From: Candidatus Sungiibacteriota bacterium
GTDB taxonomy: Bacteria > Patescibacteriota > Minisyncoccia > Sungbacterales > HO2-52-23
NCBI GenBank assembly: GCA_016432465.1
Contig: CP066690.1
Coordinates: 1 to 55,232, forward strand
DNA length: 55,232 nt
Direction of reading: 5' to 3'
Part shown: positions 1 through 55,232 of the stretch, one piece after another
Layout of the letters: each line of letters begins with the position of its first letter
How positions within the stretch are numbered: position 1 is the first letter of the stretch
Made by a program: the position numbers and the translations under genes
Notes under the pieces: model-generated
What the model saw: the letters and a program-made list of their open reading frames with translations, nothing else
What the model was told of the DNA's origin: nothing
Database searches by the model: none

Positions 1-1
1 C

Positions 2-397
2 TCCTCAACATCTCCTATTATTATTGATTCCCTGACCGGCAGAATCACCACTACCTTTGGACTTGATTTAAATAACCAAGACATAATCAATGTTAAATCC
101 ATTCTTTCCTCCAATGGGAAATGGAGTATTGGGGAGGAGGGGAAGATCAAAGCGGTGGTGGTGGAGACAAATAAAGTTACTCTTGGCAAACTTGAGTTAC
201 AAAAAGATGACGGCACCCCATATTGTATAAGAATAAAAAGTGGCGCTCTTTTGGTAACTCCGGGAAGCTGTTCCAGCGATCCCACAAGCGCTACTCCTCC
301 GCCCCCTATTGCCCCGCCCCCCCCACCGGTGGAAGAAGAGTTGCCAACACAAAATAGTTCAAGCACTTCAACGTCTACCCCCAATGCGTCAACGTAA
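2..397 (+). CDS. C-terminal part of a protein truncated by the window start; Pro/Ser/Thr-rich tail
   Basis: Frame is open from nt 2 to the TAA at 395-397 (SSTSPIIIDSLTGRITTTFG...PPPPIAPPPPPVEEE); the ORF track only calls it from an internal GTG at 155. Confidence 0.6.
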   Translation, partial: SSTSPIIIDSLTGRITTTFGLDLNNQDIINVKSILSSNGKWSIGEEGKIKAVVVETNKVTLGKLELQKDDGTPYCIRIKSGALLVTPGSCSSDPTSATPPPPIAPPPPPVEEELPTQNSSSTSTSTPNAST

Positions 398-537
398 AAA
401 TTATAAGTCAGAAAAACGCACCTCCAAAAAGAAAAAACGCCGCTATCCCATTAGTGGCCGAAGTATCTTTGTCCTTAAAACAACCAAGTCGCGTACCGCC
501 TGACCCAATGATCCCAGTTTTATTTTGTATTTGTCTT

Positions 538-573
538 TTGTACACTTAAAAGCGATCGCTTTTAAGTGTACAA
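538..573. repeat. Perfect 36-bp palindrome downstream of the PaaX-like gene
   Basis: TTGTACACTTAAAAGCGA|TCGCTTTTAAGTGTACAA. Confidence 0.95.
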
Positions 574-586
574 GTGTCTAATTGAA

Positions 587-1141
587 TTATATTAACTGAA
601 ATATCTTTTTAAGATGTAGTTCATTGTCTAGTGCCTCAACGACCAGCTGCCTTACATATGGGCGTACGTGATAGAGTTCTATTATAAAATCAACCTCGTC
701 ACTACAGGGGTAAGGATGAATAAAGACACTCTTCTGAAGTTTATAGAAACCAAGCCTGCATAGTTGGTAACGCAATGAGCTACGCACTCCTTTACGGCTT
801 TCCGGTATATCAAAAATAACCACCCTCCATTTTTTGTCCCAAGAATTCGGCTTAGGAATTTCCATCTCACCCAGCTTAAAAGTTAGAGCTCGTCTCTTTC
901 CGTTTTCAGAAAGTGTTAGGGTAGTAGAGCCATCTTTGTTAGCCGTAGCTTGTACCAGTCGAGAATAATATAGTTTTTGAATTGCTCGTTTTAATGCGTG
1001 TTTATCTATTTCTTTCCACTCGCGTCCTATCATTTTTAAAATCTTAAAATATCGGTTAGGAGAACCGGAAAGTCCTAGAGCAAGTCCACCCAATAATAGC
1101 AATAGTACTTTTTGCTGAATTGTGCCTAAACCCCGCGACAT
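587..1141 (-). CDS. PaaX-like protein (N-terminal wHTH-like region plus Cas2-like/PaaX central domain)
   Basis: Motif WDKKWRVVIFDIPESRK...LCRLGFYKLQKSVFIHP is typical of PaaX central/Cas2-fold domains; 184 aa. Confidence 0.75.
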   Translation of the reverse strand: MSRGLGTIQQKVLLLLLGGLALGLSGSPNRYFKILKMIGREWKEIDKHALKRAIQKLYYSRLVQATANKDGSTTLTLSENGKRRALTFKLGEMEIPKPNSWDKKWRVVIFDIPESRKGVRSSLRYQLCRLGFYKLQKSVFIHPYPCSDEVDFIIELYHVRPYVRQLVVEALDNELHLKKIFQLI

Positions 1142-1159
1142 TTTTATTTACTTTTAAGT

Positions 1160-1191
1160 TTGTACACTTAAAAGCGATCGCTTTTAAGTGT
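1160..1191. repeat. Second copy of the palindrome, upstream of the PaaX-like start
   Basis: 32 nt identical to 538-569; perfect 28-bp palindromic core at 1164-1191. Confidence 0.95.
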
Positions 1192-1221
1192 GTAATGTGT
1201 AGAGCGTACCGAGAAAGATTG

Positions 1222-2349
1222 TTAAATCCCTTCTTTGCGTAGTTCTTGGAGTATATCTTTTAGGCGCTTGTTAATTTTCTTTGGAATTTCAACTTTAATT
1301 TCAATCAATAGATCCCCGCGACCGTAACCGGAAGATAGATACGCTCCCTTGCCGCGAATTTTAAGAATGTCTCCGGGCTGCGTGCCTTCCGGAATTTTCA
1401 GGCGTATAGCGCCATCAATAGTTTCAACTTCGGCCATATCCCCTAGTATTGCTTGAGAAAGTTTTATCGGAAGCTGCATTATAATATCATCACCCTGACG
1501 ACGAAATATTTTATGCGGCTCAATGTTGATTTTAATATAAAGGTCACCCGGAATTCCTCCGGTCGCCGACGCCTCTCCCTTGCCAGTAATTTTTAGAATT
1601 TCTCCTTCCCGCACTCCTTTGGGAATAAATACTTCGAGACGTTCAATGGTTTGTTCCACTCCCCTGCCGCGACACTCGCTGCAAGTTGTTTCCGGGCGCT
1701 TGCCCGATCCATTGCATTCTGGACAAGTACTTACTTGGGTGAAAGATCCAAGGAATGTGCGTTGAGTTTTTTGAATATTGCCTTTCCCGAGACAGGCGGG
1801 ACAGGATTTTAATTTGGCTCCGGGTTCTCCTCCGGAACCTTGACATCGTTTGCAACGCGAAAGTTTGGAGAGTTCAAGCTCCCGCTTGGCACCCATGATT
1901 GATTCTTCAAATGAGATGCGTTCCTCAACCTTAATATCTCGTCCCCTTCGTTCGCCGGTTCTGCGTTTTGTACCAACTGAGCCCATGCCAAAAAAGTCTT
2001 CAAAAACATCGGAAAAATCAAAGTCGGCAAAACCGCCCGCCCCCCCTTCACCAAAATCAAAACGAAAACCGCCGGGCCATTCCCCGCCAGAGGCGGGTCC
2101 GCCTCGGGCGGAAAATCCGAACCCTCCCTGCTGCCCCCCTGTAAATACTTGCCCAAACTGGTCGTACTGCGTACGCTTTTGGTCGTCAGAGAGCACCTGA
2201 TAGGCCTCATTTAGTTCTTTGAAACGGGCTTCGTCTCCCCCCTTATCAGGATGGTATTTATGGGCAAGCTCGCGGTACTTCTTTTTTATTTCGTCTTTTG
2301 TGGCGTTGCGTGCAACACCTAAGACTTTATAGTAGTCTTTGGGCATCAT
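1222..2349 (-). CDS. dnaJ: Chaperone DnaJ
   Basis: J-domain with HPD, G/F-rich region, four CxxCxGxG repeats. Confidence 0.98.
2083..2112. repeat. Palindromic element (family A) in frame within dnaJ, encoding [10 protein letters not shown]
   Basis: Reverse complement is 29/30 identical to the intergenic copy at 35371-35400. Confidence 0.85.
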
Positions 2350-2410
2350 TTTTATCCCTCAAAATATATCAACATATATTGTTGAGGTTGTCGCGCCGGG
2401 CATAGAAACC

Positions 2411-3367
2411 TTAGAGAGTAAGCCGTTCTATAGCAACCTCTTGTTTTTCACTCTTTAGTATTTTACCAATGATCATAAGTTTTAACAATATCCAGGCGGC
2501 AAGCAGCGCTATGAAGTAAAGCGGCAGAGTGAGGGCTTTAAAAGCAAAAAAGAAAGTCAAAGTAGAGAGCGCGGGCAGATAGTAGCTCGCCGGGCCCAAG
2601 AGGCCCTGGATGCGCTCGCGCGCTGTTGACTGCAAGACATCAATTATTTTTTCGTCACCCTGAAGTTTGATTTTATATTGCGCAGCAAAAGTTTCTCGTT
2701 CTTTGGTTACGGCTTGTCTTAAAACTTCCGGGGTTATACGCGAAAAAGAAAGGCCTTGCTCTTCCAGCCCTTTTTTGACTAATTCCGTCAGAACTTCGTC
2801 AACCGTGGCCTCGGCCCTAAGAGGAATTCCGGTAATAGATTTCAATGATCCTGCAAGCAGTTTTACCGTAAATTCCAAAGCGGGCTTGGGCAGAAAAGAA
2901 GCCAGGGCCCTTTCTTCATTAAGATTTGAAAAATAATAAGTAGAAACTATAAGAGACGCAAGCGTAAAATATATGGGAATGCCGGAGCGGATTATTTTGG
3001 AAAGGCTAAAACCAAGAGACAGCGCAAACTCTTTTTGTGTGCGCCTGATGGCAATGACCATAAGAAAAAGGGCTAAGACCAACACCGCTAGTACTCCGCC
3101 AGTCGCCCTGACAAAAAAGAATGGGGCTAGAGTTGCTACGGTTGCTCCTGTATAAAGTAGCCGCGAATTTTTTATAAATATTGCTGAAAGGCCAAAAATC
3201 GCGGCTGTTAAGACAAGAAAGAAAAGTGGGGTAACTTGGGCTGATGTAACTTTAAAGTCTTTCTCCACAAAATCTGCGATAGCAAAACTCCAATACCAAA
3301 AAGTGACGATGCTCAAGACCGCCAGAACTGCAGCCAGGGTCAACTCTTTAGGATTGATTGTTTTCAT
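2411..3367 (-). CDS. Multi-pass membrane protein of unknown function inside the dnaK operon
   Basis: 318 aa with several hydrophobic segments; overlaps the dnaK 3' end by 20 nt. Confidence 0.8.
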
Positions 3368-5228
3368 TACCCTCCTTTTCTTCGTAATCGGCTTCTTTTA
3401 CGTTGTTACTGTCAGTTTTTTGATCAGTTTGTTTATATAATGTCTCGCCGATTTTCTGGAGCGAAGATGAAAGTTCTTGCGAATAGCGTTTAATGGCGTC
3501 TAAGTTATCGTTATCTTTAACCTCCCTGAGAGTCTTAATTTTGGCTTCAAGATCTTCTTTTGTATCCTTGGATATTTTATCTCCTGCGTCGCGCAAGGAC
3601 TTCTCGGAGGTATAGATAAGAGTGTCAGCGGTGTTGCGGGCATCAACAAGTTCTCGTTTTTGTTTATCCTCTTCGGCATGGAGTTCCGCGTCCTTTTTCA
3701 TTTTTTCAATGTCTTCTTTAGAAAGGGTGGCTGACGCTTCTATGCGGACCGATTGTTCTTTGCCGGTGGCTTTATCTTTGGCGCGGACCGAAAGAACTCC
3801 ATTGGCATCAATATCAAAAGTAACTTCAACTTGAGGCAGGCCGCGGGGCGAAGGCGGGATGCCGTCCAAAATAAAGCGGGCTAGGGTTTTGTTATCATGC
3901 GCCATCTCGCGTTCTCCTTGAAGCACGTGAATTTCCACCGAAGTTTGATTATCGGCAGCGGTTGAGAAAATTTGGGATTTGGCCGTAGGGACAGTGGTAT
4001 TCTTTTCAATAATTTTAGTCATTACTCCTCCCAAGGTCTCAATACCAAGAGAGAGCGGCGTAACATCAAGGAGCAGGACATCTTTTACTTCTCCCTGCAT
4101 AATGCCGGCCTGCACCGCAGCGCCGAGGGCCACAACCTCGTCCGGGTTGATGGTGCGATTGGGGTCTTTGCCAAAAAGTTTTTTCACCGCTTCAATAATG
4201 GCGGGCATGCGGGTCTGCCCCCCAACCAGAATTATCTCATCAATATCGTTTAATTTGAACTTGGAATCAGCTACCACTTGTTTGGTTATTTGCATGGAGC
4301 GGTCAATCATATCCTGTACCAGTTCTTCAAGTTTGGCGCGGGTAAATTTCATAACCAAATGTTTTGGTCCGGACTCATCAGAAGTAATAAAGGGAAGATT
4401 CAATTCGCTCTCCGGGGTTGTGGAGAGTTCGTGTTTGGACTTCTCGGCCGCTTCTTTAAGACGTTGCAGCGCCAATGTGTCTTTGGATAAATCAATTCCC
4501 TGCTCTTTTTTAAATTCGCTTACAATCCATTTAATAATTTTTTGGTCAAAATCGTCTCCTCCAAGATGCGTATCTCCCCCGACGGCCTTTACTTCAATCG
4601 TATCTTCGGTGACTTCCAGCACGGAGAGATCAAAAGTGCCGCCCCCAAAATCATAAACAACTATCTGCTCATTTTTCTTTTTATTGAAGCCGTATGCTAA
4701 GGCCGCGGCCGTGGGTTCGTTCAAAATCCGGCGCACTTTAAATCCTGCTATCTCGCCCGCGGCTTGTGTTGCTTTTCTTTGAGAGTCATCAAAATAAGCC
4801 GGTACGGTAATGACCGCTTCGGTGATTTTTTCTCCCAGTTTTTCCTCCGCGTCCTGTTTTAATTTTTGTAAAACCATGGCCGAAATTTCTTCCGGGCGAT
4901 GCCATTTTTCAGCCATTTTTATTTCCACTCCGCTGTTGGCCGACTCTTTTAACTCATAGGGCAGCCAATCTTTATCTCGCTTGACTTCAGAGTCGGTAAA
5001 TTTGCGGCCAATGAGCCGTTTTATGGAAAAAAGCGTATTCTTGGGATTGGTAACGGCCTGTCTTTTAGCCAGCAGCCCAACTAAGCGATCTCCGGATTTG
5101 GAAATCGCCACTATGGAAGGGGTCGTACGATTTCCTTCCTTATTTTCAATTATTTTTGGCTCCCCACCTTCTATCACAGCCATAGCGGAATTTGTGGTGC
5201 CAAGATCAATACCTAAGATTTTGGGCAT
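3348..5228 (-). CDS. dnaK: Chaperone DnaK (Hsp70)
   Basis: [17 protein letters not shown] and LVGGQTRMP motifs; 626 aa. Confidence 0.99.
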
Positions 5229-5268
5229 AATAGTTTTAAGTTATAAGTTATAGTTTTTATTTTTTTGT

Positions 5269-5808
5269 TTAAGTTGATAGTCGCGTTTTTGAAAGACGGA
5301 CTCGTGCGGGACGAAGTACTCGCTCGCGGAGAAGATATCCTTTTTGAACCTCTTCCGCAATTTTACCCGGAGGAATACCCGACTCCAACTCTCCTATACT
5401 TTCATGTTCTGCCGGGTTAAAATCGTCCCCGATTTTCATATCCATTGTATCAAGTCCGCGCTTTTTTAAAACATCCAGCAGCTGCGAACGTATTAAAAGT
5501 ATTCCTTTTTCTGTTTCTGGCGGCAAACCGTGCGACATAGCAAGATCAAAACTATCCAGTACCGGCAGTATTTCTTGGATAAGCCCCGCCGTGACAAAGT
5601 GCGCCATATCTTCAAAACGTTTACCCTCCTCTTTGCGGTAATTGATATAGTCGGCTTTAGCGCGCTGCCAGCCCTCCAGATATTCTTTTTTTTCTGCCTC
5701 ACATTTTTTAAGTTCCGCCTTGATTTTTTTGAGTTTTTGTTGAAGTTCTGGGGTTTCACCCTCCTCATCCGGTATCAACTCTAACTCCTCGTTATTTTTT
5801 TCGTCCAT
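5269..5808 (-). CDS. grpE: Nucleotide exchange factor GrpE
   Basis: WQRAKADYINYRK, FNPAEHE, KGYLLRERVLRPARV; position in operon. Confidence 0.97.
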   Translation of the reverse strand: MDEKNNEELELIPDEEGETPELQQKLKKIKAELKKCEAEKKEYLEGWQRAKADYINYRKEEGKRFEDMAHFVTAGLIQEILPVLDSFDLAMSHGLPPETEKGILLIRSQLLDVLKKRGLDTMDMKIGDDFNPAEHESIGELESGIPPGKIAEEVQKGYLLRERVLRPARVRLSKTRLST

Positions 5809-6502
5809 GGCTTTTAAGATATTTAATCAACGACTTGTGTTTTGGGTAATTGGTGCGTGTGGGACCTATCATGGTTAAAAAACCACTGAAGCCTCGCGGA
5901 TGATGCCAGGAAGATAACAACATTGCGCAGGAGCGAGCTTCTACCATAGGATTTTCGGAGCCTATAAAGATAGTTTCGGGAAAGTCAATCTCGTCACCAA
6001 TAAACGCGGTAACTTCTTCCTCCACGGAATCTACAAGATAGCTGAATTTTTGCATCGTCTCCCGAGCCTGAAATTCTGGCTCTTCCAGAACCTCGGCAAA
6101 GCCGCTTTTAGAAAAAATGTGTTCTTCCGGGAGGCCGCCTACTGCAAATATGCCAGAAATTTGAGCGATGGCCCTCGTAACTTCCTGTAAAAATTCTCCT
6201 TGTTCGTTTATGGCAAAAACTTCGTCAACCCACTGACGCTCTTTTCTCTCCAATTCGTAATCCTGAAGCAAATTATCTACAAAAAAACGGTAGCCTTTAT
6301 CAGTAGGAACTCTTCCGGCCGATATGTGGGGCTGTTCCAAATAGCCCAAGTCATCCAAACGCATCATTTCATTTCTTATGGTGGCGGGGCTGGCTTTATG
6401 CTTTAGTTCATGCGTAAGTTCCCGTGAAGCAACTGGTCGCGCGGTTCTCAAATGTTCAAGAATCGTTGCTTCCAGTATGGTTTTTTGACGCTCTTTTAAC
6501 AT
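5792..6502 (-). CDS. hrcA: Heat-inducible transcription repressor HrcA (short form)
   Basis: SPATIRNEM, LEQPHISAGRVPTDKGYRFFVD, IGPTRTNY; adjacent CIRCE. Confidence 0.95.
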   Translation of the reverse strand: MLKERQKTILEATILEHLRTARPVASRELTHELKHKASPATIRNEMMRLDDLGYLEQPHISAGRVPTDKGYRFFVDNLLQDYELERKERQWVDEVFAINEQGEFLQEVTRAIAQISGIFAVGGLPEEHIFSKSGFAEVLEEPEFQARETMQKFSYLVDSVEEEVTAFIGDEIDFPETIFIGSENPMVEARSCAMLLSSWHHPRGFSGFLTMIGPTRTNYPKHKSLIKYLKSHGRKK

Positions 6503-6525
6503 TATAAGCTACAGTATAGTCCCTC

Positions 6526-6552
6526 TTAGCACTCTGTCAAGTAGAGTGCTAA
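6526..6552. promoter_or_regulatory. CIRCE operator (HrcA binding site)
   Basis: Perfect TTAGCACTC-N9-GAGTGCTAA; overlaps the minus-strand TTGACA (6535-6540) of the putative hrcA promoter. Confidence 0.97.
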
Positions 6553-6556
6553 ATGG

Positions 6557-6586
6557 TTGACAAAATACTCTAAGATGGAGTATAAT
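6557..6586 (+). promoter_or_regulatory. Sigma70-type promoter of the divergent gene
   Basis: TTGACA-N18-TATAAT. Confidence 0.7.
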
Positions 6587-6599
6587 TTACTCTGGGGTT

Positions 6600-7103
6600 A
6601 TGGTCCACGGGAGGATGCCAGCAATGAGACGGCTCCTTAGTATGCTGCTCTTGGTTGGAATAATCCTAAGTAATTCATTCCCGAACAGCGTTTATGCAAC
6701 AGAGGGGTCTTGGGTCCTGGTTGAAGTTACGCGTGGTATCCGTCACTTAGTAGCGGCGGTGGAGCCGCTGCAAATACAGCAGAAGCAGTATTGGCTGTGT
6801 GATGGTTCTGTGGGAGAAATCGCCTACTCAATAGCCATTGACAGGCCCTATGGAGAAACGTCGTCATATATCTACATTTCCACTACAATACTTAAACAAA
6901 AAGAGAGGTTGTTAGCGTCGGGCGTTCTGTTATCCTTAGATCTACCCAACAGCATGTTCATTGACGTGGGAGAAGGCCCCTTTACTTATATTAGAGTAAC
7001 TGTTTATCAAACCAAAACACAGCTTCAGGGCGCTATTGAAAGGCTTAAGACAATCGTCTTCAAGGACGTTGAGTCCCTTAGCTGTCAAAGTCGCAATTGG
7101 TAA
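6600..7103 (+). CDS. Hypothetical secreted protein
   Basis: 167 aa ORF with a signal-peptide-like N-terminus; bounded by a promoter and a terminator; exact start uncertain. Confidence 0.65.
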   Translation: MVHGRMPAMRRLLSMLLLVGIILSNSFPNSVYATEGSWVLVEVTRGIRHLVAAVEPLQIQQKQYWLCDGSVGEIAYSIAIDRPYGETSSYIYISTTILKQKERLLASGVLLSLDLPNSMFIDVGEGPFTYIRVTVYQTKTQLQGAIERLKTIVFKDVESLSCQSRNW

Positions 7104-7112
7104 CTAAAGACT

Positions 7113-7153
7113 AAAAAAAGACAGGCGCAACCCAAATGAGTGCGCCTTTTTTT
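7113..7153. terminator. Bidirectional intrinsic terminator
   Basis: A-tract, AGGCGCA...TGCGCCT stem, T-tract between convergent genes. Confidence 0.8.
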
Positions 7154-8471
7154 ATAGCCCGAACCGTGCAAAAATATCATCAACATGGCGTAGTTTGCTT
7201 TTAAGATCAAAGATTTTTTGTAATTCTCCAGTTTTTAATTCTGAAGGTATTCTCTCGTCTCCAAGAAGTACGGAAAGATAAGATTGGCCCTCGGTAACGG
7301 CCCTAAGAGCATCTTGTTGGCTTATGAGGTAGGCCGTCTCTGAGTTAAACCCAAAAGTTAGAAGCAAATCTCTAACCTCTGGTGAAAAAATTATTCCTTG
7401 AGTCAGGAGAAGGTTATTTGTGATTTTTTCTTGATTGACTTCAAGATCGGTAACTATTTCTTCCAGGGTCTTTAGCATATAATGTACTAGTTGAAAGGCA
7501 TCGGGCACGATGATTCTTTCTACGCTGGAATGGCTAATATCCCGTTCCCCCCAAGTCTTTATATGTTCCAGCATAATACCGGCATATCCGCGCACAACCG
7601 AGCTTAAACCGTCGAGCTGTTCCGAACGGATAGAGGCATTTCTTTTATGGGGCATACGCGATGAACCCTTTTGACCTTTTTGAAATACTTCTCGGAATTC
7701 CCCCACTTCGGTCTGGGCTAAAAGCCGGATATTCAAGAAAATATTCTCTAAGACCCCCGCCAAACTCGCTAAAGCGTTGAGTACATGGGCATGTCGATCA
7801 CGCAATATAATTTGTCTGGAGGTCCTCGCAGGAAAAAGATGGAGCAACCGTAAGGTCTGCCATTCCAATTCCGGAGCTAATCCACTGCCATAGATCCCTA
7901 CGGCCCCCGAAATTTTGGTATAAGCCATTTCATCGTAGGCCAGATGCAGAAACTTTTTCTGACGTATAAGATCATCGTACCAGCAAAGAAACTTAAGCCC
8001 AACCGTAATTGGTTCTGCGTGCTGGCCATGGGTTCTACCTATCATTGGGACAGCTTTATATAGGCGAGCTTTTTTTTCTAAAGCTTGGGCAACCTTTTCT
8101 ATACCCTCAAATATGATTTCAAACCCTCTGCGTACCAGGAGAGCCCTTGCCGAATCTTCTATATCATAACTGGTTAGGCCGTAGTGGAAATATTTTTGCA
8201 GTTCTTCTTCAAGGTGTTCAGAAACCGACTCTACAAACGCGATCAAGTCATGGCTGGTTCTTTTTTCGTACTCCTCTATTTTCCAAAGGGAAAAGACAGC
8301 TTGTTGTTTAATCCTTTTAAAGGTTCCGTCGGGGATGAGTTTGAGTTTCTCGCGCGCCTCAATTACTGCCAACTCAACAGTTAACCAAGCGGTAAACTTA
8401 TTTTGATCAGACCAAAGTGCAGTCATGGTGGGGATAGAATAGCGCGGAACCACCCTCGCCCCCTTATCCAC
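7152..8471 (-). CDS. purB: Adenylosuccinate lyase
   Basis: GRTHGQHAEP and GSSRMPHKRN signatures; true start may be a few codons downstream. Confidence 0.95.
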   Translation of the reverse strand: MDKGARVVPRYSIPTMTALWSDQNKFTAWLTVELAVIEAREKLKLIPDGTFKRIKQQAVFSLWKIEEYEKRTSHDLIAFVESVSEHLEEELQKYFHYGLTSYDIEDSARALLVRRGFEIIFEGIEKVAQALEKKARLYKAVPMIGRTHGQHAEPITVGLKFLCWYDDLIRQKKFLHLAYDEMAYTKISGAVGIYGSGLAPELEWQTLRLLHLFPARTSRQIILRDRHAHVLNALASLAGVLENIFLNIRLLAQTEVGEFREVFQKGQKGSSRMPHKRNASIRSEQLDGLSSVVRGYAGIMLEHIKTWGERDISHSSVERIIVPDAFQLVHYMLKTLEEIVTDLEVNQEKITNNLLLTQGIIFSPEVRDLLLTFGFNSETAYLISQQDALRAVTEGQSYLSVLLGDERIPSELKTGELQKIFDLKSKLRHVDDIFARFGL

Positions 8472-8537
8472 AACTAGACTTGGTGATTATAGAGTATATA
8501 ATTAAAAAGACAATAAGCGTAAAAATAACAGACTGTT

Positions 8538-9452
8538 ATGCTAAGAGAGCAAAAAATTAAAAATATCACGTGGGTTTCGGTGGTCCGGCCAATGGCAGAA
8601 GATATTAATGAACTGCGGTCGCGTTTTCCTCAAATCCACCCATTGGTTTTAGAAGAGCTGGAAACACTAACCATCAGACCGCGGGTGGAAAACTACGATC
8701 ACCATATTTACATGGTATTGCATTTCCCCAGCTTTATTGAGGAGCATAAAAAAACAGTCTCCTACGAGGTGGACTTTATTTTGATGGCTGATACCTTGAT
8801 CACCGTACAGTATGATGATATCCCAACCCTGGAAGGTTTTTGGCACGAATGTGAAGAGGAAAAAAATGCCGGGGATCAATACGGCAAAAGCCCCATACAC
8901 CTTCTCTATTATCTACTGCGGCAGTTTTTTGCCTTTTCCCTGCGGGAGCTTGATCAAATACAGGCGCACATTGACTCTATGGAAGAAAAAGTGTTTGCCG
9001 ACAGGGAGAAAGAAATCTTGGAGGACATATCTATTCTTAAAAGAAACGTTCTTGATTTCAGGCGGGCCGTAAAGCCTCAACATTTAACCTTGGAGTCTCT
9101 GGTATTGCAAGGGACGCAACTTTATGGAGAAAAGGTAAAACCCTTCCTCACAGATTTAGTCGGAGAATATCTGAAGGTGTGGAATCTTTTGGAAAACCAC
9201 AAAGAAACATTGGATGCGCTTTACGATACCAATAATTCTCTACTTGCCTCCAAAACCAATGAAATTATGCGGGTTTTCACTATCCTCGCTTTTATCAGTT
9301 TTATTCCGACAGCGATTGCCAATATCTACGGAATGAATATTGTGAGAATACCCCTCTCGGATCAGCCTAATGCTTTTTGGAATATCTTGGGTCTGATGAT
9401 TTTGACCACCGGTGCGGTATATGCCGTACTTAGATGGCGTAAGTTGGTTTGA
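8538..9452 (+). CDS. corA: CorA-family Mg2+/Co2+ transporter
   Basis: YGMN motif between two C-terminal TM helices. Confidence 0.93.
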   Translation: MLREQKIKNITWVSVVRPMAEDINELRSRFPQIHPLVLEELETLTIRPRVENYDHHIYMVLHFPSFIEEHKKTVSYEVDFILMADTLITVQYDDIPTLEGFWHECEEEKNAGDQYGKSPIHLLYYLLRQFFAFSLRELDQIQAHIDSMEEKVFADREKEILEDISILKRNVLDFRRAVKPQHLTLESLVLQGTQLYGEKVKPFLTDLVGEYLKVWNLLENHKETLDALYDTNNSLLASKTNEIMRVFTILAFISFIPTAIANIYGMNIVRIPLSDQPNAFWNILGLMILTTGAVYAVLRWRKLV

Positions 9453-9473
9453 GTTGAGCTCATATGTAAACAA

Positions 9474-10865
9474 ATGATAAAGCTTTATAATACGCTCACC
9501 CGCAAAAAAGAACTTTTCCGCCCACTCCGCAAAGAGTGGGTTGGTTTATATACTTGTGGGCCTACGGTGTATAATTTTGCGCATATTGGCAATCTGCGGA
9601 CTTATATTTTTGAGGACGTACTGCGTCGCACTATAGAATATGCCGGCTATAAAGTTCGCCATGTTATGAATATTACGGATGTGGACGATAAAATTATTCG
9701 CGATGCCAAAAAAGCAAAAAAAACTATTTTTGAGTTTGTGAAACCATATGAGAAAGCATTTTTTGAGGATCTCAAAAAACTTAATATTGAAAAAGCGTGG
9801 AAATACCCAAAAGCAACCAAGCATATAACCGAAATGGTGCGACTGATAGCCTCTCTTCTCAAAAAGAAACTTGCTTATCAGGTTGATGGGTCAATTTATT
9901 TTGATATCTCCAAATTTAAGACCTATGGTCGCCTGTCCCGTCTGTCACACCGCGAGTTAAAGGCCGGAGCGCGGGTGGATAGTGATGAATATACCAAGCA
10001 CGACGTGCAGGATTTTGTGCTTTGGAAAGAAAAAAAGGCGGGAGAGCCGTCGTGGAAGGCAGTTTTTAGCGCGGGCGGACCCGCCTTCGCTAAAGCTACG
10101 GCGGGCAGGCCGGGTTGGCATTTGGAGTGTTCGGCAATGTCTATGAAATATCTCGGCCCCACTTTTGACATTCATGCCGGCGGCGTGGATTTGATATTTC
10201 CGCACCATGAAAACGAAATTGCCCAATCTGAAGGCGCAACCGGAAAAAAATTTGTAAGATTTTTTGTTGAGGGCGAACACCTTTTAGTTAACGGCGAGAA
10301 AATGTCTAAATCGCTTGGCAATGTTTTTACCCTGCGCGATATAGAGGCCAAAGGTTTTAATCCCCTCGTCTTTCGTTATCTTATTCTTACCTCTCACTAC
10401 CGTTCCAAACTTAATTTTACATGGGAGTCCTTGAAGGCGGCTCAAAACTCTTTAGAGCACTTGCAGAACTTTGTCATACGACTGCGTACCGAGCGCCACC
10501 GAGGTTTAACCTCTATGGCGGGATATCTACGAAAGTTCGGACGGGCGCTGGCTGATGACTTAGACATGCCAGAAGCCTTGTCTGTTGTCTGGGATATAGC
10601 GCATAACTACAACAAAAACCCCCGTAGATATAACTCAAAGGAAATTCTTACTCTTCTCTATGACGCTGACAGGGTTCTTGGACTAGGACTAAAAAGTCTA
10701 AAGTCAGAAGAAATCCCTGTGAAAATTCTTGCTTTAGTTAAAAAACGCGAAGAATATCGGAAAAACAAGGAGTGGACAAAGGCTGATAGGGTCCGCTCCC
10801 GGATTATAACTTGGGGCTATACTGTTGAAGATACACCCATGGGACCTCTGACAAGGAGGCGTTAA
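9474..10865 (+). CDS. cysS: Cysteine--tRNA ligase
   Basis: CGPTVY, HIGN, RPGWHLECSAM, DIHAGGVDLIFPHHENE, KMSKS. Confidence 0.98.
   Translation: MIKLYNTLTRKKELFRPLRKEWVGLYTCGPTVYNFAHIGNLRTYIFEDVLRRTIEYAGYKVRHVMNITDVDDKIIRDAKKAKKTIFEFVKPYEKAFFEDLKKLNIEKAWKYPKATKHITEMVRLIASLLKKKLAYQVDGSIYFDISKFKTYGRLSRLSHRELKAGARVDSDEYTKHDVQDFVLWKEKKAGEPSWKAVFSAGGPAFAKATAGRPGWHLECSAMSMKYLGPTFDIHAGGVDLIFPHHENEIAQSEGATGKKFVRFFVEGEHLLVNGEKMSKSLGNVFTLRDIEAKGFNPLVFRYLILTSHYRSKLNFTWESLKAAQNSLEHLQNFVIRLRTERHRGLTSMAGYLRKFGRALADDLDMPEALSVVWDIAHNYNKNPRRYNSKEILTLLYDADRVLGLGLKSLKSEEIPVKILALVKKREEYRKNKEWTKADRVRSRIITWGYTVEDTPMGPLTRRR
10080..10105. repeat. Palindromic element (family C) in frame within cysS, encoding PAFAKATA
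   Basis: CCCGCCTTCGCTAAAGCTACGGCGGG; related copy at 43904-43930. Confidence 0.8.
10494..10520. repeat. Short hairpin within the cysS C-terminal region (RHRGLTSMA)
   Basis: CGCCA-C-CGAGGTT-T-AACCTCT-A-TGGCG imperfect palindrome. Confidence 0.45.
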
Positions 10866-10875
10866 TGGGCTTTTA

Positions 10876-10921
10876 TACCCCGCCACCTTCCCAGAAAACC
10901 TCGTAGGAAGGTGTTGGGGAT
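10876..10921. repeat. Small inverted-repeat element between cysS and dnaB
   Basis: CCACCTTCCCAG...TAGGAAGGTG; same termini as the larger element at 18897-19001. Confidence 0.7.
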
Positions 10922-10976
10922 TTATTCACAACTTTTCCTATTGCCAAAAGTTTTTGGGCGGCGTTAAGCTAAGAAC

Positions 10977-12356
10977 ATGCCGGTGTTAGAAAAATCCACA
11001 ATTTCAACTGAAATACGCATGCCCCCGCAAAATATAGAAGCCGAGATGTCGGCCTTGGGCTCTTTGATGTTAGATAAAGACGCTATTTTTAAAGTGGTGG
11101 ATGCGTTGGCTCCGCATGATTTTTATAAGCCCAGTCATCGGGAAATTTACGAAGCCATGTTGGATTTATTCGGACATCGTGAACCTATTGATGTTTTAAG
11201 CATTACCACGCGCCTTAAAGAAAAAAACAAACTGGAAGAGATCGGCGGCTCCGCGTATCTTACGAGTCTTATTAACACCGTTCCTACCGCAAGCCATGTT
11301 GCGCATTATGCATCCATTGTGCGAAGAAAGCGACTCTTGCGCGATCTAATTGAAGCCTCGCATCATATTGCCCAGCTTGGTTATAAAGAGGCCGAGGACG
11401 TAGAGAAACTTATTGACGAGGCGGAACAGAAAATTTTTGGGATTTCCAAAGATTCTTTGAAGCAGGAGTTTATAGCTGTGCGTGAGGTTTTGGATGAGGC
11501 TTGGGACAGGATTGATCGTCTGCATAAAGGCGACGGAGCCCTGCGCGGCGTCTCTACCGGATTTGCCGACTTGGATAACTATCTGGCCGGTCTTCAAAAA
11601 TCAGACTTGATTGTTTTGGCCTCACGACCGAGTTTAGGGAAAACCTCTTTGGCTTTAAATATCGCCCGTAATGTTGCTCTTGATGAAAAAAAAGCGGTAG
11701 GGATTTTTAGTTTGGAAATGTCGCGGGAGCAGTTGATTGATCGCCTGATTGCCAGTGAGGCCAATGTGGATCTTTGGAGACTGCGAACGGGGCGTATGAG
11801 GTCGGAAGGACCTGATAATGATTTCGTCCGGGTGCGCGATGCTATGGAAGTGCTTTCCCAAGCCCCCATTTTTATGGATGACTCCCCTTCCCCCACGGTC
11901 ATGGAGATACGCGCGAAAGCCCGTCGGCTTCAGGCGGAACACGAATTGGGATTGGTGGTAATTGATTATTTACAACTTATTAATGGCGGCGGTTATACTG
12001 AATCACGGGTGCAGGAGGTTTCAGAAATTTCGCGGGCATTAAAAGGTATGGCCAAGGAGTTAAGCGTCCCGGTTCTCGCTGTATCGCAACTATCCCGCGG
12101 GGTTGAGATGCGCCACCCGGCGATCCCTAAACTTTCGGATTTGAGGGATTCGGGAACCATTGAGCAGGACGCGGACGTGGTAATGTTTATTTACCGTGAA
12201 GATAAAGATAAGAGAAATACAGACCGCAAAAACATTGCCGAAATTCATATTGAAAAACACCGTAATGGTCCAACCGGCAAAGTCGAGCTTTATTTTCACG
12301 AGGAAACAACGTCTTTCCGATCATTGGCAAAACATTTTGAAGAAACAACCTCGTGA
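10977..12356 (+). CDS. dnaB: Replicative DNA helicase
   Basis: PPQNIEAE, Walker A RPSLGKT, IDYLQL, SDLRDSGTIEQDAD; no intein. Confidence 0.98.
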   Translation: MPVLEKSTISTEIRMPPQNIEAEMSALGSLMLDKDAIFKVVDALAPHDFYKPSHREIYEAMLDLFGHREPIDVLSITTRLKEKNKLEEIGGSAYLTSLINTVPTASHVAHYASIVRRKRLLRDLIEASHHIAQLGYKEAEDVEKLIDEAEQKIFGISKDSLKQEFIAVREVLDEAWDRIDRLHKGDGALRGVSTGFADLDNYLAGLQKSDLIVLASRPSLGKTSLALNIARNVALDEKKAVGIFSLEMSREQLIDRLIASEANVDLWRLRTGRMRSEGPDNDFVRVRDAMEVLSQAPIFMDDSPSPTVMEIRAKARRLQAEHELGLVVIDYLQLINGGGYTESRVQEVSEISRALKGMAKELSVPVLAVSQLSRGVEMRHPAIPKLSDLRDSGTIEQDADVVMFIYREDKDKRNTDRKNIAEIHIEKHRNGPTGKVELYFHEETTSFRSLAKHFEETTS

Positions 12357-12985
12357 TTTACCCAAAACCAGTCCAAAATCTAATAGCGCTTTTTACCAAA
12401 CTCCCGGGTATTGGCCCGAGACAAGCGGCTCGTTTTTCTTTTTTTATTCTCAAAGAAAACAACAGTTTTTTACAAAATTTGATTTCAGCCCTGCAGGAGG
12501 CAGGCAAAAAAGTAAGCGTCTGCGGACAATGTTTTCGGACCGTAGAACGCTCGGACGATGCTCCGTTGCTTTGTGTTTTCTGCAAAGATTCCAGACGCGA
12601 GAAAACGATTATTGCCGTGGTGGAAAAAGAGTCGGATATGCAAGAGCTTGAAAAAACCAGCGCGTATCACGGCCTTTATCATGTGTTGGGCGGCGTAATA
12701 TCTCCTCTTGATCCGGAGTCGCCTAAGCGTCTGCATCTTAAAACCCTGCATGAGCGAGTTAGGACCCTGCTTGGTACCAACCCGGAGGTTGAAGTTATAC
12801 TTGCGACTAATTCCACTACCGAGGGCGATACCACCGCACTTTACCTGGAACGAATTTTGGAACCTCTTAAAAATCAACATCAGGGATTAAAAATTTCCCG
12901 TTTGGGACGGGGGCTTTCTTTGGGTTCGGAGCTTGAGTATGCCGACGAGGTTACTCTGAAAAACGCCTTGACAAACAGAAAGTAA
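12353..12985 (+). CDS. recR: Recombination mediator RecR
   Basis: LPGIGPRQA, C4 zinc finger, YHGLYHVLGG, EGDTTA, LEYAD. Confidence 0.96.
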   Translation: MIYPKPVQNLIALFTKLPGIGPRQAARFSFFILKENNSFLQNLISALQEAGKKVSVCGQCFRTVERSDDAPLLCVFCKDSRREKTIIAVVEKESDMQELEKTSAYHGLYHVLGGVISPLDPESPKRLHLKTLHERVRTLLGTNPEVEVILATNSTTEGDTTALYLERILEPLKNQHQGLKISRLGRGLSLGSELEYADEVTLKNALTNRK

Positions 12986-13025
12986 AGAGTACACTGTATT
13001 TCAAGACCTTTTACAAGGAGCGGGG

Positions 13026-13601
13026 ATGGATAAACATCCTTCTTGGTACCGGGATTTAATTTATATCGCGGTTTTCGGGTTTATGATCGGTTTGCTATTT
13101 TCAGGATGCGCCAAGGTTAATGTTAATGCTACTGATTGGCGCACGCTAAAACCACAGGACTTCCCGCCGTTAGTAATTGACGGAGTTACTATTCCCTTAT
13201 CGCCGGACTTGCTTCAGGGTGTTGAAAATCAAGCTTGGATATTTGAAGACTATAGCTGGTCAAATAAAGAAGTACTGCGCAAAATACGGGTAAGGTTTTA
13301 TCGTATCCATGGTCTCGGATGGCGCGCTGCAGTAGAGTTGGAATGGCAACTTGAGAACCCTGCACATGAAGGCCTACCTTCTTACTATGCTGGAGGGGTG
13401 TATTCACCTAAGTTTTCAGGTAGGGGGCTAATTGCGGGATATTTTGGAACATACATACTTACACCTCAGGGATGGAATCGTCATCCCAGTAGTGGTACGC
13501 TTTTAAATCCTACAGGGTTTATTAAGTACCCCACCTCTTTGGAAGACGCAAAACCATTAGTTGAGTCGTTAATAAAAGAAAGTCTAAAAAAAGTAAAATA
13601 A
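13026..13601 (+). CDS. Hypothetical lipoprotein
   Basis: Hydrophobic leader ending in lipobox LFSGC. Confidence 0.7.
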   Translation: MDKHPSWYRDLIYIAVFGFMIGLLFSGCAKVNVNATDWRTLKPQDFPPLVIDGVTIPLSPDLLQGVENQAWIFEDYSWSNKEVLRKIRVRFYRIHGLGWRAAVELEWQLENPAHEGLPSYYAGGVYSPKFSGRGLIAGYFGTYILTPQGWNRHPSSGTLLNPTGFIKYPTSLEDAKPLVESLIKESLKKVK

Positions 13602-13624
13602 GGGTGCACCTGATGTGCTCCTTT

Positions 13625-14017
13625 TCATTTTGTTACAATTTTTTGTATTTCAACTTCGGTAAACGGTTGTCTATGCCCTTTTTTCTTGCGATACCTCGTT
13701 TTGGAATGATATTTAAAGACAAGGATTTTTTTACTCCTTCCCTGTTTTATAGTTTTGGCTTCTACCCTTGCCCCCTTTACGTACGGAGTTCCTATCTCTA
13801 TTTTTTTATCATTAGCCACAAGCAATACTTCGCCAAACACAACTTTCCCGCCTTCGCGGGCCGAAGCCGCTCCGGCGGGCGAAGGCCCGCCTTCTTTGCC
13901 GCCCTGCTGGGCGAGCCTCGCTTTTGGCGGGGCGTCTATTTTTTCAACTTTTAATTTTTGTCCCGCAGATACTAGGTATTGCTTACCGCCAGTTTTTATT
14001 ACTGCAAATTGTGTCAT
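13625..14017 (-). CDS. rplU: 50S ribosomal protein L21 carrying a 24-aa insertion
   Basis: FAVIKTGGKQY...KKKGHRQPFTEV; start taken at MTQF (14017). Confidence 0.95.
   Translation of the reverse strand: MTQFAVIKTGGKQYLVSAGQKLKVEKIDAPPKARLAQQGGKEGGPSPAGAASAREGGKVVFGEVLLVANDKKIEIGTPYVKGARVEAKTIKQGRSKKILVFKYHSKTRYRKKKGHRQPFTEVEIQKIVTK
13847..13930. repeat. Two in-frame palindromic insertions in rplU (33 bp and 39 bp)
   Basis: 13898-13930 resembles 25538-25565; the 39-bp unit is flanked by the direct repeat CCCGCCTTC (13847-13855 and 13886-13894). Confidence 0.8.
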
Positions 14018-14174
14018 ATGTTTTACCATCGGCTTGCCCCGCTATATCGCGAACGATATGGGCGGGGTTTTTTATTACGGCTAGCATATCAAAAGAAATA
14101 ATAACACCTCGCAAAATTCTTTGCAAGAAAAAGGTTTGCCCAGCGGTTTTGGGCCGCTGGGCTGTAAAACAATG

Positions 14175-14741
14175 TTATTTTCTCCGCTTCTCCTCCCGTC
14201 GCTCCTTAGCCAACCGCTGATTGATGCGGCGTTTCTCCGCCGCAGACAACTTCGCGTAGTTGGCCGGACGCACAAACGGGGCAAAAGCCCGTTCGGCGCC
14301 GGCGCGGGCAGGGTCAATCCCGTGGATAGTCCGGATGAGTCGGCCATCTACCTCCTGTATTCTGCGCTCGGTGGTTACGTCAACGGTATGGCTCCTGATT
14401 TTACCCCCAAGGAGCGTATCAAGATGTGTGATCCCCTTGGAGACATTTCCAGACCTCCATCCGCTGTTCGCGATGTCTGTAAACGCCATTCGCAGCAACG
14501 CTGGCCATAACGGCCACTCTGCGGCTATGCGCTCTGCCACAGAGTACTGCGAGCAGGCGTTCACCAAGCGTCGCGCCATTTCACGCAACTGCTTGTCGTT
14601 CGCCCCACCCGTGGGGGCATATCCCAAAAACCCCGAGCTGGCCTCCTTTATCTCGGCCTCCGTGTGTTCCCTCCAACGCGCCAGCGGGATGTTTCTCCGC
14701 AGGCACCAGAGGAGTATGGAGACGGTTGCATGTTGAACCAT
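14175..14741 (-). CDS. Hypothetical protein in visibly GC-richer DNA
   Basis: 188 aa ORF filling the rplU-rmuC gap; no recognised motif. Confidence 0.5.
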   Translation of the reverse strand: MVQHATVSILLWCLRRNIPLARWREHTEAEIKEASSGFLGYAPTGGANDKQLREMARRLVNACSQYSVAERIAAEWPLWPALLRMAFTDIANSGWRSGNVSKGITHLDTLLGGKIRSHTVDVTTERRIQEVDGRLIRTIHGIDPARAGAERAFAPFVRPANYAKLSAAEKRRINQRLAKERREEKRRK

Positions 14742-14819
14742 TTTCTCCTCCGTGCCCGCGGGGTACTGCCCGTGGCGGTTATGGGTTTATATTCATTTTA
14801 CCATATTTTTTTGATACTG

Positions 14820-15854
14820 TCAATCTTCAGTTGTCGGAGCTTCTAGAGTCACTACTTCTACCCCCGTCCCTTTGCCAGTAATTTTTAAAACATCTTTATC
14901 AATCTTTCCAAATTCTTTATAGGCGCTGTTATACATGTTTACGGTTGTCCCCAAATTACGACCCAATTTTTGCAGATACTCCTCGTAGGCCGCAAGGTGT
15001 CTGCGCAGATTTTCCACCTGTTTAATAATCTCTTGAGCCTGCTCCGAGATTTTTTGATTCTTAAGCCCCTGCAGAACGGTTTGCAAGTATGCCAGGAATG
15101 AAGTTGGCGAAACTATGATAACCTTTTTTTGTCCGGCATAATGTATCAGGTTTCTGGTGTCGTCAGTTACTGCTCCGACCTTGTTTATAAGAAGGTCATA
15201 ATATACCGCCTCCGAGGGAATAAACATAAAAGCAAAATCCATAGTTCTTTCCTCCGGCTTTACGTATTTAGAAGTTTCCTCAATACGAGTTTTTAAGTCC
15301 GAGACAAAGGCCTGCTCATAACGTTTCCGCTCTGCGTCTTCGCGGGCTTCAAGAATCCTATTGTAATTTTCAAGACTGAATTTAGAATCAACGGGGATGA
15401 TGCGTTTATCAACAAAAATGGCCGCATCCACAATAACGCCGTCCGCAAACCCATACTGCATTTTATAGGACCCGGGAGGAAGTACATTTTCTAAAACCGT
15501 CTGCAGATAATATTCGCCTAGAATCCCACGTTGTTTTGGGTTTTTTAAAATATCCTGAAGGTTACGCAGCTGATCGGCAAAACTAACCACCTGTTTATTG
15601 GTCTCATCCAGTTTAACCAGTTTTTCTGTTACTTCCTGAATAATGCGGGTACTCGTGCCGAATTGATTTTGTAACATACGGGATGATTCGGAAAGACGAT
15701 TGTCCAGGGTTCGTGATATTTCGCTGATTTGCCGCTGCAGCATTAAAAACACATTTTCTTCCTGCGGCTTTTGGGTGCGTTTTAATAAAAACCAAAATAC
15801 CCCGGCAAAACCGGCGATAAGGAGCACAATTAAAATGATAAATTCAGGGCTCAA
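14820..15854 (-). CDS. rmuC: DNA recombination protein RmuC
   Basis: N-terminal TM, KQRGILGE, IPVDSKFSLENY, FAFMFIPSEAVY, IVSPTSF; probable TTG start at 15854. Confidence 0.93.
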   Translation of the reverse strand: MSPEFIILIVLLIAGFAGVFWFLLKRTQKPQEENVFLMLQRQISEISRTLDNRLSESSRMLQNQFGTSTRIIQEVTEKLVKLDETNKQVVSFADQLRNLQDILKNPKQRGILGEYYLQTVLENVLPPGSYKMQYGFADGVIVDAAIFVDKRIIPVDSKFSLENYNRILEAREDAERKRYEQAFVSDLKTRIEETSKYVKPEERTMDFAFMFIPSEAVYYDLLINKVGAVTDDTRNLIHYAGQKKVIIVSPTSFLAYLQTVLQGLKNQKISEQAQEIIKQVENLRRHLAAYEEYLQKLGRNLGTTVNMYNSAYKEFGKIDKDVLKITGKGTGVEVVTLEAPTTED

Positions 15855-15895
15855 TGGTATTAACTGTAAGAACTGAACGCGTTGTTCACACTTTT

Positions 15896-16078
15896 GAAAG
15901 CGCGGTTCCCTCCCCCCGCCCTTGGGAAAAGACGTTCGGCTGGGGTATGACATTCCATCTTGTGTTCTCCCCGCCTCACTAAGCATTCGGGACGCAACCA
16001 GCACTGTTTTACTACCACCTCATCACTTCAGCGTCCCTCCTGATTCTTTTCCCAACGGCGGGGCTCGACCGCGCTTTC
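15896..16078 (-). ncRNA. Putative structured element, copy 1 (three-way junction)
   Basis: Nested stems 15896-15906/16068-16078, ~15916-15932/16045-16062 and 15989-15995/16031-16037; homologous to copy 2. Confidence 0.55.
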
Positions 16079-16086
16079 ATCCATCT

Positions 16087-16313
16087 CCGCCCCGCTTTTT
16101 GTATAGATACGTGGGTTCGAGCCCCTCACTTGGTGGAAAGAATCGGAAGTGCCGCTGCCAATGGGGAGTCGGGGTGAGGAGAAACGCAAGGGAGCGGCAC
16201 GGACGCTTAGCGAGGCGGAAGAAGAAACGTATAAACCAGATACCTGCCGAGCGTCTTTACACCAAGTGAGGGGCGAGGGGTACCCGCATACCTTTCTGTA
16301 AAAAGCGGGGCGG
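16087..16313 (+). ncRNA. Putative structured element, copy 2 (inverted paralogue)
   Basis: Stems 16087-16100/16300-16313, 16122-16135/16260-16273 and 16149-16156/16193-16200; junction sequences shared with copy 1. Confidence 0.55.
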
Positions 16314-16354
16314 GAAAGTGTGAACAACGCGTTGAATTCCTACACATTAACCTA

Positions 16355-17707
16355 TCATCCCTTAATCAACTTTTCAACCTGGATGAGTTTTTCGTCAAAA
16401 AGTTCTTTTGTTTTCGCCTCCAGCACCAGTCTGACAATGGGTTCGGTGTTTGAGGGCCGTATATTAAACCACCAGTCAGGGAACTCTACGGTTATACCAT
16501 CCAGACGCGAAATTTTCTCTCCCTGGTATTTACGTTCAACCTTTTTTATTACTGTACGTCCGTCTTTAATGTTAAAATTTATTTCGCCCGAAAAAATATA
16601 ACGCTTAAAGGGTTTAATAAGCTGCGATAGCGGCCGAGGATTTTTGGAAAGTATGGCCGCGAGCTTCAACCAAGCAAACAGTCCGGAATCAGCATAGAAA
16701 AATTTCTGGAAATAAAAGTGGCCCGACATCTCTGCCCCCAAAGAAGCGCGGGCTCGTCTCATAGCCATATGCATAAAAGTATTGCCAACACGGCTAAGCA
16801 CCACTTTTCCTCCACGCTCTTTTAGGTATTCTCTAACTGAGCGCGAGGTATTAACGGGCAAAACAAAAGTGTTTGTCTCTTTATCCTTAAGTTCCTCCGA
16901 AACAAAAATGCCCAGAATATATTCCGACCTTACCATCTCTCCTTTTTCATCAAAGAAAATAACCCGATCTCCGTCCCCGTCAAAAATAGCCCCAAAGCTA
17001 TATCCCCCTTTTTTGAGCTCTTCCTTAATGGGTTTTTGAGAGGCGGGCAGATACGGACTAGGCGAATGCTTTTTAAAAGCGCCGTCCGGTTCAAAAAAAA
17101 GCGGCTTGTAAGTAATTTTGGGGAATTTATTAAGAAGTTCCGGAAGAAAAAATGTCGTGCTGCCGCCGCCGGCATCAACCACGGTTTTGATACGTTTAAT
17201 TGATGCATTTTTGGCAAGGAAATGTATGTATTTTTCGCGATAGTCGGCAGCGGTCGTCACCATACCCATGGAGTCAAACAACAAAGGCTTTCTTTTTACG
17301 AGATTCCTGATCACTTCTAGTCCGTTCCCTGAAAAAATTGGTATGCCGCCCCGCCCCCTTATTTTAAAACCGTTATATTCCGGGGGATTATGGGAGGCCG
17401 TGATCATAATACCTCCGTCAAATTTCAGAGTATGCATGAGGAAATAAAAAAAGGGTGTAGTGCCTGTGCCTGCGTCCCAAACATCGCTTCCGCAGGAAAT
17501 AATGCCGTTTATCAGCGCCTCTTTAAGCGGTTGGGAAGAGTTGCGAACGTCTCGGCAGACCAAAATTTTTAGCTTTTTCTTATGGTTTTTTTTTGAGAAA
17601 AACGCTGTTAGTGCTTCTCCCAGACGCTGCGCCACAAACTCGTTAATTTCGGCTGGATATTTCCCGCGGATATCGTATGCTTTAAAAATGGTGGGTTCAA
17701 TTCTCAT
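16355..17707 (-). CDS. Phosphomannomutase/phosphoglucomutase family protein
   Basis: FKAYDIRG, TASHNP, FDGDGDR, GAEMSGHFYF, RPSNTEP. Confidence 0.95.
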   Translation of the reverse strand: MRIEPTIFKAYDIRGKYPAEINEFVAQRLGEALTAFFSKKNHKKKLKILVCRDVRNSSQPLKEALINGIISCGSDVWDAGTGTTPFFYFLMHTLKFDGGIMITASHNPPEYNGFKIRGRGGIPIFSGNGLEVIRNLVKRKPLLFDSMGMVTTAADYREKYIHFLAKNASIKRIKTVVDAGGGSTTFFLPELLNKFPKITYKPLFFEPDGAFKKHSPSPYLPASQKPIKEELKKGGYSFGAIFDGDGDRVIFFDEKGEMVRSEYILGIFVSEELKDKETNTFVLPVNTSRSVREYLKERGGKVVLSRVGNTFMHMAMRRARASLGAEMSGHFYFQKFFYADSGLFAWLKLAAILSKNPRPLSQLIKPFKRYIFSGEINFNIKDGRTVIKKVERKYQGEKISRLDGITVEFPDWWFNIRPSNTEPIVRLVLEAKTKELFDEKLIQVEKLIKG

Positions 17708-17721
17708 ATTTTTATTCTACA

Positions 17722-18798
17722 ATGAGTCTTAAAATCGGCATAGTCGGTCTACCTAACGTTGGCAAGTCCACCCTTTTTAACGCTTTAACCAAGAAAAAAG
17801 TTGATATTTCTAATTACCCTTTTTGTACTATTGAGCCGAATATAGGGATTGTGGAAGTGCCTGATTTGCGTCTGGAAAAACTGGCTGAAATATCGCATTC
17901 CCAGCGGATTATACCAGCGGTGGTTGAATTTGTGGATATTGCGGGATTAGTAAAGGGCGCGGCTGAAGGTGAAGGACTGGGAAATAAGTTTTTATCACAT
18001 ATACGCGAGGTTGACGCGATTGCCGAGGTGGTACGCGTCTTTAAAGATAAGGATATTATCCATGTTGCCAATGCCGTAAATCCGGTTTCGGACATTGAAG
18101 TATTGGAATATGAACTAATCCTCAAGGATTTAGAAACCACCCAGAACCGCCTCGCATCATTACAAAAAGAGGTCAAGGCGGGGGAAAAAAGAGCGGCGGA
18201 AGAATTGGAGCATCTGCAAAAAGTTGCCGAAGAGCTCAAAACCGGCGCTATACAACATACCAACAAACTTGAGTTTGTTGGTATGTTGACGAATTTAGGG
18301 TTATTAACTGCAAAGCCGATTGTTTACGTCTTCAATGCGTCGGAGAAACAAGTACAAGAGAAGTGGGAGCCGGATCAAAAATTGAAAAACAAAATCGGCC
18401 CGGCATCATACGCGGTTATTTCTGCCAAGATTGAGGCGGAGCTTGGGGAATTAGCTGAGGAAGAGAAAAAAGAATACCTAAAAACCCTCGGGCGGGATGA
18501 GAGTGGACTGGATCAGTTGATCCGCGTTGGCTACGAGACATTGGGGCTCATCACTTTTTTTACAACCGGGGAGGATGAAACCCGCGCCTGGACTATTCCC
18601 AAAGGATCTCTAGCTCCGAGGGCAGGACGCGCTATTCACTCCGATTTTGAAGATAAATTTATCCGGGCCGAAGTAATTAATTGGCAAAAATTGGTTGAAG
18701 CCGACTCTTGGTCTCGCGCCAAAGAACTCGGCCTGCTCCGGCTAGAAGGAAAGGAATATGTCGTTCAGGATGGGGATGTGATGGAATTTAAAATTTGA
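17722..18798 (+). CDS. ychF: Ribosome-associated ATPase YchF
   Basis: GIVGLPNVGKSTLFN, NYPFCTIEPN, DIAGLVKGA, YVVQDGDV. Confidence 0.98.
   Translation: MSLKIGIVGLPNVGKSTLFNALTKKKVDISNYPFCTIEPNIGIVEVPDLRLEKLAEISHSQRIIPAVVEFVDIAGLVKGAAEGEGLGNKFLSHIREVDAIAEVVRVFKDKDIIHVANAVNPVSDIEVLEYELILKDLETTQNRLASLQKEVKAGEKRAAEELEHLQKVAEELKTGAIQHTNKLEFVGMLTNLGLLTAKPIVYVFNASEKQVQEKWEPDQKLKNKIGPASYAVISAKIEAELGELAEEEKKEYLKTLGRDESGLDQLIRVGYETLGLITFFTTGEDETRAWTIPKGSLAPRAGRAIHSDFEDKFIRAEVINWQKLVEADSWSRAKELGLLRLEGKEYVVQDGDVMEFKI
18253..18288. repeat. Palindromic element (family B) in frame in ychF, encoding QHTNKLEFVGML
   Basis: Perfect 17-bp arms CAACATACCAACAAACT/AGTTTGTTGGTATGTTG with a 2-nt loop; exactly 12 codons. 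Confidence 0.9.
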
Positions 18799-18845
18799 CT
18801 GCCGGTATGATCTTTGCTATATTTCGCCTATTCTTAAGGAACCTC

Positions 18846-19199
18846 CCCCGCACCAATTTTACGAGGTAACGCAGGGGCGGCCCGCTTCGCCCATAAATCC
18901 CCCCACCTTCCCAGCGGGGTCTTGGACTCCGCGGGAAGGATTTCTACAGCACCCATTCATCCCCGCAGCAAGCTACGGGTATTCTAGGAAGGTGGGGGGA
19001 TAAAGGGACGGCCTATTCGGCCACGCGGGCCACGGGTGCATAAATGGTCCATCAAAAACAAAATGCCTTAAATTTCCCAATTAGGTAAAATTGGAGCGGG
19101 GTTCTCATACTTGTAGCGAAATTTTGTCCCTAGGTCGCTTTGCGGCCGGGATCCCGGCACGAAGTGCCTAGGGATTCGCTACAAGTAGCTCCAAAATTT
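18846..19199. repeat. Nested cluster of inverted-repeat elements between ychF and rpsF
   Basis: IR pairs 18846-18861/19086-19101 (1 mismatch), 18897-18911/18987-19001 (perfect 15 bp) and 19108-19120/19175-19187 (perfect 13 bp). Confidence 0.8.
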
Positions 19200-19207
19200 C
19201 GACAAGT

Positions 19208-19645
19208 ATGGAAAAAAACTATGAACTTGCCTATCTTTTTTCTTCTACTATTCCGGAGGAGGATATTTTGACGTGGACAGAAAAACTAAGTACTATTATT
19301 GGAGAAGCCAAGGGGCTGGTTAAAAACGTTGAAACCCCCAAAAAACGGCTCTTGGCTTATGTTGTTAAAAAAGAAAAGCACGCTTATTTTGGTTGGACTA
19401 CCCTTACTATAGCGCCCGAATTTTTAAAGACGCTTGATAAGAAAATCCGAGGCATGGACAAACTTCTCCGTTATCTTGTGGTTGAAGAGGTAAAAGCGGA
19501 GGTTCGTCACCAAACGCTTCGAATTGTACCTCCACGTCCTGCTGCGAAACACCCACGCGTCATCCCAAGAGAGATGCCCAAGACTGATGAAAAACTGGAT
19601 CTTGAGGCATTGGATAAAAAGCTGGAGGAAATTTTAGGGAAGTAG
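19208..19645 (+). CDS. rpsF: 30S ribosomal protein S6
   Basis: YEL...KRLLAYVVKKEKHAYF...LLRYLVV; first gene of rpsF-ssb-rpsR. Confidence 0.92.
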   Translation: MEKNYELAYLFSSTIPEEDILTWTEKLSTIIGEAKGLVKNVETPKKRLLAYVVKKEKHAYFGWTTLTIAPEFLKTLDKKIRGMDKLLRYLVVEEVKAEVRHQTLRIVPPRPAAKHPRVIPREMPKTDEKLDLEALDKKLEEILGK

Positions 19646-19739
19646 AAGCAAACTTAAACGCCACGAGGTACGCAAAATTAAACGCAATTGCGTCTAAAGT
19701 TGCGTAATAACTTGCGTATACATTTGCTTCTACACCACA

Positions 19740-20183
19740 ATGAATCTAAACAAAGCTTTCATCTTAGGCAACTTAACCCGCGATCCCGAGCTGCGCCAAA
19801 CCCCTTCTGGACAAGCAGTTTGCAGTTTTGGCGTGGCTACGAACCGCTTTTATACCGACTCCACGGGCCAGAAACAAAAGCAAGCGGAATTTCACAACGT
19901 AGTTGCTTGGGGCCGGCAGGCAGAAATAGTTAATCAATATCTTCGTAAGGGTAGTTCTGTCTTGGTTGAGGGGAGACTTCAGACGCGAAATTGGCAGGAC
20001 CAGCAGGGAAGTAAGCACTGGCGAACCGAAATTATCGCCGAGCGCATACAACTCGGCCCCAAAAATCAGGGTGGTCCAGCGCCCTCAACCCCTGAAGGGC
20101 AGAAACAGTCGGAAGACACAACGCCCATCATAGAGCTTCCGGAAGAAGGGGAAGAGATTGATGTAAAGGACATACCTTTTTAG
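19740..20183 (+). CDS. ssb: Single-stranded DNA-binding protein
   Basis: NKAFILGNLTRDPELR, VEGRLQTR, C-terminal DIPF. Confidence 0.98.
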   Translation: MNLNKAFILGNLTRDPELRQTPSGQAVCSFGVATNRFYTDSTGQKQKQAEFHNVVAWGRQAEIVNQYLRKGSSVLVEGRLQTRNWQDQQGSKHWRTEIIAERIQLGPKNQGGPAPSTPEGQKQSEDTTPIIELPEEGEEIDVKDIPF

Positions 20184-20384
20184 ATGGCCCAGTGTTTTTT
20201 TTGCACAACCAATCGCGGCATTATTGACTATAAAGATACAGAACTTCTGCGTCGGTTTTTGAGCGCCGGCGCTAAAATACATTCCCGTAAAAAGTCAGGT
20301 CTTTGCGCCAAACACCAAAGGCATCTGGCGCAGGCCATAAAACGCGCAAGATACCTTGCTTTGATACCCTATACCACACGCTAA
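20184..20384 (+). CDS. rpsR: 30S ribosomal protein S18 (Zn-ribbon form)
   Basis: CFFC...IDYKD...CAKHQRHLAQAIKRARYLALIPY. Confidence 0.96.
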   Translation: MAQCFFCTTNRGIIDYKDTELLRRFLSAGAKIHSRKKSGLCAKHQRHLAQAIKRARYLALIPYTTR

Positions 20385-20433
20385 ATAACAACCTACTATC
20401 ATCAGTCGTGCTCCGGCGAGCACGGCTAATTAT

Positions 20434-21297
20434 TTATGAGAGGACTATTAATATTGCCCCTGCCAGAAGTAAGACGGTACCCAGAACTCGCATTTTTTCA
20501 AACTGTTCGTGAAAAAATAAAAAGCCCCACAAGGCTCCGAAAAAGATGGAGGCACGCTTTATAGCAATTACGTGAGGCACAAAAGCAAGACCAACTGCCC
20601 GCATCTGAAAAATAAAGGCCAGGGCACTAAAAATTCCTATAGGCGCAAGTATGGAAATGTTTTTTAAAGAACCTACGGCAGGGGCGCCGCGTTTCAACAT
20701 AAACGGCAGAAGAGTAAAAGCAACCGTAGTGTTAAATGCTGCTGCATAGAAGTAAGGATTGGAGTGCAGGACAGCAACTTTATCTAAAGGAGCGCTGATA
20801 CCCCACAAGATAGCCACCAATAGCATAAGACGCGTGCCTTCCTGTTGCCATAGATTCCGGAAGGGCGTAAAAAAACCGAGATGATTTCTGGAAAGTCCAA
20901 AAAAGTATACACCCAAGGCGCTTATTAAAACACCACCCACCCCAAGAAGCGACGGCCACTCATGGTTGATAATAGGAGTCGTAAACAGCATAAAAACAGG
21001 AGATAGGGCGAGCATAGGTAAGACGTGGGTGAGCGGAGCGGTTTTAAGGGCGCGCATGTAAAATAACGAGGTGAGAGTATCCGAGGCGGTAATAATCAGA
21101 AGTACTATCCAAAAAGTGGCATCCGGCAGAGGAGAGCGTCCCAAAATAAAAGCCGCCGGAAGCAACAAAAAAAGTGCAAAAAATCTTTGGCTCCAAGCGG
21201 CGGTATACTCGTTGTGTCTTTCTGCTCCCCGTTTCCCCACTGCATCCTTAACTGATTCGGCCAGAGCGGCAGTAAGTGCAAACCAAAACCACAACAT
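20434..21297 (-). CDS. EamA/DMT-family transporter
   Basis: 287 aa, about ten hydrophobic segments in two similar halves. Confidence 0.85.
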   Translation of the reverse strand: MLWFWFALTAALAESVKDAVGKRGAERHNEYTAAWSQRFFALFLLLPAAFILGRSPLPDATFWIVLLIITASDTLTSLFYMRALKTAPLTHVLPMLALSPVFMLFTTPIINHEWPSLLGVGGVLISALGVYFFGLSRNHLGFFTPFRNLWQQEGTRLMLLVAILWGISAPLDKVAVLHSNPYFYAAAFNTTVAFTLLPFMLKRGAPAVGSLKNISILAPIGIFSALAFIFQMRAVGLAFVPHVIAIKRASIFFGALWGFLFFHEQFEKMRVLGTVLLLAGAILIVLS

Positions 21298-21303
21298 TGT
21301 TGA

Positions 21304-22299
21304 CTACTCTTTTAGGGTCTCCCTTATTTTCTTCATAATTTCGTCCCTAACTTTTGGGTTATCTTTTAAATAATTTTTGGCGTTATCAAACCCTTGTCCC
21401 AGCTTTATAATGCCGTAGGTAAGACTGGCGCCGGATTTCTTAATAACCTCGTATTTTATACCTGTATTTAAAATGTCCGCCTCGTAAGAAATACCTTCGT
21501 TATAGAAAATATCAAATTCTGCGGTTTTAAACGGCGGGGCAACTTTATTTTTTACTATTTTGGCTCTATGCCGGTTGCCTATTATTTCTTCTCCTTTTTT
21601 AATTTGTGCGCTTCGGCGCAAATCAACTCGCACCGAGGAATAAAATTTTAGGGCTTTTCCGCCGGGGGTGGTTTCCGGATTGCCCCACATTATACCAATT
21701 TGCATCCGGATCTGATTTATAAAAATAATAACGGTTTTGGACTTGGAGACTATGGCTGTGAGTTTGCGCAGCGCATGCGACATCAGACGCGCCTGAAGCC
21801 CTATGTGTTGTTCTCCCATTTCTCCCTCTATTTCTGCCTTGGGGGTCAAGGCAGCTACCGAGTCCACGACAATAACGTCCACCGCATTGGAACGCACTAA
21901 AGATTCTACGATCTCAAGGGCTTGTTCTCCGGTGTCCGGCTGTGAGATTAAAAGGTCGTTTATTTTAACGCCTATTTTTTTGGCATATTCCGGGTCCAGA
22001 GCATGTTCCGCATCCACAAAAGCGCAAAGCCCGCCCTTGCGCTGGGCCTCGCGTATGATATGAAGCGCCAGTGTTGTTTTTCCGCTTGATTCGGGGCCAA
22101 AAATCTCAATAATACGTCCCCGCGGCACACCGCCCACTCCTAGGGCGTTGTCTAACGAAAAAGAACCCGTGGGAATTACGTCCACGTCCACCCGCCTTGC
22201 TTCGCCCAATTTCATTATGGCACCCTCTCCGTATTTTTCCTGAATTTCTTTGACCGCAGAATCCAAAAGTTTTATTTTGTCTAATTTTTCCTCTTTCAT
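21304..22299 (-). CDS. recA: Recombinase RecA
   Basis: [36 protein letters not shown]; no intein. Confidence 0.99.
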
Positions 22300-22625
22300 C
22301 CCGATAGTGTTAGGAAGCGCTTTACTCTTTGTTTAAGATAAGCCCTTCCTTGACCTGATTTAAGCTGTTTTTCTCTTGACTGAGCATCGGCTTTATTTCT
22401 ATACGCTTCATAGTATATCAACTCAGATGGACCTCGACCTTTTGTCCAAGAATTATATTTACCCTCATTGTGTTCTTTAAAGCGCTTCCGTAAATCCATC
22501 GTAAAACCGACATACCATCTGCTATTTCTTTGGCTGCGTAATACATAGGATTTATTACGTATGGAAACATGCAGTAAGACGCGTTCCGCATACATTGATA
22601 TCCTACAGACCGCATTTAGTTCCAT
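22296..22625 (-). CDS. Small GIY-YIG nuclease; start uncertain
   Basis: YVLRS...WYVGFT.DLRKR..EHN...YYE...A..RE..LK; stop overlaps the recA ATG (ATGA). Confidence 0.8.
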
Positions 22626-22638
22626 ATCTCTAACGGGA

Positions 22639-23301
22639 TTATTTTACTATAACGTATCTCACCTCTTTTTGTACTTTCCCAAACCTGTTTTCGGTTTGGA
22701 ACTCAAGAGCATTAAGGCCTGCCGCTAACTCCAAAGTTTCATCAAAATTGCCCCGTTCGTCCACCCTAAGCTCACGACCGTTTACTGTCAAACGACCCTC
22801 CTTCTCTGTGCTGCCCCTTACGCGAACCATGGGTACTTCTAATAACGCCTGATTGCCCGGCTCCTCCACCTTAAGTTTGGGTATACCCACAAAGTTTTGA
22901 AGTTGGGACACTAGAAAAAGTAAAAATATAAGCAGGCCCATACCGCCGATCAGAAGGCCAAATCGCGCCGGAGTGAGATACGGGCCGTCTCCCCTATTTT
23001 CTGGTAATGGGGCGATTGTTTTATCTTTTCTAAACATCCTTATCTCCCACTCCGTGTTGAATTCTTTTATCCAATCTTCTTTGTTTTCTGTTCCGAAAAG
23101 ATTAAGGATTTTTTTAAAAAATCCTAGAGCATAAACCTTGGCCGGAAAGACATCATAGCTGTCTTCCTCCAGGGCCGTAACGTGTTTTTGTGCGGTTTGT
23201 ATTTCGTCAGCTACATCCTTCAGCGTGAATCCCAAAGCTTCCCGACGTTTGCGCAAACGTTCACCCAACGTTTCTTGGTCTTTGGAGTGTTTAGGAGGCA
23301 T
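22639..23301 (-). CDS. XRE-type HTH membrane protein (RodZ-like N-terminus, one TM, C-terminal beta domain)
   Basis: LGERLRKRREALG...ALEEDSY..FPAKVYALGF; downstream of ftsK. Confidence 0.75.
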   Translation of the reverse strand: MPPKHSKDQETLGERLRKRREALGFTLKDVADEIQTAQKHVTALEEDSYDVFPAKVYALGFFKKILNLFGTENKEDWIKEFNTEWEIRMFRKDKTIAPLPENRGDGPYLTPARFGLLIGGMGLLIFLLFLVSQLQNFVGIPKLKVEEPGNQALLEVPMVRVRGSTEKEGRLTVNGRELRVDERGNFDETLELAAGLNALEFQTENRFGKVQKEVRYVIVK

Positions 23302-25462
23302 AAAATTCTTCATCATTATTACTGCCTGCCATACTCTCACGTTTAATCAAAACTTCGCGCGGTTTAGCGCCATCGGCCGGACCCACCACCCCGCGTGCTT
23401 CCATAGTATCCAGGATCCTGGCGGCTCGAGCATACCCCAAACGAAGTCTGCGCTGCAAGTAGGAGGCCGAGGCTTTGCCGGCTTCTATTACCAAAGTTTT
23501 GGCCTCCTCGTATATAGGATCGTTATCGCCGCCGCCGGAGAACTCTTCGGCTTGATCTTCCTCAATTTTGGTATCAAGAATTCCTTCTTCATACTCTGGC
23601 GCCTCAATTTCTTCCCGTAAAAAGTCCACTACCCGTTTGATCTCCTGCTCCGAGACAAAAGCGCCTTGAATACGACGGGGTTTTGCCGTGTCTCCTGCCA
23701 AAAAAAGCATATCCCCGTTGCCCAGAAGTTTCTCTGCTCCGGCCATATCCAAAATGGTTCTGGAATCAACCTGCGAAGCCACCTGAAAAGCAATACGCGA
23801 GGTGATATTAGCTTTAATAAGACCGGTTAAAACCTCTACGGACGGGCGCTGAGTGGCAACAATAAGATGAATTCCTACGGCCCGCGCCATCTGTGCAAGA
23901 CGTATAATGGAAGACTCAACTTCGCGCGGAAACATAGCCATGAGATCGGCCAGTTCGTCAATCACTATCACAAGATAAGGCAGTAATTCCCCCTCCTGCG
24001 ACTTTGCTATGCCGGCGTTATAATTCGTGATATCCCGGACTTGATGTGAGGAAAGCATATCATAACGCCTATCCATTTCTTTGGTTGCCCAACGCAGTGC
24101 CTGAATTGTAGTTTTTGGGTCGGTTATGACCGGTGTTAAAAGATGCGGGATATCATTATAAGTAGAAAGCTCAACCCTTTTGGGGTCAACGATAATAAAC
24201 CGGAGCATTTCCGGGGGATTGCGATAAAGAAAGGAAGTAATAAGCGCGTGGATGCAGACAGATTTTCCGCTGCCAGTGGCACCGCTGATTAAAAGATGAG
24301 GCATTCTGGCTAAATCGGCAAAAACCGGCGTTCCGCTTACGTCCCGACCCAAAGCAAAAAGTAGGGGTTGGGACGATTCTTGAAAGATTTTATTTTCCAG
24401 CAAAACCTTAAGCCCCACCAAGGCTATGGAACGATTGGGGACCTCAATACCCGCAAGCGACTTTCCCGGAATAGGAGCCTCAATTCTTATGGGGTGCGCT
24501 GCCAGTGCCAACGATAGGTCGTTATGAAGAGCCGTAATCCTTGCCAGTTTTACTCCTTCGGCAGGACGCAGAGTGTATTGCGTGACCGTAGGTCCAATAG
24601 CAATCTCGCCCATCTCAACGTCAATGCCAAAATTCTCAAGAGTGCGTTTTATGATATTAGCATTAGCTCGTATGTCACCGGAGGAAGGAGTGCCGCGATC
24701 TCCCTGCAATAATTCAAAGGGGGGCTTGGTATAATCAAACCTTTTATTTATTTTGCGAAGCGCAATAAGAGGTTCTTCCTTAGGGGCAGCGATTGCAGTA
24801 ACAGTGGTGGAGGCTGGACTGATTGGCGTATCGATAGCTTCCGCCGTCACTTCTTCTTTCTTTTCCAATGCTGTTTGTATGGTTGTACTTATATTTTCAA
24901 GCACTGCTTTTACTCCAGAGGTTATACCATCAACCGGCGCTAATGTTTCTTCTTGAGATTTTTCACGACGCCGCAGAATTGGCATATTGAGCATAAGGAG
25001 TATGGAGATACTGAAAAAACCAAGCACAATGACTAAAGCGGCCCAAAAATCAAACAGGCGCATTAACGGAGTGGCTATAAGCGAACCCAATGCGCCGCCC
25101 CGCAAATCACCAAAGGTAAGCGAGATGCCCGCTAAACTCATGAAAAGAAACAAAACCCCCCCAAAAAATGTGGCACCAAGAATATGACGTTTTTCTGACA
25201 GCATAAGCGAGAAGCCAACCAAAACTAAAGAAAGAGGCGCAAAAAAATAACCCTTACCTAAAAGGAAATCAAATATCTTAAAAATGTATCCGCCGATCGT
25301 ACCGCCTCTCCCCAGAAAACTTAGAATAAAAAGCACAGCACCGACAAACGCCAGTATGGCCAGTATGCTTTTTTTTGTTTCGGGATGAAGGTCAGAATGC
25401 CACTTTTTGGCGGCTTGCCCCCGTTTGTCCGACTCCCCGTTTTTTCTCGTCTTTCCAGCCAT
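23291..25462 (-). CDS. ftsK: DNA translocase FtsK
   Basis: N-terminal TMs, GATGSGKS, VIDELADLM, ATQRPSV, gamma domain LQRRLRLGYARAARI. Confidence 0.97.
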   Translation of the reverse strand: MAGKTRKNGESDKRGQAAKKWHSDLHPETKKSILAILAFVGAVLFILSFLGRGGTIGGYIFKIFDFLLGKGYFFAPLSLVLVGFSLMLSEKRHILGATFFGGVLFLFMSLAGISLTFGDLRGGALGSLIATPLMRLFDFWAALVIVLGFFSISILLMLNMPILRRREKSQEETLAPVDGITSGVKAVLENISTTIQTALEKKEEVTAEAIDTPISPASTTVTAIAAPKEEPLIALRKINKRFDYTKPPFELLQGDRGTPSSGDIRANANIIKRTLENFGIDVEMGEIAIGPTVTQYTLRPAEGVKLARITALHNDLSLALAAHPIRIEAPIPGKSLAGIEVPNRSIALVGLKVLLENKIFQESSQPLLFALGRDVSGTPVFADLARMPHLLISGATGSGKSVCIHALITSFLYRNPPEMLRFIIVDPKRVELSTYNDIPHLLTPVITDPKTTIQALRWATKEMDRRYDMLSSHQVRDITNYNAGIAKSQEGELLPYLVIVIDELADLMAMFPREVESSIIRLAQMARAVGIHLIVATQRPSVEVLTGLIKANITSRIAFQVASQVDSRTILDMAGAEKLLGNGDMLFLAGDTAKPRRIQGAFVSEQEIKRVVDFLREEIEAPEYEEGILDTKIEEDQAEEFSGGGDNDPIYEEAKTLVIEAGKASASYLQRRLRLGYARAARILDTMEARGVVGPADGAKPREVLIKRESMAGSNNDEEFYAS

Positions 25463-25520
25463 ATGTTTTCATCCTAAAACAAAAGGGGCCTATTTGACAA
25501 TAACGGCCGCCGCAAAGAAT

Positions 25521-25620
25521 TTTATCCACGCACCAGCCGCCAGAGGCGAGCCTCGCTTGTGGCGGGAAGACCACGGGCTCGGGAAGTCAGACTTCCCATG
25601 GGAAGTCTGACTTCCCGTGG
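25521..25620. repeat. Family A repeat followed by a perfect 36-bp tandem palindrome (GGGAAGTCAGACTTCCC family D)
   Basis: 25521-25551 is 30/31 identical to 44779-44809; 25581-25616 is a perfect palindrome. Confidence 0.85.
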
Positions 25621-25624
25621 GGCT

Positions 25625-28600
25625 TCATACGATTTTTCTGTATCCAGTTCCTGCGGGGATAAGACGGCCAATAATAACGTTTTCTTTAAGACCCCGCAGT
25701 CCGTCAACTCGTCCGCGCACCGCAGCGTCAATAAGCACACGGGCGGTTTCCTGAAAGGAGGCTGCGGAAAGAAAACTTTCCGTGGATAAGGCAACCCGTG
25801 TAATGCCCAAAAGAAGCTGGAAAGCGGTGGCCGGTTTTTTACCGGCCCTAACGGCCGCAATGTTGGCGCGCCGTAACTCGCGTTTTTCAACCACCTCACC
25901 CTCGCTAAAACCAGTGTTGCCCGCGTCTTTAATACGTACCCGGGAAAACATCTGGCGCACAATAATTTCAATATGTTTATCGTGAATAGGCGCACCCTGC
26001 AGGGAGTAAATCTTTTGCACTTCTTTAATAATATAGCGCTCCGTCATTGACTGTCCTGCTAAACGGAAAAGTTCGCGCAAATCCGCATGCCCTTCCGACA
26101 GTAAATCTCCTTTCTTAATCTTCTGACCAGCTTCCACCAGAATCCCGGTGGCCGGCGGAATAGTAAATTCTTTTATTTCCTCTCCTCCTCCAAGCAACTT
26201 AAGGAGTGACTTTTTCTTGGTTTTGGCGACGGCAGGTTCCGGTTCAGCGCGAACTTTTATAATTTTCTCGCGTCCCGCCTCCATGATTTCAACCACTTCT
26301 CCTGCCACTTCAGCCAGTATCGCTCGCCCTTTGGGCGGACGAGCCTCAAAAATTTCTTCTACCCGAGGTAAACCCGTGGTTATATCGCCGCCCCCGGCTA
26401 CTCCTCCGGTGTGAAAAGTACGCATGGTAAGCTGCGTTCCGGGCTCCCCAATGGCTTGCGCCGCAACTATGCCCACCGCTTCGCCGGGTTTAATCGGTAT
26501 ATTGTTACCCAGATCATAACCGTAGCAGGCTTGACACACGCCACTTATGCTCCGACAGGTAATGGGAGAACGTATTTTTACACTCTCAATTTTTTTGTCG
26601 TTAATAATACGCGCTTCGTCCCGCTCAACCAGCTTTCCGCCGAGAATCAGCGTAGTTCCAGTGGCCGGGTCTTTGACGTCATCAAATAAAATTCTTCCAA
26701 AAGCGCGACGGCCCAGAGTCTTATTGATTTCCTCGGAGTCTTTAAACGTGACTTCAAAACCTTGTTTGGTTTTGCAATCTTCTTCAGTAATAATAATATC
26801 TTGCGCCACGTCCACCAGACGACGGGTTAAATATCCTGCCGCCGCAGTACGAAGCGCTGTATCTGCAGTGCCCTTGCGGGCGCCATGGGTTGAGATGAAA
26901 TATTCAAGCACATTGAGACCTTCTTTATAAGAAGACAACACCGGCAGTTCAATGATCTTACCGGCCGGATTCACCACCAATCCCTTCATACCTGACATCT
27001 GACGAATCTGTGTCCAGGAACCACGGGCCTTGGCATCCACCATGCTGTAGATAGAACCGGCTTTGTCCAGGGCCCCCGGAACAAGCGTAGTAATTTTATC
27101 CACCACCCCCTGCCATACCTCAACAATACGGTCATACTTTTCTTTTTCCGTAAGAAGGCCGCGTTGATACTGATCAACAATCTTGGTCACCGCATTTTCG
27201 GCGGTTTTTATCATCTCTTTTTTTTCTTGGGGTATAACCAGGTCATTCATGCCCCAAGAAATACCGGATTTAGTGGCATACTCAAAACCAAACTTTTTGA
27301 TGTTATCCAAGATGGGGGGAGTGTTTTGAATACCGTAGCGCTTAATGACTTGGGCAATAACTTCGGCCAGATCCTTATTTTTCAACTGCTGGTTAACAAA
27401 TGGAAAATCAGAAGGCAAAGCTCGGTTTAACAAAATCCGCCCTACCGAGGTTTCCACTAAACCGCTAATATCTTTAGGAACCACAGCGCCTTCATCTAAA
27501 ATCTCTTTTTTTGCAAGACGGACCTTGATACGCGAGCGCAAGTCCAAGATGCCAAAATCATAAGCCAACACCGCCTCTTCGGCCGAAGGAAATGTTTTTC
27601 CTTCTCCCCTGGAACCTTCCACCATCGTGGTCGCAAAATAGCTGCCCAACACCATATCTTGAGTTGGATTTACAATGGGATCACCCGTGGCCGGTTTTAA
27701 AAGATTTTTAGCAGAGAGCATAATATCGCGTGCCTCCACCTGTGCTTCGTCGGTCAAAGGAAGATGTACAGCCATCTGGTCTCCATCAAAATCGGCATTA
27801 AATGCGGGGCAAACCATGGGGTGGATTTGGATGGCGTCCCCTTCAATTAATACCGGCTGGAAGGCCTGAATACCAAGACGATGCAGTGTGGGCGCACGGT
27901 TTAATAACACATATCTTTTTTTAATAACTTCTTCTAAAATCGCCCAGACGTTGGGATCTTGATCTTCTATAAGGCGTCCGGCGCCGCGTATATTATGAGC
28001 CAATTCCCGTTCAATCAGACGACGAATCACAAAAGGCTTAAAAAGCTCCAAGGCCATTTTTTTTGGTATACCACATTCCTGTAACTCCAGTTCCGGACCA
28101 ACCACAATCACCGATCGCCCTGAATAGTCAACGCGTTTTCCCAAAAGGTTTTGACGGAAACGTCCTTGTTTACCCTTAAGGATATCAGCCAAGGACTTCA
28201 GGGGTCGCCGTTGGGCCTGACTGGCTACCGGAGCCATGCCCCTTCTAATGGAATTATCAATAAGGGCGTCAACCGCCTCCTGCAGCATTCTTTTTTCGTT
28301 TCTGGTTATGACCTCGGGCGCATTTAATTCAAAAAGTTTTTTCAAACGATTGTTGCGGTTGATAACACGACGGTATAAATCGTTCAGGTCCGAAGTTGCG
28401 TAACGCCCGCCATCAAGCTGTACCATAGGCCTAAGGTCGGGAGGAATAACCGGTATCATGGTTAAAAACATCCATTCCGGGCGGACCCGCGCTCGTATCA
28501 TGCCTCTTATTATTTGTAAACGCCTTAAGGTTTTACGCTTAATCATGGGTGGCTGATCTAGATATTCTGTTTCCAGGGCCGACTTCAACTTTTCAAGGTC

Positions 28601-29272
28601 AACACCCTCAAGGATTTTTCTTAAGGCCTCTGCGCCAATAGCGGCCTCAAACACTTCTCCAATTTTTTTGCTTAAACGATGGTACTCAACTTCGGAAATT
28701 ACCTGATGGATGTGTAAACCACGCAGCTCTTCCTTAATCCGCTCTTTGGTGCTTTTCAGCTGAACCAATTCTTCCCCTTTGATATTTTTTGATTTTATGC
28801 GGAACTCGCGCTCAATTTCTTCAAGCGCCCGTAAACGCACCTCTTCATCAACCCTGGTTACAATGTAGCCGGCAAAATATATCACTTTTTCCAGATCATT
28901 TACCGATACGTCCAGCACTAGTCCGATTTTGGAAGGCACGCCGCGGAGAAACCAGATATGGGAAACCGGTGCAGCCAATTTTATATGACCCATCCGTTCA
29001 CGCCTGACGATAGCCCGCGTAACCTCTACACCGCATTTATCGCAAACAATTCCTTTATAACGTATCCTACGGTATTTGCCGCAGTAACACTCCCAATCTT
29101 TTGTTGGTCCAAAAATACGTTCATCAAAAAGACCGTCGCGTTCGGGTTTGGCGGTGCGATAATTGATAGTTTCGGGTTTAGTAATTTCCCCGTGCGACCA
29201 CGACAAAATATCCTCGGGTGAGGCAAGTTTAAGTTTAAGACCGCTAAAATCTATAGCTGAAGCTAACTCCAT
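25625..29272 (-). CDS. rpoC: RNA polymerase beta' subunit
   Basis: [40 protein letters not shown]. Confidence 0.99.
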
Positions 29273-29292
29273 ATAAAATAAATACGCAAAAC

Positions 29293-32200
29293 TTATTTAA
29301 CTTTTTGACGCTCGCGGTCCGCTTTTAACGCCGGCGCTGGCTTTTTATCTTCCTGACTTTCTTTATAAACAGTTTCCACGTTAAGCGCCAAACCCTTTAA
29401 TTCGTTGACTAAAACATTAAACGAGGCCGGTAAGTTGGGATTTTTAATCTTCTCGCCGTTGATAATGGCTTCGTAAGTGGAAGACCTGCCCAAAACATCG
29501 TCTGATTTTATGGTTAACATCTCCTGCAGAGTATGTGCGGCTCCGTACCCTTCCAGAGCCCAAACCTCCATTTCTCCAAATCTTTGTCCGCCAAACTGCG
29601 CTTTTCCTCCCAGGGGTTGCTGAGTAATAAGTGAATAAGGACCTATGGAACGCATATGAATTTTATCTTCAACCAAATGTATTAATTTTAGAATATACAT
29701 GTAACCTACCGTAATCTTTTGGCCAAACCTTTCACCTGTACGGCCATCGACTAAAGTTATCTTTCCGTCTTCGGGAAGACCCGCTTTTTTTAACTCATCC
29801 TTGATTTCATGTTCCCCAACTCCATGCAGGGCCGGAGTTATAGCACGGTATCCGAGTTTATAGGCTGCCCAGCCCAAATGCGTCTCAAGAATCTGTCCCA
29901 GATTCATACGCGAAGCCACACCCATAGGATTTAAAATCATATCCACCGGCGTTCCGTCTTCCAGGTGAGGCATATCTTCTTCCGGAAGAATTTTGGCAAT
30001 TACGCCTTTGTTTCCATGCCGCCCGGCCAGTTTGTCGCCCACCGCCACCTTTCTTAACTGTGCCACGTCAACCTGCACCCGCTTAATTACTCCAGCCTCC
30101 AGTTTATCGCCCTGCTCCCGGGAAAATATTTTAACGCCCACCACGCGGCCTCTTTTTCCGTGCGAGAGACGAAGTGAAGTATCTTTAACATCTCTGGCTT
30201 TCTCGCCAAATATAGCCCGAAGCAGTTTTTCCTCCGGTGTAAGGTCTGATTCTCCTTTGGGAGATATCTTGCCAACCAAAATGTCTCCGGAGTGCACTTC
30301 GGCGCCAATCCGTATAATTCCGTCTTCATCAAGATTCCTTAGTTTTTCTTCTCCAACGTTAGGTATGTCGGGGGTGGTAATTTCCGGACCAAGTTTAGTG
30401 TCCCGAACATCTATGGAAAAATCTTCTATATGTATGGAGGTGTAAGTATCATCTTCCAACAAACGTTCCGAAATTATGATGGCATCCTCATAGTTTGTCC
30501 CGGACCAGGAAAGAAAGGCGACCAGTACATTTTGGCCAAGCGCCAATTCCCCTTCTGCGGTGGAGGAACTGTCCGCCAGCACGCATCCTTTTTTAATCTT
30601 GTCGCCCTTTGAAACAACCGGCCACTGCCTGATAGCGGTAAAAGCGTTGGTTCTTAGAAATGACACCAAAGGATAATCGTGGATTTTATTGTTTTTACTT
30701 TTTATGGCAATATGCCGCGCATCTATTTCTTCCACCACGCCGTCTTCTTGAGCAACTATGACCCTGCCCGAATCGCGTGCGGCGCGCGGCTCCATCCCGG
30801 TTCCCACCAAAGGCGCAAAGGAGCGAACGCAAGGAACAGCCTGACGCTGCATATTTGAACCCATCATGGCGCGGTTGGCATCGTCATGCTCAAGAAACGG
30901 AATGAGGCTAGTAGCAATACTTATGGCCTGTTGGGGAGAAACATCAATATAGTCAACATCTTCCCGACTCACTACGCCGGGAGATCCGTGCGCACGCGCC
31001 TCTACCCGTTCTTCAACAATGTGGCCGCTATCGTCAACCGCAATTCCTGCGTGGGCAATGTTATACTTTATCTCTACAGCCGCATTTAAATACTCTACTT
31101 CATTAGCAAGCTTCCCGCTCTTTACCTTAAGGTACGGCGTTTCAATCAAACCAAGAGCATTAAGGCGGGCATATCCTGCCAAATGCCCCACTAAACCAAT
31201 ATTGGGGCCCTCCGGTGTTTGGATTGGACAAATTCTTCCGTAGTGCGAGGGATGAACGTCCCGAACCTCAAAGCCGGCGCGCTCCCTTTGCAGTCCCCCC
31301 GGACCCATAGCCGAGAGCCTGCGTTTATGCTCCAATTCGGAAAGAGGATTTACTTGATCCATGAACTGCGAGAGCTGGGAAGAGGTAAAAAATTCTTTAA
31401 CCGCTGCCGTAAAGGGGCGAGCATTTATCACCTGTGCCGGTGTTAACATAAAAGGATCAAGGGTTGACATTCGGTCGCGAACAATTCTATTCATCCGGGC
31501 CACACCCACACGCAGTTTGTTTTGCAGCAGTTCTCCCACTCCTCTGACTCTACGATTTCCCAAATGATCAATGTCGTCTGCCGGCGCATCACCGCTATTA
31601 TTTAGACGGATGACTTCCTTGAGCACCCCCGTTATATCAGCTAAATCTAAAATCCTATTTTTGGGATTTTTGGGGTCTTTTTTTAAATCAAGACGCTGAT
31701 TAAATTTATATCTGCCAACTTCTGCTAAATCATAGCGGTCGGAGCTAAACATGGAGTTAATAAGAGAACGGGCGTTATCAACCGTGGCCAGATCCCCCGG
31801 ACGAATACGCTTATAAATTTCTATAAACGCCTCATCCGCATTTTTGGACGGGTCGCGCTCCAAAGTTTTTTTAATATAAGGTGTTTCTCCGGAGTCTACG
31901 TCCTTAAATATGTCCAGTATGGCGTCATTTTCCAGCGAGCCAAAGATGCGTAAAATAGCCGTGGCCGGAATTTTTCTTTTACGGTCAATTTTGACATTGA
32001 TCGTTCCGTCAGAGTCAGTCTCAAACTCAAGCCAGGCGCCGCGGTTGGGAATAACCTTTGCCCCAAAATATCGCTTACCGCGCACAGCATAATTAGTGAA
32101 ATAAACGCCCGAAGATCGGATAAGCTGCGAGACCACCACACGTTCCACGCCGTTTACAATAAAGGTGCCCCGCGGCGTCATCAATGGAAAATCGCCCAGA

Positions 32201-32511
32201 TAAATTTCCTGCTCTTTTACCTCTTTGATTTTTTTGTTGGTAAGCCGGGCCTTAATTCTTAAGGCCGCCTCGTACGACAAGTTGTGATCTCTGGCCTGCA
32301 CTTCGGTATACTTTGGTTCGTCCAACGCATAACTCACAAACTCAAGCACAAACTCCTGACCTCCGAATTCTTCTTTAACAGGCGACACCTCGTCAAAAAG
32401 CTCTTTCAGGCCCTGATCAAAAAACCATTGATATGAATTCAACTGAACCTCCGCCAAATTGGGAAGTTCAATAGCAGGGGGTTTATAAAGAGAAAAATAC
32501 TTTTTTTCCAT
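29293..32511 (-). CDS. rpoB: RNA polymerase beta subunit
   Basis: [41 protein letters not shown]; start taken at MEKK (32511). Confidence 0.99.
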
Positions 32512-32787
32512 GAAAAATTGGACAAAAATATAATACACCCCAATAAACCCTCTATTTAGGGGTTAACAATCAACTTTGCGATTGCTATTTAGGCTCGCAA
32601 ATAGTCTTAAAGTTTATTTAAATATTCTGAAACAGCCTAAAACAATCAATCTGAATATATATCAATAATACTCCAGCCCTTAAAATTAGTCAAGGGGTGT
32701 GCATGTGGATAACTTATTACGCGTAAAGGGGGGTCAGGGTGAAGCAAATATTTGCCAATCCCGCCTTGTTCTGTTAAGCTCAAGACA

Positions 32788-33123
32788 ATGGGTTTTATTT
32801 ATAAACTTGTTGCTAAAGTAATACTAAACGCCGTGGCCCTTTATATTGTGGGGCGGTATTTTCAAAATTTTCAACTGGGTGGAGGCATAGAGACCTTGAT
32901 TGTCGCGGCCTTGGTGCTTGCGGCCCTAAATACCTTTCTTAGACCCATTCTAAAACTTGTGAGCACTCCTCTTCTCTGGGTTACATTTGGACTCTTTAAC
33001 CTGGTGCTTAACATGGCACTCCTCTGGATAGCAGATAGCTTATTAACACAGCTCGCCATAAATGATCTCACAACGCTCTTTTGGACATCAATTTTGATTG
33101 CTTTAGCTAATTCTTTCTTCTAA
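32788..33123 (+). CDS. Four-TM phage-holin-family (DUF360-like) membrane protein
   Basis: LNTFLRPILKLVSTPL...TFGLFNLVLN motif. Confidence 0.8.
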   Translation: MGFIYKLVAKVILNAVALYIVGRYFQNFQLGGGIETLIVAALVLAALNTFLRPILKLVSTPLLWVTFGLFNLVLNMALLWIADSLLTQLAINDLTTLFWTSILIALANSFF

Positions 33124-33135
33124 TTAACATATTGC

Positions 33136-33351
33136 ATGGGCTTTATTTTTATTTTTCAAATAGTCATATCCCTGCTTCTGGTTGCGGCGATTTTATTCCA
33201 ACAGCGAGGCGGTGGCCTCTCTCCGGTTTTTGGGGGTGAGGGCGGCGTATACCGCACCAGACGCGGTATTGAAAAAACAGTGCATCGGGCAACGGTTATT
33301 CTTTCAATTCTTTTCTTGCTGACAGCCCTCCTGAATATAATCCTTAGATGA
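33136..33351 (+). CDS. secG: Preprotein translocase subunit SecG
   Basis: ILFQQRGGGLS..FGG...RTRRGIEK between two TM helices. Confidence 0.9.
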   Translation: MGFIFIFQIVISLLLVAAILFQQRGGGLSPVFGGEGGVYRTRRGIEKTVHRATVILSILFLLTALLNIILR

Positions 33352-35114
33352 AATTAATTAAAAAATACTTACGATCTTGTATAAAAGAAGTGAGATTTCG
33401 GCGCATCCTGCGCCGCTGGAAACTTTTGAGTTTCCGTAAACTGCTTTACTTTCCACATATCCTTAATAAAAAAGAGCGGCGTTTTTTTTATTCTCTTACC
33501 CTGCTTGTAATCATCAGTGGACTGGCGATTTTTCTGCGTATCTATTTCAAGGTCAGCTACCCGGTAGCGCAGGTCGGCAAAACTTATACTGAAGGGGTGC
33601 TTAAAAACCCCAGAACCATAAACCCGGTCTATGCCACCCAAGACGCAGATCGCGACTTGGCTCGGCTCATTTTCTCAAGTATTTTAATTTACAATTCTTC
33701 CGGTCAGGTAGAACTGGACCTAGCGGAGTCCTTGGATATAAGCCCGGACGCCAAGGCATATACCCTGACTCTTCGCAAAAACGTCTTTTGGCACGATTCT
33801 GAACCTCTGACCGTAGATGATGTTCTTTTCACTATAAAAACTATACAAAACCCACTCTATAAGAGTCCACTGCGAGCAAATTGGCAGGGAGTTGATATAG
33901 AAAAACTGGATCAGTCAACTATCCGTTTCACACTCCGTACGCCGTATGCGCCTTTTATTGAAAATCTAACCTTGGGTATTATTCCTAAACATCTTTGGGA
34001 AAAAATATCACCGGAGCAGGCCCTGCTGCACGAACTTAACCTGAAACCGGTTGGCTCCGGGCCGTATAAATTTGAAAGATTCAAACAGGCCAAGGACGGA
34101 TCAATAATTTGGTACCGCATGCAACGCAATTCGCAATATTATCGGGACGGACCATACCTTAATAAAATTATATTTGTTTTTTTCAAGACCGAGGAGGAGC
34201 TTATAGCCGCTTGGCGCAAGAGAGACATAGAGGGATTTGGCCCGGCACCAGCAAATATTCTGCGTGAAGTTGGAGAAAGATCCTCCATCCGCACTATAAA
34301 AATGCCGAGGATTTTTGGCGTATTTTTTAATGAAAAAAAATCACCGCTTCTGGGCAGGGGGCCCGTTAAAAAGGCGGTGGTACTGGCCATTGACCCAACG
34401 GTCGTGGCCAGAGAATCCATCTCTGGCGAGGCAATTCCTACAAGTTCTCCCTTACCTTTTGTAAACATAAATAGTGACGCCGGTTTGGAATTTAACCCTG
34501 ATGCTGCAAGGAAATTACTTAAGGAGGACGGTTGGAAAGACGAAGACGGAGACGGTATACTGGATAAAAAAGCGCGCCAAAAGGGGAAAGACGTCCTGAC
34601 CCCCCTTCGTTTCACCCTTACCACTTCGGACTGGCCAGATCTTGTAAGGGGCGCAGATCTTATAAAGTCTATGCTGCGTGAGGTGGGTATTGACGTTGTG
34701 GTTGAGAAAAAAATCTTTACGGAGCTGGAAACTTCGGTAATACGGCCACGCAACTTTGAATTACTGCTCTTTGGACAGGTATACGGATATGAGACTGATC
34801 CCTTTACCTTCTGGCACTCTTCACAAATTAAGGATCCCGGACTTAATGTTACGCTTTATAGCAACAAGAGGGTGGACGGGCTTTTAGAAGAGGCGCGCCG
34901 TACCTCAAATCCTGATCTTCGCGAAAAGAAGTATTTAGAATTTATAGGGCTCCTGCAAAAAGACATACCCGCTGTTTTTCTTTACTCCCAACTTTATTTA
35001 TATCTGCTTCCGGACAGCCTCAAGGGCGCAGAGATAGAAAAAATTTCACTGCCATCGGATCGTTTTAACCAAATCAACAAATGGCATAAAAAAACCAAAA
35101 GGGTGTTTAAGTAA
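33348..35114 (+). CDS. Peptide ABC transporter substrate-binding protein (family 5)
   Basis: PRTINPV, WHDSEPLTVDDVLFT, PVGSGPYKF motifs; N-terminal TM. Confidence 0.88.
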   Translation: MKLIKKYLRSCIKEVRFRRILRRWKLLSFRKLLYFPHILNKKERRFFYSLTLLVIISGLAIFLRIYFKVSYPVAQVGKTYTEGVLKNPRTINPVYATQDADRDLARLIFSSILIYNSSGQVELDLAESLDISPDAKAYTLTLRKNVFWHDSEPLTVDDVLFTIKTIQNPLYKSPLRANWQGVDIEKLDQSTIRFTLRTPYAPFIENLTLGIIPKHLWEKISPEQALLHELNLKPVGSGPYKFERFKQAKDGSIIWYRMQRNSQYYRDGPYLNKIIFVFFKTEEELIAAWRKRDIEGFGPAPANILREVGERSSIRTIKMPRIFGVFFNEKKSPLLGRGPVKKAVVLAIDPTVVARESISGEAIPTSSPLPFVNINSDAGLEFNPDAARKLLKEDGWKDEDGDGILDKKARQKGKDVLTPLRFTLTTSDWPDLVRGADLIKSMLREVGIDVVVEKKIFTELETSVIRPRNFELLLFGQVYGYETDPFTFWHSSQIKDPGLNVTLYSNKRVDGLLEEARRTSNPDLREKKYLEFIGLLQKDIPAVFLYSQLYLYLLPDSLKGAEIEKISLPSDRFNQINKWHKKTKRVFK

Positions 35115-35174
35115 TACTACATGTACATAGCATCTAGTGCAGTGGAAGAAATATAAAAAGCGAGCGAAGCGAAG

Positions 35175-35213
35175 CCCCGAACCGTATCGCCGAAAGCGAT
35201 TCTGGTTCTGGGG
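35175..35213. repeat. Intergenic palindromic element
   Basis: CCCCGAACC-GTATCGC-CGAAA-GCGATTC-TGGTTC-TGGGG. Confidence 0.6.
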
Positions 35214-35232
35214 TATCACGGGGATGGTGAAT

Positions 35233-35317
35233 AAAAAAACCCCGGGGTTGGCAGTAGCTACCTGAAAGGGCTACCGTTCCCCAGGGGCCAGAGGACGGAT
35301 TCCAACCGCCTCTGACA
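35233..35317 (-). ncRNA. Putative small RNA 1 (~85 nt, two hairpins, U-tail)
   Basis: Follows the duplicated promoter; ends in a CCCTGGGG/CCCCGGGG stem plus T7. Confidence 0.5.
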
Positions 35318-35322
35318 TTATT

Positions 35323-35351
35323 CATTATATCAAACCCACAGAATTTGTCAA
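35323..35351 (-). promoter_or_regulatory. Sigma70-type promoter, copy 1
   Basis: TTGACA-N16-TATAAT with extended TGn; 29 bp identical to 35741-35769. Confidence 0.8.
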
Positions 35352-35370
35352 TAGGCAGAAAAGTGGCTTA

Positions 35371-35400
35371 TCCGCCGGAGGCGGACCCGCCTCTGGCGGG
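35371..35400. repeat. Family A palindrome, intergenic copy
   Basis: TCCGCCGGAGGCGGACCCGCCTCTGGCGGG. Confidence 0.85.
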
Positions 35401-35590
35401 AAATAGGGATAAGCTGGCACTATAAAATCCGCGTGATATTTTGTAAGCTTCAAGAAGCAACAGAGGTGTCATGGGACATGGGGCTAGAGTATGGATTTTG
35501 ACCTGATTGAAGTTTGACTTCAATCAAAAAGAAATAGAAAATCCCAGTGGGTCAGTGAATAAGAACTAGAAGTGTCATGGGGCGTAGGGG

Positions 35591-35735
35591 AAAAAAAGAG
35601 CACCTCCATTGGAAGTGCCCGACCCAGGGCCGGTAGTTCCGGCATTCACCCCCTCGGTCTTGTCCGAGGGGCGTGGGAGGTGCAGAGTGCTCGGGCTTCA
35701 ATCCCTGGACTTATACCCCGGCTCTCACCTCTACA
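35591..35735 (-). ncRNA. Putative small RNA 2 (~145 nt, multi-stem, U-tail)
   Basis: Follows the duplicated promoter; GCACCTCC/GGAGGTGC closing stem followed closely by T7. Confidence 0.5.
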
Positions 35736-35740
35736 TCATA

Positions 35741-35769
35741 CATTATATCAAACCCACAGAATTTGTCAA
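35741..35769 (-). promoter_or_regulatory. Sigma70-type promoter, copy 2
   Basis: Identical 29-mer to 35323-35351. Confidence 0.8.
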
Positions 35770-35776
35770 GCACTGC

Positions 35777-35805
35777 TTGCATCCAAAATTTAGATATGCT
35801 ATAAT
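35777..35805 (+). promoter_or_regulatory. Promoter for tRNA-Leu/rnj, back to back with promoter copy 2
   Basis: TTGCAT-N17-TATAAT with TGn. Confidence 0.65.
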
Positions 35806-35832
35806 GGAAGTAAGCTCTTGGAGAGCGCCCTT

Positions 35833-35849
35833 GGGAAGTCAGACTTCCC
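35833..35849. repeat. Family D palindrome GGGAAGTCAGACTTCCC
   Basis: Same as the units at 25581-25616; variant at 39709-39725. Confidence 0.75.
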
Positions 35850-35948
35850 TTACTAAAGGACTTTCTCCAAGGGATAAATCTCTCAATAAATAACTACTTT
35901 TTAGTTTTTACTATTTTAATTTAACCGTCTTAAAAATATTAAGGAGGC

Positions 35949-36032
35949 GGGGACGTGGTGAAATTGGCAGACACGCAGCGTTCAGGGCGCTGTGAGCGCA
36001 AGCTCATGAGAGTTCAAGTCTCTCCGTCCCCA
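35949..36032 (+). tRNA. tRNA-Leu(CAG)
   Basis: GGGGACG/CGTCCCC acceptor, CAGCG-TTCAGGG-CGCTG anticodon arm, long variable arm; CCA not encoded. Confidence 0.96.
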
Positions 36033-36064
36033 TCAGTATTATTTAATCTAAATAAAATAAAATA

Positions 36065-37807
36065 ATGACTCCATATAAAACGCTTGCCCGACGTCCGATG
36101 CCAAGGATGCCGGAGTTTAAAATAGCGCCTCAAAAATCAAGAGGCCATCTTAAATTTGTGCCGCTCGGAGGGTGCGGAGAAGTAACGCGCAGTATGTATA
36201 TCTACGAGTATGATGATGATATTGTCATAATTGATATGGGACTGCAGTTTCCCGAGGAAGATATGCCGGGTATTGACTATTTAATACCAAATGTTGAGTA
36301 TCTCAAGAACAAAAAGAGGAATATCCGCGGGGTAGTAATTACCCACGGCCATTATGACCATATCGGCGCTATCCCCCATCTTCTGGATGTTCTGGGCAAC
36401 CCGCCTATTTATACCACGGCTCTTACGCGCGGCATGATTCTAAAACGACAGGAGGATTTCCACGGATCCCCCAAGCCTAAAATTGAGGTCATAACTCCGG
36501 AGTCGCGCCTGAAACTTGGCTCTTTTGCGATTGAGTTTTTCCATGTCAACCACAACATTCCCGACTGCGTGGGTGTGGTTTTAAAAACTCCTGCCGGTAC
36601 TATGGTGCACACGGGAGACTTTAAATTTGACCATACGCCTGTTAACGAAAAGCCGGCAGATATATCCAGAATATCCCAGATAGGAAAAGACGGGGTTTTA
36701 ATGCTGGTGTCGGAAAGCACTGATGCCGAGCTTCCCGGACATCAAATTTCTGAAACCGACGTTCAAAAATCACTGGAGGAGATTTTTAAAGCAGCCCGCG
36801 GCCGCATAATTGCGGCTACTTTTGCTTCTCTTCTTACGCGTATCCAGCAGCTGATTTGGCTTTCGGAAAAATATGGACGCAAAGTGCTTATTGAGGGCTA
36901 CAGCATGAAGCAAAACGTGGCTGTGGCGCAGGAGCTTGGTTATTTAAAAGTAAAAAAAGGCACGTTTATCACCAGTAAAGAACTGGACAACTTTAAGGAC
37001 GAACGCGTAACAATTGTCTGCACCGGCGCGCAGGGCGAGGATCATGCCGTTTTAATGAGAATTGCCAACAACGAGCATAAAACCATTTCACTAAAACCAA
37101 CCGATTCGGTGCTTTTCTCCTCCTCGGTCATTCCCGGAAATGAGGCAACAGTACAAAGGCTTAAAGACGTACTCTATAAAAAAGCGGCCAAAGTTTATCA
37201 CTACGCCACTATGGATATTCACGCCGGAGGACATGCCAAGCGGGAAGAACTTAAACAAATGATTGATCTCATTAAACCCAAATACTTTATACCCATTCAT
37301 GGAAACTACTTTATGTTAAAACTACATGCCGACCTTGCCGAAAACTCCGGTATACCCAGACAAAATATAATGATCGCCGAGGATGGAGACATAATAAATA
37401 TCGGCAGGGATGAGATTAAAAAACTAAAAGAGCGCGCGCCAACAGATTACGTTATGGTGGATGGTTTGGGCGTGGGCGACATTAAAGAGGTCGTATTGCG
37501 CGACCGCCAGCACTTAGCAGAAGACGGGATATTTGTTATCATAGCCATAGTAGATTCCCAAACCGGCAAAGTACGGACGAGTCCCGATATAATCTCCCGC
37601 GGATTTATTTACCTAAAAGAGTCGCAGGAGCTCCTGAAAGAAGTACGCCACAAAGTTAGAAAAATTGTTGAAGATACAACCACGGGCGGAACTCATCCCG
37701 TCAACTGGACGCATGTTAAAGATAATTTGCGCGAGAAAATTGGACAATTTTTGTTTTCCAAAACAGAACGGCGTCCCATGGTGCTTCCGGTTGTAATTGA
37801 GGTATAA
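36065..37807 (+). CDS. rnj: Ribonuclease J
   Basis: PLGGCGEV, THGHYDHIGA, HTGDFK, HAGGHA, RRPMVLPVVIEV. Confidence 0.97.
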   Translation: MTPYKTLARRPMPRMPEFKIAPQKSRGHLKFVPLGGCGEVTRSMYIYEYDDDIVIIDMGLQFPEEDMPGIDYLIPNVEYLKNKKRNIRGVVITHGHYDHIGAIPHLLDVLGNPPIYTTALTRGMILKRQEDFHGSPKPKIEVITPESRLKLGSFAIEFFHVNHNIPDCVGVVLKTPAGTMVHTGDFKFDHTPVNEKPADISRISQIGKDGVLMLVSESTDAELPGHQISETDVQKSLEEIFKAARGRIIAATFASLLTRIQQLIWLSEKYGRKVLIEGYSMKQNVAVAQELGYLKVKKGTFITSKELDNFKDERVTIVCTGAQGEDHAVLMRIANNEHKTISLKPTDSVLFSSSVIPGNEATVQRLKDVLYKKAAKVYHYATMDIHAGGHAKREELKQMIDLIKPKYFIPIHGNYFMLKLHADLAENSGIPRQNIMIAEDGDIINIGRDEIKKLKERAPTDYVMVDGLGVGDIKEVVLRDRQHLAEDGIFVIIAIVDSQTGKVRTSPDIISRGFIYLKESQELLKEVRHKVRKIVEDTTTGGTHPVNWTHVKDNLREKIGQFLFSKTERRPMVLPVVIEV

Positions 37808-37891
37808 ACTAAAGCTTATAGGAATTAGCTTGTAGCTTATAGACGAAGGGCCGTCTACCTACAAACTACCAGCTAAAAGCTATCTTCCCTC

Positions 37892-38872
37892 GTGAAAACG
37901 TTATTAAGCGGCATACAACCTTCCGGAAACCTGCATATTGGAAATTATCTGGGCGCAATTAAGCACTGGGTGGAACTCCAAAAAAAATATCGCGAATTTA
38001 TTGCGATCGTGGATTTGCACGCCATAACCGTGCCTCAAAATCCAAAAATACTTTACCAAAAAACGCTGGAAATAGCGGCGCTTTTGCTTGCCTGCGGAAT
38101 TAATCCTAAAAAATCAATACTCTTTGTCCAGTCACACGTGCCGGCTCACACTGAACTTGCCTGGATTTTAAATACTTTGACACCAGTGGGAGAACTGGAA
38201 CGGATGACACAGTTTAAGGAAAAGCAGGAGAGATCAGGAGCCTTGGCCGGCCTTCTTAATTACCCTATTTTGCAAGCAGCTGATATTCTTCTCTACCGCC
38301 CGGATGTCGTGCCAGTGGGTGAAGACCAGCTCCAGCATATTGAATTTACACGGACTCTTGCGCGGAAATTTAATAATCGTTTTGGTAAAACATTCAAGGA
38401 ACCAAAAGCTTTACTGCAAAAAGACGCGGCGCGCGTTATGGGACTGGATAATCCCGCAAAGAAAATGTCCAAATCAGCTCCCAGCCCCAATAATTATATT
38501 GCGCTTTTTGATTCACCCGCCCAAATCCGCAGAAAAATTAAAATCGCCGTTACTGATTCCGGCAGCGAAGTGCGCTATGACCAAAAAATAAAGCCGGCTA
38601 TTTCCAATCTTATGACTATTTACTCCGCCTTTGCCGGACTTTCCCGCGCCCAAATTGAGAAAAAATACCGAGGAAAGGGTTATGCCGAGTTTAAAAATGA
38701 TCTGGGAGAACTTTTAGTAAGGAGGCTTGCACCCATCCAAAAAAAATACCAAACCCTTATCAAAAATAAAAAAGCGCTCCTTGCTATCTTGAAACAAGGA
38801 GCCAAAGAGGCAGACAAAACCGCTTCCGTAACGCTTCGTCTGGTCAAAGAACGAGTTGGATTTGTGAGTTGA
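37892..38872 (+). CDS. trpS: Tryptophan--tRNA ligase
   Basis: SGIQPSG.LHIGNY, YPILQAADIL, GEDQ.QH, KMSKS. Confidence 0.98.
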   Translation: MKTLLSGIQPSGNLHIGNYLGAIKHWVELQKKYREFIAIVDLHAITVPQNPKILYQKTLEIAALLLACGINPKKSILFVQSHVPAHTELAWILNTLTPVGELERMTQFKEKQERSGALAGLLNYPILQAADILLYRPDVVPVGEDQLQHIEFTRTLARKFNNRFGKTFKEPKALLQKDAARVMGLDNPAKKMSKSAPSPNNYIALFDSPAQIRRKIKIAVTDSGSEVRYDQKIKPAISNLMTIYSAFAGLSRAQIEKKYRGKGYAEFKNDLGELLVRRLAPIQKKYQTLIKNKKALLAILKQGAKEADKTASVTLRLVKERVGFVS

Positions 38873-38881
38873 TACAATATT

Positions 38882-39136
38882 TCAGTGTCTGCCAAGTATG
38901 TCGCGGAGTCTTACTCTCCGACCATCACAAAGATAAATCTGGGGCTCACCACGACAGATCTGATTTTTAAGATCTCCGGGCAACTCTACCTCGTCCAGCA
39001 CTTCATCTATTTTCCGCAGAAGTTCATCAACCGCTTCGGAACATTGACCCCGATGTCTGGTCGGTAACTTTATTCTCTTACTTTCTTGGCCGTCTTCGGG
39101 GCCCCCGCATGGAGGTATTTTCTGGCTTTGACGCAT
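38882..39136 (-). CDS. Small hypothetical protein
   Basis: 84 aa ORF filling the trpS-rpiB gap. Confidence 0.4.
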   Translation of the reverse strand: MRQSQKIPPCGGPEDGQESKRIKLPTRHRGQCSEAVDELLRKIDEVLDEVELPGDLKNQICRGEPQIYLCDGRRVRLRDILGRH

Positions 39137-39237
39137 TACTTAAACCCACTTTTTCTCAATTCTAGCATCCTAAAAACAAATTGACAACAGGCCAAGTTAT
39201 ATTAAAGTAGATATTGGTCTGCCGGAAGGACTCACAG

Positions 39238-39687
39238 ATGGAAAAGAAAATCATAGTAGGCTCTGACCACGCCGGTTTTGAGCTCAAAGAAGCAGTTCTG
39301 GCCCGTCTTCAATCATTAGGGTACACGCTACAAGATCTGGGTGTTAAATCGTTAGAACCCGCTGACTTTCCCTTAATTGCTGAAACAGTTTGCCAGGAAG
39401 TAGTGCGCCAAAAAGCTTATGGTATCCTAATCTGCGCAAGTGGACTGGGTATGTGCATTGTGGCCAATAAAATTGACGGCATTAGGGCAGCGCACTGCGA
39501 ATCCATTTGGAGCGCACGGGAAGCTCGGGAACGAGTTGACGTCAATGTTCTTTGCCTAGGTGGACGATCTCTGGGCCGGGCTCTGGCCTTAAGCATAGTG
39601 GAAACTTTTCTACATTTTGAGTTTTTGGCCGAAGAAAGATATCAAAGAAGACTGGCAGAGATCACCGAACTTGAGACGCGCAATTAA
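39238..39687 (+). CDS. rpiB: Ribose-5-phosphate isomerase B (RpiB/LacAB family)
   Basis: GSDHAG, GILICASGLG, ANKIDGIRAA, NVLCLG, RYQRR. Confidence 0.93.
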   Translation: MEKKIIVGSDHAGFELKEAVLARLQSLGYTLQDLGVKSLEPADFPLIAETVCQEVVRQKAYGILICASGLGMCIVANKIDGIRAAHCESIWSAREARERVDVNVLCLGGRSLGRALALSIVETFLHFEFLAEERYQRRLAEITELETRN

Positions 39688-39694
39688 AGTTGAA

Positions 39695-40306
39695 CTACTC
39701 GGCAGCAAGGGAAGTCTGACTTCTCAAGCTGCCGCGTTTTCTGTCGGACGAAAGATAAAACCGCCACAATTTATTCTTCCAGAGACCTGCATACTCCACC
39801 CCTATTCTTTTTCCTCGCCTGATTTGGCGGGGATTTATGTTAGTGCCGCGATCCTCAATCCAAAGGCCGCTCGTTTTTATTGCGGGTTTTCCGTTGAAAC
39901 GTTTATTAATTTTGAAACAGCGGCATACCTTTCCCGGTCCAATGATATGTAATACCCCAACATTCTCAAGTTTGTTGGTGTGTTGTGATGGAATGACTAC
40001 CGAACGCACCAATAAGGCGGCGGGGTACCCCTTTCTTTCGGTCACGATATTAAGACAGTGGTGTATTCCGTAAATAAGATAAACGTACCAGCATCCCGGC
40101 TTGTCAAACATTACTTTAGTTCTCTCAGTCTTTCCGCGGGAAGCATGCGAGGCCTTGTCTTTCGGTCCCACATACGCTTCAACTTCTGTAATCATACCCG
40201 CGACAGTTTTTTTACCTATTTTCCGCACCAAAAATTTACCCAATAATTCTTGGGCAACTTTAAGCGTAGGACGGTTAAAAAATGTTGGCAAAAGAACTTT
40301 TTTCAT
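39695..40306 (-). CDS. mpg: 3-methyladenine DNA glycosylase (MPG family)
   Basis: FFNRPTLKVAQELLGK, ITEVEAY, YVYLIYGIHHCLNIV, GPGK, RIGV. Confidence 0.93.
   Translation of the reverse strand: MKKVLLPTFFNRPTLKVAQELLGKFLVRKIGKKTVAGMITEVEAYVGPKDKASHASRGKTERTKVMFDKPGCWYVYLIYGIHHCLNIVTERKGYPAALLVRSVVIPSQHTNKLENVGVLHIIGPGKVCRCFKINKRFNGKPAIKTSGLWIEDRGTNINPRQIRRGKRIGVEYAGLWKNKLWRFYLSSDRKRGSLRSQTSLAAE
39950..39985. repeat. Family B element in frame in mpg, encoding QHTNKLENVGVL
   Basis: 29/36 nt identical to the ychF copy. Confidence 0.85.
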
Positions 40307-40362
40307 TCAACGTCTACATAATCATTTTGAAAAAGAGACCGGGGTTTCCAGTCTCACGTAAA

Positions 40363-40851
40363 CTACTTTTTGATTATTACTTCAACTTCATGAAGTGCAA
40401 TTCGGACGCCTTTCGGATAGCCATCAGCACCAAATATTACCTCCAGCTTATCAGGGCTTTGTGCGTGTTTTACAAACCAACTGCCATCGGGTTGAAGTAT
40501 GGCAATCATGTGATCCGGAGTATATGCGGTTACCGAGTCCCTATCTTCGTCACACGACCACGCCTTAAACCCTATTTTCCCGAAGTACGAATACACCCCA
40601 AGCGTCATTCCGTTGTTATGGGTGTAGAACCTTCTGGTACCAATGATAACGAGCTCTCCATTTTTTGTTTTCACTTCAATTTTAGCATAAGGTCCGGTAT
40701 CTGTACGTTCTGTCCAACCCTGACTTGATTCATCCGGCACCATGCCAACCGGCAAAGGAACACACTGATTTGTTGTAAGTGCCAATACAGGAGAATTTGC
40801 TACCAACAGCAGGATTGTGATTGTGAAGCTCAAAAGAATTGGTCTAAACAT
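40363..40851 (-). CDS. Hypothetical secreted protein
   Basis: Signal-peptide-like N-terminus; 162 aa. Confidence 0.65.
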   Translation of the reverse strand: MFRPILLSFTITILLLVANSPVLALTTNQCVPLPVGMVPDESSQGWTERTDTGPYAKIEVKTKNGELVIIGTRRFYTHNNGMTLGVYSYFGKIGFKAWSCDEDRDSVTAYTPDHMIAILQPDGSWFVKHAQSPDKLEVIFGADGYPKGVRIALHEVEVIIKK

Positions 40852-41003
40852 TATAGAGCCTCCTCAATGTAGCAATTCTCATCCCCGCCCATTATTGTCC
40901 ATCAGCTTTTTTGTGTCAAGGGCCCAAAGTATCTGAACTTATACAGAAAAAATAGGTTGTGGTGGTGCCACCTCAACCTTATTCTTAATCGCTGCGCTAC
41001 CCG

Positions 41004-41537
41004 TCAGATGCTGTATCCCGCTCCTCGGAGCTTCTCCTCAATTTCGCTGAGGGGTTTCCACACACCTAGCCGAGCAAACGATTCTTGGATAACTCTTATT
41101 CTTTCATCCGAGTTGAAACGCAAGAAGTCATGAATCAATTCTTCTTCCTCAACAGTTCGTATTGGATGATTCGCGTTGGAAAGCGGCTGGGCAATAAGTA
41201 ATTTGAAATCCCAATACTCTTTGCCAGAAACAATAATTCTCTTTCCAGCCTCCGTCTTACCGCAAACCACACAAATCCTTACTTCTGGTCTGGTGTCATC
41301 ATAATCCACTACGGGGTCATAATAACCGAAATGTCCTGGATTATGGATAATAAGCTGGTGGGGACATTTTTCCTGAAGTTCCTTACGGAAATCCCGTTCT
41401 TGTTTGGACAACTCTTCAACCATCTGGTGGTTGGCGATAATTCTCTCGCGCAGCGTCATCAACTCTTGACTTACCCGTAGCATCGTCCTCCTCCTTTTCG
41501 GGGTCTCTCTTGACCGATAACTATCCATAGTATACAA
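41004..41537 (-). CDS. Hypothetical protein with CPH and CxxC motifs
   Basis: 177 aa; coiled segment followed by KCPH...CVVCG; start uncertain. Confidence 0.6.
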   Translation of the reverse strand: MYTMDSYRSRETPKRRRTMLRVSQELMTLRERIIANHQMVEELSKQERDFRKELQEKCPHQLIIHNPGHFGYYDPVVDYDDTRPEVRICVVCGKTEAGKRIIVSGKEYWDFKLLIAQPLSNANHPIRTVEEEELIHDFLRFNSDERIRVIQESFARLGVWKPLSEIEEKLRGAGYSI

Positions 41538-41626
41538 AAGTTACTCGAAAAAATCAAGCCACGCGAGTATTTTTGAATATGCTTTTTTGTTTCCGTCAGA
41601 AGCACCTCGGTCGTAGAGCAATTATA

Positions 41627-41932
41627 TTATCGAAACTTAATTTTACCCTCCTTCATTTCTTTCCAATGTTCGGGAATACCTCCCTCTATCTCAACCGTTT
41701 CCACCACTTCTCGTTCAACTCCAAACTTTTTGATTACAAATTCTTTAAGTGTCTCTTCAACATTTTTGTTATTTATATAAGCTTTTTTGAGCGCCTCCCA
41801 AACGTCGCCAAGTTCGTTAAATGCTTGCGGATCAATCCAACCCTTGGGATTTCTTTCCGAAATCTTTTTCTTGGCATCAATAACAGCTCTACTATCAACG
41901 TATAACATATCTGATGTGAGGACTATTTTCAT
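41627..41932 (-). CDS. Small hypothetical protein
   Basis: 101 aa ORF. Confidence 0.55.
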   Translation of the reverse strand: MKIVLTSDMLYVDSRAVIDAKKKISERNPKGWIDPQAFNELGDVWEALKKAYINNKNVEETLKEFVIKKFGVEREVVETVEIEGGIPEHWKEMKEGKIKFR

Positions 41933-41979
41933 AGTTGTATTTATAGTATCTATATCTTGCCTTAAAACTTATCACTGAG

Positions 41980-42020
41980 TGGCGCTCCCGTCGGGATTTG
42001 AACCCGAGTTACCAGGCCTT
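41980..42020 (-). tRNA. Orphan 3' half of a tRNA (Glu-like; identity uncertain)
   Basis: CCTGG-TAAC-TCGGG-TTCAAAT-CCCGA-CGGGAGC-G-CCA; no matching 5' half found by eye. Confidence 0.7.
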
Positions 42021-42211
42021 GCCCTCCCACCTTTTACTATCGGTGTGAGTCGGTCTAGAACTACCTGATATGAGGTATCATAAGGCTTTTTCGCGCTCTT
42101 TTCCAGAGGGCGATTTGATGGGGGTGGTCGGGTAAGTTACTTGATAACGATGCCAAAACTGGTAAAATCAGACCAGATAAGACATTCGGCGTGAAGGGAG
42201 ATCTTTAAAAA

Positions 42212-42925
42212 ATGCAGAAAGTGAACATTTATGAGTTACCGCTCGCGTTTAACGTTTGCGATCAGCTTCTTAGAGAGATTGAACAGTCACAACGGTGGTC
42301 AATGGCGCATGTACTGATGAATCCCAAAGCATGGTCATTACTTCACGAACACCATCGAGTGGATGAAGCATACATCATAACCCATGGCAGTGGTCATCTG
42401 ATTCGTGGAGACACTGTATTTGCTGTCCAGGCAGGAGACGTTTTGTGGATACCACGACATACCCGTCACAAGCTCATCAATACTAGCGCAACTAGTCTTG
42501 AGCATTTAGTTTTAGCCGCGCCACCTTTCGATTCGGCAGATGTTTACCTGGATGAGAGTTGGGGCGATCCGAAAGCAACCCCTCAACCATTTGTGCAACC
42601 ACCGGTGGATGACTGTTTTGACGGGGCAAGGATTATTGCTTACGAATTAACTGGTGTGGCGAGCATCGCATTTGGTTGGGTTATGGCTGACCCAACACGG
42701 CACAAACCGGCCCACTATAACAAGGATATAACGGAGTGGATATGTGTAGTTGAGGGTGGCGGCTTTATTGAGGTTGATGGCGTTTCTTACCCTATCCGGC
42801 GTGGAGATTGGATTCGCATTGATCCGGATGAGAAACACGCTCTACGAAACAGAAATGACCAACACATGATTGTCGTCTGCATCTGCACACCATGTTTCAA
42901 GATGGAAGATGTGCATTACAAGTAA
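42212..42925 (+). CDS. Tandem two-domain cupin protein
   Basis: HEHH..DEAYII..G.G...AGDVLWIP...H and H......E...V.EG.G...RGD...I...E.H. Confidence 0.85.
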   Translation: MQKVNIYELPLAFNVCDQLLREIEQSQRWSMAHVLMNPKAWSLLHEHHRVDEAYIITHGSGHLIRGDTVFAVQAGDVLWIPRHTRHKLINTSATSLEHLVLAAPPFDSADVYLDESWGDPKATPQPFVQPPVDDCFDGARIIAYELTGVASIAFGWVMADPTRHKPAHYNKDITEWICVVEGGGFIEVDGVSYPIRRGDWIRIDPDEKHALRNRNDQHMIVVCICTPCFKMEDVHYK

Positions 42926-42933
42926 AACACATG

Positions 42934-42966
42934 AAGCCTCACTGCGTATTGTAGCGAGGCTTTTTC
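42934..42966 (+). terminator. Intrinsic terminator after the cupin gene
   Basis: AAGCCTC...GAGGCTT followed by T-tract. Confidence 0.7.
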
Positions 42967-43255
42967 TTTTGAGGAATCACGGTCGCGCAACAATCTGAGA
43001 GCGCCCGGTCTTTCGAACGGGCGCTCAAGCTACCGGGAGATTTTGAACGACGTTAGAACCTACTTTGAGGGTATCAGAAACTGGCAACCCTTTCCAGATT
43101 TCAGCAAGGTTTTCTCATAAAAAAGATTGGTGCGCGGGAGGAATCGCTTGCTTTGATTTTCTATGCATTTCGTTTTCTAGCGATCTACTTTTTCATACAT
43201 CCGAAAAGATAAAAATAGGGACTTCTTATGAAGCCCCACAGCTATAGATTATGGA

Positions 43256-43558
43256 TCAACGCACCCCAATTCTATCTAACCATTCACCAGATGATTCTAG
43301 AGCCCTGTTGTTTTCGTCAACTCGTACGTTATCCCATGGTTTATCAACGCGCACCTTACCGTACCAATGGTAAAGTTCAGCCTCCGCATCAGGGTGGCGG
43401 TCTAGATAGCGGTTGAGCCAAGATCTCCAGCAACGAATCACTACTTTGGCGACACACCGATATAGGAATGCAAACGCGATCAGAATTAGCGCACCCTCAA
43501 AGAACGTAATATCTCTTAACATGATGTCCTCCATCATTCCAGTTACTGCGGACAGCAT
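43256..43558 (-). CDS. Small hypothetical protein with one TM segment
   Basis: 100 aa ORF with a hydrophobic stretch. Confidence 0.45.
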   Translation of the reverse strand: MLSAVTGMMEDIMLRDITFFEGALILIAFAFLYRCVAKVVIRCWRSWLNRYLDRHPDAEAELYHWYGKVRVDKPWDNVRVDENNRALESSGEWLDRIGVR

Positions 43559-43652
43559 ATATCATCGCGGATTATATTGCAAGAGCATCCTATTTAGGTT
43601 CGATTTCCCACTTCTCTCCAACAAAATAACCGCGTAGATTGCGGTTATTTTA

Positions 43653-43892
43653 TCACAGAAGGTGTCTTTTCAGGAATGCTCTGCCAGAGCCAGATTTGAG
43701 GTATTTCTCGAAAGCAAGCGCCTTCTTTTTGTCGTTGAACGTGCAGTACCACACTAATTTCCACGGACGTTTACGCGAGGTGTAGTCGTCACCTCCTTGA
43801 TTATGGACTTTCAATCGTTCCTTCAAATCTTCTGTAAATCCTTTATACAAACTTCCATCTTTTAAACTTTTTGTTATGTAGATGTAATACAT
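43653..43892 (-). CDS. Solo GIY-YIG nuclease (79 aa)
   Basis: MYYIYITKS...YKGFTEDLKERL..HN...PWKLVWY...A..FEKYLKSGSGR. Confidence 0.9.
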   Translation of the reverse strand: MYYIYITKSLKDGSLYKGFTEDLKERLKVHNQGGDDYTSRKRPWKLVWYCTFNDKKKALAFEKYLKSGSGRAFLKRHLL

Positions 43893-43903
43893 AAAAAAAC
43901 ATG

Positions 43904-44020
43904 CCCGCCTCCGCACAAGGCTACGGCGGGTCCTTCGCTCTGCTTAGGAGCAGTAGTCTTTCAAGTACATTAAAGGCGGCTGTGCCGGCCGAAGCTCTGA
44001 GCAGAGCGAAGAGCGAAGGA
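43904..44020. repeat. Palindromic repeats between the tRNA-Glu 3' end and the GIY-YIG gene
   Basis: Family C copy at 43904-43930; IR TCCTTCGCTCT (43931-43941) / AGAGCGAAGGA (44010-44020). Confidence 0.8.
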
Positions 44021-44094
44021 CGGCCCCAATGGGATTCGAACCCATGATCTTCTGGATGAGAACCAGATATCCTAGACCACTAGACGATGGGGCC
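44021..44094 (-). tRNA. tRNA-Glu(CTC)
   Basis: GGCCCCA/TGGGGCC acceptor, TCTGG-TTCTCAT-CCAGA anticodon arm, GGTTCGAATCC. Confidence 0.96.
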
Positions 44095-44248
44095 ACAAAG
44101 ATAGATTTAGTTTTATAATTTTAAACATAACTCTCCGCGTTTTCAAGTCTATTGATATTTACTATATGGTATGTTATAATACAATTAGTGCGGGCTGGAT
44201 GCCCCAGTCCCGTAACTGCCCGCGAGTACCGGGCAAAGGAGGTTAGTC

Positions 44249-44734
44249 ATGGGTAACGCCACGAGAACTGGCGGCGCATTGGCCAGGTTGATCGCGCTTT
44301 CGGCAAGTGCGATCCACCTTGTCCAAGAAGGTCACCGCGACAGTTCCCAGATCGCAGACCTCCTGGAGGCGCTACAGGCCTTCAAGGAAGGACGAGTTGA
44401 CCCTTACCTCAACCGGCCAGCTTTGAGGCCAAACCAAGTACTGTGCTTGTGCCAGTTGAGGCCGGGGACGACAATTCACGAGCATTATACGAGTAGGTAC
44501 GAAATATGCTGCATGGTGCTATCTTTTCCGTACGTCAAGTTTCTTGGGGGAAAGCCCACATGGTGGATCACTGTCCAATATCCAGATAAATCGACTCAGA
44601 GCATATCGTTGGCAGATAGTGGTGTAGTACCCTATACTGACGGCATGTGGAATGATTCAAGCTGGTTAAGCTTTGATGGTCAACCTGATCTCCACTCCCG
44701 AAACTGCCGTTACTTTCACTTTCAAAAGAAGTAG
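44249..44734 (+). CDS. Hypothetical protein
   Basis: 161 aa ORF preceded by GGAGG and followed by a terminator. Confidence 0.7.
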   Translation: MGNATRTGGALARLIALSASAIHLVQEGHRDSSQIADLLEALQAFKEGRVDPYLNRPALRPNQVLCLCQLRPGTTIHEHYTSRYEICCMVLSFPYVKFLGGKPTWWITVQYPDKSTQSISLADSGVVPYTDGMWNDSSWLSFDGQPDLHSRNCRYFHFQKK

Positions 44735-44743
44735 CAAAAATCC

Positions 44744-44781
44744 GGGCAGGGTGGGTATTGAACACACCCTGCCCTTTTTTT
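44744..44781 (+). terminator. Intrinsic terminator
   Basis: GGGCAGGGTG/CACCCTGCCC stem plus T-tract. Confidence 0.8.
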
Positions 44782-44835
44782 ATCCACGCCCCAGCCGCCA
44801 GAGGCGAGCGATGCTGGGCCACTGGCGGCTGGCGG
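44779..44835. repeat. Family A-type repeat
   Basis: 44779-44809 nearly identical to 25521-25551. Confidence 0.75.
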
Positions 44836-44872
44836 ACGAAGGATAAAACTCCGGGCTTAACCGGAGTTCCAA

Positions 44873-45922
44873 CTACCCAACTGTTACTCCTCGCAAAAAG
44901 GCAGCCGCTTCTTCGGGAACGATATTATTGATATAAAGTCCCGTTCCCCATTCAAAGCCACCGAGACGAGTAATACGCGGGACAAATTCAAAGTGATGGT
45001 GAAATTGTGGAAACTCTACCTCACCGTTACGTAAAAGACCGTTATGCAGGTAGAAGTTATACGCTGGCGGCGGAGTAGTAATCTTAGCGAGACGTTTAGC
45101 CACTTGATTCACTACTTCCACAAGACCCCGAATGTAACGTGGCGCACTTTCTTCGTAGCGCGGAATGTGTTCTTTGGGAAGAACCCAGATTTCAAAGGGT
45201 GAGCGGGAAGCAAGAGGAGTTAGAGCAACCGCATAGTCGTTGGCGAAAAATATGCGATCCCGGTACTCCATTTCCTGACGCAGGGTATCACAATATACAC
45301 AAGAATTCTCGTCGTTATAATAACTTTCGGCGTCCTTAAATTCCTTCTCAATCAGCGGCGGTACAATGGGTAATCCGATCAACTGACAATGGGAGTGTTC
45401 AAGCGAGGCTCCGGCAGCCCAGCCTTCATTTCTGAAAATTAAGATGTACTGGAAACGCTTGTCTCGTCGCAAATCAAGAATACGTTCCCTAAAGGCCCAA
45501 AACAAATCATTGGTGCGCTCCAAAGAAAAATCAGCAAAAAATTCATCGTGTCGCGGCGTGTCAATAATAACCTCATGCGCCCCAAAACCGGGCAGTATAC
45601 GAAAGACGCCAAACTTCTGCTGCTGCAGGGGTATTCCTCCGGGAATGGCCTCAATGGATACGGCTGGAAATTTATTGGGAACTATGCGCAGAGACCAATG
45701 CCCTTCTTTTTTATATTCAAGAATGGTTGGCTTGGGGGTTTTATCTTCGTTCCCGGGACAAAAGGGACATTTCTTGATACGTTCCTCAAGGATTTCGGGT
45801 TCTTTTCTCTCGGTAGAACCATCCGTAACCTCCCCCGGCCGTAAATGCCGTATTGGCGCAACAATACACCAGCGATTCGTGGATTTTTCACGACGAAATT
45901 CTGAAAATCTTCCTTCTGGCAT
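44873..45922 (-). CDS. galT: Galactose-1-phosphate uridylyltransferase (GalT family)
   Basis: CPFCPGNE, VPNKFPA, GAHEVII, GASLEHSHCQ (HxHxQ). Confidence 0.93.
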   Translation of the reverse strand: MPEGRFSEFRREKSTNRWCIVAPIRHLRPGEVTDGSTERKEPEILEERIKKCPFCPGNEDKTPKPTILEYKKEGHWSLRIVPNKFPAVSIEAIPGGIPLQQQKFGVFRILPGFGAHEVIIDTPRHDEFFADFSLERTNDLFWAFRERILDLRRDKRFQYILIFRNEGWAAGASLEHSHCQLIGLPIVPPLIEKEFKDAESYYNDENSCVYCDTLRQEMEYRDRIFFANDYAVALTPLASRSPFEIWVLPKEHIPRYEESAPRYIRGLVEVVNQVAKRLAKITTPPPAYNFYLHNGLLRNGEVEFPQFHHHFEFVPRITRLGGFEWGTGLYINNIVPEEAAAFLRGVTVG

Positions 45923-45960
45923 TTTTTGTTTCCTCCGGGAGCTCTTCTCACTATACCACC

Positions 45961-47283
45961 CTAGGGCCGATCTTTCCAGTATTCATCTTGTCGGACAAGA
46001 AGTTCCTCTGCCTTTTCCGGATGGGCCATCACCTCCCTTACAACACGCTCCATACGCATAGCTTGACTTCCCTTAACTAGTATTAAATCCCCTTCTCTTA
46101 TTAACGGATCAAGTGCCTTGCCGGCAGAGATTGAATCATCAAATTTTAACACCTGACCGGGCATTAAACGACGGGCGTGTGGTTCTACGCCTCTGGTCAG
46201 CGCCTCCTCCGCAATAAATTTTGCCCGAGGGCCTACACACAACAATAAGTCAACAAATTCTGCGGCCTGATCTCCTATAGCGCGATGCGCCTGCTCGGCG
46301 TACCGGCCGATTTCTAGCATATCTCCCAAAACCGCAACTTTCCGATGTGCCGGTAGTGATTTTAGGGTATCCAACGCGGCTCGCATGGACTCCGGAGCGG
46401 CGTTATAAGTATCGTCAAGTACAAGAGTGTGTTTGACACCCCTTAGGAGCCGTAGTCTGCCCGGCGTAGAAGTATAGTCGCGAAGCGCTTCCGAAGCCTC
46501 CACTAAATTTATATTCATTACCAGACCCGCAGCACAGGCGGCAGACACGGCATAAGCCTGCGCTTCTCCAAAAACATCCCTCAAACGCACCGGTACCACA
46601 CTACCATTGTACTCAAGCTTTAAACTGATACCCAACGGCATATCTCCCCATTCCTCGTCTTTGGTAAGATGCGGTTCATAATTAATAATGCGCAGATCTG
46701 CATGTTCTTCAAAGCCGTAGGTGAGAGACTCGGCCACCGTTTGTCTTTTCATATCGTAGACAGCCACGTCATCATGATTTAAAACCGCATAGCCGTCCGG
46801 CGGGAGAGCTGAAACAAGTTTAGCTTTTTCTTTGACCACCTCTTCCGGATCTTTAAAAAATTCCACATGCACCGGAATTTCACCGATGGCAGTTACTACC
46901 GCTAGGTCAGGCTTAGCTATAGATAAAAGATAATCCATGTCACCGGGGCGATCAACACCGTATTCAAGCAGTAGGACTTCAGGATAGCTTTTTCTACGGA
47001 AGAATGCAGTATTTAGCGCACCAAAAAGCATAAGCAGCCATTTAAACGGATTACGACCCCCATGCCTTATTCCCAAAATAGTTAGAGGCAGACCAAATTC
47101 ATTGTTATAGTTTTTTTCTGATGTGCGGACTACAAATTTGCTTTTCAGCACCGCAAAAATAGCCTCTTTGGTGGAGGTTTTTCCAACCGACCCGGTAATT
47201 CCAGCGATAAATGGCCTATAGCGCCACAGGGTCCGACGTGCCAATATCTTTAAGATGCTTTGCAAAATAGATTTCCGCGACAT
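45961..47283 (-). CDS. murF: UDP-N-acetylmuramoyl-tripeptide--D-Ala-D-Ala ligase
   Basis: GITGSVGKTSTKE, NYNNEFGLPL, DDTYNAAPES, VLGDMLEIG, LVKGS. Confidence 0.93.
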   Translation of the reverse strand: MSRKSILQSILKILARRTLWRYRPFIAGITGSVGKTSTKEAIFAVLKSKFVVRTSEKNYNNEFGLPLTILGIRHGGRNPFKWLLMLFGALNTAFFRRKSYPEVLLLEYGVDRPGDMDYLLSIAKPDLAVVTAIGEIPVHVEFFKDPEEVVKEKAKLVSALPPDGYAVLNHDDVAVYDMKRQTVAESLTYGFEEHADLRIINYEPHLTKDEEWGDMPLGISLKLEYNGSVVPVRLRDVFGEAQAYAVSAACAAGLVMNINLVEASEALRDYTSTPGRLRLLRGVKHTLVLDDTYNAAPESMRAALDTLKSLPAHRKVAVLGDMLEIGRYAEQAHRAIGDQAAEFVDLLLCVGPRAKFIAEEALTRGVEPHARRLMPGQVLKFDDSISAGKALDPLIREGDLILVKGSQAMRMERVVREVMAHPEKAEELLVRQDEYWKDRP

Positions 47284-47327
47284 ATACTACTTTTAGTTCT
47301 CACGGTTCTATAATTAAGGATATCATT

Positions 47328-47894
47328 ATGGAAGACGCAGAACAAACGCCCGTAATATCGCAGGTTTTACCGCATCTCTATCTTGGAAACTTTGCGGCGG
47401 CCACCAATGCGGCACTACTGCGAGCCTATGCTATTAAAGGCATTATTTCTGTCACTTTGGACGTCGAGGTACCAGAGAAGTTGTGCTCTGATCTCGGAAT
47501 AGTAAAAACCGATTTCCACATACCGGATGGTTTTTTTAGAGATGACCAAAAAAGGCTTCTTTCAGAAATTATACCTCGAATTAAAAACTTGGAGTCAAGC
47601 CAACAAAACTGTCTTATCAATTGCTGGGCCGGCAAGTCGCGTTCTGTATCTTTAGTTACTGCCTACTTGGTGTGGGGAGGTATGGATTTTCGGAGGGCGT
47701 ATCGGCTGGTCACCAGCCGCCATCCCATTGCCGCGGCCAAACCCCACACCATGTATTGTTTTATCAAACACACCGATGGAAAATTTTCCCTGGCCAACGG
47801 CTTTCTAGTCTTTAGAAGGTGGTTAAAAAACTTGGCTGGCTATATTCTTAAAAAGACCAAACAAAAAATTATATCTTATTTCATCAAGCCCTAG
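47328..47894 (+). CDS. Dual-specificity/protein-tyrosine phosphatase family protein
   Basis: SQVLPHLYLGN and CX5R loop NCWAGKSRS. Confidence 0.88.
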   Translation: MEDAEQTPVISQVLPHLYLGNFAAATNAALLRAYAIKGIISVTLDVEVPEKLCSDLGIVKTDFHIPDGFFRDDQKRLLSEIIPRIKNLESSQQNCLINCWAGKSRSVSLVTAYLVWGGMDFRRAYRLVTSRHPIAAAKPHTMYCFIKHTDGKFSLANGFLVFRRWLKNLAGYILKKTKQKIISYFIKP

Positions 47895-47903
47895 GTGGGC
47901 TTT

Positions 47904-49628
47904 TTAGTTAACTTCGTCAGGCGGTATCTCGTAATAATTTAATATGAATTCAGCTACGTCGTGAAAGGCCGGAGTTAAGGTGTTGGCCGCAAAACGATTA
48001 CCTTTGGGCTCGTTAAGCTGCAGCAGCACTAAAAATCTGGGATTAAAGGCCGGGGCATAGCCGACAAAGGTATGTATAACTTTATCTGAATAACCGCGGG
48101 CATCACGACGCGGAACTTGAGCAGTACCGGTCTTACCAGCGACAAAATAACCCTTGACACCGGCTCTGTTTTCAAATCCACTTTTCACCGCAGATACCAA
48201 CATCTGGGTGAGTTTCTCCGCTGTTTCTTTGGAAAGAACATTTCTTTTAATTTCTGGGTTTTTCTTACTTTCATTGCCGGAGTCGTCAATAACTCTTTCT
48301 ACAACATGGGGCTTCATAAGATTGCCGCCATTGGCAATGACGCCAATGGCCATGGCAAGTTGCATGGGAGTTACGGCAATCCCCTGCCCAAAAGAGGCCG
48401 TAGCAAAGTCAATATCTTTGCCGCCCGAAAGGTTAGAAAGATCCCCGGTTATTTCTCCCGGCAAGTCAACAGCAGTTTTCTCACCAAAACCAAAACGCTT
48501 AAGGTATTCAAGCTGTCTTTCTTTCCCCAAAAGCCGCGCGACATAAACGGCTCCTGTGTTCAGAGATTTTTCCAAAACCTGTGTCATGGTTTGTGTTTTA
48601 TATGACTTACCGTCAAAATTTCTAACGGTGTAGCTTCCAAACTTTACTGAGCCCGGATCCTCATATGTGGAGTCCGGTGTTACTAACTTTTCCTCCAGGC
48701 CGCCTGCCATGGTGACCGGCTTCAACACCGACCCCAACTCATACATTGATTCCACTAAAGGATTTAAAAAAACTGATAGATTTCTTTCTTTGGAAAAATT
48801 ATTTGGATCAAACACGGGACGGGAAGCCATAGCCAGAATTCTGCCGGTCTTTGGTTCCGTAACTAAAATTGTCCCTGACACAGCTTGCCATTTATGCATA
48901 ACACCCTCAAGCACGACTTCTGTCTTTGACTGTATGTTGTAATCAATAGTAAGCACCAGGTTGGAACCGTTTTTTGGCGGACGCACTATACGCCTGCCCA
49001 ATGCCACCCAAAACCCAGCGTTGTCTTTTGCTCCCTCAAAAAAACCCTTGTTGCCGGAAAGCGCTGCCTCATAGTACCTTTCCAGACCGTACCTGCCCTC
49101 TTCTTCCTCTGCTTCCTTGCTGACAAATCCGAGCAAGTGCGAAGCAATACTTCCGTGCGGGTAAACTCTTCTCTTTTCTTCCTCCAAAAAAAGTCCGTCC
49201 AAACGACGCTCCTCAACTTGTTTTGCTTTTTCAGAATCAGCATTTTTAATAAGCACTTCGTAGAGGTCGGACTTATCAGCAAGTTTGAGAAGCAAGTCCT
49301 TTTCTTTCACACCAAATTCTTTAGCCAAAAGCGAGGCCACAAATCTTTCATCTTTTATATTTTGTGGCGAAACGGTTATGTTTTTTTGAACTTTGTTCAT
49401 GGCCAACGGTATCAGATTGGCATTTTTTTCTTGAACATAAATTATACCCCGCTCCGGCAAAATCTCTTTAATAAGACGGTGCTGCCGAGCGGCAAGTTTG
49501 GTGTACTCCCGATTTTGCACCACCTGAAGAATAAAAAGACGCCCAATAAGCACGGCCAAAACCGCGAAAAAAAAGAGAAGGACAATAGTAATCCTGCTCT
49601 GCACCGAAATCTCAAAAGGTTTTTTCAT
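47904..49628 (-). CDS. ftsI: Penicillin-binding protein 2/3 (FtsI-like transpeptidase)
   Basis: ERGIIY, YELGSVLK (SxxK), KSLN (SxN), GKTGTAQ; position in the dcw cluster. Confidence 0.88.
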   Translation of the reverse strand: MKKPFEISVQSRITIVLLFFFAVLAVLIGRLFILQVVQNREYTKLAARQHRLIKEILPERGIIYVQEKNANLIPLAMNKVQKNITVSPQNIKDERFVASLLAKEFGVKEKDLLLKLADKSDLYEVLIKNADSEKAKQVEERRLDGLFLEEEKRRVYPHGSIASHLLGFVSKEAEEEEGRYGLERYYEAALSGNKGFFEGAKDNAGFWVALGRRIVRPPKNGSNLVLTIDYNIQSKTEVVLEGVMHKWQAVSGTILVTEPKTGRILAMASRPVFDPNNFSKERNLSVFLNPLVESMYELGSVLKPVTMAGGLEEKLVTPDSTYEDPGSVKFGSYTVRNFDGKSYKTQTMTQVLEKSLNTGAVYVARLLGKERQLEYLKRFGFGEKTAVDLPGEITGDLSNLSGGKDIDFATASFGQGIAVTPMQLAMAIGVIANGGNLMKPHVVERVIDDSGNESKKNPEIKRNVLSKETAEKLTQMLVSAVKSGFENRAGVKGYFVAGKTGTAQVPRRDARGYSDKVIHTFVGYAPAFNPRFLVLLQLNEPKGNRFAANTLTPAFHDVAEFILNYYEIPPDEVN

Positions 49629-49632
49629 TAAA

Positions 49633-50013
49633 CTAAGGTTGTACGGAGACGGAGGAAATGACTACGCTTTTAGGCTGGAGGTAACGAATTTTTGCTATCT
49701 TCTCCATTGATTCTAAAAATTTTTGATTACCCTTGGCAAGGTCAGCTTCTTTCCCTCTGACGGTTACTTCCAGCTGCAATACCGTATCTTGCGTTTCTTT
49801 TAGCAGAGTTCCGGCAGACTGAATCTGAAAGCCAAGCCCAAAAGTAACGTAAAGCGCGACCATATATACAACAATAGCAAGAGCCAGGATGCCAGCTAAA
49901 AACGTAGTAACCATCCAGTGCTTATTTGCGACAAAAGGCCTGTCCAAAAATTCAAAGTAACCCGGAAACCCAGGTAAGACGATGTTTTTAACTGTGAGCA
50001 CTAATGCCGTCAT
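49633..50013 (-). CDS. FtsL-like bitopic protein
   Basis: One TM followed by a coiled coil; between rsmH and ftsI. Confidence 0.6.
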   Translation of the reverse strand: MTALVLTVKNIVLPGFPGYFEFLDRPFVANKHWMVTTFLAGILALAIVVYMVALYVTFGLGFQIQSAGTLLKETQDTVLQLEVTVRGKEADLAKGNQKFLESMEKIAKIRYLQPKSVVISSVSVQP

Positions 50014-50017
50014 GGAT

Positions 50018-50899
50018 TTAAATTCTTTGTGCGGCGCGCAGTTTAGCTGAGCGCGACCGCGGATTCAATTTTATTTCGCCGCTCTTGGCTCTAATTGGTT
50101 TGGGGTTAAGCACCTTAAGTACTCCCCTTTTGGCCTCTTCTCTAAAAAAATTCTTCACAATTCTATCCTCAAGCGAATGGAAAGATATCACTATTACTTT
50201 CCCAGAGCGCTGCAGCAACGGTATGGCACCGGACAGGCCTAATTTTAAATTTTCTAACTCATTATTTACGGCAATACGCAGGGCCTGAAAAGTTCTGGTG
50301 GCGGGGTGAATGCTGTTTCGCTGCCGACTTCTGGGGATGCTGTCTGAAATAATTTTGACAAGTTGAGCTGTGTTGGTGATCTTTTGCAGACGGCGTTCTT
50401 GGATGATTCTGGACGCCAAACGTCCTGCATACCGTTCCTCCCCGTACTCCCGAAGGATAGTTTCAACTGCCGAACGCGGCCAAGTGTTGATAATTTTTTC
50501 TGCGGTAAGTTCATTGGTTTTTGGATTGTATCTCATATCTAGGGGTTCGTTTCTTAGAAACGAGAACCCCCGGCCAGATTCTTCAATATGATACGAACTA
50601 AAACCGAGATCAAAAAGGATTCCAGAAGCAGCATCCAATTTATTTGTGCGAGTAATGTGTTTAAGGTTGACATAACTGTCGCAGACTAATTTTAGATTAT
50701 TATATTTGGGAAATTTTTTTTTAAGATCTTGTACAAGCTCGCAATCCCAGTCAATGCCGATAACTCCTCCTCGCGGACCCACCTTTTCCAACAAAACCCT
50801 CGTGTGCCCGCCACCATTAACCGTTGCATCTATATAGGTCTCTCCGGGTTGGGGATTAAAGATTTCAAGAATTTCTTGGAGTAATACTGGTTTATGCAT
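50018..50899 (-). CDS. rsmH: 16S rRNA m4C1402 methyltransferase
   Basis: HKPVLLQE, DATVNGGGH, DLGFSS, HPATRTFQALRI, NPRSRSAKLR; start at MHKP. Confidence 0.97.
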   Translation of the reverse strand: MHKPVLLQEILEIFNPQPGETYIDATVNGGGHTRVLLEKVGPRGGVIGIDWDCELVQDLKKKFPKYNNLKLVCDSYVNLKHITRTNKLDAASGILFDLGFSSYHIEESGRGFSFLRNEPLDMRYNPKTNELTAEKIINTWPRSAVETILREYGEERYAGRLASRIIQERRLQKITNTAQLVKIISDSIPRSRQRNSIHPATRTFQALRIAVNNELENLKLGLSGAIPLLQRSGKVIVISFHSLEDRIVKNFFREEAKRGVLKVLNPKPIRAKSGEIKLNPRSRSAKLRAAQRI

Positions 50900-50909
50900 G
50901 ACTGCGATA

Positions 50910-51344
50910 CTAGTATAGTCCAAGCTCTCCAAGTTTTTCCGCAATCATGTCCGTGTTTTTTTCAACCCCAGCTTTATAACTGTTCCAGCGCTCTTCGTCC
51001 CAAATTTCAAGACGGGTATAAACGCCGACAATAGTCACTCTATTCTTGAGTCCGGCGTAATTTTTTAAATAGTCTGGAACTAAAATCCGTCCTAACTGAT
51101 CAAATTCCACCTCTACTGCACCGGCCAGCATCAGCCGCAAAAACCCCCTTGTATTTCCTTGTCCCACTGGAAGTTGTGCTAATTTTTCAGTGAGCTTTTG
51201 CCACTCCTGCAATGGGTAAAGAAATAAACAACTATCAAGGCCGCGGGTTAAAACCGCCTGTTCTCCAAGCTCTTTACGTAATCTGGCTGGAATAGCAAGA
51301 CGTTTCTTGGCATCAATATTATGTGTGTACTCACCTATTAGCAT
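50910..51344 (-). CDS. mraZ: Division/cell wall cluster repressor MraZ
   Basis: IGEYTHNIDAKKRLAIP, DQLGRILVP, EIWD. Confidence 0.97.
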   Translation of the reverse strand: MLIGEYTHNIDAKKRLAIPARLRKELGEQAVLTRGLDSCLFLYPLQEWQKLTEKLAQLPVGQGNTRGFLRLMLAGAVEVEFDQLGRILVPDYLKNYAGLKNRVTIVGVYTRLEIWDEERWNSYKAGVEKNTDMIAEKLGELGLY

Positions 51345-51351
51345 GAATAAT

Positions 51352-51418
51352 CCACAATTCCTTTAAGTTATCCACAGATTTGTCCACTTTTCACCACCTT
51401 AATTACATAATAAACCAC
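51352..51418 (-). promoter_or_regulatory. Probable MraZ-box array (GTGG repeats)
   Basis: CCAC at 51352, 51372, 51384, 51394 and 51415 just upstream of mraZ. Confidence 0.6.
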
Positions 51419-51539
51419 TTTGATACATTGTACAAGAAAAACCAACCACTTTTATTAAAGAAAAAAGTGGCCTAAATAAGCCACTTGGTATAAAAATCTC
51501 CACAGGTAATTCACATAGCAAATCCTGTATAATAAAAAG

Positions 51540-52232
51540 TTAGATTTTTGGCTGAATCAGCTTAATATCTCTTTGGCAGTATGGACACTGTTTTTTTAAG
51601 AGCGGGGGAGCTGCGTTGTATGCTTCAAGAGGAATGCAAAGCCCGCAAGCATACTTCAAGGTTGGCCACAAAAGTTCTGAATGCTCTCTATCAATAAGCG
51701 GACGGTCTATAAGAATTGCGAATCCGATAATATTGGCTTCGTATCCCTGCGATGCACAGGCGCGGTGCGCTGCAGCTATGGTTTCGCGTATAGTGCTAAA
51801 AGAAACGGCCATATCGTCAACAATTAAAATTCTTTCTTGAGGATTAAGTGAAAATCCCCTACTCAGCGCCAAAACAAACTGCCGGTCGCGCTCAACATAA
51901 ACAGCTCTTGTATGCTCTAATTCGGCAAGGGTTTGAAGCGCACAAATAAGAGGTATCGCTCCTAGGGCTGGGCCGAGCAGAACATTTATCTCCTGAAGAT
52001 CAATATCAGCTTGCTTGAGTTTATAAAGAAGGAGTTTGGCCATTTGTTCTCTCGCCGGACCTTTTTCAAAAATACGAGCTAACTGAATATACATACCCGT
52101 ATGAAGGCCGGAAGGAAACAATTGGTAATGTTCTCCGGTCTCTTCAGTATTTAGAATGGCGCCGCTTTGTTTCAAAATATGAGCACAGTACTCTTCTGCT
52201 GCTCTGCATTTTTCTTCAAGTCTATACCGCAT
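51540..52232 (-). CDS. pyrE: Orotate phosphoribosyltransferase-like protein (divergent)
   Basis: HY.L.PSGLH...Y, GPALGAI, YVER, ILIVDD; PRPP loop atypical. Confidence 0.75.
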   Translation of the reverse strand: MRYRLEEKCRAAEEYCAHILKQSGAILNTEETGEHYQLFPSGLHTGMYIQLARIFEKGPAREQMAKLLLYKLKQADIDLQEINVLLGPALGAIPLICALQTLAELEHTRAVYVERDRQFVLALSRGFSLNPQERILIVDDMAVSFSTIRETIAAAHRACASQGYEANIIGFAILIDRPLIDREHSELLWPTLKYACGLCIPLEAYNAAPPLLKKQCPYCQRDIKLIQPKI

Positions 52233-52347
52233 AAAACCACCCGCCCCGAAACAATATCAAAAAGCTAAAATCATAGTAGACAATTCCAGCCCATAATGCA
52301 ACTAAAGACCTCTTGATATTATCTAAAAACAAAAAGGGGTGTTGTAG

Positions 52348-52611
52348 TTACACCGCCTTAATTTTGAGTGGCCCTTCCTGGGGTACCCACCCTGACCCAG
52401 CCGGACAGTCACAAACGCCATATGGTTCCCCGCAACCTAAACAAATTTGCTTCCAACCAATTTCCCGCAACTTGAGCGAAGAGAAATTAAACGACTCAAA
52501 TATCTGTGCCTGTAGTTTAGGAGGCAGACTCTCCAACAGTTTTCTTATCTCTTCATCTGATAACTTATCCCAGAGAGCCTTCTTCCAGTAAACTTCAAAC
52601 TCCATGATCAT
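52348..52611 (-). CDS. Small Cys-rich hypothetical protein
   Basis: CLGCGEPYGVCDC motif; GGAAAG upstream. Confidence 0.6.
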   Translation of the reverse strand: MIMEFEVYWKKALWDKLSDEEIRKLLESLPPKLQAQIFESFNFSSLKLREIGWKQICLGCGEPYGVCDCPAGSGWVPQEGPLKIKAV

Positions 52612-52694
52612 CTTTCCTCCGTTGTTACTACTGATCTATTTATAAGGGTACAAAGGGCAGCCTGTACTGTCAAACGTATTAAAGTGGCCGTTCG

Positions 52695-52870
52695 GTTTTA
52701 CCCGCCGTCGCAGAAAGCCACGGCTGTAAGGCCGTGGATGAATGCGAGGGCGGAGTCCTTCCGAAGCTCGAAGAACGAAGGAGGATGCTTTGGCGGATTT
52801 CGCTGCATCTCGCTTAGTTTTCGCTGATGCGAAAAAGCGAGATGCCACGGGCGTAAGCCCGTGGAGCTTT
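52695..52870. repeat. Composite of hairpins resembling IS200/IS605-type ends, without a transposase
   Basis: CCACGGC-TGTAAG-GCCGTGG-ATGAATGC (52718-52745) and CCACGGGC-GTAA-GCCCGTGG (52845-52864) with further internal IRs. Confidence 0.55.
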
Positions 52871-52913
52871 ACCGAACGGCTTTCAAAAATCACGGGCCAA
52901 AAAAATTATAGCT

Positions 52914-53786
52914 TCACACGGCCAGAAGTCTATACGCCTCTTCAAGCACAGGAGCTTCTCTGCCCATAGCGCGAAGTCCTTGGAGAGGAACCTCCACGTA
53001 GTGAAGAGCGGACTTCTTGTTTGCGGGTCCAAGAATCCTTGAAAGAGAATCTTTAATTGGGCTTGAGAATCGCCTGATAAGTTCCCCTGCCCTCGTATCG
53101 GCCTGACGCTGGTTTAAACCTAGCCACGGACTTATTTCTGTCACTATAGAGCAGATCTTTGACGCCACCTCTGATTTTGCGACCGCTTCTTCCACTAACA
53201 AACAACCGAGTTGTTGTCCATAAAGAGCAGTGATGACATGCGAGGTATTTACCGTAAACATCTTTTGCTTTCGTTTAAGCTCCACCCCCGCTTCTGTTAA
53301 TTCAAGCTCCACGCCCTCAATTTTTCCGAGCTGATGAGTAAGCGGGTCGTCTAAAGTCACAATTTTGAAATAATCCTCCGCAACTGCCGTCAGCAGGCCG
53401 TATTTACTTACAACTCTCGGGCATATTCGGTCAACCACAATAGAAATTTGACGGGGGAAAAGACTTATCGGATCAGGCAAATTCTCCGCCAAAAGAACTG
53501 GCGCCAAGATACCCTTCTCTCTATACCACTTTGCCACTTCGGCAATATGTTGTCTGCCAACCGATGTAACAACTAAATCAAAGTCATTGCCCGCCTCATC
53601 CATCTTCGTTGTCGTAACATCCAGCTTAGAGATCCTGCTTGGCGTTTCCAAAAAATAACCGCCCTCAAGTTCTTGGAGACGCTGCGGGTTGGCATCAGTA
53701 CCAACCACTTTGTAGCCCGCTTCCGTAAAAACAGGGACAATAAGACCCAGACCAAGCTGTCCAACTCCTATAAGTAACACTCGCAT
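52914..53786 (-). CDS. Mannitol-1-phosphate 5-dehydrogenase-like oxidoreductase
   Basis: Rossmann GVGQLG, AENL, VDRICP, K.FTVNT.H match MtlD-family motifs; shorter than typical MtlD. Confidence 0.8.
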   Translation of the reverse strand: MRVLLIGVGQLGLGLIVPVFTEAGYKVVGTDANPQRLQELEGGYFLETPSRISKLDVTTTKMDEAGNDFDLVVTSVGRQHIAEVAKWYREKGILAPVLLAENLPDPISLFPRQISIVVDRICPRVVSKYGLLTAVAEDYFKIVTLDDPLTHQLGKIEGVELELTEAGVELKRKQKMFTVNTSHVITALYGQQLGCLLVEEAVAKSEVASKICSIVTEISPWLGLNQRQADTRAGELIRRFSSPIKDSLSRILGPANKKSALHYVEVPLQGLRAMGREAPVLEEAYRLLAV

Positions 53787-53882
53787 AGTTTGCTCCCTTA
53801 TGTTTTTGGTCTACTGTTTTGACTCCACCGGAAACTATAACATAGGATGAAGAAATAAGAAAGTCCTTAAAAATAACCGCTT

Positions 53883-54027
53883 CCCCGCCCTAAAGGGCGG
53901 GGTTTTCTTCAGACGAACTTCGTTCGTCTTCAGAAAATCGCCCTGGTGATCGGCCTCAAGCGGGGTTTCTCCTCCGCTTCGCTCCGGGCTGGCATTCAAC
54001 CCCGCGTCTTGCGGGGATGAATGCCAG
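53883..54027. repeat. Second composite of IS200/IS605-end-like hairpins
   Basis: CCCCGCCC-TAAA-GGGCGGGG (53883-53902) and CTGGCATTCA-ACCCCGC-GTCTT-GCGGGGA-TGAATGCCAG (53989-54027). Confidence 0.55.
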
Positions 54028-54085
54028 AGAAATAAACAGCTGTTTGGAAATCCCAAACAGCTTCAGGTTTTTTGTCGTGTTTAAC

Positions 54086-54823
54086 CTATTCACCCTGCCT
54101 ATTTTCTATGGCTCTTTGAACTTCTTCGGACACGGCCTTGGAAACATCAACTGGTTTAGGCGACTGACTAACAGCTCGTCCAAGCACAAGCATGTGCGCT
54201 CCGCGCTTGATCGCTTCTGCGGGAGTTCCAACTCGCTCTGGATTGTGACCTCCGGCAGCAGATCCGCTCGGACGTATTCCTGTTACAATTTTCTGGAGCC
54301 CCAAGAGCTCGGATTCGCCTCCAAGTAATTCTAATTCTCCCGGAGCGCAAACAACTCCCGTTCCGCCGGATCTTTTAAACAGGGTAGCGAATCTTAAAAC
54401 ACTTACGTTCACCGGAGATCCATAACTCATAAAGGCGTCGGAATCGGCAAAAGTGGAAAGAACCGTAAGACCAAGCACGTTTACTCTATCTTGATACTTA
54501 AACATTGCTTGTCTCAGCTGTTCTCCTCCGGAGATATGGAAAGTTACGTGGTCAACACGATTGTTCCAACAAAGCCATTCCATCAGACGGTCAACCAACT
54601 CGTGATGTTCATTAAATTTGGCATCCCAAAATACCTTTCGGCCGTAGTCTCTAATGACCCTCGCAAGCTCCGCCGCAAAACCTATATGTATTGCCTCCAA
54701 ACCAATTTTAAAAGTTCCATAATAAGGAGCTAGTTTCCTGATAAATTCACGCGCGGTAATCCGTGATGGAAAATCAAGAGCAAAAATTAGACGACTTCTG
54801 ACCTGTTCATCAATGCTCGCCAT
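54086..54823 (-). CDS. pyrF: Orotidine-5'-phosphate decarboxylase-like protein (divergent)
   Basis: LIFALD, FKIGLE, DAKFNE, TFH, GIRP, LVLGRAV. Confidence 0.8.
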   Translation of the reverse strand: MASIDEQVRSRLIFALDFPSRITAREFIRKLAPYYGTFKIGLEAIHIGFAAELARVIRDYGRKVFWDAKFNEHHELVDRLMEWLCWNNRVDHVTFHISGGEQLRQAMFKYQDRVNVLGLTVLSTFADSDAFMSYGSPVNVSVLRFATLFKRSGGTGVVCAPGELELLGGESELLGLQKIVTGIRPSGSAAGGHNPERVGTPAEAIKRGAHMLVLGRAVSQSPKPVDVSKAVSEEVQRAIENRQGE

Positions 54824-54872
54824 GTCACTCACTCGCAAAAGAACCAAAACTATAATAGCATAATTTATTTTT

Positions 54873-54914
54873 TAATTAAAATACATCCCGACCGGTCGGG
54901 ATGTATTTTAATTA
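54873..54914. repeat. Perfect 42-bp palindrome (possible terminator of the tRNA-Tyr transcript)
   Basis: TAATTAAAATACATCCCGACC|GGTCGGGATGTATTTTAATTA. Confidence 0.85.
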
Positions 54915-55093
54915 TTGGGTGCGGCAGGACTCCGCTTCGCCAAATCTGACTTGGCTTCGCTAGAACCTGTCGCGGCACGCGTCGCTTCGCTCCGCTAACA
55001 CCGCTCCTTAAAACCCATCGGTTTTAATATTTCCGCCACGGGAAAACTCCCGTTTTCCCGACCCCTTTCCCAGGTTTGAGTCCTGCATAACTA
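54905..55093. repeat. 189-bp unit built from tRNA-Tyr 3'-end sequence
   Basis: 28-bp direct repeat 54905-54932 = 55094-55121; inverted T-arm copy at 55071-55086. Confidence 0.8.
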
Positions 55094-55104
55094 ATTTTAA
55101 TTAT

Positions 55105-55155
55105 TGGGTGCGGCAGGACTCGAACCTGCGTAGTCCGTTAGGACACTGCGTTTAC
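55105..55155 (-). tRNA. 3' exon of tRNA-Tyr(GTA); 5' exon outside the window
   Basis: GTA-AA-CGCAG, long variable arm GTCC-TAAC-GGAC, GCAGG-TTCGAGT-CCTGC, CGCACCC-A. Confidence 0.85.
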
Positions 55156-55232
55156 CCCGCACTTAAAGTTCACTGGGTATTCGGCACTGATACATTTATG
55201 GTCGTACGTGCCCGGAATGATTTGCGTGGGGA
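55156..55232 (-). other. 3' end of a probable intron in the tRNA-Tyr anticodon loop (position 33/34)
   Basis: tRNA similarity stops exactly before G34 and the upstream sequence ends in G; truncated by the window. Confidence 0.6.

Follow-up and report, generated by a model that had tools for sequence, protein, structure and literature searches.

Introduction

Selfish palindromes inserted in frame occur in Rickettsia and, among REPs, in a minority of cases; they are regarded as an oddity of a few genomes. Rickettsial RPEs reside in frame in unrelated housekeeping genes, where translation passes through them and protein folding is not prevented; elements of the RPE-1 type measure about 150 bp and belong to ten Rickettsia-specific families, each encoding a conserved peptide (PMC10969869). 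REPs are GC-rich palindromes of 20–40 nt present in many copies, some of which lie wholly within known genes and add 20–30 residues to the product. These intragenic REPs, which are GTAG- or CGTC-tagged and include the small Rickettsia conorii elements RPE-4 and RPE-6, often occur as dimers or groups, sometimes twice per gene, and flexible loops have been proposed as the places where such insertions are tolerated (Di Nocera et al. 2013, PMC3733652). In Pseudomonas fluorescens SBW25, 14 of 1,067 REP 16-mers overlap genes. REPINs consist of two REPs arranged inversely with a spacer between them; they lie outside genes, are specific to a species and are linked to a RAYT gene that is present in single copy and has the same REPs on its flanks. 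Their new copies arise in or next to existing ones and thereby form clusters (both PMC3116915). Hairpin elements are also found in mitochondria, both between genes and at variable sites inside protein and rRNA genes, and are kept in the transcripts (PMC2800124 and works cited therein).

Here we analyzed a stretch of 55,232 nt (the window) from an uncultivated bacterium of groundwater, Candidatus Sungbacteria, whose rplU gene carries two in-frame inserts. We consider it likely that both are copies of tiny, gene-less, GC-rich hairpin repeats, which landed in a permissive loop of ribosomal protein bL21 and persist in frame.

Results

Two in-frame inserts in bL21

The features of the gene are as follows.

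13625–14017, minus strand: rplU, ribosomal protein bL21, 130 aa (PF00829, E 3.6e-32)
13898–13930, minus strand: insert 1, 33 nt, codons CCG..GGC, reads PPKARLAQQGG; absent from L009 and L010
13886–13897, minus strand: native codons AAA GAA GGC GGG (KEGG) separating both inserts; AAA GAA GGC GGA in the empty L010 site
13847–13885, minus strand: insert 2, 39 nt net, reads PSPAGAASAREGG; absent from 112 of the 120 nearest homologues
13898–13931: unit 1 as delimited by its other copies; plus-strand reading G-CCGCC-CTGCTG-GGCGAGCCTCGC-TTTT-GGCGG-G
13847–13889: unit 2 as delimited by its other copies, 43 nt; most others have one extra C after 13866
13847–13855, plus strand: 9-nt direct repeat CCCGCCTTC, first copy, shared by other unit 2 copies
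13886–13894, plus strand: second copy of CCCGCCTTC; 13886–13889 are the end of unit 2, 13890–13894 are native L21 codons (GAAGG)

The identity of the gene is backed by matches to bL21 chains in the PDB (up to E 7.7e-25) and by its neighbours, which are the same as in relatives, i.e. RmuC on one side and RecR, DnaB and CysS on the other. The rmuC-rplU gap is about 800 nt longer than in relatives, and an alternative upstream ATG at 14029 would yield a protein of 134 aa. In agreement with the first-pass annotation, the translation reads ...EKIDA[PPKARLAQQGG]KEGG[PSPAGAASAREGG]KVVF, with the inserts in brackets; the Pfam match is split by insert sequence into two stretches. Together the inserts comprise 72 nt or 24 residues. 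As both have lengths that are multiples of three and lack stop codons, they are most probably read through, which would provide L21 with a 24-residue Gly/Ala/Pro-rich disordered loop extension; this reading is taken from frame and length. The predicted product would contain junction-spanning peptides such as LAQQGGK and EGGPSPAGAASAR. The region 13846–13922 is the longest stretch of the window at ≥79% GC, the window mean being about 45%. One base past unit 1, a CGTC at 13933–13936 corresponds to native GAC GCC codons that empty sites contain too.

The surface-type loop that holds the inserts connects the strand with the end ...VEKID to the one that begins KVVF, at about residues 27–31 of Thermus thermophilus L21. 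In the AlphaFold2 model the L21 beta core is kept, while residues 26–57 have no secondary structure, with pLDDT values below 50 at residues 31–38 and 43–52.

Empty sites and repeated hits in the same loop

Removal of both inserts results in the 16-residue segment that 112 of the 120 nearest homologues of L21 display, as expected from the earlier proposal that excision restores a normal L21. The extra residues are not shared in the alignment with close relatives, and the sites of L009 (AAC GCC CGC GAG GGT GGA AAA) and L010 (GAC GCC AAA GAA GGC GGA AAG) are empty. Any insert in the loop is present in eight of 120 close homologues only, and these inserts differ in sequence and length. Across related lineages at least six insert types occupy this loop: L002, L003 and L007 carry the unit 1 core on the opposite strand, read as GEPRHGR, and further palindromic types occur in L006, L002, L137 and L138. 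Well-supported branches of the L21 tree require at least three gains or losses; however, the tree rests on 105 columns and is poorly resolved, so that gains are inseparable from precise losses.

Unit 2 is also present in the L21 gene of L001, where 47 of 49 nt are identical to the window. Identity between window and L001 amounts to 72% for L21 overall as well as for DnaB. Recombination of the L21 segment between the two was considered as the main source of the shared unit, and was rejected because identity drops at the edges of unit 2. The near-identity of the two copies could reflect constraint on the hairpin instead of recent insertion; both differences fall in one loop.

Both units are dispersed repeats

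Unit 1 in L21 is a variant, longer by 3 nt, of the sequence CCGCC-NNN-GGCGAGCCTCGCC-NNN-GGCGG. A second copy is found in the window:

25537–25566, plus strand: intergenic copy of unit 1, CCGCCAGAGGCGAGCCTCGCTTGTGGCGGG; DNA fold −11.5 kcal/mol, z −3.64

The 23-mer GGCGAGCCTCGCTTTTGGCGGGG (13910–13932) recurs at 25545–25567 with 2 mismatches, and none of 100 shuffles gave any match, in line with the resemblance of insert 1 to an intergenic repeat near 25538–25565 pointed out before. In other contigs from the same runs the match to unit 1 covers 13896/8–13931/4 only. Beyond these metagenomes, a scan of a genome collection detected at least 120 stretches in other genomes. For quantitative analysis we used 114 copies at the low-GC loci sampled, in Patescibacteria, Planctomycetota, Omnitrophota, Ignavibacteriota and others, while matches in high-GC genomes were treated as chance. 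Apart from these chance matches, all carriers are metagenome-assembled genomes.

The 114 copies have a length of 30–36 nt, are followed by a G in 113 cases and preceded by one in 104, and canonical copies fold with z-scores of −3.6 to −3.8. In all 114, in coding-like and noncoding-like settings alike, the 5' spacer measures 3, 6 or 9 nt (6 nt in L21 insert 1), as compared to 2, 3, 5, 6 and 8 nt in the high-GC chance matches. Hence, unit 1 changes its length by whole codons. Stop codons occur in just 20 of 684 reading frames. Open frames with ≥50 codons on both sides surround 52 of the 114 copies (46%) vs. 349 of 570 random positions (61%), i.e. unit 1 reaches about three quarters of the random rate. 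All six readings are used in ORFs and accordingly there is no single conserved peptide; PPxARLAKGG, the reading used in L21, is also found in other phyla. Another CCGCC/GGCGG lies within 30 nt of 26% of the copies and of 14% of control positions. No match to canonical unit 1 was obtained in viral contigs and thus there is no sign of carriage by phages. A comparison with Rfam yielded a single tRNA for the window, and the hairpins matched none of its families.

Unit 2 recurs with unlike flanks in roughly five to eight other contigs per run among the matches listed. Read depths of these contigs differ from that of the window genome, so the copies are probably located in other organisms; no second copy was found within the window. 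In runs X1, X2 and X4 the other contigs match 13845/7–13889 only, and 19 of 21 matches among those listed end at 13889. This sharp end bears on the 9-bp direct repeat at insert 2, which had been interpreted as a target-site duplication. Other copies of unit 2 share 13847–13855 as well, and therefore the unit itself includes the whole first copy of the repeat and four letters of the second, so that this interpretation has to be abandoned; a duplicated target would comprise at most 4 nt (CGGG). A metagenome search with the pattern CGCCTTCG-N8-18-TCCGGCGGGCGAAGGCC, which was too strict, retrieved only six stretches, all from an organism of 65–75% GC in which both halves of unit 2 surround a nested 20-nt module, and no low-GC copies.

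The L21 copies themselves fold just modestly to marginally better than composition or shuffles predict (z −1.75 and −2.39 for unit 1, about −0.8 for unit 2). We therefore set folding energy aside, and base the case for mobile-type elements on recurrence.

Related units and a candidate mobiliser in the window

Additional units of related type were found at the following positions.

2084–2111, minus strand: in-frame sister unit CCGCCAGAGGCGGGTCCGCCTCGGGCGG in the Gly/Phe-rich region of DnaJ; fold z −3.81
10071–10100, plus strand: in-frame insert in CysS, 30 nt, AGGPAFAKAT, next to the RPGWH motif; edges uncertain by a few nt
44795–44835, plus strand: intergenic composite sharing TTTTATCCACGCMCCAGCCGCCAGAGGCGAGC with the 25520 copy
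43903–43930, minus strand: palindrome CCCGCCGTAGCCTTGTGCGGAGGCGGGC of the CysS-insert subfamily, between a tRNA gene and a GIY-YIG gene
43656–43892, minus strand: GIY-YIG nuclease gene, 79 aa, candidate mobiliser (PF01541, E 6.7e-18)

The DnaJ unit has a near-identical intergenic twin at 35372–35399. The CysS insert, which is absent from CysS of L001, L002 and L010, matches the second L21 insert of L002 at 22 of 24 nt. Positions 10078–10109 (32 nt), which overlap this insert and extend 9 nt past its drawn 3' end, are identical in L109. In units of the CysS type, GTAG is located within the hairpin and not terminally. GC islands in RpoC (28478) and DnaK (3832) were also considered as insertions, and were rejected because they encode conserved residues and leave the protein length unchanged.

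Neither a transposase nor a RAYT gene was detected among 13 proteins scanned against Pfam, and none of the 12 proteins among them that derive from the window, a minority of its ORFs, is a Y1 transposase. An enzyme whose gene lies elsewhere may copy the units in trans. Nucleases of about 80 aa with a GIY-YIG domain, which adjoin such palindromes and tRNA genes, are the only candidate seen for the copying enzyme, and we regard this assignment as less likely than not. Homologues are present in six of 120 fetched loci (eight homologues by tblastn, one by regular-expression search). In five of these six loci a tRNA-like sequence or hairpins of the CCGCC/GGCGG type lie beside the gene, for which we claim no enrichment.

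Alternative origins of the inserts

Local origin without mobility would mean that the loop is a hypervariable expansion segment, in which palindromes arose by slippage or template switching on native GAAGGCGGG. The start of insert 2 is indeed complementary to native upstream codons (GAAGGCGGG followed by CCTTCGCCCGCC), and loop length differs among relatives. However, units of 43 nt and 34 nt with unrelated flanks occur in other contigs, and unit 1 is nearly letter-perfect in unrelated genes of many phyla; hairpins formed de novo would not converge on GGCGAGCCTCGCC. Moreover, the dispersed copies part from the L21 sequence at 13889/13890, at which point an orthologue of L21 would go on with CCTTC. 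A local origin is largely refuted by these data and we give it a very small chance.

Just as improbable is a selected extension of L21 that serves an unusual ribosome of ultra-small bacteria. Such a role would fit the intact frame, the conserved synteny and the fixation of the insert in four samples. It does not fit the rarity of inserts among the close homologues and their divergence in sequence and length, the predicted disorder of the segment, or the occurrence of the same DNA elsewhere in other frames, on the other strand and between genes.

Ribosome bypass as in phage T4 gene 60, or removal from the mRNA, would leave the inserts untranslated. Bypass cassettes feature a coding gap, a stop or hungry codon at the take-off site and matched take-off and landing codons, and phages provide examples that are carried by mobile elements (bioRxiv 10.1101/2022.08.31.505936). 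Identical codons flank insert 2 (GAA GGC GGG), giving a matched GGG...GGG, and RNA of the region is predicted to fold strongly, 100 nt giving about −52 kcal/mol. But the putative take-off site has neither a stop nor a rare codon, no in-frame stop follows, both inserts have lengths divisible by three, and the spacer of unit 1 varies in steps of three throughout. The unit 2 copy in L21 also lacks the extra C of most other copies. Keeping the frame would be pointless for a segment that is skipped, which makes bypass marginally less credible still than the two preceding explanations. Finally, an assembly or sequencing artefact, suggested at most by the restriction of unit 1 to metagenome-assembled genomes, is practically discounted, since positions 13600–14100 (501 nt) show 0 differences and no joints in Logan contigs of four separately assembled groundwater runs, from which we conclude that the L21 region is not mis-assembled, and since copies vary in loops and flanks between organisms and studies with reading frames kept, with diverged versions at the same site in relatives.

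Discussion

Units 1 and 2 are dispersed repeats, the corresponding sites are empty in the nearest relatives, and related lineages have received inserts in this loop several times. These observations support the previous suggestion that short selfish palindromes colonize the L21 loop. Against it stand the absence of presence/absence polymorphism from the reads, which means that movement was not observed directly, and the absence of a classical target-site duplication. Insertion of mobile-type hairpins, our preferred explanation, could have proceeded as follows. The inserts would represent two subfamilies of a broader set, in which CCGCC/GGCGG arms enclose a short central hairpin, and copies would have landed in a single bL21 loop that tolerates extra residues; they would persist because they consist of whole codons without a stop. 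The loop may be a hot spot for two reasons: it is presumably permissive in structure, and native GAA GGC GGN resembles the NNN-GGCGG(G) arm, which may favour joining at short homology.

The kind of element is known from intragenic REPs and Rickettsia RPEs, whereas we found no description of the family formed by units 1 and 2. Our literature search also revealed no description of palindromic or intragenic elements in Patescibacteria, CPR or Parcubacteria, and a text search returned no occurrence of the string GGCGAGCCTCGCC. As for the likeness to RPEs that had been proposed for these inserts, it holds for behaviour and not for family: at 30–44 nt, as compared to about 150 bp, the units are closer to intragenic REPs than to RPE-1. 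Like RPE-1 they are in frame in unrelated genes, i.e. L21 (twice), CysS, DnaJ and 52 ORF-embedded copies elsewhere, but they are read in six frames, and their hosts are uncultivated bacteria from several phyla, either free-living or episymbiotic; this comparison was made by description. With 30–36 nt and 114 copies, unit 1 corresponds in size and copy number to the REP superfamilies, which are defined as imperfect multicopy palindromes of 20–40 nt. However, the units lack an unpaired GTAG or CGTC tag at the end, since the 114 copies read G|CCGCC...GGCGG|G and are variable beyond. Furthermore, REPs are mainly extragenic, while nearly half of the unit 1 copies lie in open frames, and unit 1 is near-identical across phyla with a spacer that changes in 3-nt steps only.

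REPINs total roughly 70–110 nt. Units 1 and 2 share with the REPIN/RAYT system the doublet of short hairpins as the unit and the clustering of copies. Heterocyst-forming cyanobacteria reportedly contain mobile-looking small dispersed repeats of about 21–27 nt that nest in one another (Elhai et al. 2008). Mitochondrial GC clusters, double-hairpin elements and repetitive hairpin-forming elements are likewise GC-rich or structured hairpins in a genome of lower GC content, but they belong to an organelle and are unrelated in sequence, whereas a common sequence is found here in bacterial chromosomes across phyla. Elements with terminal inverted repeats and a target-site duplication of fixed length differ as well: the CCGCC/GGCGG arms are inverted, but the duplication at insert 1 does not exceed 1 nt.

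A stronger version of the mobile-repeat reading, which we put forward as doubtful, holds that CCGCC-NNN-GGCGAGCCTCGCC-NNN-GGCGG and its sister units form a cross-phylum class of coding-adapted mobile DNA that is copied by the small GIY-YIG nucleases. Units of about 30 nt, nearly stop-free in six frames and variable in length by whole codons only, would be accommodated in protein loops nearly as readily as in intergenic DNA. Structure-specific GIY-YIG nucleases located beside the same hairpins at tRNA genes might copy them, and joining might rely on short homology with target codons that resemble GGCGG, for example GAA GGC GGG in L21.

In the present case a ribosomal protein of 103 residues has been hit twice within 12 codons. 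If this holds, such palindromes would be a general and overlooked source of protein length variation in uncultivated bacteria, and a warning for annotation and alignment of phylogenomic marker genes, L21 included. It would also raise the question which enzyme copies a 30-nt hairpin. Should the stronger version be true, few known mobile units would be as small, and essential proteins of bacteria with small genomes would steadily gain new surface loops from them.

Two in-frame inserts in ribosomal protein L21

Small dispersed repeats of frame-compatible design occupy a loop of ribosomal protein L21 that is empty in relatives and has been hit repeatedly. The window belongs to a Candidatus Sungbacteria (Patescibacteria/CPR) genome, and those L21 homologues that bear names carry a Sungbacteria annotation. 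The ORF at 13625-14017 (minus strand, rplU, 130 aa) encodes bL21 (PF00829, E 3.6e-32, match split into two stretches) and reads MTQFAVIKTGGKQYLVSAGQKLKVEKIDA (PPKARLAQQGG) KEGG (PSPAGAASAREGG) KVVFGE..., with the inserts in parentheses:

13898-13930, minus strand: insert 1, 33 nt, on codon boundaries of L21
13847-13885, minus strand: insert 2, 39 nt, on codon boundaries of L21
Between insert 1 and insert 2: native codons AAA GAA GGC GGG
13847-13855 and 13886-13894: two copies of CCCGCCTTC

The first-pass annotation had described these inserts and proved accurate in every checkable detail. Positions 13846-13922 form the longest run with at least 79% GC in the window, whose mean is about 45% GC. 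The inserts are not an artefact; Logan contigs of four groundwater runs from one study, assembled separately, cover 13600-14100 with 0 differences, joints or indels. Recurrence of the insert 1 sequence is beyond chance: the 23-mer at 13910-13932 returns at 25545-25567 with two mismatches, and 100 shuffles produced no match at all. For the L21 inserts, folding energy argues less strongly than recurrence. As single-stranded DNA, the L21 copies of the dispersed repeats to which inserts 1 and 2 belong (units 1 and 2) gave fold z-scores of -1.75/-2.39 and about -0.8, respectively; values were -3.6 for the intergenic copy at 25537 and -3.8 for a DnaJ copy at 2084.

Beyond the inserts, rmuC immediately precedes rplU in relatives, where the window holds about 800 extra, more GC-rich bases (14030-14820). 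These include a GC hairpin with a T-run behind it (14037-14073) and a 188-aa ORF (14175-14741, minus strand) matching no Pfam family.

Relatives have an empty loop that is hit repeatedly

Aligning L21 with close relatives, as had been proposed, revealed empty sites: the segment that is 40 residues long in the window's L21 has 16 residues in 112 of the 120 best homologues. Outside the insert, the closest L21 proteins (about 80% amino-acid identity) are those of L009 and L010, two loci fetched from other genomes, and their DNA is uninterrupted at the site (AAC GCC CGC GAG GGT GGA AAA and GAC GCC AAA GAA GGC GGA AAG, respectively). No solved bacterial bL21 structure has an insert at this loop; the PDB alignment is interrupted at query residues 28-57, facing about 27-31 of Thermus thermophilus L21. 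In an AlphaFold2 model the beta core is preserved and residues 26-57 lack secondary structure, with pLDDT below 50 at 31-38 and 43-52.

Inserts at the loop were found in 8 of the 120 homologues and are of at least six kinds. Unit 1 lies there in the opposite orientation in L002, L003 and L007 (GGC GAG CCT CGC CAT GGG CGG, read GEPRHGR, spacer 9 nt each), and L002 has a second insert, GTCCGCCGTAGCCTTGGCGAAGGCGGA. L001 carries unit 2, L006 a distinct 51-nt insert flanked by two GAAGGCGGG, and L137 and L138 two more palindromes. Carriers are scattered on a weakly resolved L21 tree (105 columns); the best tree requires 7 changes and the well-supported branches at least 3, which may be either gains or precise losses.

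Between the window and L001, unit 2 is identical at 47 of 49 nt, both differences falling in one tetraloop, whereas identity is about 72% for L21 as a whole and likewise for DnaB, and the similarity breaks off at the unit edges. This fits separate, fairly recent arrivals of one unit, although strong constraint on the hairpin might also account for the near-identity.

Unit 2 is dispersed and includes most of the direct repeat

Copies of unit 2 elsewhere are known from contig matches to the window. In each of the groundwater runs X1, X2 and X4, about 5-8 other contigs among the matches listed align from 13845 or 13847 to 13889 and nowhere else. They show 1-4 substitutions, usually an extra C after 13866, and unrelated flanks. 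Their depths range from 2 to 174, against 76, 22 and 55 for this genome, so most stem from other organisms or collapsed repeats. Of 21 matches listed, 19 end at 13889 and do not continue with the CCTTC of an L21 orthologue, and thus are not L21 genes.

This boundary bears on the 9-bp direct repeat around insert 2, which had been likened to a target-site duplication. The repeat is present at 13847 and 13886, but since matches stop at 13889, 13847-13855 and the CCCG at 13886-13889 are part of unit 2. Only CCTTC (13890-13894) of the second CCCGCCTTC copy is native, and a duplicated target would comprise at most four letters (CGGG).

In the other copies the extra C restores a perfect GCGGGC-CGAA-GCCCGC hairpin. 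This C is missing from the L21 copy, which has a net length divisible by three. On the coding strand, unit 2 follows the plan CCCGCC-GGA-(GCGGCTTCGGCCCGC)-GAA-GGCGGG, the same as unit 1. One metagenome scan for unit 2 returned only a repeat of a 65-75% GC organism, about 100 nt long, on six contigs (L131-L136) and bounded by TCCCTCCCCC...GGAGGGAGGGGG. Here both unit 2 halves surround a 20-nt module, so such modules nest.

Unit 1 is shared across phyla and varies by whole codons

On the plus strand, unit 1 reads G-CCGCC-CTGCTG-GGCGAGCCTCGC-TTTT-GGCGG-G. Scanning one genome per prokaryote species for CCGCC-N(2-10)-GGCGAGCCTCGC-NNNN-GGCGG gave at least 120 stretches. Among the matches listed, 11 lie in genomes above 60% GC and look like chance, and the remaining carriers are metagenome-assembled genomes. 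By the depositors' own labels, the hosts among these matches include many candidate CPR groups, Planctomycetota/Brocadiaceae, Omnitrophota, Ignavibacteriota, Elusimicrobia and Melainabacteria, as well as MAGs labelled Gammaproteobacteria. Rfam yielded no family for unit 1, 2.9 million viral contigs gave no match, and no published paper containing its core string was found.

The 114 low-GC-locus copies among the matches listed have the consensus CCGCC-NNN-GGCGAGCCTCGCC-NNN-GGCGG, flanked by G on the 3' side in 113 and on the 5' side in 104. The unit can fold into two small hairpins (CGCC-NNN-GGCG twice), whose loops are the variable triplets, or into a single long one. In all 114, coding-like or not, the spacer behind the 5' arm measures 3, 6 or 9 nt; listed chance matches in high-GC genomes have 2, 3, 5, 6 or 8 nt. 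As plain hexaloops occur among the 6-nt spacers, these steps do not simply reflect one added base pair together with one added base in the loop. A spacer of 6 nt gives the L21 copy its length of 33 instead of 30 nt.

Stop codons occur in only 20 of the 684 reading frames of these 114 copies. For 52 of them the surrounding frame stays open over 50 or more codons in each direction, compared to 349 of 570 positions drawn at random from these loci, and all six readings are represented among the ORF-embedded copies listed. The L21 reading, PPKARLAQQGG, is the common PPxARLAKGG reading found in ORFs of other phyla.

L003 (Sungbacteria) has unit 1 also in frame at 7943-7984, in the gene for an 833-aa TPR-repeat protein. 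Many 30-nt copies (L022, L040, L081, L109, L015, L031 and others) lie between tandem heptamers that are identical on both sides: AACGCTG x2 flanks each of the three L022 copies (2435, 3156, 7202), and in L040 the heptamer is GAAATTG. Being constant within a genome and different between genomes, the heptamer resembles a portion of some larger element more than a target duplication; none flanks the L21 copy. Another repeat family, GGGAAGTCAGACTTCCC, is present four times in the window (25578-25620, 35830-35849, 39706-39725), two of the copies back to back directly behind the intergenic unit 1 copy.

Further inserts and palindromes in the window

Two more genes carry in-frame inserts:

9474-10865: CysS gene; 10-residue insert adjoining the RPGWH motif, lacking in L001, L002 and L010
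DnaJ Gly/Phe-rich region: CCGCCAGAGGCGGGTCCGCCTCGGGCGG in frame; an almost identical copy lies between genes at 35372-35399

L109, a locus of another genome, shares without any difference a 32-nt stretch that overlaps the CysS insert, and the insert region matches the second L21 insert of L002 at 22 of 24 nt. GC islands in RpoC and DnaK were rejected as inserts, being ordinary conserved codons. A 33-nt palindrome, TTTGTACACTTAAAAGCGATCGCTTTTAAGTGT, occurs identically at 537-569 and 1159-1191, on both sides of a 184-aa gene (587-1141).

Probable translation, possible target choice and a candidate enzyme

The L21 insert segment is probably translated as a disordered loop, because both inserts and every unit 1 length variant keep the frame, which would be needless were the segment bypassed during translation or removed from the RNA. 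Selection surely filters insertions here, L21 being small and largely rRNA-bound.

As to target choice, the native L21 codons GAA GGC GGN are similar to one arm of the elements, NNN-GGCGG(G), and L002 has GGA GAA GGC at its empty CysS site. Another CCGCC/GGCGG lies within 30 nt of 26% of the unit 1 copies among the matches listed, versus 14% of control positions (p 0.001). It is plausible that copies are joined at short homology beside arm-like sequence, an association confounded by Gly-rich loops being GGC-rich.

A small nuclease-type gene lies next to one palindrome:

43656-43892, minus strand: GIY-YIG gene, 79 aa (PF01541, E 6.7e-18)

Ten bases separate it from a CysS-type palindrome on its upstream side (43903-43930), and this palindrome is itself preceded by a tRNA gene and a foldback. 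Of the 120 fetched loci, 6 contain a homologue, and in 5 of these tRNA-like sequence or CCGCC/GGCGG-type hairpins adjoin the gene. This neighbourhood makes the mini GIY-YIG nuclease a tentative, rather doubtful candidate for the enzyme mobilising the units. L119 (4990-5600) has the layout of window positions 43656-44094: a partial tRNA is followed by two hairpin units of the form CCACCGCC-TTC/TAC-GGCGGGGTCCC, then by a GIY-YIG gene of 81 aa, a full tRNA and the hairpin unit once more. A second homologue in the window (22323-22547, within the 109-aa ORF 22296-22625) is 40% identical to the first and has no CCGCC/GGCGG hairpin directly upstream.

Comparison with known palindromic elements

The L21 units behave as intragenic REPs and Rickettsia palindromic elements (RPEs) do. 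Di Nocera et al. described tagged 20-40-nt REPs inside known genes, often as dimers and adding 20-30 residues, with RPE-4 and RPE-6 included (PMC3733652). In contrast to these, the present units have no GTAG or CGTC tag, and unlike REPs they are not predominantly extragenic. Nor are they about 150 bp long (PMC10969869, a MITE review) or endowed with a conserved peptide, as RPEs are. Neither L21 insert shows a target duplication of fixed length. In organelles, similar behaviour is known from mitochondrial GC clusters and double-hairpin elements (PMC2800124). The units thus combine a known kind of behaviour with failure in the defining features of tag, location, length with conserved peptide, and target duplication. 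New are the hosts, the near-identity across phyla, a proportion of genic copies close to random and length classes in steps of whole codons.

Follow-up and report, generated by a model that had tools for sequence, protein, structure and literature searches.

A miniature transposable element whose arms share a conserved Y-shaped fold occupies the pgm-rmuC gap of a Candidatus Sungiibacteriota genome

What fills the gap between pgm and rmuC in this genome, and why does it hold two folded units set back to back? The window, the 55,232-nucleotide stretch of DNA that was analysed (GCA_016432465.1, CP066690.1:1-55232), has 499 nt between these genes (15855-16354). A first reading, made from the sequence alone, had described two diverged, inverted copies of a three-way-junction structure there and had offered a functional RNA or a single-stranded mobile DNA element as explanations. 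The two homologous inverted units are indeed present: copy 1 runs from about 16081 to 15893 on the minus strand and copy 2 from about 16085 to 16314 on the plus strand, with 76% identity between them, and both lie inside 15865-16344, a 480-bp element that takes up nearly all of the gap. Rather than RNA genes proper to this locus, or a regulator of either neighbouring gene, these units are the left and right arms of one transposon insertion. The parts of the locus are as follows.

14820..15854, minus strand: rmuC, downstream of the insertion (Pfam RmuC, E = 2e-57; start TTG at 15854)
15858..15864: left copy of the target-site duplication (TATTAAC), abutting the element end; direct repeat of 16345-16351, 6/7
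15865..15894: left terminal inverted repeat (TGTAAGAACTGAACGCGTTGTTCACACTTT), 30 nt, 90% complementary to 16315-16344
15893..16081, minus strand: arm 1 (copy 1), a long stem P1 capped by the three-way junction
15929-16048, minus strand: junction core of arm 1; the core pattern matches
16082..16084: short central linker between the arms, read from the sequence
16085..16314, plus strand: arm 2 (copy 2), an outer stem P0, then P1 and the three-way junction
16085-16100 with 16300-16314, plus strand: P0 of arm 2
16138-16257, plus strand: junction core of arm 2
16315..16344: right terminal inverted repeat (AAAGTGTGAACAACGCGTTGAATTCCTACA)
16345..16351: right copy of the target-site duplication (CATTAAC), direct repeat of the left copy
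16355..17707, minus strand: pgm/glmM-type phosphohexomutase, upstream of the insertion (four PGM_PMM domains, Pfam)

The stop codon of pgm (TGA, 16357-16355) lies 3 nt before the duplicated target, and the rmuC start (TTG, 15854) follows 3 nt after it. The element has no transposase gene, and because its arms differ by indels of 1-2 nt, no shared or conserved reading frame is possible in them. A comparably short central linker is found in L003, L007, L008, L010, and L017, relatives that are introduced below.

The outer limits of the element are set by terminal inverted repeats of 30 nt, which are complementary at 27 positions (15865-15894 and 16315-16344). Their core is the 19-mer AAAGTGTGAACAACGCGTT, whose reverse complement is included in the left repeat. 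This 19-mer occurs exactly twice in the 55-kb window (15876-15894, minus; 16315-16333, plus), where 0.03 occurrences are expected by chance. Its two identical copies had been noticed before and described as a tail following each unit, a description that gives way to that of a repeat core. The looser similarity reported for a further 15 nt or so is in part the remainder of the terminal inverted repeat; its 7-bp part is the target-site duplication, a direct and not an inverted repeat. A near-match to the repeat core at window position 28712 proved to be a chance match.

The same terminal repeat, with the pattern TGTARR-N8-GCGTTGTTYACAC, bounds seven other elements (L002, L003/L014, L007, L010, L017, L022), and a conserved tail, GTGTRAACAACGCG-N5-TTYYTACA, stands outside each arm. 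All element ends read 5'-TG...CA-3'. The elements range from 205 to 514 bp, and insertion sites and neighbouring genes differ between loci. With the ends of every element placed 13 nt beyond the CGCG of the repeat core or tail, a single register throughout, the 7-mers abutting them were as follows for the elements with matching flanks.

Window element: left TATTAAC, right CATTAAC, 6/7
L007: left TCATAGT, right TCTTAGT, 6/7
L017: left TATTAAA, right TATTAAA, 7/7
L010: left CTATAAT, right CTATATT, 6/7
L022, on a phage contig: left CATTAAC, right CATTAAC, 7/7

Of seven two-ended elements, four thus have abutting 7-mers that agree at 6/7 or better, whereas such matches turn up in these flanks at a background rate of 0.003; 0 of 20,000 resamplings reached four elements with matching 7-mers. 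Summed over all seven, the flank signal has its peak along the same-register diagonal, with the maximum at offset 0/0. With the phage copy added, the count becomes five of eight; the other three (L002, L014, and L016) are without a clean duplication. In the window, the duplicated target is 7 bp long and A+T-rich (TATTAAC).

For the site before insertion, RmuC relatives at 77-80% identity were compared together with their surroundings. The gene order ychF-pgm-rmuC-rplU-recR-dnaB of the window is kept in L025/L026 and in L027 (RmuC 77-78% identical), where the pgm-rmuC gap measures 24 nt and 9 nt, respectively, versus 499 nt in the window. With 15865-16344 and one of the duplicates cut out, the window reads TGA-TAG-GTTAATA-CCA-TTG at this point; the spacer is then 13 nt long and resembles the L027 junction in sequence. 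The short gaps in the syntenic relatives and this reconstructed spacer therefore identify the 480-bp element as an insertion into a tight operon junction. The L027 assembly carries elements elsewhere (L002 and L008).

An empty site was also sought on metagenome contigs, where the signal was noisy, gave no clean joint, and hinted at a diverged second copy at similar depth. A 16.2-kb metagenome contig (run X3) differs from window 16085-16218, in arm 2, at 21 positions and by five gaps. Its depth is 24.9, and the contigs of the window itself have about 22-24, as would be expected if this genome had a second, diverged copy.

The insertion leads to a correction of the rmuC annotation. The public protein record (P0002) has 377 aa, spans window 14820-16004 (minus), and runs into the transposon, inside which its start was called. 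The N terminus that aligns with the starts of relatives, MSPEF..., begins at the TTG at 15854, the real start, for a protein of about 344 aa. On the other side of rmuC, the stretch up to rplU is variable among the syntenic relatives (L027 4036-5920, L025 4036-4640), ranging from 60 nt to 1.9 kb and holding zero to three small unannotated reading frames; in the window it has one 188-aa reading frame (14175-14741) with no Pfam match. A length difference in recR between L023 and L024 is due to scaffold Ns.

Our identification of window 15865-16344 as one non-autonomous miniature inverted-repeat transposable element (MITE) is firm. Apart from a known parent element, it shows every testable property of a MITE: terminal repeats, a duplication of fixed length, an empty site, small size, and unrelated insertion sites. 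The mobile-element option of the sequence-only reading is thus sustained by the terminal repeats, the duplication, and the empty site, but mobility as single-stranded DNA is at odds with the 7-bp duplication and the TG...CA ends, features that point to a cut-and-paste element of DDE type moving as double-stranded DNA and not an HUH-type single-stranded one. The element entered the 13-nt pgm-rmuC spacer with duplication of 7 bp of target. The TG...CA ends and the 7-bp staggered cut point to a DDE transposase of retroviral-integrase type (IS481/IS21/IS3/Tn552-like), which would have moved it in trans. An autonomous copy, with the same repeats around a transposase gene, was not found, and viral scans gave the 205-bp copy described next and one chance match; the transposase family is therefore a guess.

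That 205-bp copy, L022, is a MITE with the same terminal repeats on a phage contig (IMGVR_UViG_2744054918_000001, in the region 11306-12832). Its interior is an unrelated simple foldback without the junction, and its CATTAAC duplication is perfect. The contig encodes a major capsid protein E and a Mu Com-like zinc-ribbon protein, and the element sits between the Com-like gene and a weak match to a D12-class adenine methyltransferase, a com/mom-like pair. It begins 1 nt after the stop codon of the first gene and ends 5 nt before an in-frame ATG of the second.

Inside the terminal repeats, the arms are two hairpins, both read outward, and the three-way junction previously proposed for each is borne out by folding. 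Arm 1 folds better than shuffled sequence with z = -7.0 and arm 2 with z = -7.65, and none of 200 shuffles equalled either arm. A consensus fold of both copies comprises 42 pairs, of which eight are compensated; among these are the swaps in P2 that had already caught attention (GGGACGC/GCGUCCC versus GUGCCGC/GCGGCAC). Covariance model R1 scores 157 bits on arm 1 (E = 7e-47) and 170 bits on arm 2, over 16104-16294. Arm 2 has the additional outer stem P0 (strands CCGCCCCGCUUUUU and AAAAAGCGGGGCGG), for which compensated changes can be read from the alignment in L003.

The details of the fold recur across the family. P1 contains a conserved internal loop, UCGAG opposite GCGAGGGG, i.e. G(G/C)GAGGG. 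The junction strands are fixed (AAAGAAUC.G.AG, CG.A.GCUUAG.GAGGCG, and GCCGA.CGUCUUU) while the stems covary. J1/2 is AU and J2/3 is GCUUA; a 2-bp helix leads into P2 together with a 3x3 purine loop (GRA/GRA), and another into P3 together with a tandem GA/GA loop, both purine-purine loops being fixed, and a single G stands ahead of the closing UCUUU. The P2 loop A(A/G)UGAGGAG is conserved in most copies. The P2 versions GGGACGC and GUGCCGC, each present in several genomes, are two old variants, and a third, GGGCCGC, exists. For the whole element, z is -9.7 on one strand and -9.0 on the other, and in both folds the two arms rise from a stem of paired terminal repeats. In the predicted model, a single strand of either polarity closes into a T, in which the paired terminal repeats would form a stem of about 35-40 bp with the two arms on top and the flanks would be brought next to each other. 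Two further structural candidates were discarded. Pairing of the P2 loop GAGGAG with a CUCC linker as a pseudoknot would amount to no more than 4 bp and has no counterpart in units of arm-1 type. The motif GGTTCGAGCC resembles a T-arm or a relic of a tRNA, but ARAGORN detects none there, and the motif is missing in other copies.

Homologues were sought by pattern scans built on the junction strands, in reference genomes and then, with a second pattern, in metagenomes. The scan of reference genomes returned seven true homologues and one chance match. Of the seven, Parcubacteria GW2011_GWA2_45_30 has three loci, and the other four are distributed over three MAGs that carry the label Saccharibacteria. 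The metagenomes added 13 loci, six of them new sequences, for a total of 15 distinct units from at least eight genomes or metagenomes, the two window copies included. L004, on a Lachnospiraceae contig, and L029, inside an 1848-aa reading frame, were recognised as chance matches. A blastn comparison of the whole gap with phage and plasmid collections gave no match.

The 15 units align to the same long stem and three-way junction, and 97% of cells pair. Compensatory changes, on both sides of a pair, occur in 20 of 38 pairs compared with 11.6 +/- 1.6 in column shuffles, and the covariation score is 0.366 versus 0.167 in shuffles and at most 0.11 with slid partners; for both measures, 0 of 500 shuffles reached the observed value. 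The positions written into the two search patterns are invariant by construction; the evidence comes from the stems, from flanking junction bases, and from the P1 internal loop. Across the 15 members, G-U cells number 22 and A-C cells five, which singles out one of the strands as the one that folds. The junction itself is real, and it is constrained. The earlier expectations that homologues elsewhere would covary, that structure is kept while sequence drifts, and that G-U pairs favour the strand proposed for each copy all hold in this alignment. No Rfam family accounts for the junction: the region gave no match at curated gathering thresholds, and at E up to 10 only two chance-level matches, both well short of the threshold (E = 0.19 and 0.44). 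Template switching within quasi-palindromes can, however, also produce compensatory changes in DNA hairpins with no selection on RNA.

What, then, are the folded arms for? Insertions split operon spacers of 9-24 nt with ends near start codons, from which it follows that the downstream gene is expressed through or from the element; of six co-oriented cases, the four closest have 3-10 nt between the end of the element and the start codon that follows. To judge from the placement and fold of the insertions, selection would act on the arms as single strands, most likely as RNA within read-through transcripts. Owing to the mirrored design, any read-through transcript would have one sense arm just before the downstream gene in either insertion orientation. 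Folded arms would make a 480-nt operon insert tolerable, and they could act as a self-contained folded domain or as an RNase III-type processing or stabilising site. Among eight scorable repeat-bearing elements with a single canonical arm, seven have it on the sense strand of the flanking genes, a bias that is suggestive and not significant. When the sequence was searched for in sequencing runs, it was found in groundwater DNA runs only and in no RNA run. We put the probability of the account as a whole, a MITE moved in trans whose arms are selected in single-stranded form, at about 80%.

Signals for transcription initiation or termination were looked for as well. A consensus promoter scan at the element ends found nothing convincing, and no U-runs follow the long stems; neither a promoter nor a terminator role is therefore supported. 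The conserved tail has hexamers that agree with a sigma-70 promoter at only 3-4 of 6 positions, with awkward spacing; this candidate was rejected together with the negative scan and is kept as a weak possibility, and a weak outward promoter at the repeat end might add to the role of the arms. TTGTTCACA comes near a DnaA box, and the tail was also considered as one, but in the TTGTTTACA variants the conserved C is lost. In the decayed copy L008 (4700-4720), the terminal repeat is replaced by sequence with a perfect DnaA-box consensus, TTATCCACA.

Comparison of the elements with one another shows how their interiors change. At every locus of arm-2 type, a partner arm lies directly upstream on the other strand; a canonical junction in both arms is an unusual trait of the window element. 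L010 and L017, both 472 nt long, are from a single metagenome and occupy different sites; their partner arm, corresponding to arm 1, has a diverged junction with a CGCUGGA hairpin loop. They differ in three ways only: an inversion of a 36-nt loop, one base change, and the replacement of a 96-nt block, comprising distal P2 and P3 (two junction hairpins), by a variant of equal length. The inversion is exact (L010 1804-1839, L017 2343-2378), and the inverted loop is bounded by a 12-bp inverted repeat (AAATCGCGGTTT / AAACCGCGATTT). Uniform drift is unable to produce this pattern, which indicates recent transposition together with gene conversion or template switching, between and within copies. 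The inverted loop contains a small GTCCCGC-loop-GCGGGAC hairpin, and similar ones are seen in arms of L002 and L016.

These differences raise the possibility that the arms belong to a second, separate layer of DNA that is mobile or recombines, in which hairpin or Y modules are inserted or copied between hairpin tips, the transposon is their carrier, and the junction is recognised by a structure-specific nuclease or recombinase on single-stranded or cruciform DNA rather than as RNA. The otherwise identical L010 and L017 would be examples of such exchange, and so would the partner arms of L003/L008 and L007, which keep the outer stem and carry a different cap, short in the former and long and unrelated in the latter. 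The phage-contig copy, which has the terminal repeats and lacks the junction, and the small CCCGC-loop-GCGGG hairpins nested in several arms argue in the same direction. However, insertion scars or duplications are not seen at the module boundaries, and no nuclease gene adjoins any of the loci examined. Ordinary gene conversion between paralogous copies explains the swaps equally well, and the loop inversion can be the outcome of replication template switching at an inverted repeat. We regard this explanation as possible and rather doubtful. More doubtful still is a broader conjecture, that the Y-shaped junction is itself the unit under selection, a new Patescibacteria-specific RNA or single-stranded DNA module that would be protein-recognised or catalytic; transposons and phages would spread it as cargo, and DNA-level hairpin swapping and loop flipping would diversify it in a structure-guided cassette exchange.

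The units could alternatively be genes for a trans-acting or self-cleaving non-coding RNA, transcribed outward from the element centre, with the transposon features secondary. The strong conservation of the junction strands, the covarying stems, and the strand preference seen in the G-U and A-C counts would suit such genes, as would a -10-like TATAGA/TATAAT box just before P1 of the arm-2 type in most copies. Yet the scan found no -35 element and no terminator, the sequence is in no RNA run, and two divergent promoters would have to fit into the roughly 3-20 nt that separate the arms at the centre. There is no match to an Rfam ribozyme or other RNA family even at E up to 10, and in L022 the same terminal repeats mobilise an element without the junction. 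Three units (L001/L012, L005/L011, and L009/L013) have no recognisable terminal repeats, apart from a degenerate remnant in L009, and are antisense to neighbouring same-strand genes. The junction is thus not strictly tied to the transposon and can outlive its frame or exist apart from it. A TACAAT/TACACT box about 30 nt upstream of units of this kind (L001 5920-5970, L012 4320-4370, L005 1440-1490) is a further point for the RNA-gene reading, and by this sequence evidence these particular units may be independently transcribed antisense RNAs. For the family as a whole, we consider RNA genes improbable.

A riboswitch-like, cis-regulatory leader of rmuC or pgm was suggested by the end of copy 1, which lies 40 nt ahead of the rmuC start codon on the same strand. 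The empty sites, with gaps of 9-24 nt in syntenic relatives that lack the unit, and the unrelated neighbours at other loci contradict it. Outside the window, the genes that follow the unit are unrelated or of unknown function, its upstream neighbours include those for a GHMP kinase, a VKOR-type protein, and an H+-pyrophosphatase, and at other loci it faces the 3' end of a gene; a leader function is very unlikely. A decaying local inverted duplication with neither family nor function, to which the occurrence of the element at only one place in the 55-kb window might point, is hardly credible, since 15 distinct units are known from other genomes and metagenomes, where junctions are conserved and both terminal repeats and target duplications recur.

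The MITE reading has consequences beyond this operon. Patescibacteria are ultra-small bacteria with tiny, tightly packed genomes, and here a transposon family that was recently active, with near-identical copies at different sites and one copy on a phage contig, inserts into operon spacers of 9-24 nt without inactivating the operons. Its arms are under structural constraint beyond that of ordinary MITEs, with a fixed junction, purine-purine loops, and covarying stems, and they provide a defined 120-nt fold that is testable for protein binding, processing, and catalysis.

How does the element compare with known systems? A literature search found no paper describing MITEs or such structured repeats in Patescibacteria, nor this junction. 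At the ends, the likeness is to IS481, IS21, IS3, and Tn552, which have TG...CA termini and terminal repeats of about 30 bp. Target duplications measure 4-15 bp in IS481, 4-8 bp in IS21, and 6-7 bp in Tn552, so that 7 bp falls within all three ranges, and membership in any of these families is that of a candidate only. REP sequences and REPINs, mobilised by the HUH-type RAYT, are alike in that two inverted folded units and a short spacer make up the mobile unit and structure outweighs sequence. REPINs are about 100 nt long, however, are built of short REP hairpins with a conserved 5' tetranucleotide, and have no such terminal inverted repeats and no target duplication; since the present element has a 7-bp duplication and units of about 200 nt, an identity with REPIN/RAYT was rejected, and the duplication argues against an HUH single-strand mechanism.

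The closest parallels are the Correia (NEMIS) elements of Neisseria and the ERIC elements of enterobacteria, small MITEs without a protein gene that have terminal inverted repeats and a target-site duplication. They occur in short intergenic spacers and inside operons, where a hairpin is predicted in the read-through mRNA; Correia and ERIC hairpins are substrates of RNase III or RNase E, and the element ends can supply promoters. In small size, lack of a protein gene, terminal repeats with duplication, insertion into short spacers and operons, and the predicted mRNA hairpin, the present element is like them. It differs in its Patescibacteria host, in its length (400-514 bp versus about 100-155 bp, three to four times longer), and in its duplication, which is 7 bp instead of the TA of Correia elements. 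In Correia and ERIC elements, moreover, the two halves pair with each other, whereas each half here forms its own long hairpin with a conserved junction and covarying stems. The kind of element is thus ordinary, a MITE, and the strongly conserved Y-shaped fold of its arms is uncatalogued.

Follow-up and report, generated by a model that had tools for sequence, protein, structure and literature searches.

We investigated why two genes for unrelated proteins in the window (the whole 55,232-nt stretch of DNA that was analysed) carry the same short palindrome in the same codon phase. The first gene is ychF (17722..18798, plus strand), which codes for a 358-aa redox-regulated or ribosome-binding ATPase identified by Pfam (MMR_HSR1 and YchF-GTPase_C), by a structure match (PDB 1jal, E = 1e-104) and by the gene order pgm-ychF-rpsF-ssb, which is kept in orthologues. 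At 18253..18288 it contains a perfect 36-bp palindrome, CAACATACCAACAAACT TG AGTTTGTTGGTATGTTG, which as a dyad has no strand and consists of two fully complementary 17-nt arms around a 2-nt centre (17+2+17); it fills exactly 12 codons and encodes YchF residues 178-189, QHTNKLEFVGML. The second gene is mpg (39695..40306, minus strand), for a 203-aa 3-methyladenine/methylpurine DNA glycosylase (Pfam Pur_DNA_glyco, E = 3e-56; structure match to human AAG, E = 1e-28). Its copy at 39950..39985 on the minus strand, CAACACACCAACAAACTTGAGAATGTTGGGGTATTA, is identical to the ychF copy at 29/36 positions, stands in the same codon phase and encodes MPG residues 108-119, QHTNKLENVGVL; this palindrome is imperfect, with 12/17 arm positions pairing. 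The first-pass annotation had described the ychF copy as a perfect palindrome with 17-bp arms occupying exactly 12 codons, and the mpg copy as a 29/36 match in the same frame, and both descriptions were borne out. The nearest relatives of both proteins are found in Candidatus Sungbacteria and other Patescibacteria.

That annotation had also held that a peptide shared without protein homology points to dispersed DNA, and here it was right. We scanned one genome per prokaryotic species with the pattern AYNCCAACANNCTNNAGNNTGTTGGNRT, for which about four chance matches are expected, and found a dispersed palindrome family at no fewer than 120 genome loci (a lower bound). Nearly all of the loci listed are in Patescibacteria, spread over many classes, and several are on long contigs of Verrucomicrobia or Kiritimatiellia MAGs. 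The family consensus is (C/A)AACATTCCAACATTCT-NN-AGAATGTTGGAATGTT(G/T), with the core (C/A)AACAYNCCAACANNCT-NN-AGNNTGTTGGNRTGTT(G/T), of about 36 nt with sharp borders; in the consensus of the loci listed, information content falls to zero directly outside the 36 nt. Each arm consists of two tandem AACATTCY octamers, and the stem is AT-rich. Among the loci listed, 66 copies have TG or CA as their centre dinucleotide, 43 have GC and 12 have TA. Both window copies fit the core pattern of this family, which is associated with a winged-helix gene, the ychF copy being a variant with CAACATACCAACAAACT arms and a TG centre; a family profile run over the window returns these two copies only (E = 9e-10 and 2e-8; next best E = 5). 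We are highly confident that they are members. No paper with the sequence, or with a pairing of Patescibacteria, ArsR and a palindrome, was found in the literature that could be searched.

The borders were also visible in independent data. The window sequence recurs in contigs of independent public groundwater runs (DNA runs only, no RNA), in which depth rises about 20-fold over 18262-18297 and contigs with unrelated flanks start or end at 18254 and 18287/18288. The divergence of contigs at 18254 and 18288, together with the rise in depth, gives independent confirmation that the palindrome is a repeat with these borders. We further observed that the element reaches about 45 bp when copy-specific symmetric flanks are counted.

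Most copies are intergenic and occur in every gene orientation, with no convergent-orientation bias of the neighbouring genes. About 17% are intragenic (22/130 sampled copies within long ORFs), and these are read mostly in a stop-free frame giving HSNILxNVGM (17 copies), otherwise as TFQHSxECWNV (5) or NIPTFxRMLEC (2). By Pfam, the hosts that carry the palindrome in frame include TsaD, TrmD, PGK, ArgRS and UvrC, as well as class II aldolase FBA, GluRS, PrmC, a GT4 glycosyltransferase and YgjP, and Pfam alignments exceed the profile by 15-20 residues at the places where the palindrome sits. For annotation this means that the three peptides, when met in unrelated CPR proteins, should be taken as footprints of a DNA element and not as protein motifs.

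What, then, is the palindrome for? At several loci two copies lie 340-390 bp apart with a conserved ORF of 92-100 aa between them. This winged-helix gene (about 95 aa, ArsR-type) adjoins the site in 31/120 of the loci listed (tblastn), the palindrome standing almost always directly upstream of the gene and often downstream too. Among the 231 ORFs within 300 nt of copies it is the only recurrent gene family but one, a PIF1/RecD-like helicase recurring in four loci, and no recurrent nuclease, transposase or integrase was found among these 231 neighbours. The protein matches Pfam HTH_5 and MarR and NCBIfam HTH_metalloreg, weakly and below curated cut-offs, and has weak PDB matches to HlyU, ArsR and CadC; on these weak scores it is apparently an ArsR/SmtB-like winged helix, in which no metal-sensing residues were identified. 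It comprises at least 2089 protein clusters, and PADLOC returned generic similarity only, to Csa3/CARF tails. The gene-plus-two-sites unit sits in non-conserved neighbourhoods. A tblastn search found no homologue within the 55-kb window; a Sungbacteria relative (L211) does carry the gene, flanked by the site. The tie to a small ArsR-type winged-helix gene and the superphylum-wide span, which we regard as the main point, were absent from the first-pass annotation.

Upstream of the winged-helix genes, the CTTGAG centre of the palindrome yields TTGAGA as a -35 box, the right arm forms a spacer of 16-17 nt, and a TATAAT-like box follows the right arm and ends 6-7 nt before the ATG. This layout is present in 17/25 upstream regions of winged-helix genes, and TTGAGA-16-TATAAT with 6-7 nt to the ATG is seen at L030, L069, L082, L084, L105 and L111. 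With the dyad overlying it, the promoter predicted from these boxes is leaderless and self-repressible. Such operator-style overlap with a promoter is seen at winged-helix genes elsewhere, and both window copies are mid-gene. Only 13/123 copies have a strong -10 box at the proper distance, so that a promoter is not evident at most solo copies, and a -10 box at a fixed offset was rejected as a general trait of solo copies on the same count. At mpg there is a promoter-like TTGAGA-16-TATCAT (39942..39969, minus strand), to which the palindrome centre, the right arm (as spacer) and the 3′ flank contribute. It matches at 10/12 positions, runs in the sense direction and shares the layout of the winged-helix gene promoters elsewhere; it is a consensus match only, and not a significant one (one found against 0.4 expected in shuffles). 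TGTATAAT together with the palindrome is a candidate promoter combination. Neither a promoter-like match nor terminator-like features were found at the ychF copy, and no intrinsic terminator at the mpg copy; an intrinsic terminator was rejected as the identity of the palindrome, neither site having a GC-rich stem plus a T run and the stem being AT-rich.

Protein and site also vary together. Winged-helix proteins with the recognition helix KTISEH pair with CATTCCAACATTCT sites, those with KT[IL]GEH pair with CATACC or CCTTAC...AAACT sites, and the independent Sungbacteria locus L211, fetched afterwards, fits the KT[IL]GEH pairing. The link between protein and site is drawn from adjacency and from this covariation, which is confounded by phylogeny. 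The same AT-rich site is found in PVC genomes of 55-60% GC, where the GC content of the winged-helix gene is host-like, which argues for constraint of the site by a protein. The arms of the ychF copy, moreover, are identical to those of the site that precedes the winged-helix gene of L067 by 7 nt. Taken together, the promoter layout, the covariation, the identity of the L067 arms and the composition of the PVC genomes make it most likely that the palindrome is the binding site of the winged-helix protein.

The two window copies could have arisen by insertion of such a site into existing genes, as the first-pass annotation had proposed, and the proposal proved partly right. We aligned MPG with its best 120 relatives, of which 55 have a short form of the protein (RSV-E/G-xVK-GPG, 170-172 aa). 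The window protein has an extra segment of 19 residues (104-122, VIPSQHTNKLENVGVLHII; 39941..39997, minus strand) where basal relatives have 4, and mpg therefore carries an insert of 15 aa; the segment is, to judge from this alignment, implanted DNA together with its flanks. Members of the palindrome family are present in 17/120 of these best relatives; one of the 17, P0168/L127, uses another reading frame (TFQHSQECWNV). A further 48/120 have other inserts at this spot, such as TYQRPLIS and EADPRGSIRGF. At the DNA level the palindromes of L126 and L127 are perfect, with 22-bp arms, those of L128 and the window are imperfect, and the site in L125 is empty. The MPG tree has only 12 well-supported branches and is too poorly resolved for counting gains, and the family label on it is no more clustered than in shuffles.

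The imperfection of the mpg copy had been read as greater age, with a decayed right arm, and this reading found no support. The centre and inner arms (ACCAACAAACTTGAGAATGTTGG) match sites upstream of winged-helix genes (L104 and L111), and the inner AAACT/AGAAT asymmetry is what sites upstream of G-type winged-helix genes usually show and recurs in several MPG orthologues (HTNKLENVG). Only the three outer mismatches look like decay in this comparison. With mismatches at 5/17 arm positions, the mpg copy may no longer bind.

In YchF there is no insertion relative to solved structures, and the motif lies in a variable loop, part of which it replaces with a net gain of 5 to 7 aa. The clean 12-aa indels expected by the first-pass annotation were accordingly found in neither protein, the difference being 15 aa (19 vs 4) in MPG and a net 5 to 7 aa in YchF. 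We found the motif in 33/120 YchF relatives, and its distribution on the tree is patchy (at least seven state changes on well-supported branches; parsimony 17). A filled and an empty sister (L209/L210, 80% identity) differ by 7 aa with no clean borders. Scanning metagenomes with YchF returned mostly distant YchF from other phyla and three close relatives, with the palindrome in 0/3. A recurrent 'LLKSHFN' YchF loop was considered as another palindrome and rejected, the L131 DNA having arms of only 5 bp. In neither the ychF nor the mpg comparisons of filled with empty sites did we find target-site duplications or clean borders, and a MITE was rejected on these grounds.

Both peptides fall in internal stretches that the AlphaFold models leave uncertain. 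In YchF (mean pLDDT 80.6), residues 180-190 are below 50 and lie in a loop that separates the coiled-coil helices from strand 200-205; in MPG (mean pLDDT 88.8), the only internal stretch below 50 is residues 109-116, a coil between strands 96-105 and 119-122. As the window peptides lie in the sole internal low-confidence loops of the models, added residues are likely tolerated there.

The ychF orthologues show how the palindrome varies. All 5/5 syntenic orthologues have perfect palindromes at the same codons, with arms of 17-19 bp, and their sequences differ except that the window is the same as L121: those of L122 (TCCTCTATTCTAATGTTCT-TG-AGAACATTAGAATAGAGGA), L123 (CAACACCCTTACAAACT-GG-AGTTTGTAAGGGTGTTG) and L124 (AAACATTCCAACATTCTG-CAGAATGTTGGAATGTTT) are identical to the window palindrome at 18-27/36 positions. 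The window and L121 palindromes are identical at 36/36 positions, and third codon positions elsewhere are at 49%; the window and L122 palindromes are identical at 18/36, which makes them more diverged than the gene. Symmetry is visible at the peptide level too, with 27/32 YchF motif peptides fully palindrome-compatible (2000 shuffles: mean 10.7, maximum 18). The residues that pair are H-M or Y-I, S/T-G or S/P-R, N-V, N-I, D-V or Y-V, and I-N, V-N or K-F. Perfect palindromes of differing sequence, together with the compatibility of the peptides, indicate that dyad symmetry is actively kept in ychF. On these comparisons the sequence itself apparently keeps changing, or is replaced by other variants of the family, as the symmetry is maintained. 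In the family at large, 35% of copies (2% expected) continue the symmetry for at least 3 bp outside the conserved core, in bases particular to the copy. This copy-specific symmetry is not explained by a protein footprint and points to hairpin or template-switch dynamics; because template switching is known to perfect such repeats, we propose two forces acting jointly.

The explanation that we favour, with somewhat better than even confidence, is that the site of the winged-helix protein has been implanted in permissive disordered loops of proteins, YchF and MPG among them. A winged-helix dimer, or a dimer of dimers, would bind the dyad site of about 36 bp. The ychF and mpg copies would each be a patch of DNA, added or replaced, in a surface loop predicted to be disordered, and the patches would have been copied from other copies by recombination or template switching without a transposase. 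Symmetry in ychF would then be kept up by the need for both half-sites to fit the same protein and by arm-to-arm template-switch correction, as is typical of quasi-palindromes. The last step, and the least certain, is that bound protein might serve as a roadblock or an internal operator and so tie ychF and mpg to the regulator. As the ychF copy has no promoter or terminator features, a roadblock is the only action it could have if bound. We consider it rather doubtful that the intragenic copies regulate anything; they may simply be tolerated.

The strongest competitor, to our minds fairly unlikely, makes the palindrome a selfish mobile element like REP/REPIN or the RPEs, which spreads for its own benefit to any place that tolerates it; the winged-helix protein would be a RAYT-like partner or a host silencer and no regulator of the host genes, and the window copies would be functionless. 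It would account for the added MPG segment, for the palindrome in another frame and the other inserts in the same loop of 48/120 relatives, for the patchy distribution on the YchF tree and for the many unrelated housekeeping hosts, the frame bias (17, 5, 2) being expected from selection against harmful peptides. The non-conserved neighbourhoods of the gene-plus-two-sites unit and the high copy number of the palindrome in the source metagenome speak the same way. The neighbourhood of the copies, however, yields no recurrent nuclease, transposase or integrase, and the one partner is a non-catalytic winged-helix protein in whose working-looking promoter the site is embedded; target-site duplications and clean borders were not found. 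Nor does the ychF copy resemble a dead relic, being 36/36 identical across saturated synonymous sites and symmetric in 5/5 orthologues.

Winged-helix protein and palindrome might also form a self-propagating pair of a hitherto undescribed kind, that is, a portable promoter-operator module copied by hairpin or template-switch repair without a transposase; we think this unlikely. Copies would then enter permissive loops of essential genes and recruit the protein as an intragenic brake, arm-to-arm correction would keep the palindrome perfect, and loops such as YchF 176-190 and MPG 104-122 would have been colonised repeatedly and independently.

A much poorer prospect is that the palindrome works as an RNA hairpin in the mRNA (a translation pause separating the domains, an RNase site, a stabiliser or an attenuator), the DNA-level partner being coincidental. 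The ychF copy does fold strongly as RNA (-23 kcal/mol, z = -8.1) and lies at a domain boundary of YchF, and symmetry beyond the conserved core would suit a hairpin. The sense-strand RNA of the mpg copy, however, folds no better than shuffles (-6.4 kcal/mol, z = -0.7), and the family does not look like one selected as RNA: arms of intact copies are perfect and strictly Watson-Crick, with neither G-U tolerance nor strand bias, many copies have hybrid arms with T-T or A-A mismatches, the centre is found either way round, and copies lie mostly between genes, whatever the orientation of those genes. A terminator-like tail is absent, and the palindrome has no match in Rfam. We judge this reading very improbable. 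Chance resemblance, or convergence on a QHTNKLE-like protein loop, has nothing but the short length of the match to commend it and is refuted by the shuffles, of which 0/100 (dinucleotide-preserving, of the window) gave a 36-mer match with three or fewer mismatches, and by the presence of the same DNA in at least 120 loci, in three reading frames as well as in non-coding DNA.

The implanted winged-helix site, if it is that, matters beyond these two genes. CPR bacteria have very few regulators and their gene control is almost uncharted; a near-invariant site that has its own winged-helix partner would offer a testable candidate for a regulatory or genome-organising system spanning the superphylum. 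The ychF orthologues, in which the palindrome diverges at about the synonymous-site rate and symmetry stays perfect, are a natural experiment that could tell selection for a dimeric site apart from templated arm-to-arm correction.

Several known systems share parts of this picture. The parS site is a conserved palindrome, bound by ParB, that in various phyla may lie inside coding sequence; there are few per genome, and they arise by substitution within existing codons. The palindrome described here differs in adding codons and in having an ArsR-like partner.

REP/REPIN sequences are palindromes of 20-40 nt, many per genome and extragenic, and RAYT is a single-copy Y1/HUH transposase gene flanked by the repeats, with which the repeat variant co-varies. 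In our family, too, short palindromes that are numerous in a genome flank a single-copy partner gene, and site variant and partner co-vary. Among the neighbours of the loci listed, however, the partner is a non-catalytic ArsR-type winged helix and not a Y1/HUH transposase, and unlike REPs about 17% of copies are intragenic, both window copies being inside ORFs.

ArsR/SmtB repressors (SmtB, CzrA and CadC, and the non-metal HlyU and NolR) are autoregulated through 12-2-12 inverted-repeat operators. The resemblance lies in a small winged-helix protein and a dyad with a 2-nt centre over its own promoter; the difference lies in a site of 17-2-17 that is nearly invariant across phyla, flanks the gene on either side and has copies within coding sequences. 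To our knowledge, no operator of such length and invariance, with two-sided siting and coding copies, has been described for a member of ArsR/SmtB.

Template switching at quasi-palindromes perfects imperfect inverted repeats and extends the identity of the arms (PMC7202029, PMC3820800). It would fit the perfect arms, the fast turnover of sequence and the copy-specific symmetric flanks. As a mutational process, however, it leaves the presence of the same core in hundreds of places unexplained.

The coding copies have a parallel in Rickettsia. RPEs are about 100-150 bp long, encode peptides of 30-50 aa and are confined to Rickettsia, and we know of no protein partner for them. They are dispersed palindromic DNA read in frame in unrelated Rickettsia housekeeping genes, with a conserved peptide at positions that the fold tolerates (PMC10969869). 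Our palindrome is likewise found in frame in many unrelated genes at tolerated positions, and the two window copies suggest that genes of essential enzymes can host short protein-binding palindromes, as those of Rickettsia host the much larger RPEs. It differs from RPEs in its 36-bp, 12-aa core, in its Sungbacteria host, in a range that takes in the superphylum and PVC, and in being tied to a winged-helix gene whose promoter the palindrome forms.

The 36-bp palindrome is present, with the same AT-rich sequence, in metagenome-assembled genomes of Kiritimatiellia and Verrucomicrobia with 55-60% GC (loci L031, L050, L052, and L018), where the GC content of its partner, the ArsR-type winged-helix gene, is host-like. 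One of these copies lies in frame in prmC and another within a 709-aa ORF. The pair of palindrome and winged-helix gene is therefore not limited to the candidate phyla radiation. The perfect palindrome is not retained by every partner gene, since upstream of the winged-helix gene of the P0328 type, a widespread variant located directly after dnaX (L215-L218, 10001-10300), only a degenerate site was found (ACATCCTTATAAACTTGAGTATATTGGGTTGATG). Across 27 loci, the sole other recurrent neighbour of the winged-helix gene was a PIF1/RecD-like helicase gene, adjoining it in four (L004, L012, L030, and L054).

The loop of the methylpurine DNA glycosylase (MPG) that holds the peptide of the 36-bp palindrome carries other inserts in the related proteins P0133, P0136, P0137, P0164, and P0176, as compared at the protein level, and some of these back-translate to palindromes (e.g., TYQRPLIS to ACTTATCAGCGGCCGCTGATAAGT, from the protein sequence). 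This suggests that the loop may be a hot spot common to several hairpin families. Within its 3′ end, mpg also contains a palindrome of a second family (GGGAAGTC-N-GACTTCCC) at 39704-39728, which encodes the extra C-terminal tail (...RSQTSLAAE) missing from shorter relatives of MPG. Two different palindrome-derived segments thus appear to be present in mpg. Relatives of this second palindrome lie at 25578-25621 and 35830-35854 in the window.

Another palindrome family, intergenic and built on CGAAT(A/G)TACGAA|TTCGTA, recurs between housekeeping genes in Sungbacteria relatives (L121: 4100-4127 and 12531-12566; L124: 4588-4611, 5140-5165, and 6442-6467). Long palindromes were also observed in the window at 54873-54914 and 53989-54027. 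The first is perfect and consists of two 21-bp arms without a loop; the second has 17-bp arms (scan tolerating one mismatch) and a 5-nt loop. A further long palindrome, TTGTACACTTAAAAGCGATCGCTTTTAAGTGTACAA (centre GCGATCGC), has copies at 538-573 and 1164-1191, which are separated by 586 nt and bracket a gene. This layout resembles that of the winged-helix gene bracketed by its own site, but the palindrome family is different.

Follow-up and report, generated by a model that had tools for sequence, protein, structure and literature searches.

The window analyzed here, a 55,232-nucleotide stretch of a Candidatus Sungiibacteriota chromosome, carries the 29-mer TTGACAAATTCTGTGGGTTTGATATAATG at 35323-35351 (P1) and again at 35741-35769 (P2), both on the minus strand and 418 bp apart, and the question raised by this locus is why two small RNA genes should have letter-identical promoters. 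The initial annotation proposed either two co-regulated sRNAs or a single promoter module that serves RNA cargos of different kinds. The two 29-mers are probably copies of a portable promoter module heading self-contained RNA cassettes that bear a decayed secA-tail scar, and the identity of the promoters would then follow because both genes are portable promoter-RNA-terminator cassettes. The notion of two co-regulated sRNAs would be compatible with such a reused module.

The identical promoter pair itself is confirmed, with no match to the 29-mer in 100 shuffles, and the genome-wide hunt for further copies that had been recommended finds no third copy at up to three mismatches in the whole 923,469-bp genome, window included. 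Both predicted promoters match the sigma-70 hexamers at 12/12 positions, the spacer being 16 nt long and the -10 element extended by TG (TTGACA-16-TGaTATAAT) and followed by a G; the -35 boxes of P2 and of the divergent promoter of tRNA-Leu are 7 bp apart. The flanks had been described as unrelated, which holds except for the first 14 nt of the transcripts, where the likeness continues to give 43 nt at 93% identity (35769-35728 versus 35351-35309). This region includes a leader, gWATRATGT, that is common to the P1 and P2 units and missing from the RNA1 and RNA2 homologues described below. Because P1 and P2 are exactly identical and share a leader that the homologues lack, the comparison suggests that the module was copied locally, by duplication or by gene conversion, in an event that would be recent and would end at the AGAGG common to both RNAs.

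The transcript predicted from P1, termed RNA1, is a non-coding RNA of 86 nt (about 35318-35233, minus strand) with a calculated fold of -44.7 kcal/mol (z = -4.5). It is composed of a T-arm-like hairpin 1 and a Y-shaped terminator domain, which as read from the sequence and the fold is closed by an 8-bp outer stem and followed by seven T residues at 35239-35233. Four homologues are found, one in a genome (G335) and three on metagenome contigs, and two of these (L073 and L070) lie in convergent orientation just behind a true secA gene. A promoter is present at the matching position in the homologues, but it is not of the P1/P2 family. The RNA1 alignment contains compensatory changes in 10 of the 27 pairs, including covariation within the terminator domain, and the 23 nt of hairpin 1 are invariant in five lineages.

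Hairpin 1 has the arrangement GGCGG-UUGGAAU-CCGUC, in which G53, U54, U55, R57, A58 and C61 of the tRNA T-arm numbering are kept, with U54, U55, R57 and A58 present in all five members. In a difference from the tRNA T-arm, position 56 is G or A, whereas tRNA has C, and RNA1 is without a D arm, an anticodon arm or a CCA end and gives no match to the Rfam tRNA model. Hairpin 1 superposes on the variable-loop-to-acceptor part of tRNA-Trp genes on two contigs (L072 and L074) at 21/21 specified positions and 27/33 nt overall, a match that may be due to chance because the database is large. Of the two contigs, L072 is a T4-like viral contig and L074 is 1.5 kb in length; the single match to the RNA1 pattern in IMG/VR is a tRNA-Trp on a T4-like contig.

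RNA2, the predicted product of P2, is a non-coding RNA of about 146 nt (35591-35736, minus strand) with a fold of -70.4 kcal/mol (z = -4.3), so that the expectation of two folded segments ending in a stem plus T7, with no substantial ORF, is borne out for both units. In the fold, a long stem (P1 of the RNA) capped by an apical loop of 18 nt precedes two hairpins and a CCCUGG linker, and the unit closes with an intrinsic terminator formed by a 10-bp stem and the T7 tract at 35597-35591. A single homologue (127.9 bits) occurs in the genome G108, where a promoter of the P1/P2 family is located at the matching position. Although RNase J is only 49% identical between the two genomes, the RNA2 body is about 93% identical compared with about 69% for the flanks, with 101/112 aligned columns identical in the body versus 79/114 in the flanks (Fisher p = 1e-4), and it is kept far better than its own promoter, terminator and relic. 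The substitutions fit the consensus fold and include one compensatory pair, the covariation being minimal because there are only two sequences. Recent transfer, rather than selection, could account for the high identity. RNA2 is not found in 61 genomes of the window's own order, in 11 of the order of G108 or in a 400-genome sample of the phylum, and look-ups made via spurious ORFs have nothing on record for independent contigs across RNA2. The alignments show RNA1 and RNA2 to be two different predicted cargo RNAs, rare and patchy in distribution, with sequence and fold kept in distant genomes. They form separate families, each with homologues elsewhere, as the idea of different cargos behind one promoter would have it.

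No Rfam family matches either RNA. With Rfam 15, only tRNAs reach the gathering threshold (one tRNA in the whole window, the regional tRNA-Leu at 48.9 bits), the best non-tRNA matches at E up to 10 across 34900-36200 have 12-20 bits and E >= 0.2, and no family is found at E up to 1 in three paralogous loci. Since hardly any relative has either RNA, a housekeeping RNA of the SRP, 6S or RNase P type was discarded. For the two families, covariance models (R1 and R3) were built, and R3 recovers only the query in 400 phylum genomes, a weak negative because 11 candidates per genome were scored. Neither the cassette nor RNA2 turns up in the phage, plasmid and IMG/VR collections. No stretch of the whole genome is perfectly complementary to RNA1 or RNA2 over 15 nt or more, and the duplex of the two RNAs, at -65.3 kcal/mol, is no better than shuffles and lies inside their range. 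Coding potential was rejected on both strands, as was a type I toxin-antitoxin arrangement, there being no conserved ORF and no convincing antisense promoter.

The two units are located in a lineage-specific insertion of about 620 bp between an SBP gene and the promoter of tRNA-Leu(CAG) (35949-36032, plus strand), surrounded by chromosomal housekeeping genes. The order SBP/tRNA-Leu/RNase J is conserved in relatives, with the tRNA serving as the syntenic anchor, and the SBP-tRNA-Leu spacer is 834 bp compared with 118-130 bp in two relatives (G016 and G012). In other relatives it extends over about 200-1350 bp of unrelated content, and one (L067) has a single relic at the corresponding site. One edge of the insertion is marked by the native tRNA-Leu promoter (35777-35805, plus strand; TTGCAT-17-TATAAT), which is homologous to the promoter found in relatives about 35 bp past the SBP stop. 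At the SBP-side end, 35140-35232 on the plus strand is a decayed paralogue of the secA tail, hairpin and relic at genome position 858374-858494; the window segment 35140-35242 aligns to the secA tail and its downstream region with a score of 70, compared with a mean of 22.6 and a maximum of 47 for shuffles. A BLAST search with a 556-bp region in 60 relatives gives repeat and promoter pieces only, and the RNA bodies are not found. A contig of the same strain (L064) was considered as a presence/absence polymorphism and rejected as a chimera, since it passes from one organism to another within the conserved tRNA-Leu.

The genome's own secA ends in GKKYKRCHG* and lies 820 kb from the window locus. 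Directly behind secA is a cassette array of which the insertion is a paralogue, with the framework pieces in the same order and each unit trailed by an antisense secA tail (GKKYKRCHG) in decayed form. In the insertion, all on the minus strand, such a copy (cccctacgCCCCATGACACTTCTAGTTCTT...) is placed directly past the RNA2 terminator at 35547-35590, followed by Element A at 35486-35540, a hairpin (GATTGAAGTCAAACTTCAATC) with a tail, and by a second secA-tail relic (CCCCATGTCCCATGACACCTCTGTTGCTTCTT) at 35452-35485, recognized by sequence comparison. Element A is also present at 858.8 kb, where two relics behind secA flank it, and at 665.6 kb. Comparison likewise defines a conserved frame upstream of P1 at 35352-35451, composed of ...ATATCACGCGGATTTTATAGTGCC... 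and a stem-loop with T-run, CCCTATTT...ATAAGCCACTTTTCT, into which a GC-rich palindrome with at least 15 genome copies has been inserted (35358-35405). The cassette boundary is formed by the antisense secA tail CCCATGACAC(C/T)TTTTATATTTCTT. Direct repeats of the secA 3' end bounding the inserts are present as a graded series, in which the antisense copies range in identity from 26/26 down to 16/26. The window's relics are decayed, each alone being at the background level of 16/26 (the 99.9th percentile of the background), and were assigned to the secA-tail family by position, common CCCTACGCCCCATGACAC context and the graded series. The signal for another secA-tail fragment, in sense orientation within the upstream frame, is marginal (p of about 0.004 in two of three tests) and was therefore not used.

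Reuse of the promoter module, one of the two proposals made at the outset, is upheld by its distribution beyond the window. Including the spacer, the promoter family is found at 25 other Patescibacteria loci, where it heads unrelated small genes and RNAs; by eye, the cargos of the loci that fit the promoter pattern include about a dozen small ORFs and eight ORF-less terminated RNAs. Within the genome there are four members (35.3k, 35.7k, 859.7k and 501.3k) compared with none for a reversed control. The conserved frame consists of an upstream stem-loop, the promoter TTGACAAATTCTGT..TTTG.TATAAT, a cargo with its own terminator hairpin, and then a common T-run and secA-tail relic. The stem-loop and promoter part is common to at least seven units in at least six genomes with differing cargo, and across genomes the frame is about 80-83% identical over about 120 nt. 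Each cassette tabulated has its own promoter. The cargo between the common upstream frame and the downstream relic is 102-317 nt in length, and the variable part starts near +1 and stops where the terminator hairpin ends, the size of a transcript, whether a small protein gene or an RNA.

The preferred reading is that each cassette is built from a promoter, a structured non-coding RNA, an intrinsic terminator and a decayed remnant, in antisense, of the codons that end secA. Such cassettes would spread horizontally and within genomes via recombination at the common frame, which may be homologous or site-specific at the secA-tail sequence. RNA1 and RNA2 would be transcribed constitutively and equally, and would act in trans as structured, probably protein-binding, RNAs.

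A more far-reaching reading, which we regard as tentative and rather doubtful, is a previously undescribed cassette platform of Patescibacteria that uses the ultra-conserved secA zinc-finger tail as an attachment or homology site and trades accessory RNAs, among them RNA2 and a tRNA-mimicking RNA1. Its units would be complete transcription units (stem-loop, promoter, transcript-sized cargo and terminator), with some cargos being dedicated, structured regulatory RNAs; RNA1, as a T-arm/acceptor-like mimic, and RNA2 might serve, for example, as decoys or guides in conflict against phages or hosts. Because the variable part equals the transcript, the mover could be an RNA intermediate or a trans-acting recombinase. 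No integrase is found in or near the window locus. The genome has one tyrosine recombinase, a single PF00589 match at 891.7 kb that is remote from every array, and one reverse transcriptase at 115-116 kb, which adjoins no array.

Parts of this architecture are known from other systems. In the PeSL cassettes of T4-type phages, strong sigma-70-like promoter and terminator stem-loop modules frame small, non-essential, swappable genes, and recombination between modules shuffles the cargo in hyperplastic regions (Arbiol et al. 2010, PMC2839356). A repeated strong promoter and stem-loop module flanking small swappable cargo is also seen here. PeSLs differ in being phage-resident and in involving mini-circles, whereas the present units lie on a Patescibacteria chromosome and are unrelated in sequence; the frame additionally bears a host secA-tail relic, and the cargo in the window is structured non-coding RNA. 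Putative mobile promoters are near-identical promoter regions ahead of unrelated genes, within a genome and across families and classes (Nijveen, Matus-Garcia and van Passel 2012, PMC3575422); the definition used there required 80% identity or more across 50 nt or longer ahead of protein genes. Within this genome the matching stretch is shorter (29 nt without a mismatch, 43 nt at 93%), takes in the leader as well as the -10 box, and heads RNAs, whereas the cross-genome frame would come within that definition.

Integron arrays include some cassettes that are ORF-less and have promoter activity. They resemble the present arrays of small single-cargo units with a recurring boundary, some of them ORF-less, patchy and swappable. 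The boundary here is a secA-tail relic and not an attC (59-be) palindrome or an attC-type inverted repeat, and there is no IntI, attI or Pc beside the arrays, where a promoter and a terminator come with every cassette. Genomic islets integrate at the 3' end of conserved genes (tRNA, tmRNA or protein), with tandem accretion. Similarly, repeated and increasingly decayed copies of the last codons separate the inserts directly behind secA; the units differ in being only 250-450 bp, in having no integrase and in forming arrays that are also far from secA.

Among the explanations that compete with portable cassettes, evolutionary debris is unlikely. The insertion would be a decaying copy of the array downstream of secA, in which promoters may fire while the RNAs are functionless leftovers of leaders, terminators and gene fragments, consistent with a region patched together from genome-wide repeats and decayed relics, with the patchy distribution of the cassettes, and with no target or partner having been found for RNA1 or RNA2. 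Against decay, the RNA2 body is kept much better than its own promoter, terminator and relic in two distant genomes, the RNA1 fold is maintained via 10 compensatory pairs with the 23-nt hairpin invariant in five lineages, and all seven known copies of the RNA1 and RNA2 units (7/7) are complete from promoter to terminator and ORF-free.

It is distinctly improbable that RNA1 and RNA2 are ordinary, vertically inherited sRNA genes that were mostly lost, with promoters alike through polymerase preference and with no cassettes or mobility. TTGACA, TRTG and TATAAT are indeed generic consensus elements, and two Firmicutes loci also fit the 28-nt pattern. However, the pattern TTGACAAATTCTGTNNNTTTGNTATAAT includes the non-consensus spacer AATTCTGT and 25 of its 27 loci are in Patescibacteria; the upstream and downstream frames are common while the cargo differs. 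The near-identity of RNA2 at 49% RNase J identity, its absence from congeners of G108 and the empty locus in close relatives likewise argue against vertical descent.

A cis-acting leader is very unlikely. Mutually exclusive RNA2 pairings, in which GCACCUCC would bind either the 5' AGAGGUG or the terminator GGAGGUGC and so control read-through, are present in the sequence, but nothing coding lies downstream of the terminators in the window or in G108, for which reason the riboswitch/attenuator class was rejected; both units end in a terminator and a relic, and no Rfam riboswitch matches even at E = 10.

Cassettes for small proteins can be given hardly any credence at this locus. RNA1 had been suggested to encode a leaderless 15-aa peptide (MSEAVGIRPLAPGER), and RNA2 would be a start-stop or other mini-ORF; an ATG is located 6-8 nt past each -10 box, and one P1/P2-family promoter (L056) does lie ahead of a leaderless signal-peptide gene. 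The peptide frame is not conserved, since in the four RNA1 homologues the start is GTGCAGAGG, with a consequent frame shift and a stop in the window's frame. In RNA2 the ATG runs straight into TAG, and 1-nt indels relative to G108 disrupt all reading frames. The AUG region is also buried in a stable stem, the G of the RNA1 AUG being already paired within hairpin 1.

Duplication of the 29-mer by an assembly artefact, a concern raised by the initial annotation and favored by short-read contigs that break near the repeat, is so unlikely that it can be set aside. The genome consists of one contig of closed size, and Logan assemblies of three independent runs (SRR12113422, SRR12113430 and SRR12113431) are 100% identical through RNA1 and P1 and break at 35352-35393, where the repeats begin; each copy is at the correct promoter position, with homologous units carrying a promoter there too.

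The host is an ultra-small groundwater bacterium that is present in the DNA runs SRR12113419-431, and to our knowledge Patescibacteria combine tiny genomes with almost no described regulatory RNAs or mobile elements. The locus provides two concrete, uncatalogued structured RNA families for this group. We infer that RNA1 and RNA2 travel as ready-to-express cassettes between hosts that differ like separate families or orders of one class. The frame and the cargo are clearly separable, which makes the mechanism of spread approachable by experiment. Should RNA1 and RNA2 turn out to have a function, they would count among the earliest known examples, in the Patescibacteria phylum, of accessory sRNAs exchanged by horizontal transfer.

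The 29-mer TTGACAAATTCTGTGGGTTTGATATAATG is present twice on the minus strand, as the initial annotation recorded, at 35323-35351 (P1, heading the 86-nt RNA1, ~35318-35233) and 35741-35769 (P2, heading the ~146-nt RNA2, ~35736-35591), and consists of a perfect -35 element separated by 16 nt from an extended -10 element (TGaTATAAT). Shuffled windows contain no match to it, and the genome-wide search proposed earlier finds no third copy at ≤3 mismatches in the genome, a single contig of 923,469 bp (46% GC) placed in Candidatus Sungbacteria (Patescibacteria) from the source names of its nearest RNase J relatives. The description of the flanks as unrelated requires correction in that identity extends past the 29-mer, covering 43 nt at 93% and reaching 14 nt into the transcripts. 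Downstream of each promoter lies the annotated GC-rich folded segment with no ORF and ending in a stem plus T7, with a predicted fold of -44.7 kcal/mol for RNA1 (z = -4.5 against shuffles) and -70.4 kcal/mol for RNA2 (z = -4.3); neither has an Rfam family even at E = 10. Transcription of both units is predicted from sequence. Independent assemblies match the sequence from the solute-binding protein gene through RNA1 to P1 exactly, with RNA2 outside their span.

The gap that contains both units, 834 bp long, separates a family-5 solute-binding protein (SBP) gene from tRNA-Leu(CAG), both on the plus strand (33348-35114 and 35949-36032), and RNase J follows the tRNA. This gene order is conserved across the family but the gap length is not, being 118 bp in G016, 130 bp in G012, ~200 bp in both G015 and L065 (whose RNase J, at 84% identity, is the closest to that of the window), 360-400 bp of unrelated content in G013 and G045, ~560 bp in L067 with a single relic (a decayed antisense copy of the last secA codons) at the matching site, and 1350 bp in G003 with an antisense ORF inside. 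Because the tRNA promoter (TTGCAT-17-TATAAT) is placed ~35 bp past the SBP stop codon in the short-gap relatives, and its window homologue (35777-35805) is separated from the -35 box of P2 by just 7 bp, some 620 bp carrying both units were inserted between the SBP stop and the tRNA promoter. The insert is pieced together from repeats that also occur at other places in the genome, among them element A (35486-35540, three genome copies) and a GC-rich palindrome, CCCGCCAGAGGCGGGTCCGCCTCCGGCGG (35358-35405, at least 15 other genome sites), inserted exactly in the loop of an AT-rich stem-loop of the cassette frame (CCCTATTT^ATAAGCC). The palindrome seems to behave as a REP-type element, since many of the order's genomes carry it, on both strands.

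Other features are apparent at this site. The SBP/tRNA-Leu spacer of G045 (L030, 1133-1493) consists of two tandem ~115-bp units with a GC hairpin, another type of filler at the hotspot. The tRNA-Leu leader (~137 nt from promoter to tRNA) contains a hairpin, GGGAAGTCTGACTTCCC (35830-35854), of which the genome has at least 11 near-identical copies, and a similar hairpin is present in the G003 leader. From tRNA-Leu on, the Logan contig L064 (SRR12113419) matches the window at 99.9% identity, and its upstream positions 1-281 hold the C terminus of a different SBP gene with a spacer of only ~25 bp; the likeliest explanation is a chimera with its junction within the conserved tRNA.

The promoter belongs to a family of four in the genome at ≤7 mismatches (reversed control, zero): P1, P2, a copy at 859.7 kb that drives the gene of a small CxxC protein, and another at 501.3 kb heading an ORF-free folded RNA. 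Among 185,579 species genomes, 27 loci match the pattern TTGACAAATTCTGTNNNTTTGNTATAAT, 25 of them in Patescibacteria (Sung-, Lipton-, Zambryski-, Buchanan-, Azambacteria and others), and viral contigs contain no match. Inspected by eye, the cargos at these loci are ~12 small ORFs, Shine-Dalgarno-led or leaderless, and eight ORF-free terminated RNAs, all mutually unrelated. Units from six genomes anchored on the promoter have a common upstream frame, ...ATATCACGCGGATTTTATAAT.CCAATTTG.CCTTATTTTAAGCC-T-run-..CTA, and a common downstream frame composed of a T-run, CC(T)NACGCC, CCATGACAC and CTTTTATATTTCTTCC, whereas the 102-317 nt between them, from ~+1 to the end of the terminator hairpin, are completely different among units. 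The motif CCCCATGACAC(Y)T-rich, another of the repeats that make up the inserted block, follows terminator T-runs at ~20 places in the genome.

The fourth family promoter directs a ~220-nt ORF-free folded RNA with terminator and secA relic (501072-501309, minus strand). A locus in Azambacteria (L051, 4478-4650) under the same promoter has a core in common with it, TTCTTTSGAGGGGCAA...CCCCTCCTG, a hairpin and CAGAA, so the two RNAs would constitute a third cargo RNA family. In three other genomes (L037, L042, L045) a conserved structured leader of ~150 nt, ..ATAGTTTT.A.C.TTATCAGCCTGCCTAG...CCCTCCTAA.., extends from a promoter of the family to a Shine-Dalgarno-led membrane or secreted protein gene and is a candidate cis-regulatory RNA.

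The origin of the downstream frame is illustrated by metagenome contig L073, where an RNA1 homologue is convergent with secA, the terminator is common to both, and the true secA end, ...GSGKKYKKCHGK followed by the stop codon, lies past it. The secA gene of the genome (855752-858406) ends in GSGKKYKRCHG. When all CCRTGRYAY sites in the genome are scored against the antisense secA tail, the values are graded from 26/26 (the gene itself) through 23, 23, 22, 21, 20 and 20 to the two window copies, each at 16/26; as 16 is also the background 99.9th percentile, the window copies are assigned as relics by context and the graded series rather than on individual score. Window 35140-35242 (plus strand) aligns with the secA tail, hairpin and first relic at 858374-858494 with a score of 70 (shuffle maximum 47), and the window block and the array behind secA (858.4-859.7 kb) have their framework pieces in identical order (tail relic, hairpin, relic, unit, relic, element A, relic, unit). 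The window block is thus paralogous to the cassette array downstream of secA and differs from it in cargo. Distant from secA, at 729529-729600 (minus strand), the secA tail plus downstream hairpin is present once more in nearly complete form (23/26 identity to the antisense tail, flanks ~90% identical), probably as a second translocated array end like that of the window. A piece of the upstream frame, AAATATCACGCGGATTTTATA (35406-35451, also in L057 and G108), weakly resembles the sense secA tail with a 9-nt deletion; the resemblance is marginal, its score being reached by 2/500 and 1/500 shuffles at two loci (none in G108), and would make this piece and the antisense relic ~26 nt upstream an inverted pair.

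A covariance model built from the single RNA2 sequence (R1) has no match in the 61 other genomes of the order and one match, of 127.9 bits, in G108, a genome of the same class but another family and order (RNase J 49% identical to that of the window, compared with 75-83% within the family). Neither the 11 other genomes in the order of G108, three of them congeners, nor a sample of 400 genomes across the phylum contain RNA2. In G108 the same frame surrounds the unit, in the order relic, upstream frame, TTGACAAATTCTGTCAGTTTGCTATACT, RNA, terminator and relic. Identity between the two RNA2 bodies covers 101 of 112 aligned columns, against 79 of 114 for promoter leader, terminator and relic combined (Fisher p = 1e-4). 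Stem substitutions preserve pairing, the terminator stem is rebuilt in G108 with one compensatory pair and wobble changes, and two 1-nt indels disrupt all reading frames on both strands. Since RNA2 is rare, patchy and near-identical across a deep split, with the body better kept than its flanks, it fits a horizontally moving, non-coding, constrained cargo. In the structure derived from these two sequences two elements may be important, both conserved in G108 without covariation: a putative pseudoknot between CCAGGG of the apical loop and the CCCUGG that precedes the terminator, and an alternative pairing of GCACCUCC with the 3' strand of the terminator.

RNA1 has a homologue in G335 (model R2), from a different family (RNase J 52% identical), where the unit, with promoter, terminator and CCATGACA relic, sits in an array behind secA; a metagenome scan with the hairpin-1 pattern adds three more (L071, L073, L075). 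In the five-sequence alignment compensatory changes occur in 10 of 27 predicted pairs, all within the Y-shaped terminator domain, and the nine pairs and most of the loop of hairpin 1 (GGCGG-UUGGAAU-CCGUC plus flanks) are invariant. The leaderless 15-aa peptide suggested for RNA1 is not conserved, because the homologues start GTGCAGAGG, one base shorter, so that the frame differs and that of the window meets a stop codon in them. Hairpin 1 resembles a tRNA T arm stacked on an acceptor-like stem, and the scan also matched two true tRNA-Trp genes at 27/33 nt, on a T4-like viral contig (L072; IMG/VR, L081) and a short contig (L074); by estimate, chance would produce a few matches of such quality among all the tRNA genes in the database. 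The likeness is treated as structural resemblance, not descent. The 0.92-Mb genome itself has 71 tRNA/tmRNA genes predicted by ARAGORN, with a dense cluster, CCA-encoding genes included, at 439.9-442.4 kb containing a second tRNA-Trp whose length (87 nt) is unusual. For either RNA no long antisense target stands out, nor does RNA1-RNA2 pairing.

The two window units have a common promoter and leader, gWATRATGT, as far as AGAGG, whereas the promoters and leaders of the RNA1 and RNA2 homologues are related but different (...TATACTttaacaGTGCAGAGG and ...TATACTataaaCAGTAGGGG); we therefore infer, as the best explanation for the identity of P1 and P2, that the module recently underwent duplication or gene conversion locally. 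AGAGG is present independently in both RNAs and could have been the end point of homology in this event. For the spread of whole cassettes, the secA-tail sequence might be a site for a trans-acting recombinase; the only tyrosine recombinase of the genome (891.7 kb) is not near any array. Alternatively, the conserved frame could be a handle for homologous recombination, as in the PeSL cassettes of T4-type phages (PMC2839356). The only reverse transcriptase (115191-116366, minus strand, 349-392 aa), also not near any array, best matches group II intron RT/maturase models, at scores under their curated cutoff, as well as generic models of defence or DGR-type RTs, and no link to the cassettes was found.

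The initial reading of one promoter module reused for different RNA cargos is supported, and the promoter duplication is an instance of this known type of event. The searchable literature holds nothing on secA-tail cassettes, RNA1 or RNA2, the nearest concepts being PeSLs (PMC2839356), mobile promoters (PMC3575422) and ORF-less integron cassettes (PMC6557892), and the surrounding cassette system appears undescribed. RNA1 and RNA2 represent two uncatalogued families of structured RNA that appear to move between distant Patescibacteria.

Follow-up and report, generated by a model that had tools for sequence, protein, structure and literature searches.

Results

A hairpin leader and a nuclease gene at a tRNA 3′ end

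The minus strand of the window (the whole stretch of DNA analyzed, 55,232 nt) carries at positions 44020–43653 a copy of a ∼370-nt cassette that consists of a hairpin leader and an Slx1-like GIY-YIG gene and that begins precisely where a tRNA gene ends. The same unit recurs behind different tRNAs in many phyla and thus has the appearance of a small selfish element combining a nuclease with a hairpin. On the analogy of the Ssn nucleases, we place at roughly 55% the probability that it is a selfish cassette linked to tRNA 3′ ends, whose nuclease probably acts on a single-stranded or extruded hairpin and for which the dispersed solo palindromes of family C, described below, are possibly passengers. 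The window covers the initial 55 kb of a Candidatus Sungiibacteriota genome that forms a single contig of 923,469 bp (46% GC), and the closest protein homologues with named sources come from Patescibacteria lineages.

The sequence-only reading of this DNA had named a tRNA-Glu, a foldback, a palindrome, ∼11 bp, and a 79-aa GIY-YIG gene in succession on the minus strand, and all of these parts were confirmed. The full minus-strand order is a promoter-like site, tRNA-Glu(CTC), the foldback, a GC hairpin, 11 nt, the GIY-YIG ORF, and a terminator-like hairpin, with the following features:

44118..44146, minus strand: sigma-70-like promoter TTGAAA-17-TAAAAT (10 of 12 consensus matches)
44021..44094, minus strand: intact tRNA-Glu(CTC) (ARAGORN; Infernal 64.9 bits, full length)
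43931..44020, minus strand: foldback, first part of the leader, ∼89 nt (12-nt perfect arms and a 15-nt inner arm pair)
43984..44024, minus strand: alternative local hairpin, H1 (sequence reading; compensatory changes in relatives)
43904..43930, minus strand: family C-type hairpin in reverse orientation, 27 nt (CCCGCC-GTAGCC-TTG-TGCGGA-GGCGGG, i.e. CCCGCC-N15-GGCGGG)
43653..43892, minus strand: 79-aa single-domain GIY-YIG gene of predicted Slx1/UPF0213 type, ATG start (PF01541)
43623..43651, minus strand: hairpin with an 11-bp stem, AAAATAACCGC-N7-GCGGTTATTTT, just past the stop codon (inverted repeat)

The promoter-like site lies ∼22 nt upstream of tRNA-Glu, is the only one ahead of the tRNA and the ORF on the minus strand, and may drive both. 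The tRNA was called at 44095–44018 by ARAGORN and at 44094–44021 by Infernal. Its acceptor stem reads GGCCCCA/TGGGGCC, with G44021 as the discriminator and no encoded CCA, and on this reading the extra "TCC" of the ARAGORN call was assigned to the adjoining element. It is the sole CTC copy in the genome. The linkage to the tRNA 3′ end, which we regard as the defining feature of the arrangement, had not been recognized as such in the sequence-only reading. The foldback has arms of 12 nt that are 100% complementary, GTCCTTCGCTCT (44021–44010) and AGAGCGAAGGAC (43941–43930); counted within the element they are TCCTTCGCTC... (44020–44010) and ...GAGCGAAGGA (43941–43931), with an AT-rich center between them. 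Both arms are conserved in homologous elements and the AT-rich center varies between genomes; no second copy of the 89-nt foldback occurs in the 923-kb genome. The alternative hairpin H1 reads GCCGTCC-TTCGC-[TCTTCGC TCT GCTCAGA]-GCTTC-GGCCGGC, takes the last 4 nt of the tRNA into its outer stem, and bears a core, TTCGC...GCTWC, that is common to several phyla. Compared with shuffled sequences the leader gave folding z-scores of −2.8 as DNA and −1.9 as RNA; because these are modest and two structures compete, we relied on comparative covariation instead.

The family C-type hairpin is separated from the ATG at 43892 by the 11 nt CATGTTTTTTT, and a T7 run (43899–43893) directly follows the hairpin, just ahead of the ATG. 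A hairpin of this type also precedes the ORF in close homologues and in the Planctomycetota locus L139. The hairpin past the stop codon is likely a terminator outside the conserved unit. Around the window element we found no partial duplicate of tRNA-Glu and no target-site duplication, and no tRNA-Glu fragment was found downstream of the ORF; a weak 3′ fragment resembling a tRNA, at ∼43590–43620 on the opposite strand, was without statistical support. The earlier statement that the window holds no transposase or integrase agrees with genome-wide searches, which placed no Y1/HUH transposase or tyrosine recombinase within it.

The leader and the gene form a unit

Close homologues with 72–95% identity were located in unrelated neighborhoods (recG; an ABC transporter; L33/pseudouridine synthase/L19; methyltransferase genes). 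Wherever a tRNA was called upstream of them, the same leader started right after the discriminator base and contained, in order, TCCTTCGCTC..GCTWCGGCCGGCACAGCCGCC, a variable AT-rich stretch, GAGCGAAGGA, CCGCC-G[TA]AGC...GCGAAGG[AC]GG, and the ATG. The upstream tRNA is Glu(CTC) in the window, Ser(GCT) at L168, L169, L176, and L178, Ser(GGA) at L174 and L175, and Trp(CCA) at L171; at L170 the leader is present with no called tRNA. In alignment A1, which comprises four elements behind tRNA-Glu, tRNA-Ser(GGA), and tRNA-Ser(GCT), shared sequence ran from ...CCG/TCCTTCGC to the stop codon, with none beyond. Because the similarity starts at the tRNA/leader junction and is lost after the stop codon, the unit was taken to be window positions 44020–43653, 368 nt. 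No conserved structure marking the right end of the cassette was found in this alignment. These data support the hairpin leader and the nuclease gene being a unit and not chance neighbors. The tRNA is presumably left intact by the cassette, since the latter sits after the discriminator base, and the cassette appears to ride the tRNA promoter for its expression.

Scans of genome and metagenome contigs yielded 160 homologue loci at 46–95% identity, from Bradyrhizobium and other Alphaproteobacteria, Gammaproteobacteria, Planctomycetota, Verrucomicrobiota, Bacteroidota, Saccharibacteria, and many Parcubacteria-type lineages. When only the 145 loci that had 300 nt or more of sequence upstream were considered, a tRNA on the same strand was present within 400 nt upstream at 118 of them (median tRNA-to-gene gap across loci 138 nt, minimum 29 nt), and a nearby tRNA on the opposite strand was found at 0 of 78 genome-contig loci. 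At least 20 tRNA species are used across the phyla. The leader nearly always opens with a TTCGC-loop-GCTAC hairpin that has two conserved pyrimidine-pyrimidine mismatches, and at dozens of loci the outer stem of this hairpin takes in the CCA (or CCG) end of the tRNA along with a 3-nt linker. The linker covaries with its partner (CGC/GCG, GCC/GGC, GAC/GTC, TCT/AGA), and compensatory changes are also seen in the inner helix among the close homologues (TCT..AGA vs TCC..GGA; GC..GC vs GT..AC). The minimal cassette consists of the tRNA, a hairpin of 22–26 nt, ∼8 nt, and the ATG (e.g. L205).

The recurrence of the arrangement bears on whether a tRNA, terminator-like GC-rich hairpins, and a small housekeeping nuclease gene might have come together by chance. 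For this genome by itself, we estimate that one family C copy would fall beside one GIY-YIG gene with P ∼0.08 (∼12 copies, 10 loci), which coincidence could supply. It does not account for an arrangement that recurs at 118 of 145 homologous loci across phyla, for a leader conserved at the nucleotide level, or for the tRNA adjacency in relatives (P = 2e-16, below), and we consider chance juxtaposition exceedingly improbable.

Small GIY-YIG genes at tRNA loci in relatives and elsewhere in the genome

All 79 small GIY-YIG loci from 20 related genomes were examined for tRNA linkage. Twenty-five of them lie within 250 nt of a tRNA, compared with ∼4% expected (binomial P = 2e-16), and 24 of these 25 are on the same strand as the tRNA. 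At most tRNA-adjacent loci, a partial copy of that tRNA lies on the far side of the ORF, with its break in the D-, anticodon-, or T-loop. The window locus departs from this general pattern and represents another subtype, in which the element follows the tRNA with no duplication. The tRNA-Glu(CTC) genes of six relatives have no such element behind them, and the sequence past the discriminator is unrelated.

The genome gave 11 matches to PF01541, one of them UvrC-like and the other 10 small genes or pseudogenes. Small GIY-YIG loci adjoin tRNA genes at three places; at two loci, near 294 and 405 kb, the small GIY-YIG genes lie between tRNA fragments and an intact tRNA. The partial tRNAs at GIY-YIG loci were detected by BLAST-short and local alignment, and an Rfam scan around the GIY-YIG loci with E values up to 5 returned none. 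A split or intron-containing tRNA at the 294-kb locus was considered and rejected, since the two halves do not pair into a proper acceptor stem and are separated by an intact tRNA. One small GIY-YIG pseudogene sits within the 16S rRNA gene. The small GIY-YIG genes are thus multi-copy and decaying, with 10 copies of which some are pseudogenes, and we count this for a selfish element.

These observations also bear on a host-serving role, in which a domesticated Ssn-like nuclease would act on dispersed hairpins, for example to modulate uptake or recombination of ssDNA, the tRNA would provide constitutive transcription, and the cassette would be immobile. The gene stands behind tRNA-Ala(GGC) at 22 of 22 Bradyrhizobium loci, an arrangement that looks vertically stable and possibly domesticated, and behind tRNA-Ala at 33 of 33 loci when related Alphaproteobacteria are included; its catalytic residues are strongly conserved, and a cellular role of SsnA in transformation has been demonstrated (PMC11893778). 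We nevertheless view an immobile host gene as unlikely. Homologues with 72–95% identity stand behind different tRNAs in unrelated neighborhoods, the genome holds multiple copies that include pseudogenes and the copy within the 16S rRNA gene, related clades lie inside partial tRNA duplications, and an identity of 46–63% across phyla for a 79-aa protein, along with the sharp boundaries of the cassette, points to horizontal movement. We infer that the cassette is a horizontally moving element. A filled and an empty version of the same tRNA locus were not found among closely related strains.

The 79-aa protein is a predicted Slx1/UPF0213-like domain

The ORF matched PF01541 over residues 1–69 with an E value of 6.7e-18 (65.2 bits; cut-off 22.6), and the protein is a single GIY-YIG domain that spans the whole 79 aa. 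No extra DNA-binding domain (NUMOD, zinc finger, or HTH, of Seg or I-TevI type) was found in it. Across 34 diverse sequences, residues Y5, Y16, G18, R26, H30, and E62 do not vary, and conservation of the catalytic residues was seen in a set of 133 distinct sequences. The PDB entries matched by sequence were UPF0213 proteins (1ZG2, E 3e-8; 1YWL, E 8e-4). The AlphaFold model (pLDDT 92) has a beta-beta-alpha-beta-alpha-alpha topology and aligned with the Slx1 nuclease domain at TM 0.71–0.74, rmsd 1.7–2.0 Å, and 27–38% identity, whereas its match to I-TevI was weak (TM ∼0.5, 15% identity); the corresponding structure-match E values were 3e-3 for Slx1 and 0.2–0.4 for I-TevI. From sequence and the predicted fold, the protein classes as a minimal Slx1/UPF0213-like domain, nearer to Slx1 than to I-TevI, and the conserved catalytic residues along with the Slx1-like fold suggest that the enzyme is probably active.

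Family C palindromes within and outside the cassette

The sequence-only reading had assigned the hairpin ahead of the ORF to the palindrome family found in cysS. The cysS gene (ORF 9474–10865) carries CCCGCCTTCGCTAAAGCTACGGCGGG at 10080–10105, in frame, translated as PAFAKATAG and directly preceding the conserved RPGWH. The window hairpin has the plus-strand sequence CCCGCCTCCGCACAAGGCTACGGCGGG; it agrees with the cysS palindrome at 22 of 27 positions, and on this basis it was taken as the same type, but the match appears only after reverse-complementing and with one indel, so that the two are in opposite orientations. Relative to the GIY-YIG coding strand, the window hairpin has the orientation GTAGC...GCGAA. 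When the 27-nt hairpin was searched without gaps and with at most 3 mismatches, the window yielded no further copy. A fuzzy regular expression derived from the cysS copy, with up to 5 edits, gave 11 genome copies and missed the window copy, and it was therefore replaced by the pattern CCKHCGCN{3,5}GCTWCGG. This pattern found 17 copies in the genome, compared with 0 for the reversed control, and matched the window hairpin at 43908–43926.

About 6 of the 17 copies are inside ORFs. Only 2 of the 17 (at 43908 and 405712; binomial P ∼0.01) are next to a GIY-YIG gene or the end of a tRNA, and the other 15 are far from any GIY-YIG gene, which we count against the selfish-cassette reading. The family C-type hairpin thus also exists as dispersed solo copies outside cassettes. 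Two Y1_Tnp genes (196.7 and 537.9 kb) and one tyrosine recombinase gene (PF00589, 891.7 kb) are present elsewhere in the genome. The gene at 196705–197412 is RAYT-like and is flanked on both sides by a 23-nt REP that differs from family C, which speaks against RAYTs as the agent of family C.

Hairpin type and copy number follow the nuclease clade

A tree of 95 small GIY-YIG proteins, the deep branches of which are weak, placed the window protein in a clade of 18 members (SH-aLRT 94), and TTCGC/GCGAA-type hairpins were flagged upstream of 17 of the 18. The other clades are associated with different motifs, namely CCCGTTAGAGA, GTCCCGATTT, CCCCACACC, double hairpins, and GTCAT...AATC. When the hairpin labels were mapped on the tree, 23 changes were required compared with a mean of 38 for shuffled labels, and 0 of 200 shuffles reached so low a value. 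We conclude that each GIY-YIG clade has its own hairpin type.

To identify members of the window clade, which carries the H1 hairpin, a single-sequence E value failed as a separator because the CCCGTTAGAGA-motif clade scored equally well. A clade HMM (A2) left a gap at ∼100 bits, and proteins scoring at least 100 bits were counted as clade members. They were found in 30 genomes besides that of the window among 201 genomes of the class, in which the family C pattern had 711 matches compared with 71 for the reversed control. The anticipated relation between family C copy number and the presence of the GIY-YIG clade was borne out, with a median of 6 copies in genomes with the clade and 1 in the 170 without it when genomes are counted as independent (Mann-Whitney P = 4e-6 and Fisher odds ratio 9.0 in 200 genomes, relatedness ignored). 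After subtraction of two copies per cassette, the median in clade-bearing genomes was still 3.5. Among the genomes with at least 8 family C copies, 20 of 31 are without the clade. Taken together, the proposal of a nuclease-plus-palindrome system is partly supported, in that the leader travels with the ORF, the hairpin tracks the clade, and copy number is higher where the clade is present, but the 17 family C copies of this genome lie mostly far from GIY-YIG genes.

The same hairpins could instead be signals at the RNA level, acting in tRNA 3′-end processing or protection, attenuation of read-through, or mRNA stability or translation, with no part as a nuclease substrate and with the solo family C copies being REP-like repeats of the ordinary sort, dispersed in some other way. 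Such signals would fit the pairing of the H1 stem with the tRNA's CCA or CCG terminus, the lack of a separate promoter between tRNA and ORF, the T7 run that in the window follows the second hairpin just before the ATG, the conservation of GAAGGAGG in the 3′ arm of that hairpin in relatives, and the presence of RAYT-like genes in the genome. The T-run, however, is not conserved in relatives, and the REP of the RAYT-like gene differs from family C. A role in RNA, moreover, does not predict that hairpin type tracks the clade or that copy number tracks clade presence, and in the sister family Ssn the hairpin is a recognition site in ssDNA, with RNA not bound (PMC11893778). We judge a purely RNA-level function quite unlikely.

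Discussion

Comparison with known systems

In dispersed palindromes of the REP/BIME type, the repeats are paired with RAYT transposases (Y1 HUH). The window cassette resembles REP-RAYT in having a dedicated nuclease gene and dispersed GC-rich palindromes, some of them beside the gene, and differs in that its enzyme is GIY-YIG and not HUH and in that its hairpins are on one side only. The Rickettsia palindromic elements are 100–150 nt long, and we know of no dedicated nuclease for them. The solo family C copies that lie in frame within genes such as cysS are like these elements, but the family C repeat is only 26–27 nt long and shows a statistical association with a nuclease clade. The Slx1 nuclease is structure-specific and acts on flaps, junctions, and stem-loops, and bacterial UPF0213 (YhbQ-type) proteins are represented by structures (PDB 1ZG2, 1YWL, 4XM5, 7CQ4) with, to our knowledge, no known function. 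Although Slx1/UPF0213 proteins are the best matches in sequence and fold, the window protein has no RING domain and no Slx4 partner, and a link of UPF0213 to tRNA ends or hairpins was absent from the papers searched. A C-terminal Asn is typical of the UvrC/homing-endonuclease lineage of GIY-YIG proteins (Dunin-Horkawicz 2006, PMC1564403). Neither a recombinase gene in the element nor a direct repeat of the tRNA 3′ end, as in tRNA-targeting integrative elements, was found, and the 12-nt inverted arms are accompanied by no second genome copy and no duplication at the ends, as would be seen in a MITE.

A free-standing GIY-YIG gene among tRNA genes has a precedent in SegB of phages T4 and T6, a homing endonuclease located in the tRNA cluster that is favored in inheritance by cutting tRNA-gene DNA (PMC2330249). 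Both SegB and the window gene are GIY-YIG nuclease genes among or beside tRNA genes; SegB is multi-domain and reads double-stranded sequence, whereas the window protein is a bare 79-aa catalytic domain with a hairpin leader.

The closest parallel is the Ssn family (cd10448), in which single-domain GIY-YIG proteins are accompanied by cognate repeats that form hairpins (Chenal et al. 2025, Nat Commun, PMC11893778). SsnA (94 aa) binds its hairpin repeat (NTS/SRM) as ssDNA only, does not bind RNA, cuts a few nucleotides upstream of the repeat, and has a demonstrated role in Neisseria transformation; the repeats flank the Ssn gene and fill the genome, and their number is linked to gene presence (PMC11893778). 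The analogy to RAYT/REP and IS200 was stated by the Ssn authors themselves, and tRNA is unmentioned in their paper (PMC11893778). Ssn proteins are likewise single-domain GIY-YIG proteins (80–95 aa), residues Y6/Y17/E64 of SsnA correspond to Y5/Y16/E62 of the window protein, and in both systems a cognate hairpin repeat is found beside the gene and dispersed, in numbers linked to gene presence. The differences are that the window hairpin, compared with the SRM, has TTCGC-loop-GCTAC as its core, with pyrimidine mismatches that are conserved and an outer stem that varies, that the hairpins of the cassette are upstream only, in a leader fused to the tRNA 3′ end, and that the window protein falls in another clade than the SRM-flanked genes of relatives in a tree with weak deep branches. 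The published SRM pattern had 0 matches in 42650–45100 and 2 in the whole genome vs 4 in a shuffle; as a positive control, locus L034 of the relative G011 has an NTS on both sides. By analogy, the element may work like an Ssn/SRM pair, but it fails the SRM motif, which was the one sequence-level feature of membership tested. The description of the system as "undescribed" therefore holds in part: its kind has been published as Ssn (PMC11893778), whereas a tRNA-linked GIY-YIG cassette, this clade, or this hairpin was not found in the literature searched.

A proposed mechanism and its implications

If the nuclease acts as the Ssn enzymes do, it would bind its cognate hairpin in single-stranded or extruded DNA and would cut a few nucleotides 5′ of it, which in the cassette is the tRNA/element junction. 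The break or nick would then be repaired by copying, and such copying could carry the cassette to further tRNA ends and seed solo hairpins elsewhere. A stronger version of the selfish reading, which we offer tentatively and consider rather unlikely, is that the 368-nt unit is a complete autonomous element, among the smallest known, with the 79-aa structure-specific nuclease as its sole protein and a hairpin as its sole cis element. The outer stem of this hairpin would pair with the last nucleotides of the target tRNA (CCA/discriminator) and serve as an internal guide directing the cut, and with it the insertion, exactly to tRNA 3′ ends in any phylum, and the 26–27-nt family C palindromes in genes such as cysS would be non-autonomous derivatives mobilized in trans. 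The pairing of the hairpin with the tRNA end suggests a simple targeting rule.

If the reading of a selfish cassette linked to tRNA 3′ ends is true, the Ssn principle, in which a lone GIY-YIG domain recognizes a hairpin in DNA, would hold for a second, large clade as well, ranging from Patescibacteria to Bradyrhizobium, and that clade would be a source of new site-specific single-strand nucleases whose recognition motif differs. It would also explain the small "GIY-YIG family protein" genes beside tRNA genes and the hairpins and partial copies that litter tRNA loci in ultra-small bacteria, and it would provide a candidate agent for the short in-frame palindromes within essential genes of these genomes.

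Dispersed palindromic repeats

Besides the family C palindrome, a GC-rich type of 26-27 nt with one copy in the leader of the GIY-YIG cassette, we recorded a 30-nt double-hairpin repeat, [CT]CCGCCnnnGGCGG[GA][TC]CCGCCnnnGGCGG[AG], present in ~25 copies, and two further palindromic repeat families in the window. The sites of these three are as follows, with C1 denoting the single-contig genome whose first 55 kb form the window.

Palindromic repeats other than family C
Window 2083-2112 and 35371-35400; C1:294333, 294683 and 295098; ~20 other sites: 30-nt double-hairpin repeat
Window 537-569 and 1159-1191: 33-nt palindrome TTTGTACACTTAAAAGCGATCGCTTTTAAGTGT, two identical copies
Window 25578-25616, 35830-35849 and 39706-39725 (listed sites): GGGAAGTCAGACTTCCC-type hairpin, four copies

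Many of the 30-nt double-hairpin copies lie in frame within ORFs, as in the helicase gene at 301720. Coding genes also carry family C: the 26-nt copy at 10080-10105 in cysS (window 9474-10865) is in frame, is read as PAFAKATAG, and stands immediately ahead of RPGWH, a conserved cysteinyl-tRNA synthetase motif. Approximately five more ORF-internal family C copies were noted in the genome.

A different palindrome, the 23-nt CTATAGAGGTCGGACCTCTATAG, occurs in seven copies in the genome, and identical copies were located on either side of a RAYT-like Y1_Tnp gene (C1:196699-197435; 235-aa frame). A second Y1_Tnp gene was found at C1:537930-538649, with a GIY-YIG pseudogene ~1 kb away.

tRNA genes and tRNA-like fragments

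At the GIY-YIG locus near 294 kb, tRNA-Ser-like anticodon loops are split by three identical copies of the 30-nt double hairpin. Double-hairpin inserts are present in both the anticodon loop and the T-loop of a tRNA-Asn-like pseudogene (C1:818431-818623), ~100 nt downstream of which lies an intact tRNA-Asn. In the window, a stretch resembling a T-arm and acceptor (GGTTCGATTTCCCACTTCTCTCCA, 43585-43625, plus strand) converges on the 3' end of the 79-aa GIY-YIG gene; this stretch is possibly the degraded remnant of a tRNA 3' fragment, although statistical support for that reading is absent. At a locus from a relative (L256; G007:C40), an intact tRNA-Glu(CTC) is followed downstream by a partial second copy, the T-loop of which is split by an insert of ~100 nt. 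The genome also possesses a tightly packed array of ~20 tRNA genes, all on one strand (C1:439820-442718), that repeats many tRNA species encoded elsewhere.

GIY-YIG genes at other loci

The interior of the 16S rRNA gene contains a GIY-YIG pseudogene with TGA/TAG stops (C1:680038-680187; positions 839-988 of the fetched locus, L007), and directly 3' of 16S, at positions 1473-1818 of the same locus, are matches to the group II intron domain models RF01998 (43.5 bits) and RF02001 (29.5 bits). On metagenome contig Ga0265339_10004328, six tandem copies of a ~90-nt hairpin leader module are situated between tRNA-Ala(CGC) and the GIY-YIG start, and several Bradyrhizobium-type loci have the hairpin leader module in 2-3 copies. 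In a relative of the same family (L034; G011:C10), a small GIY-YIG gene is bordered at both flanks by the canonical Neisseria-type NTS, TGTCATTCCCGCRAAAGCGGGAATCCAG. Because this gene is NTS-flanked, we conclude that true Ssn/SRM elements are present in these ultra-small bacteria too.
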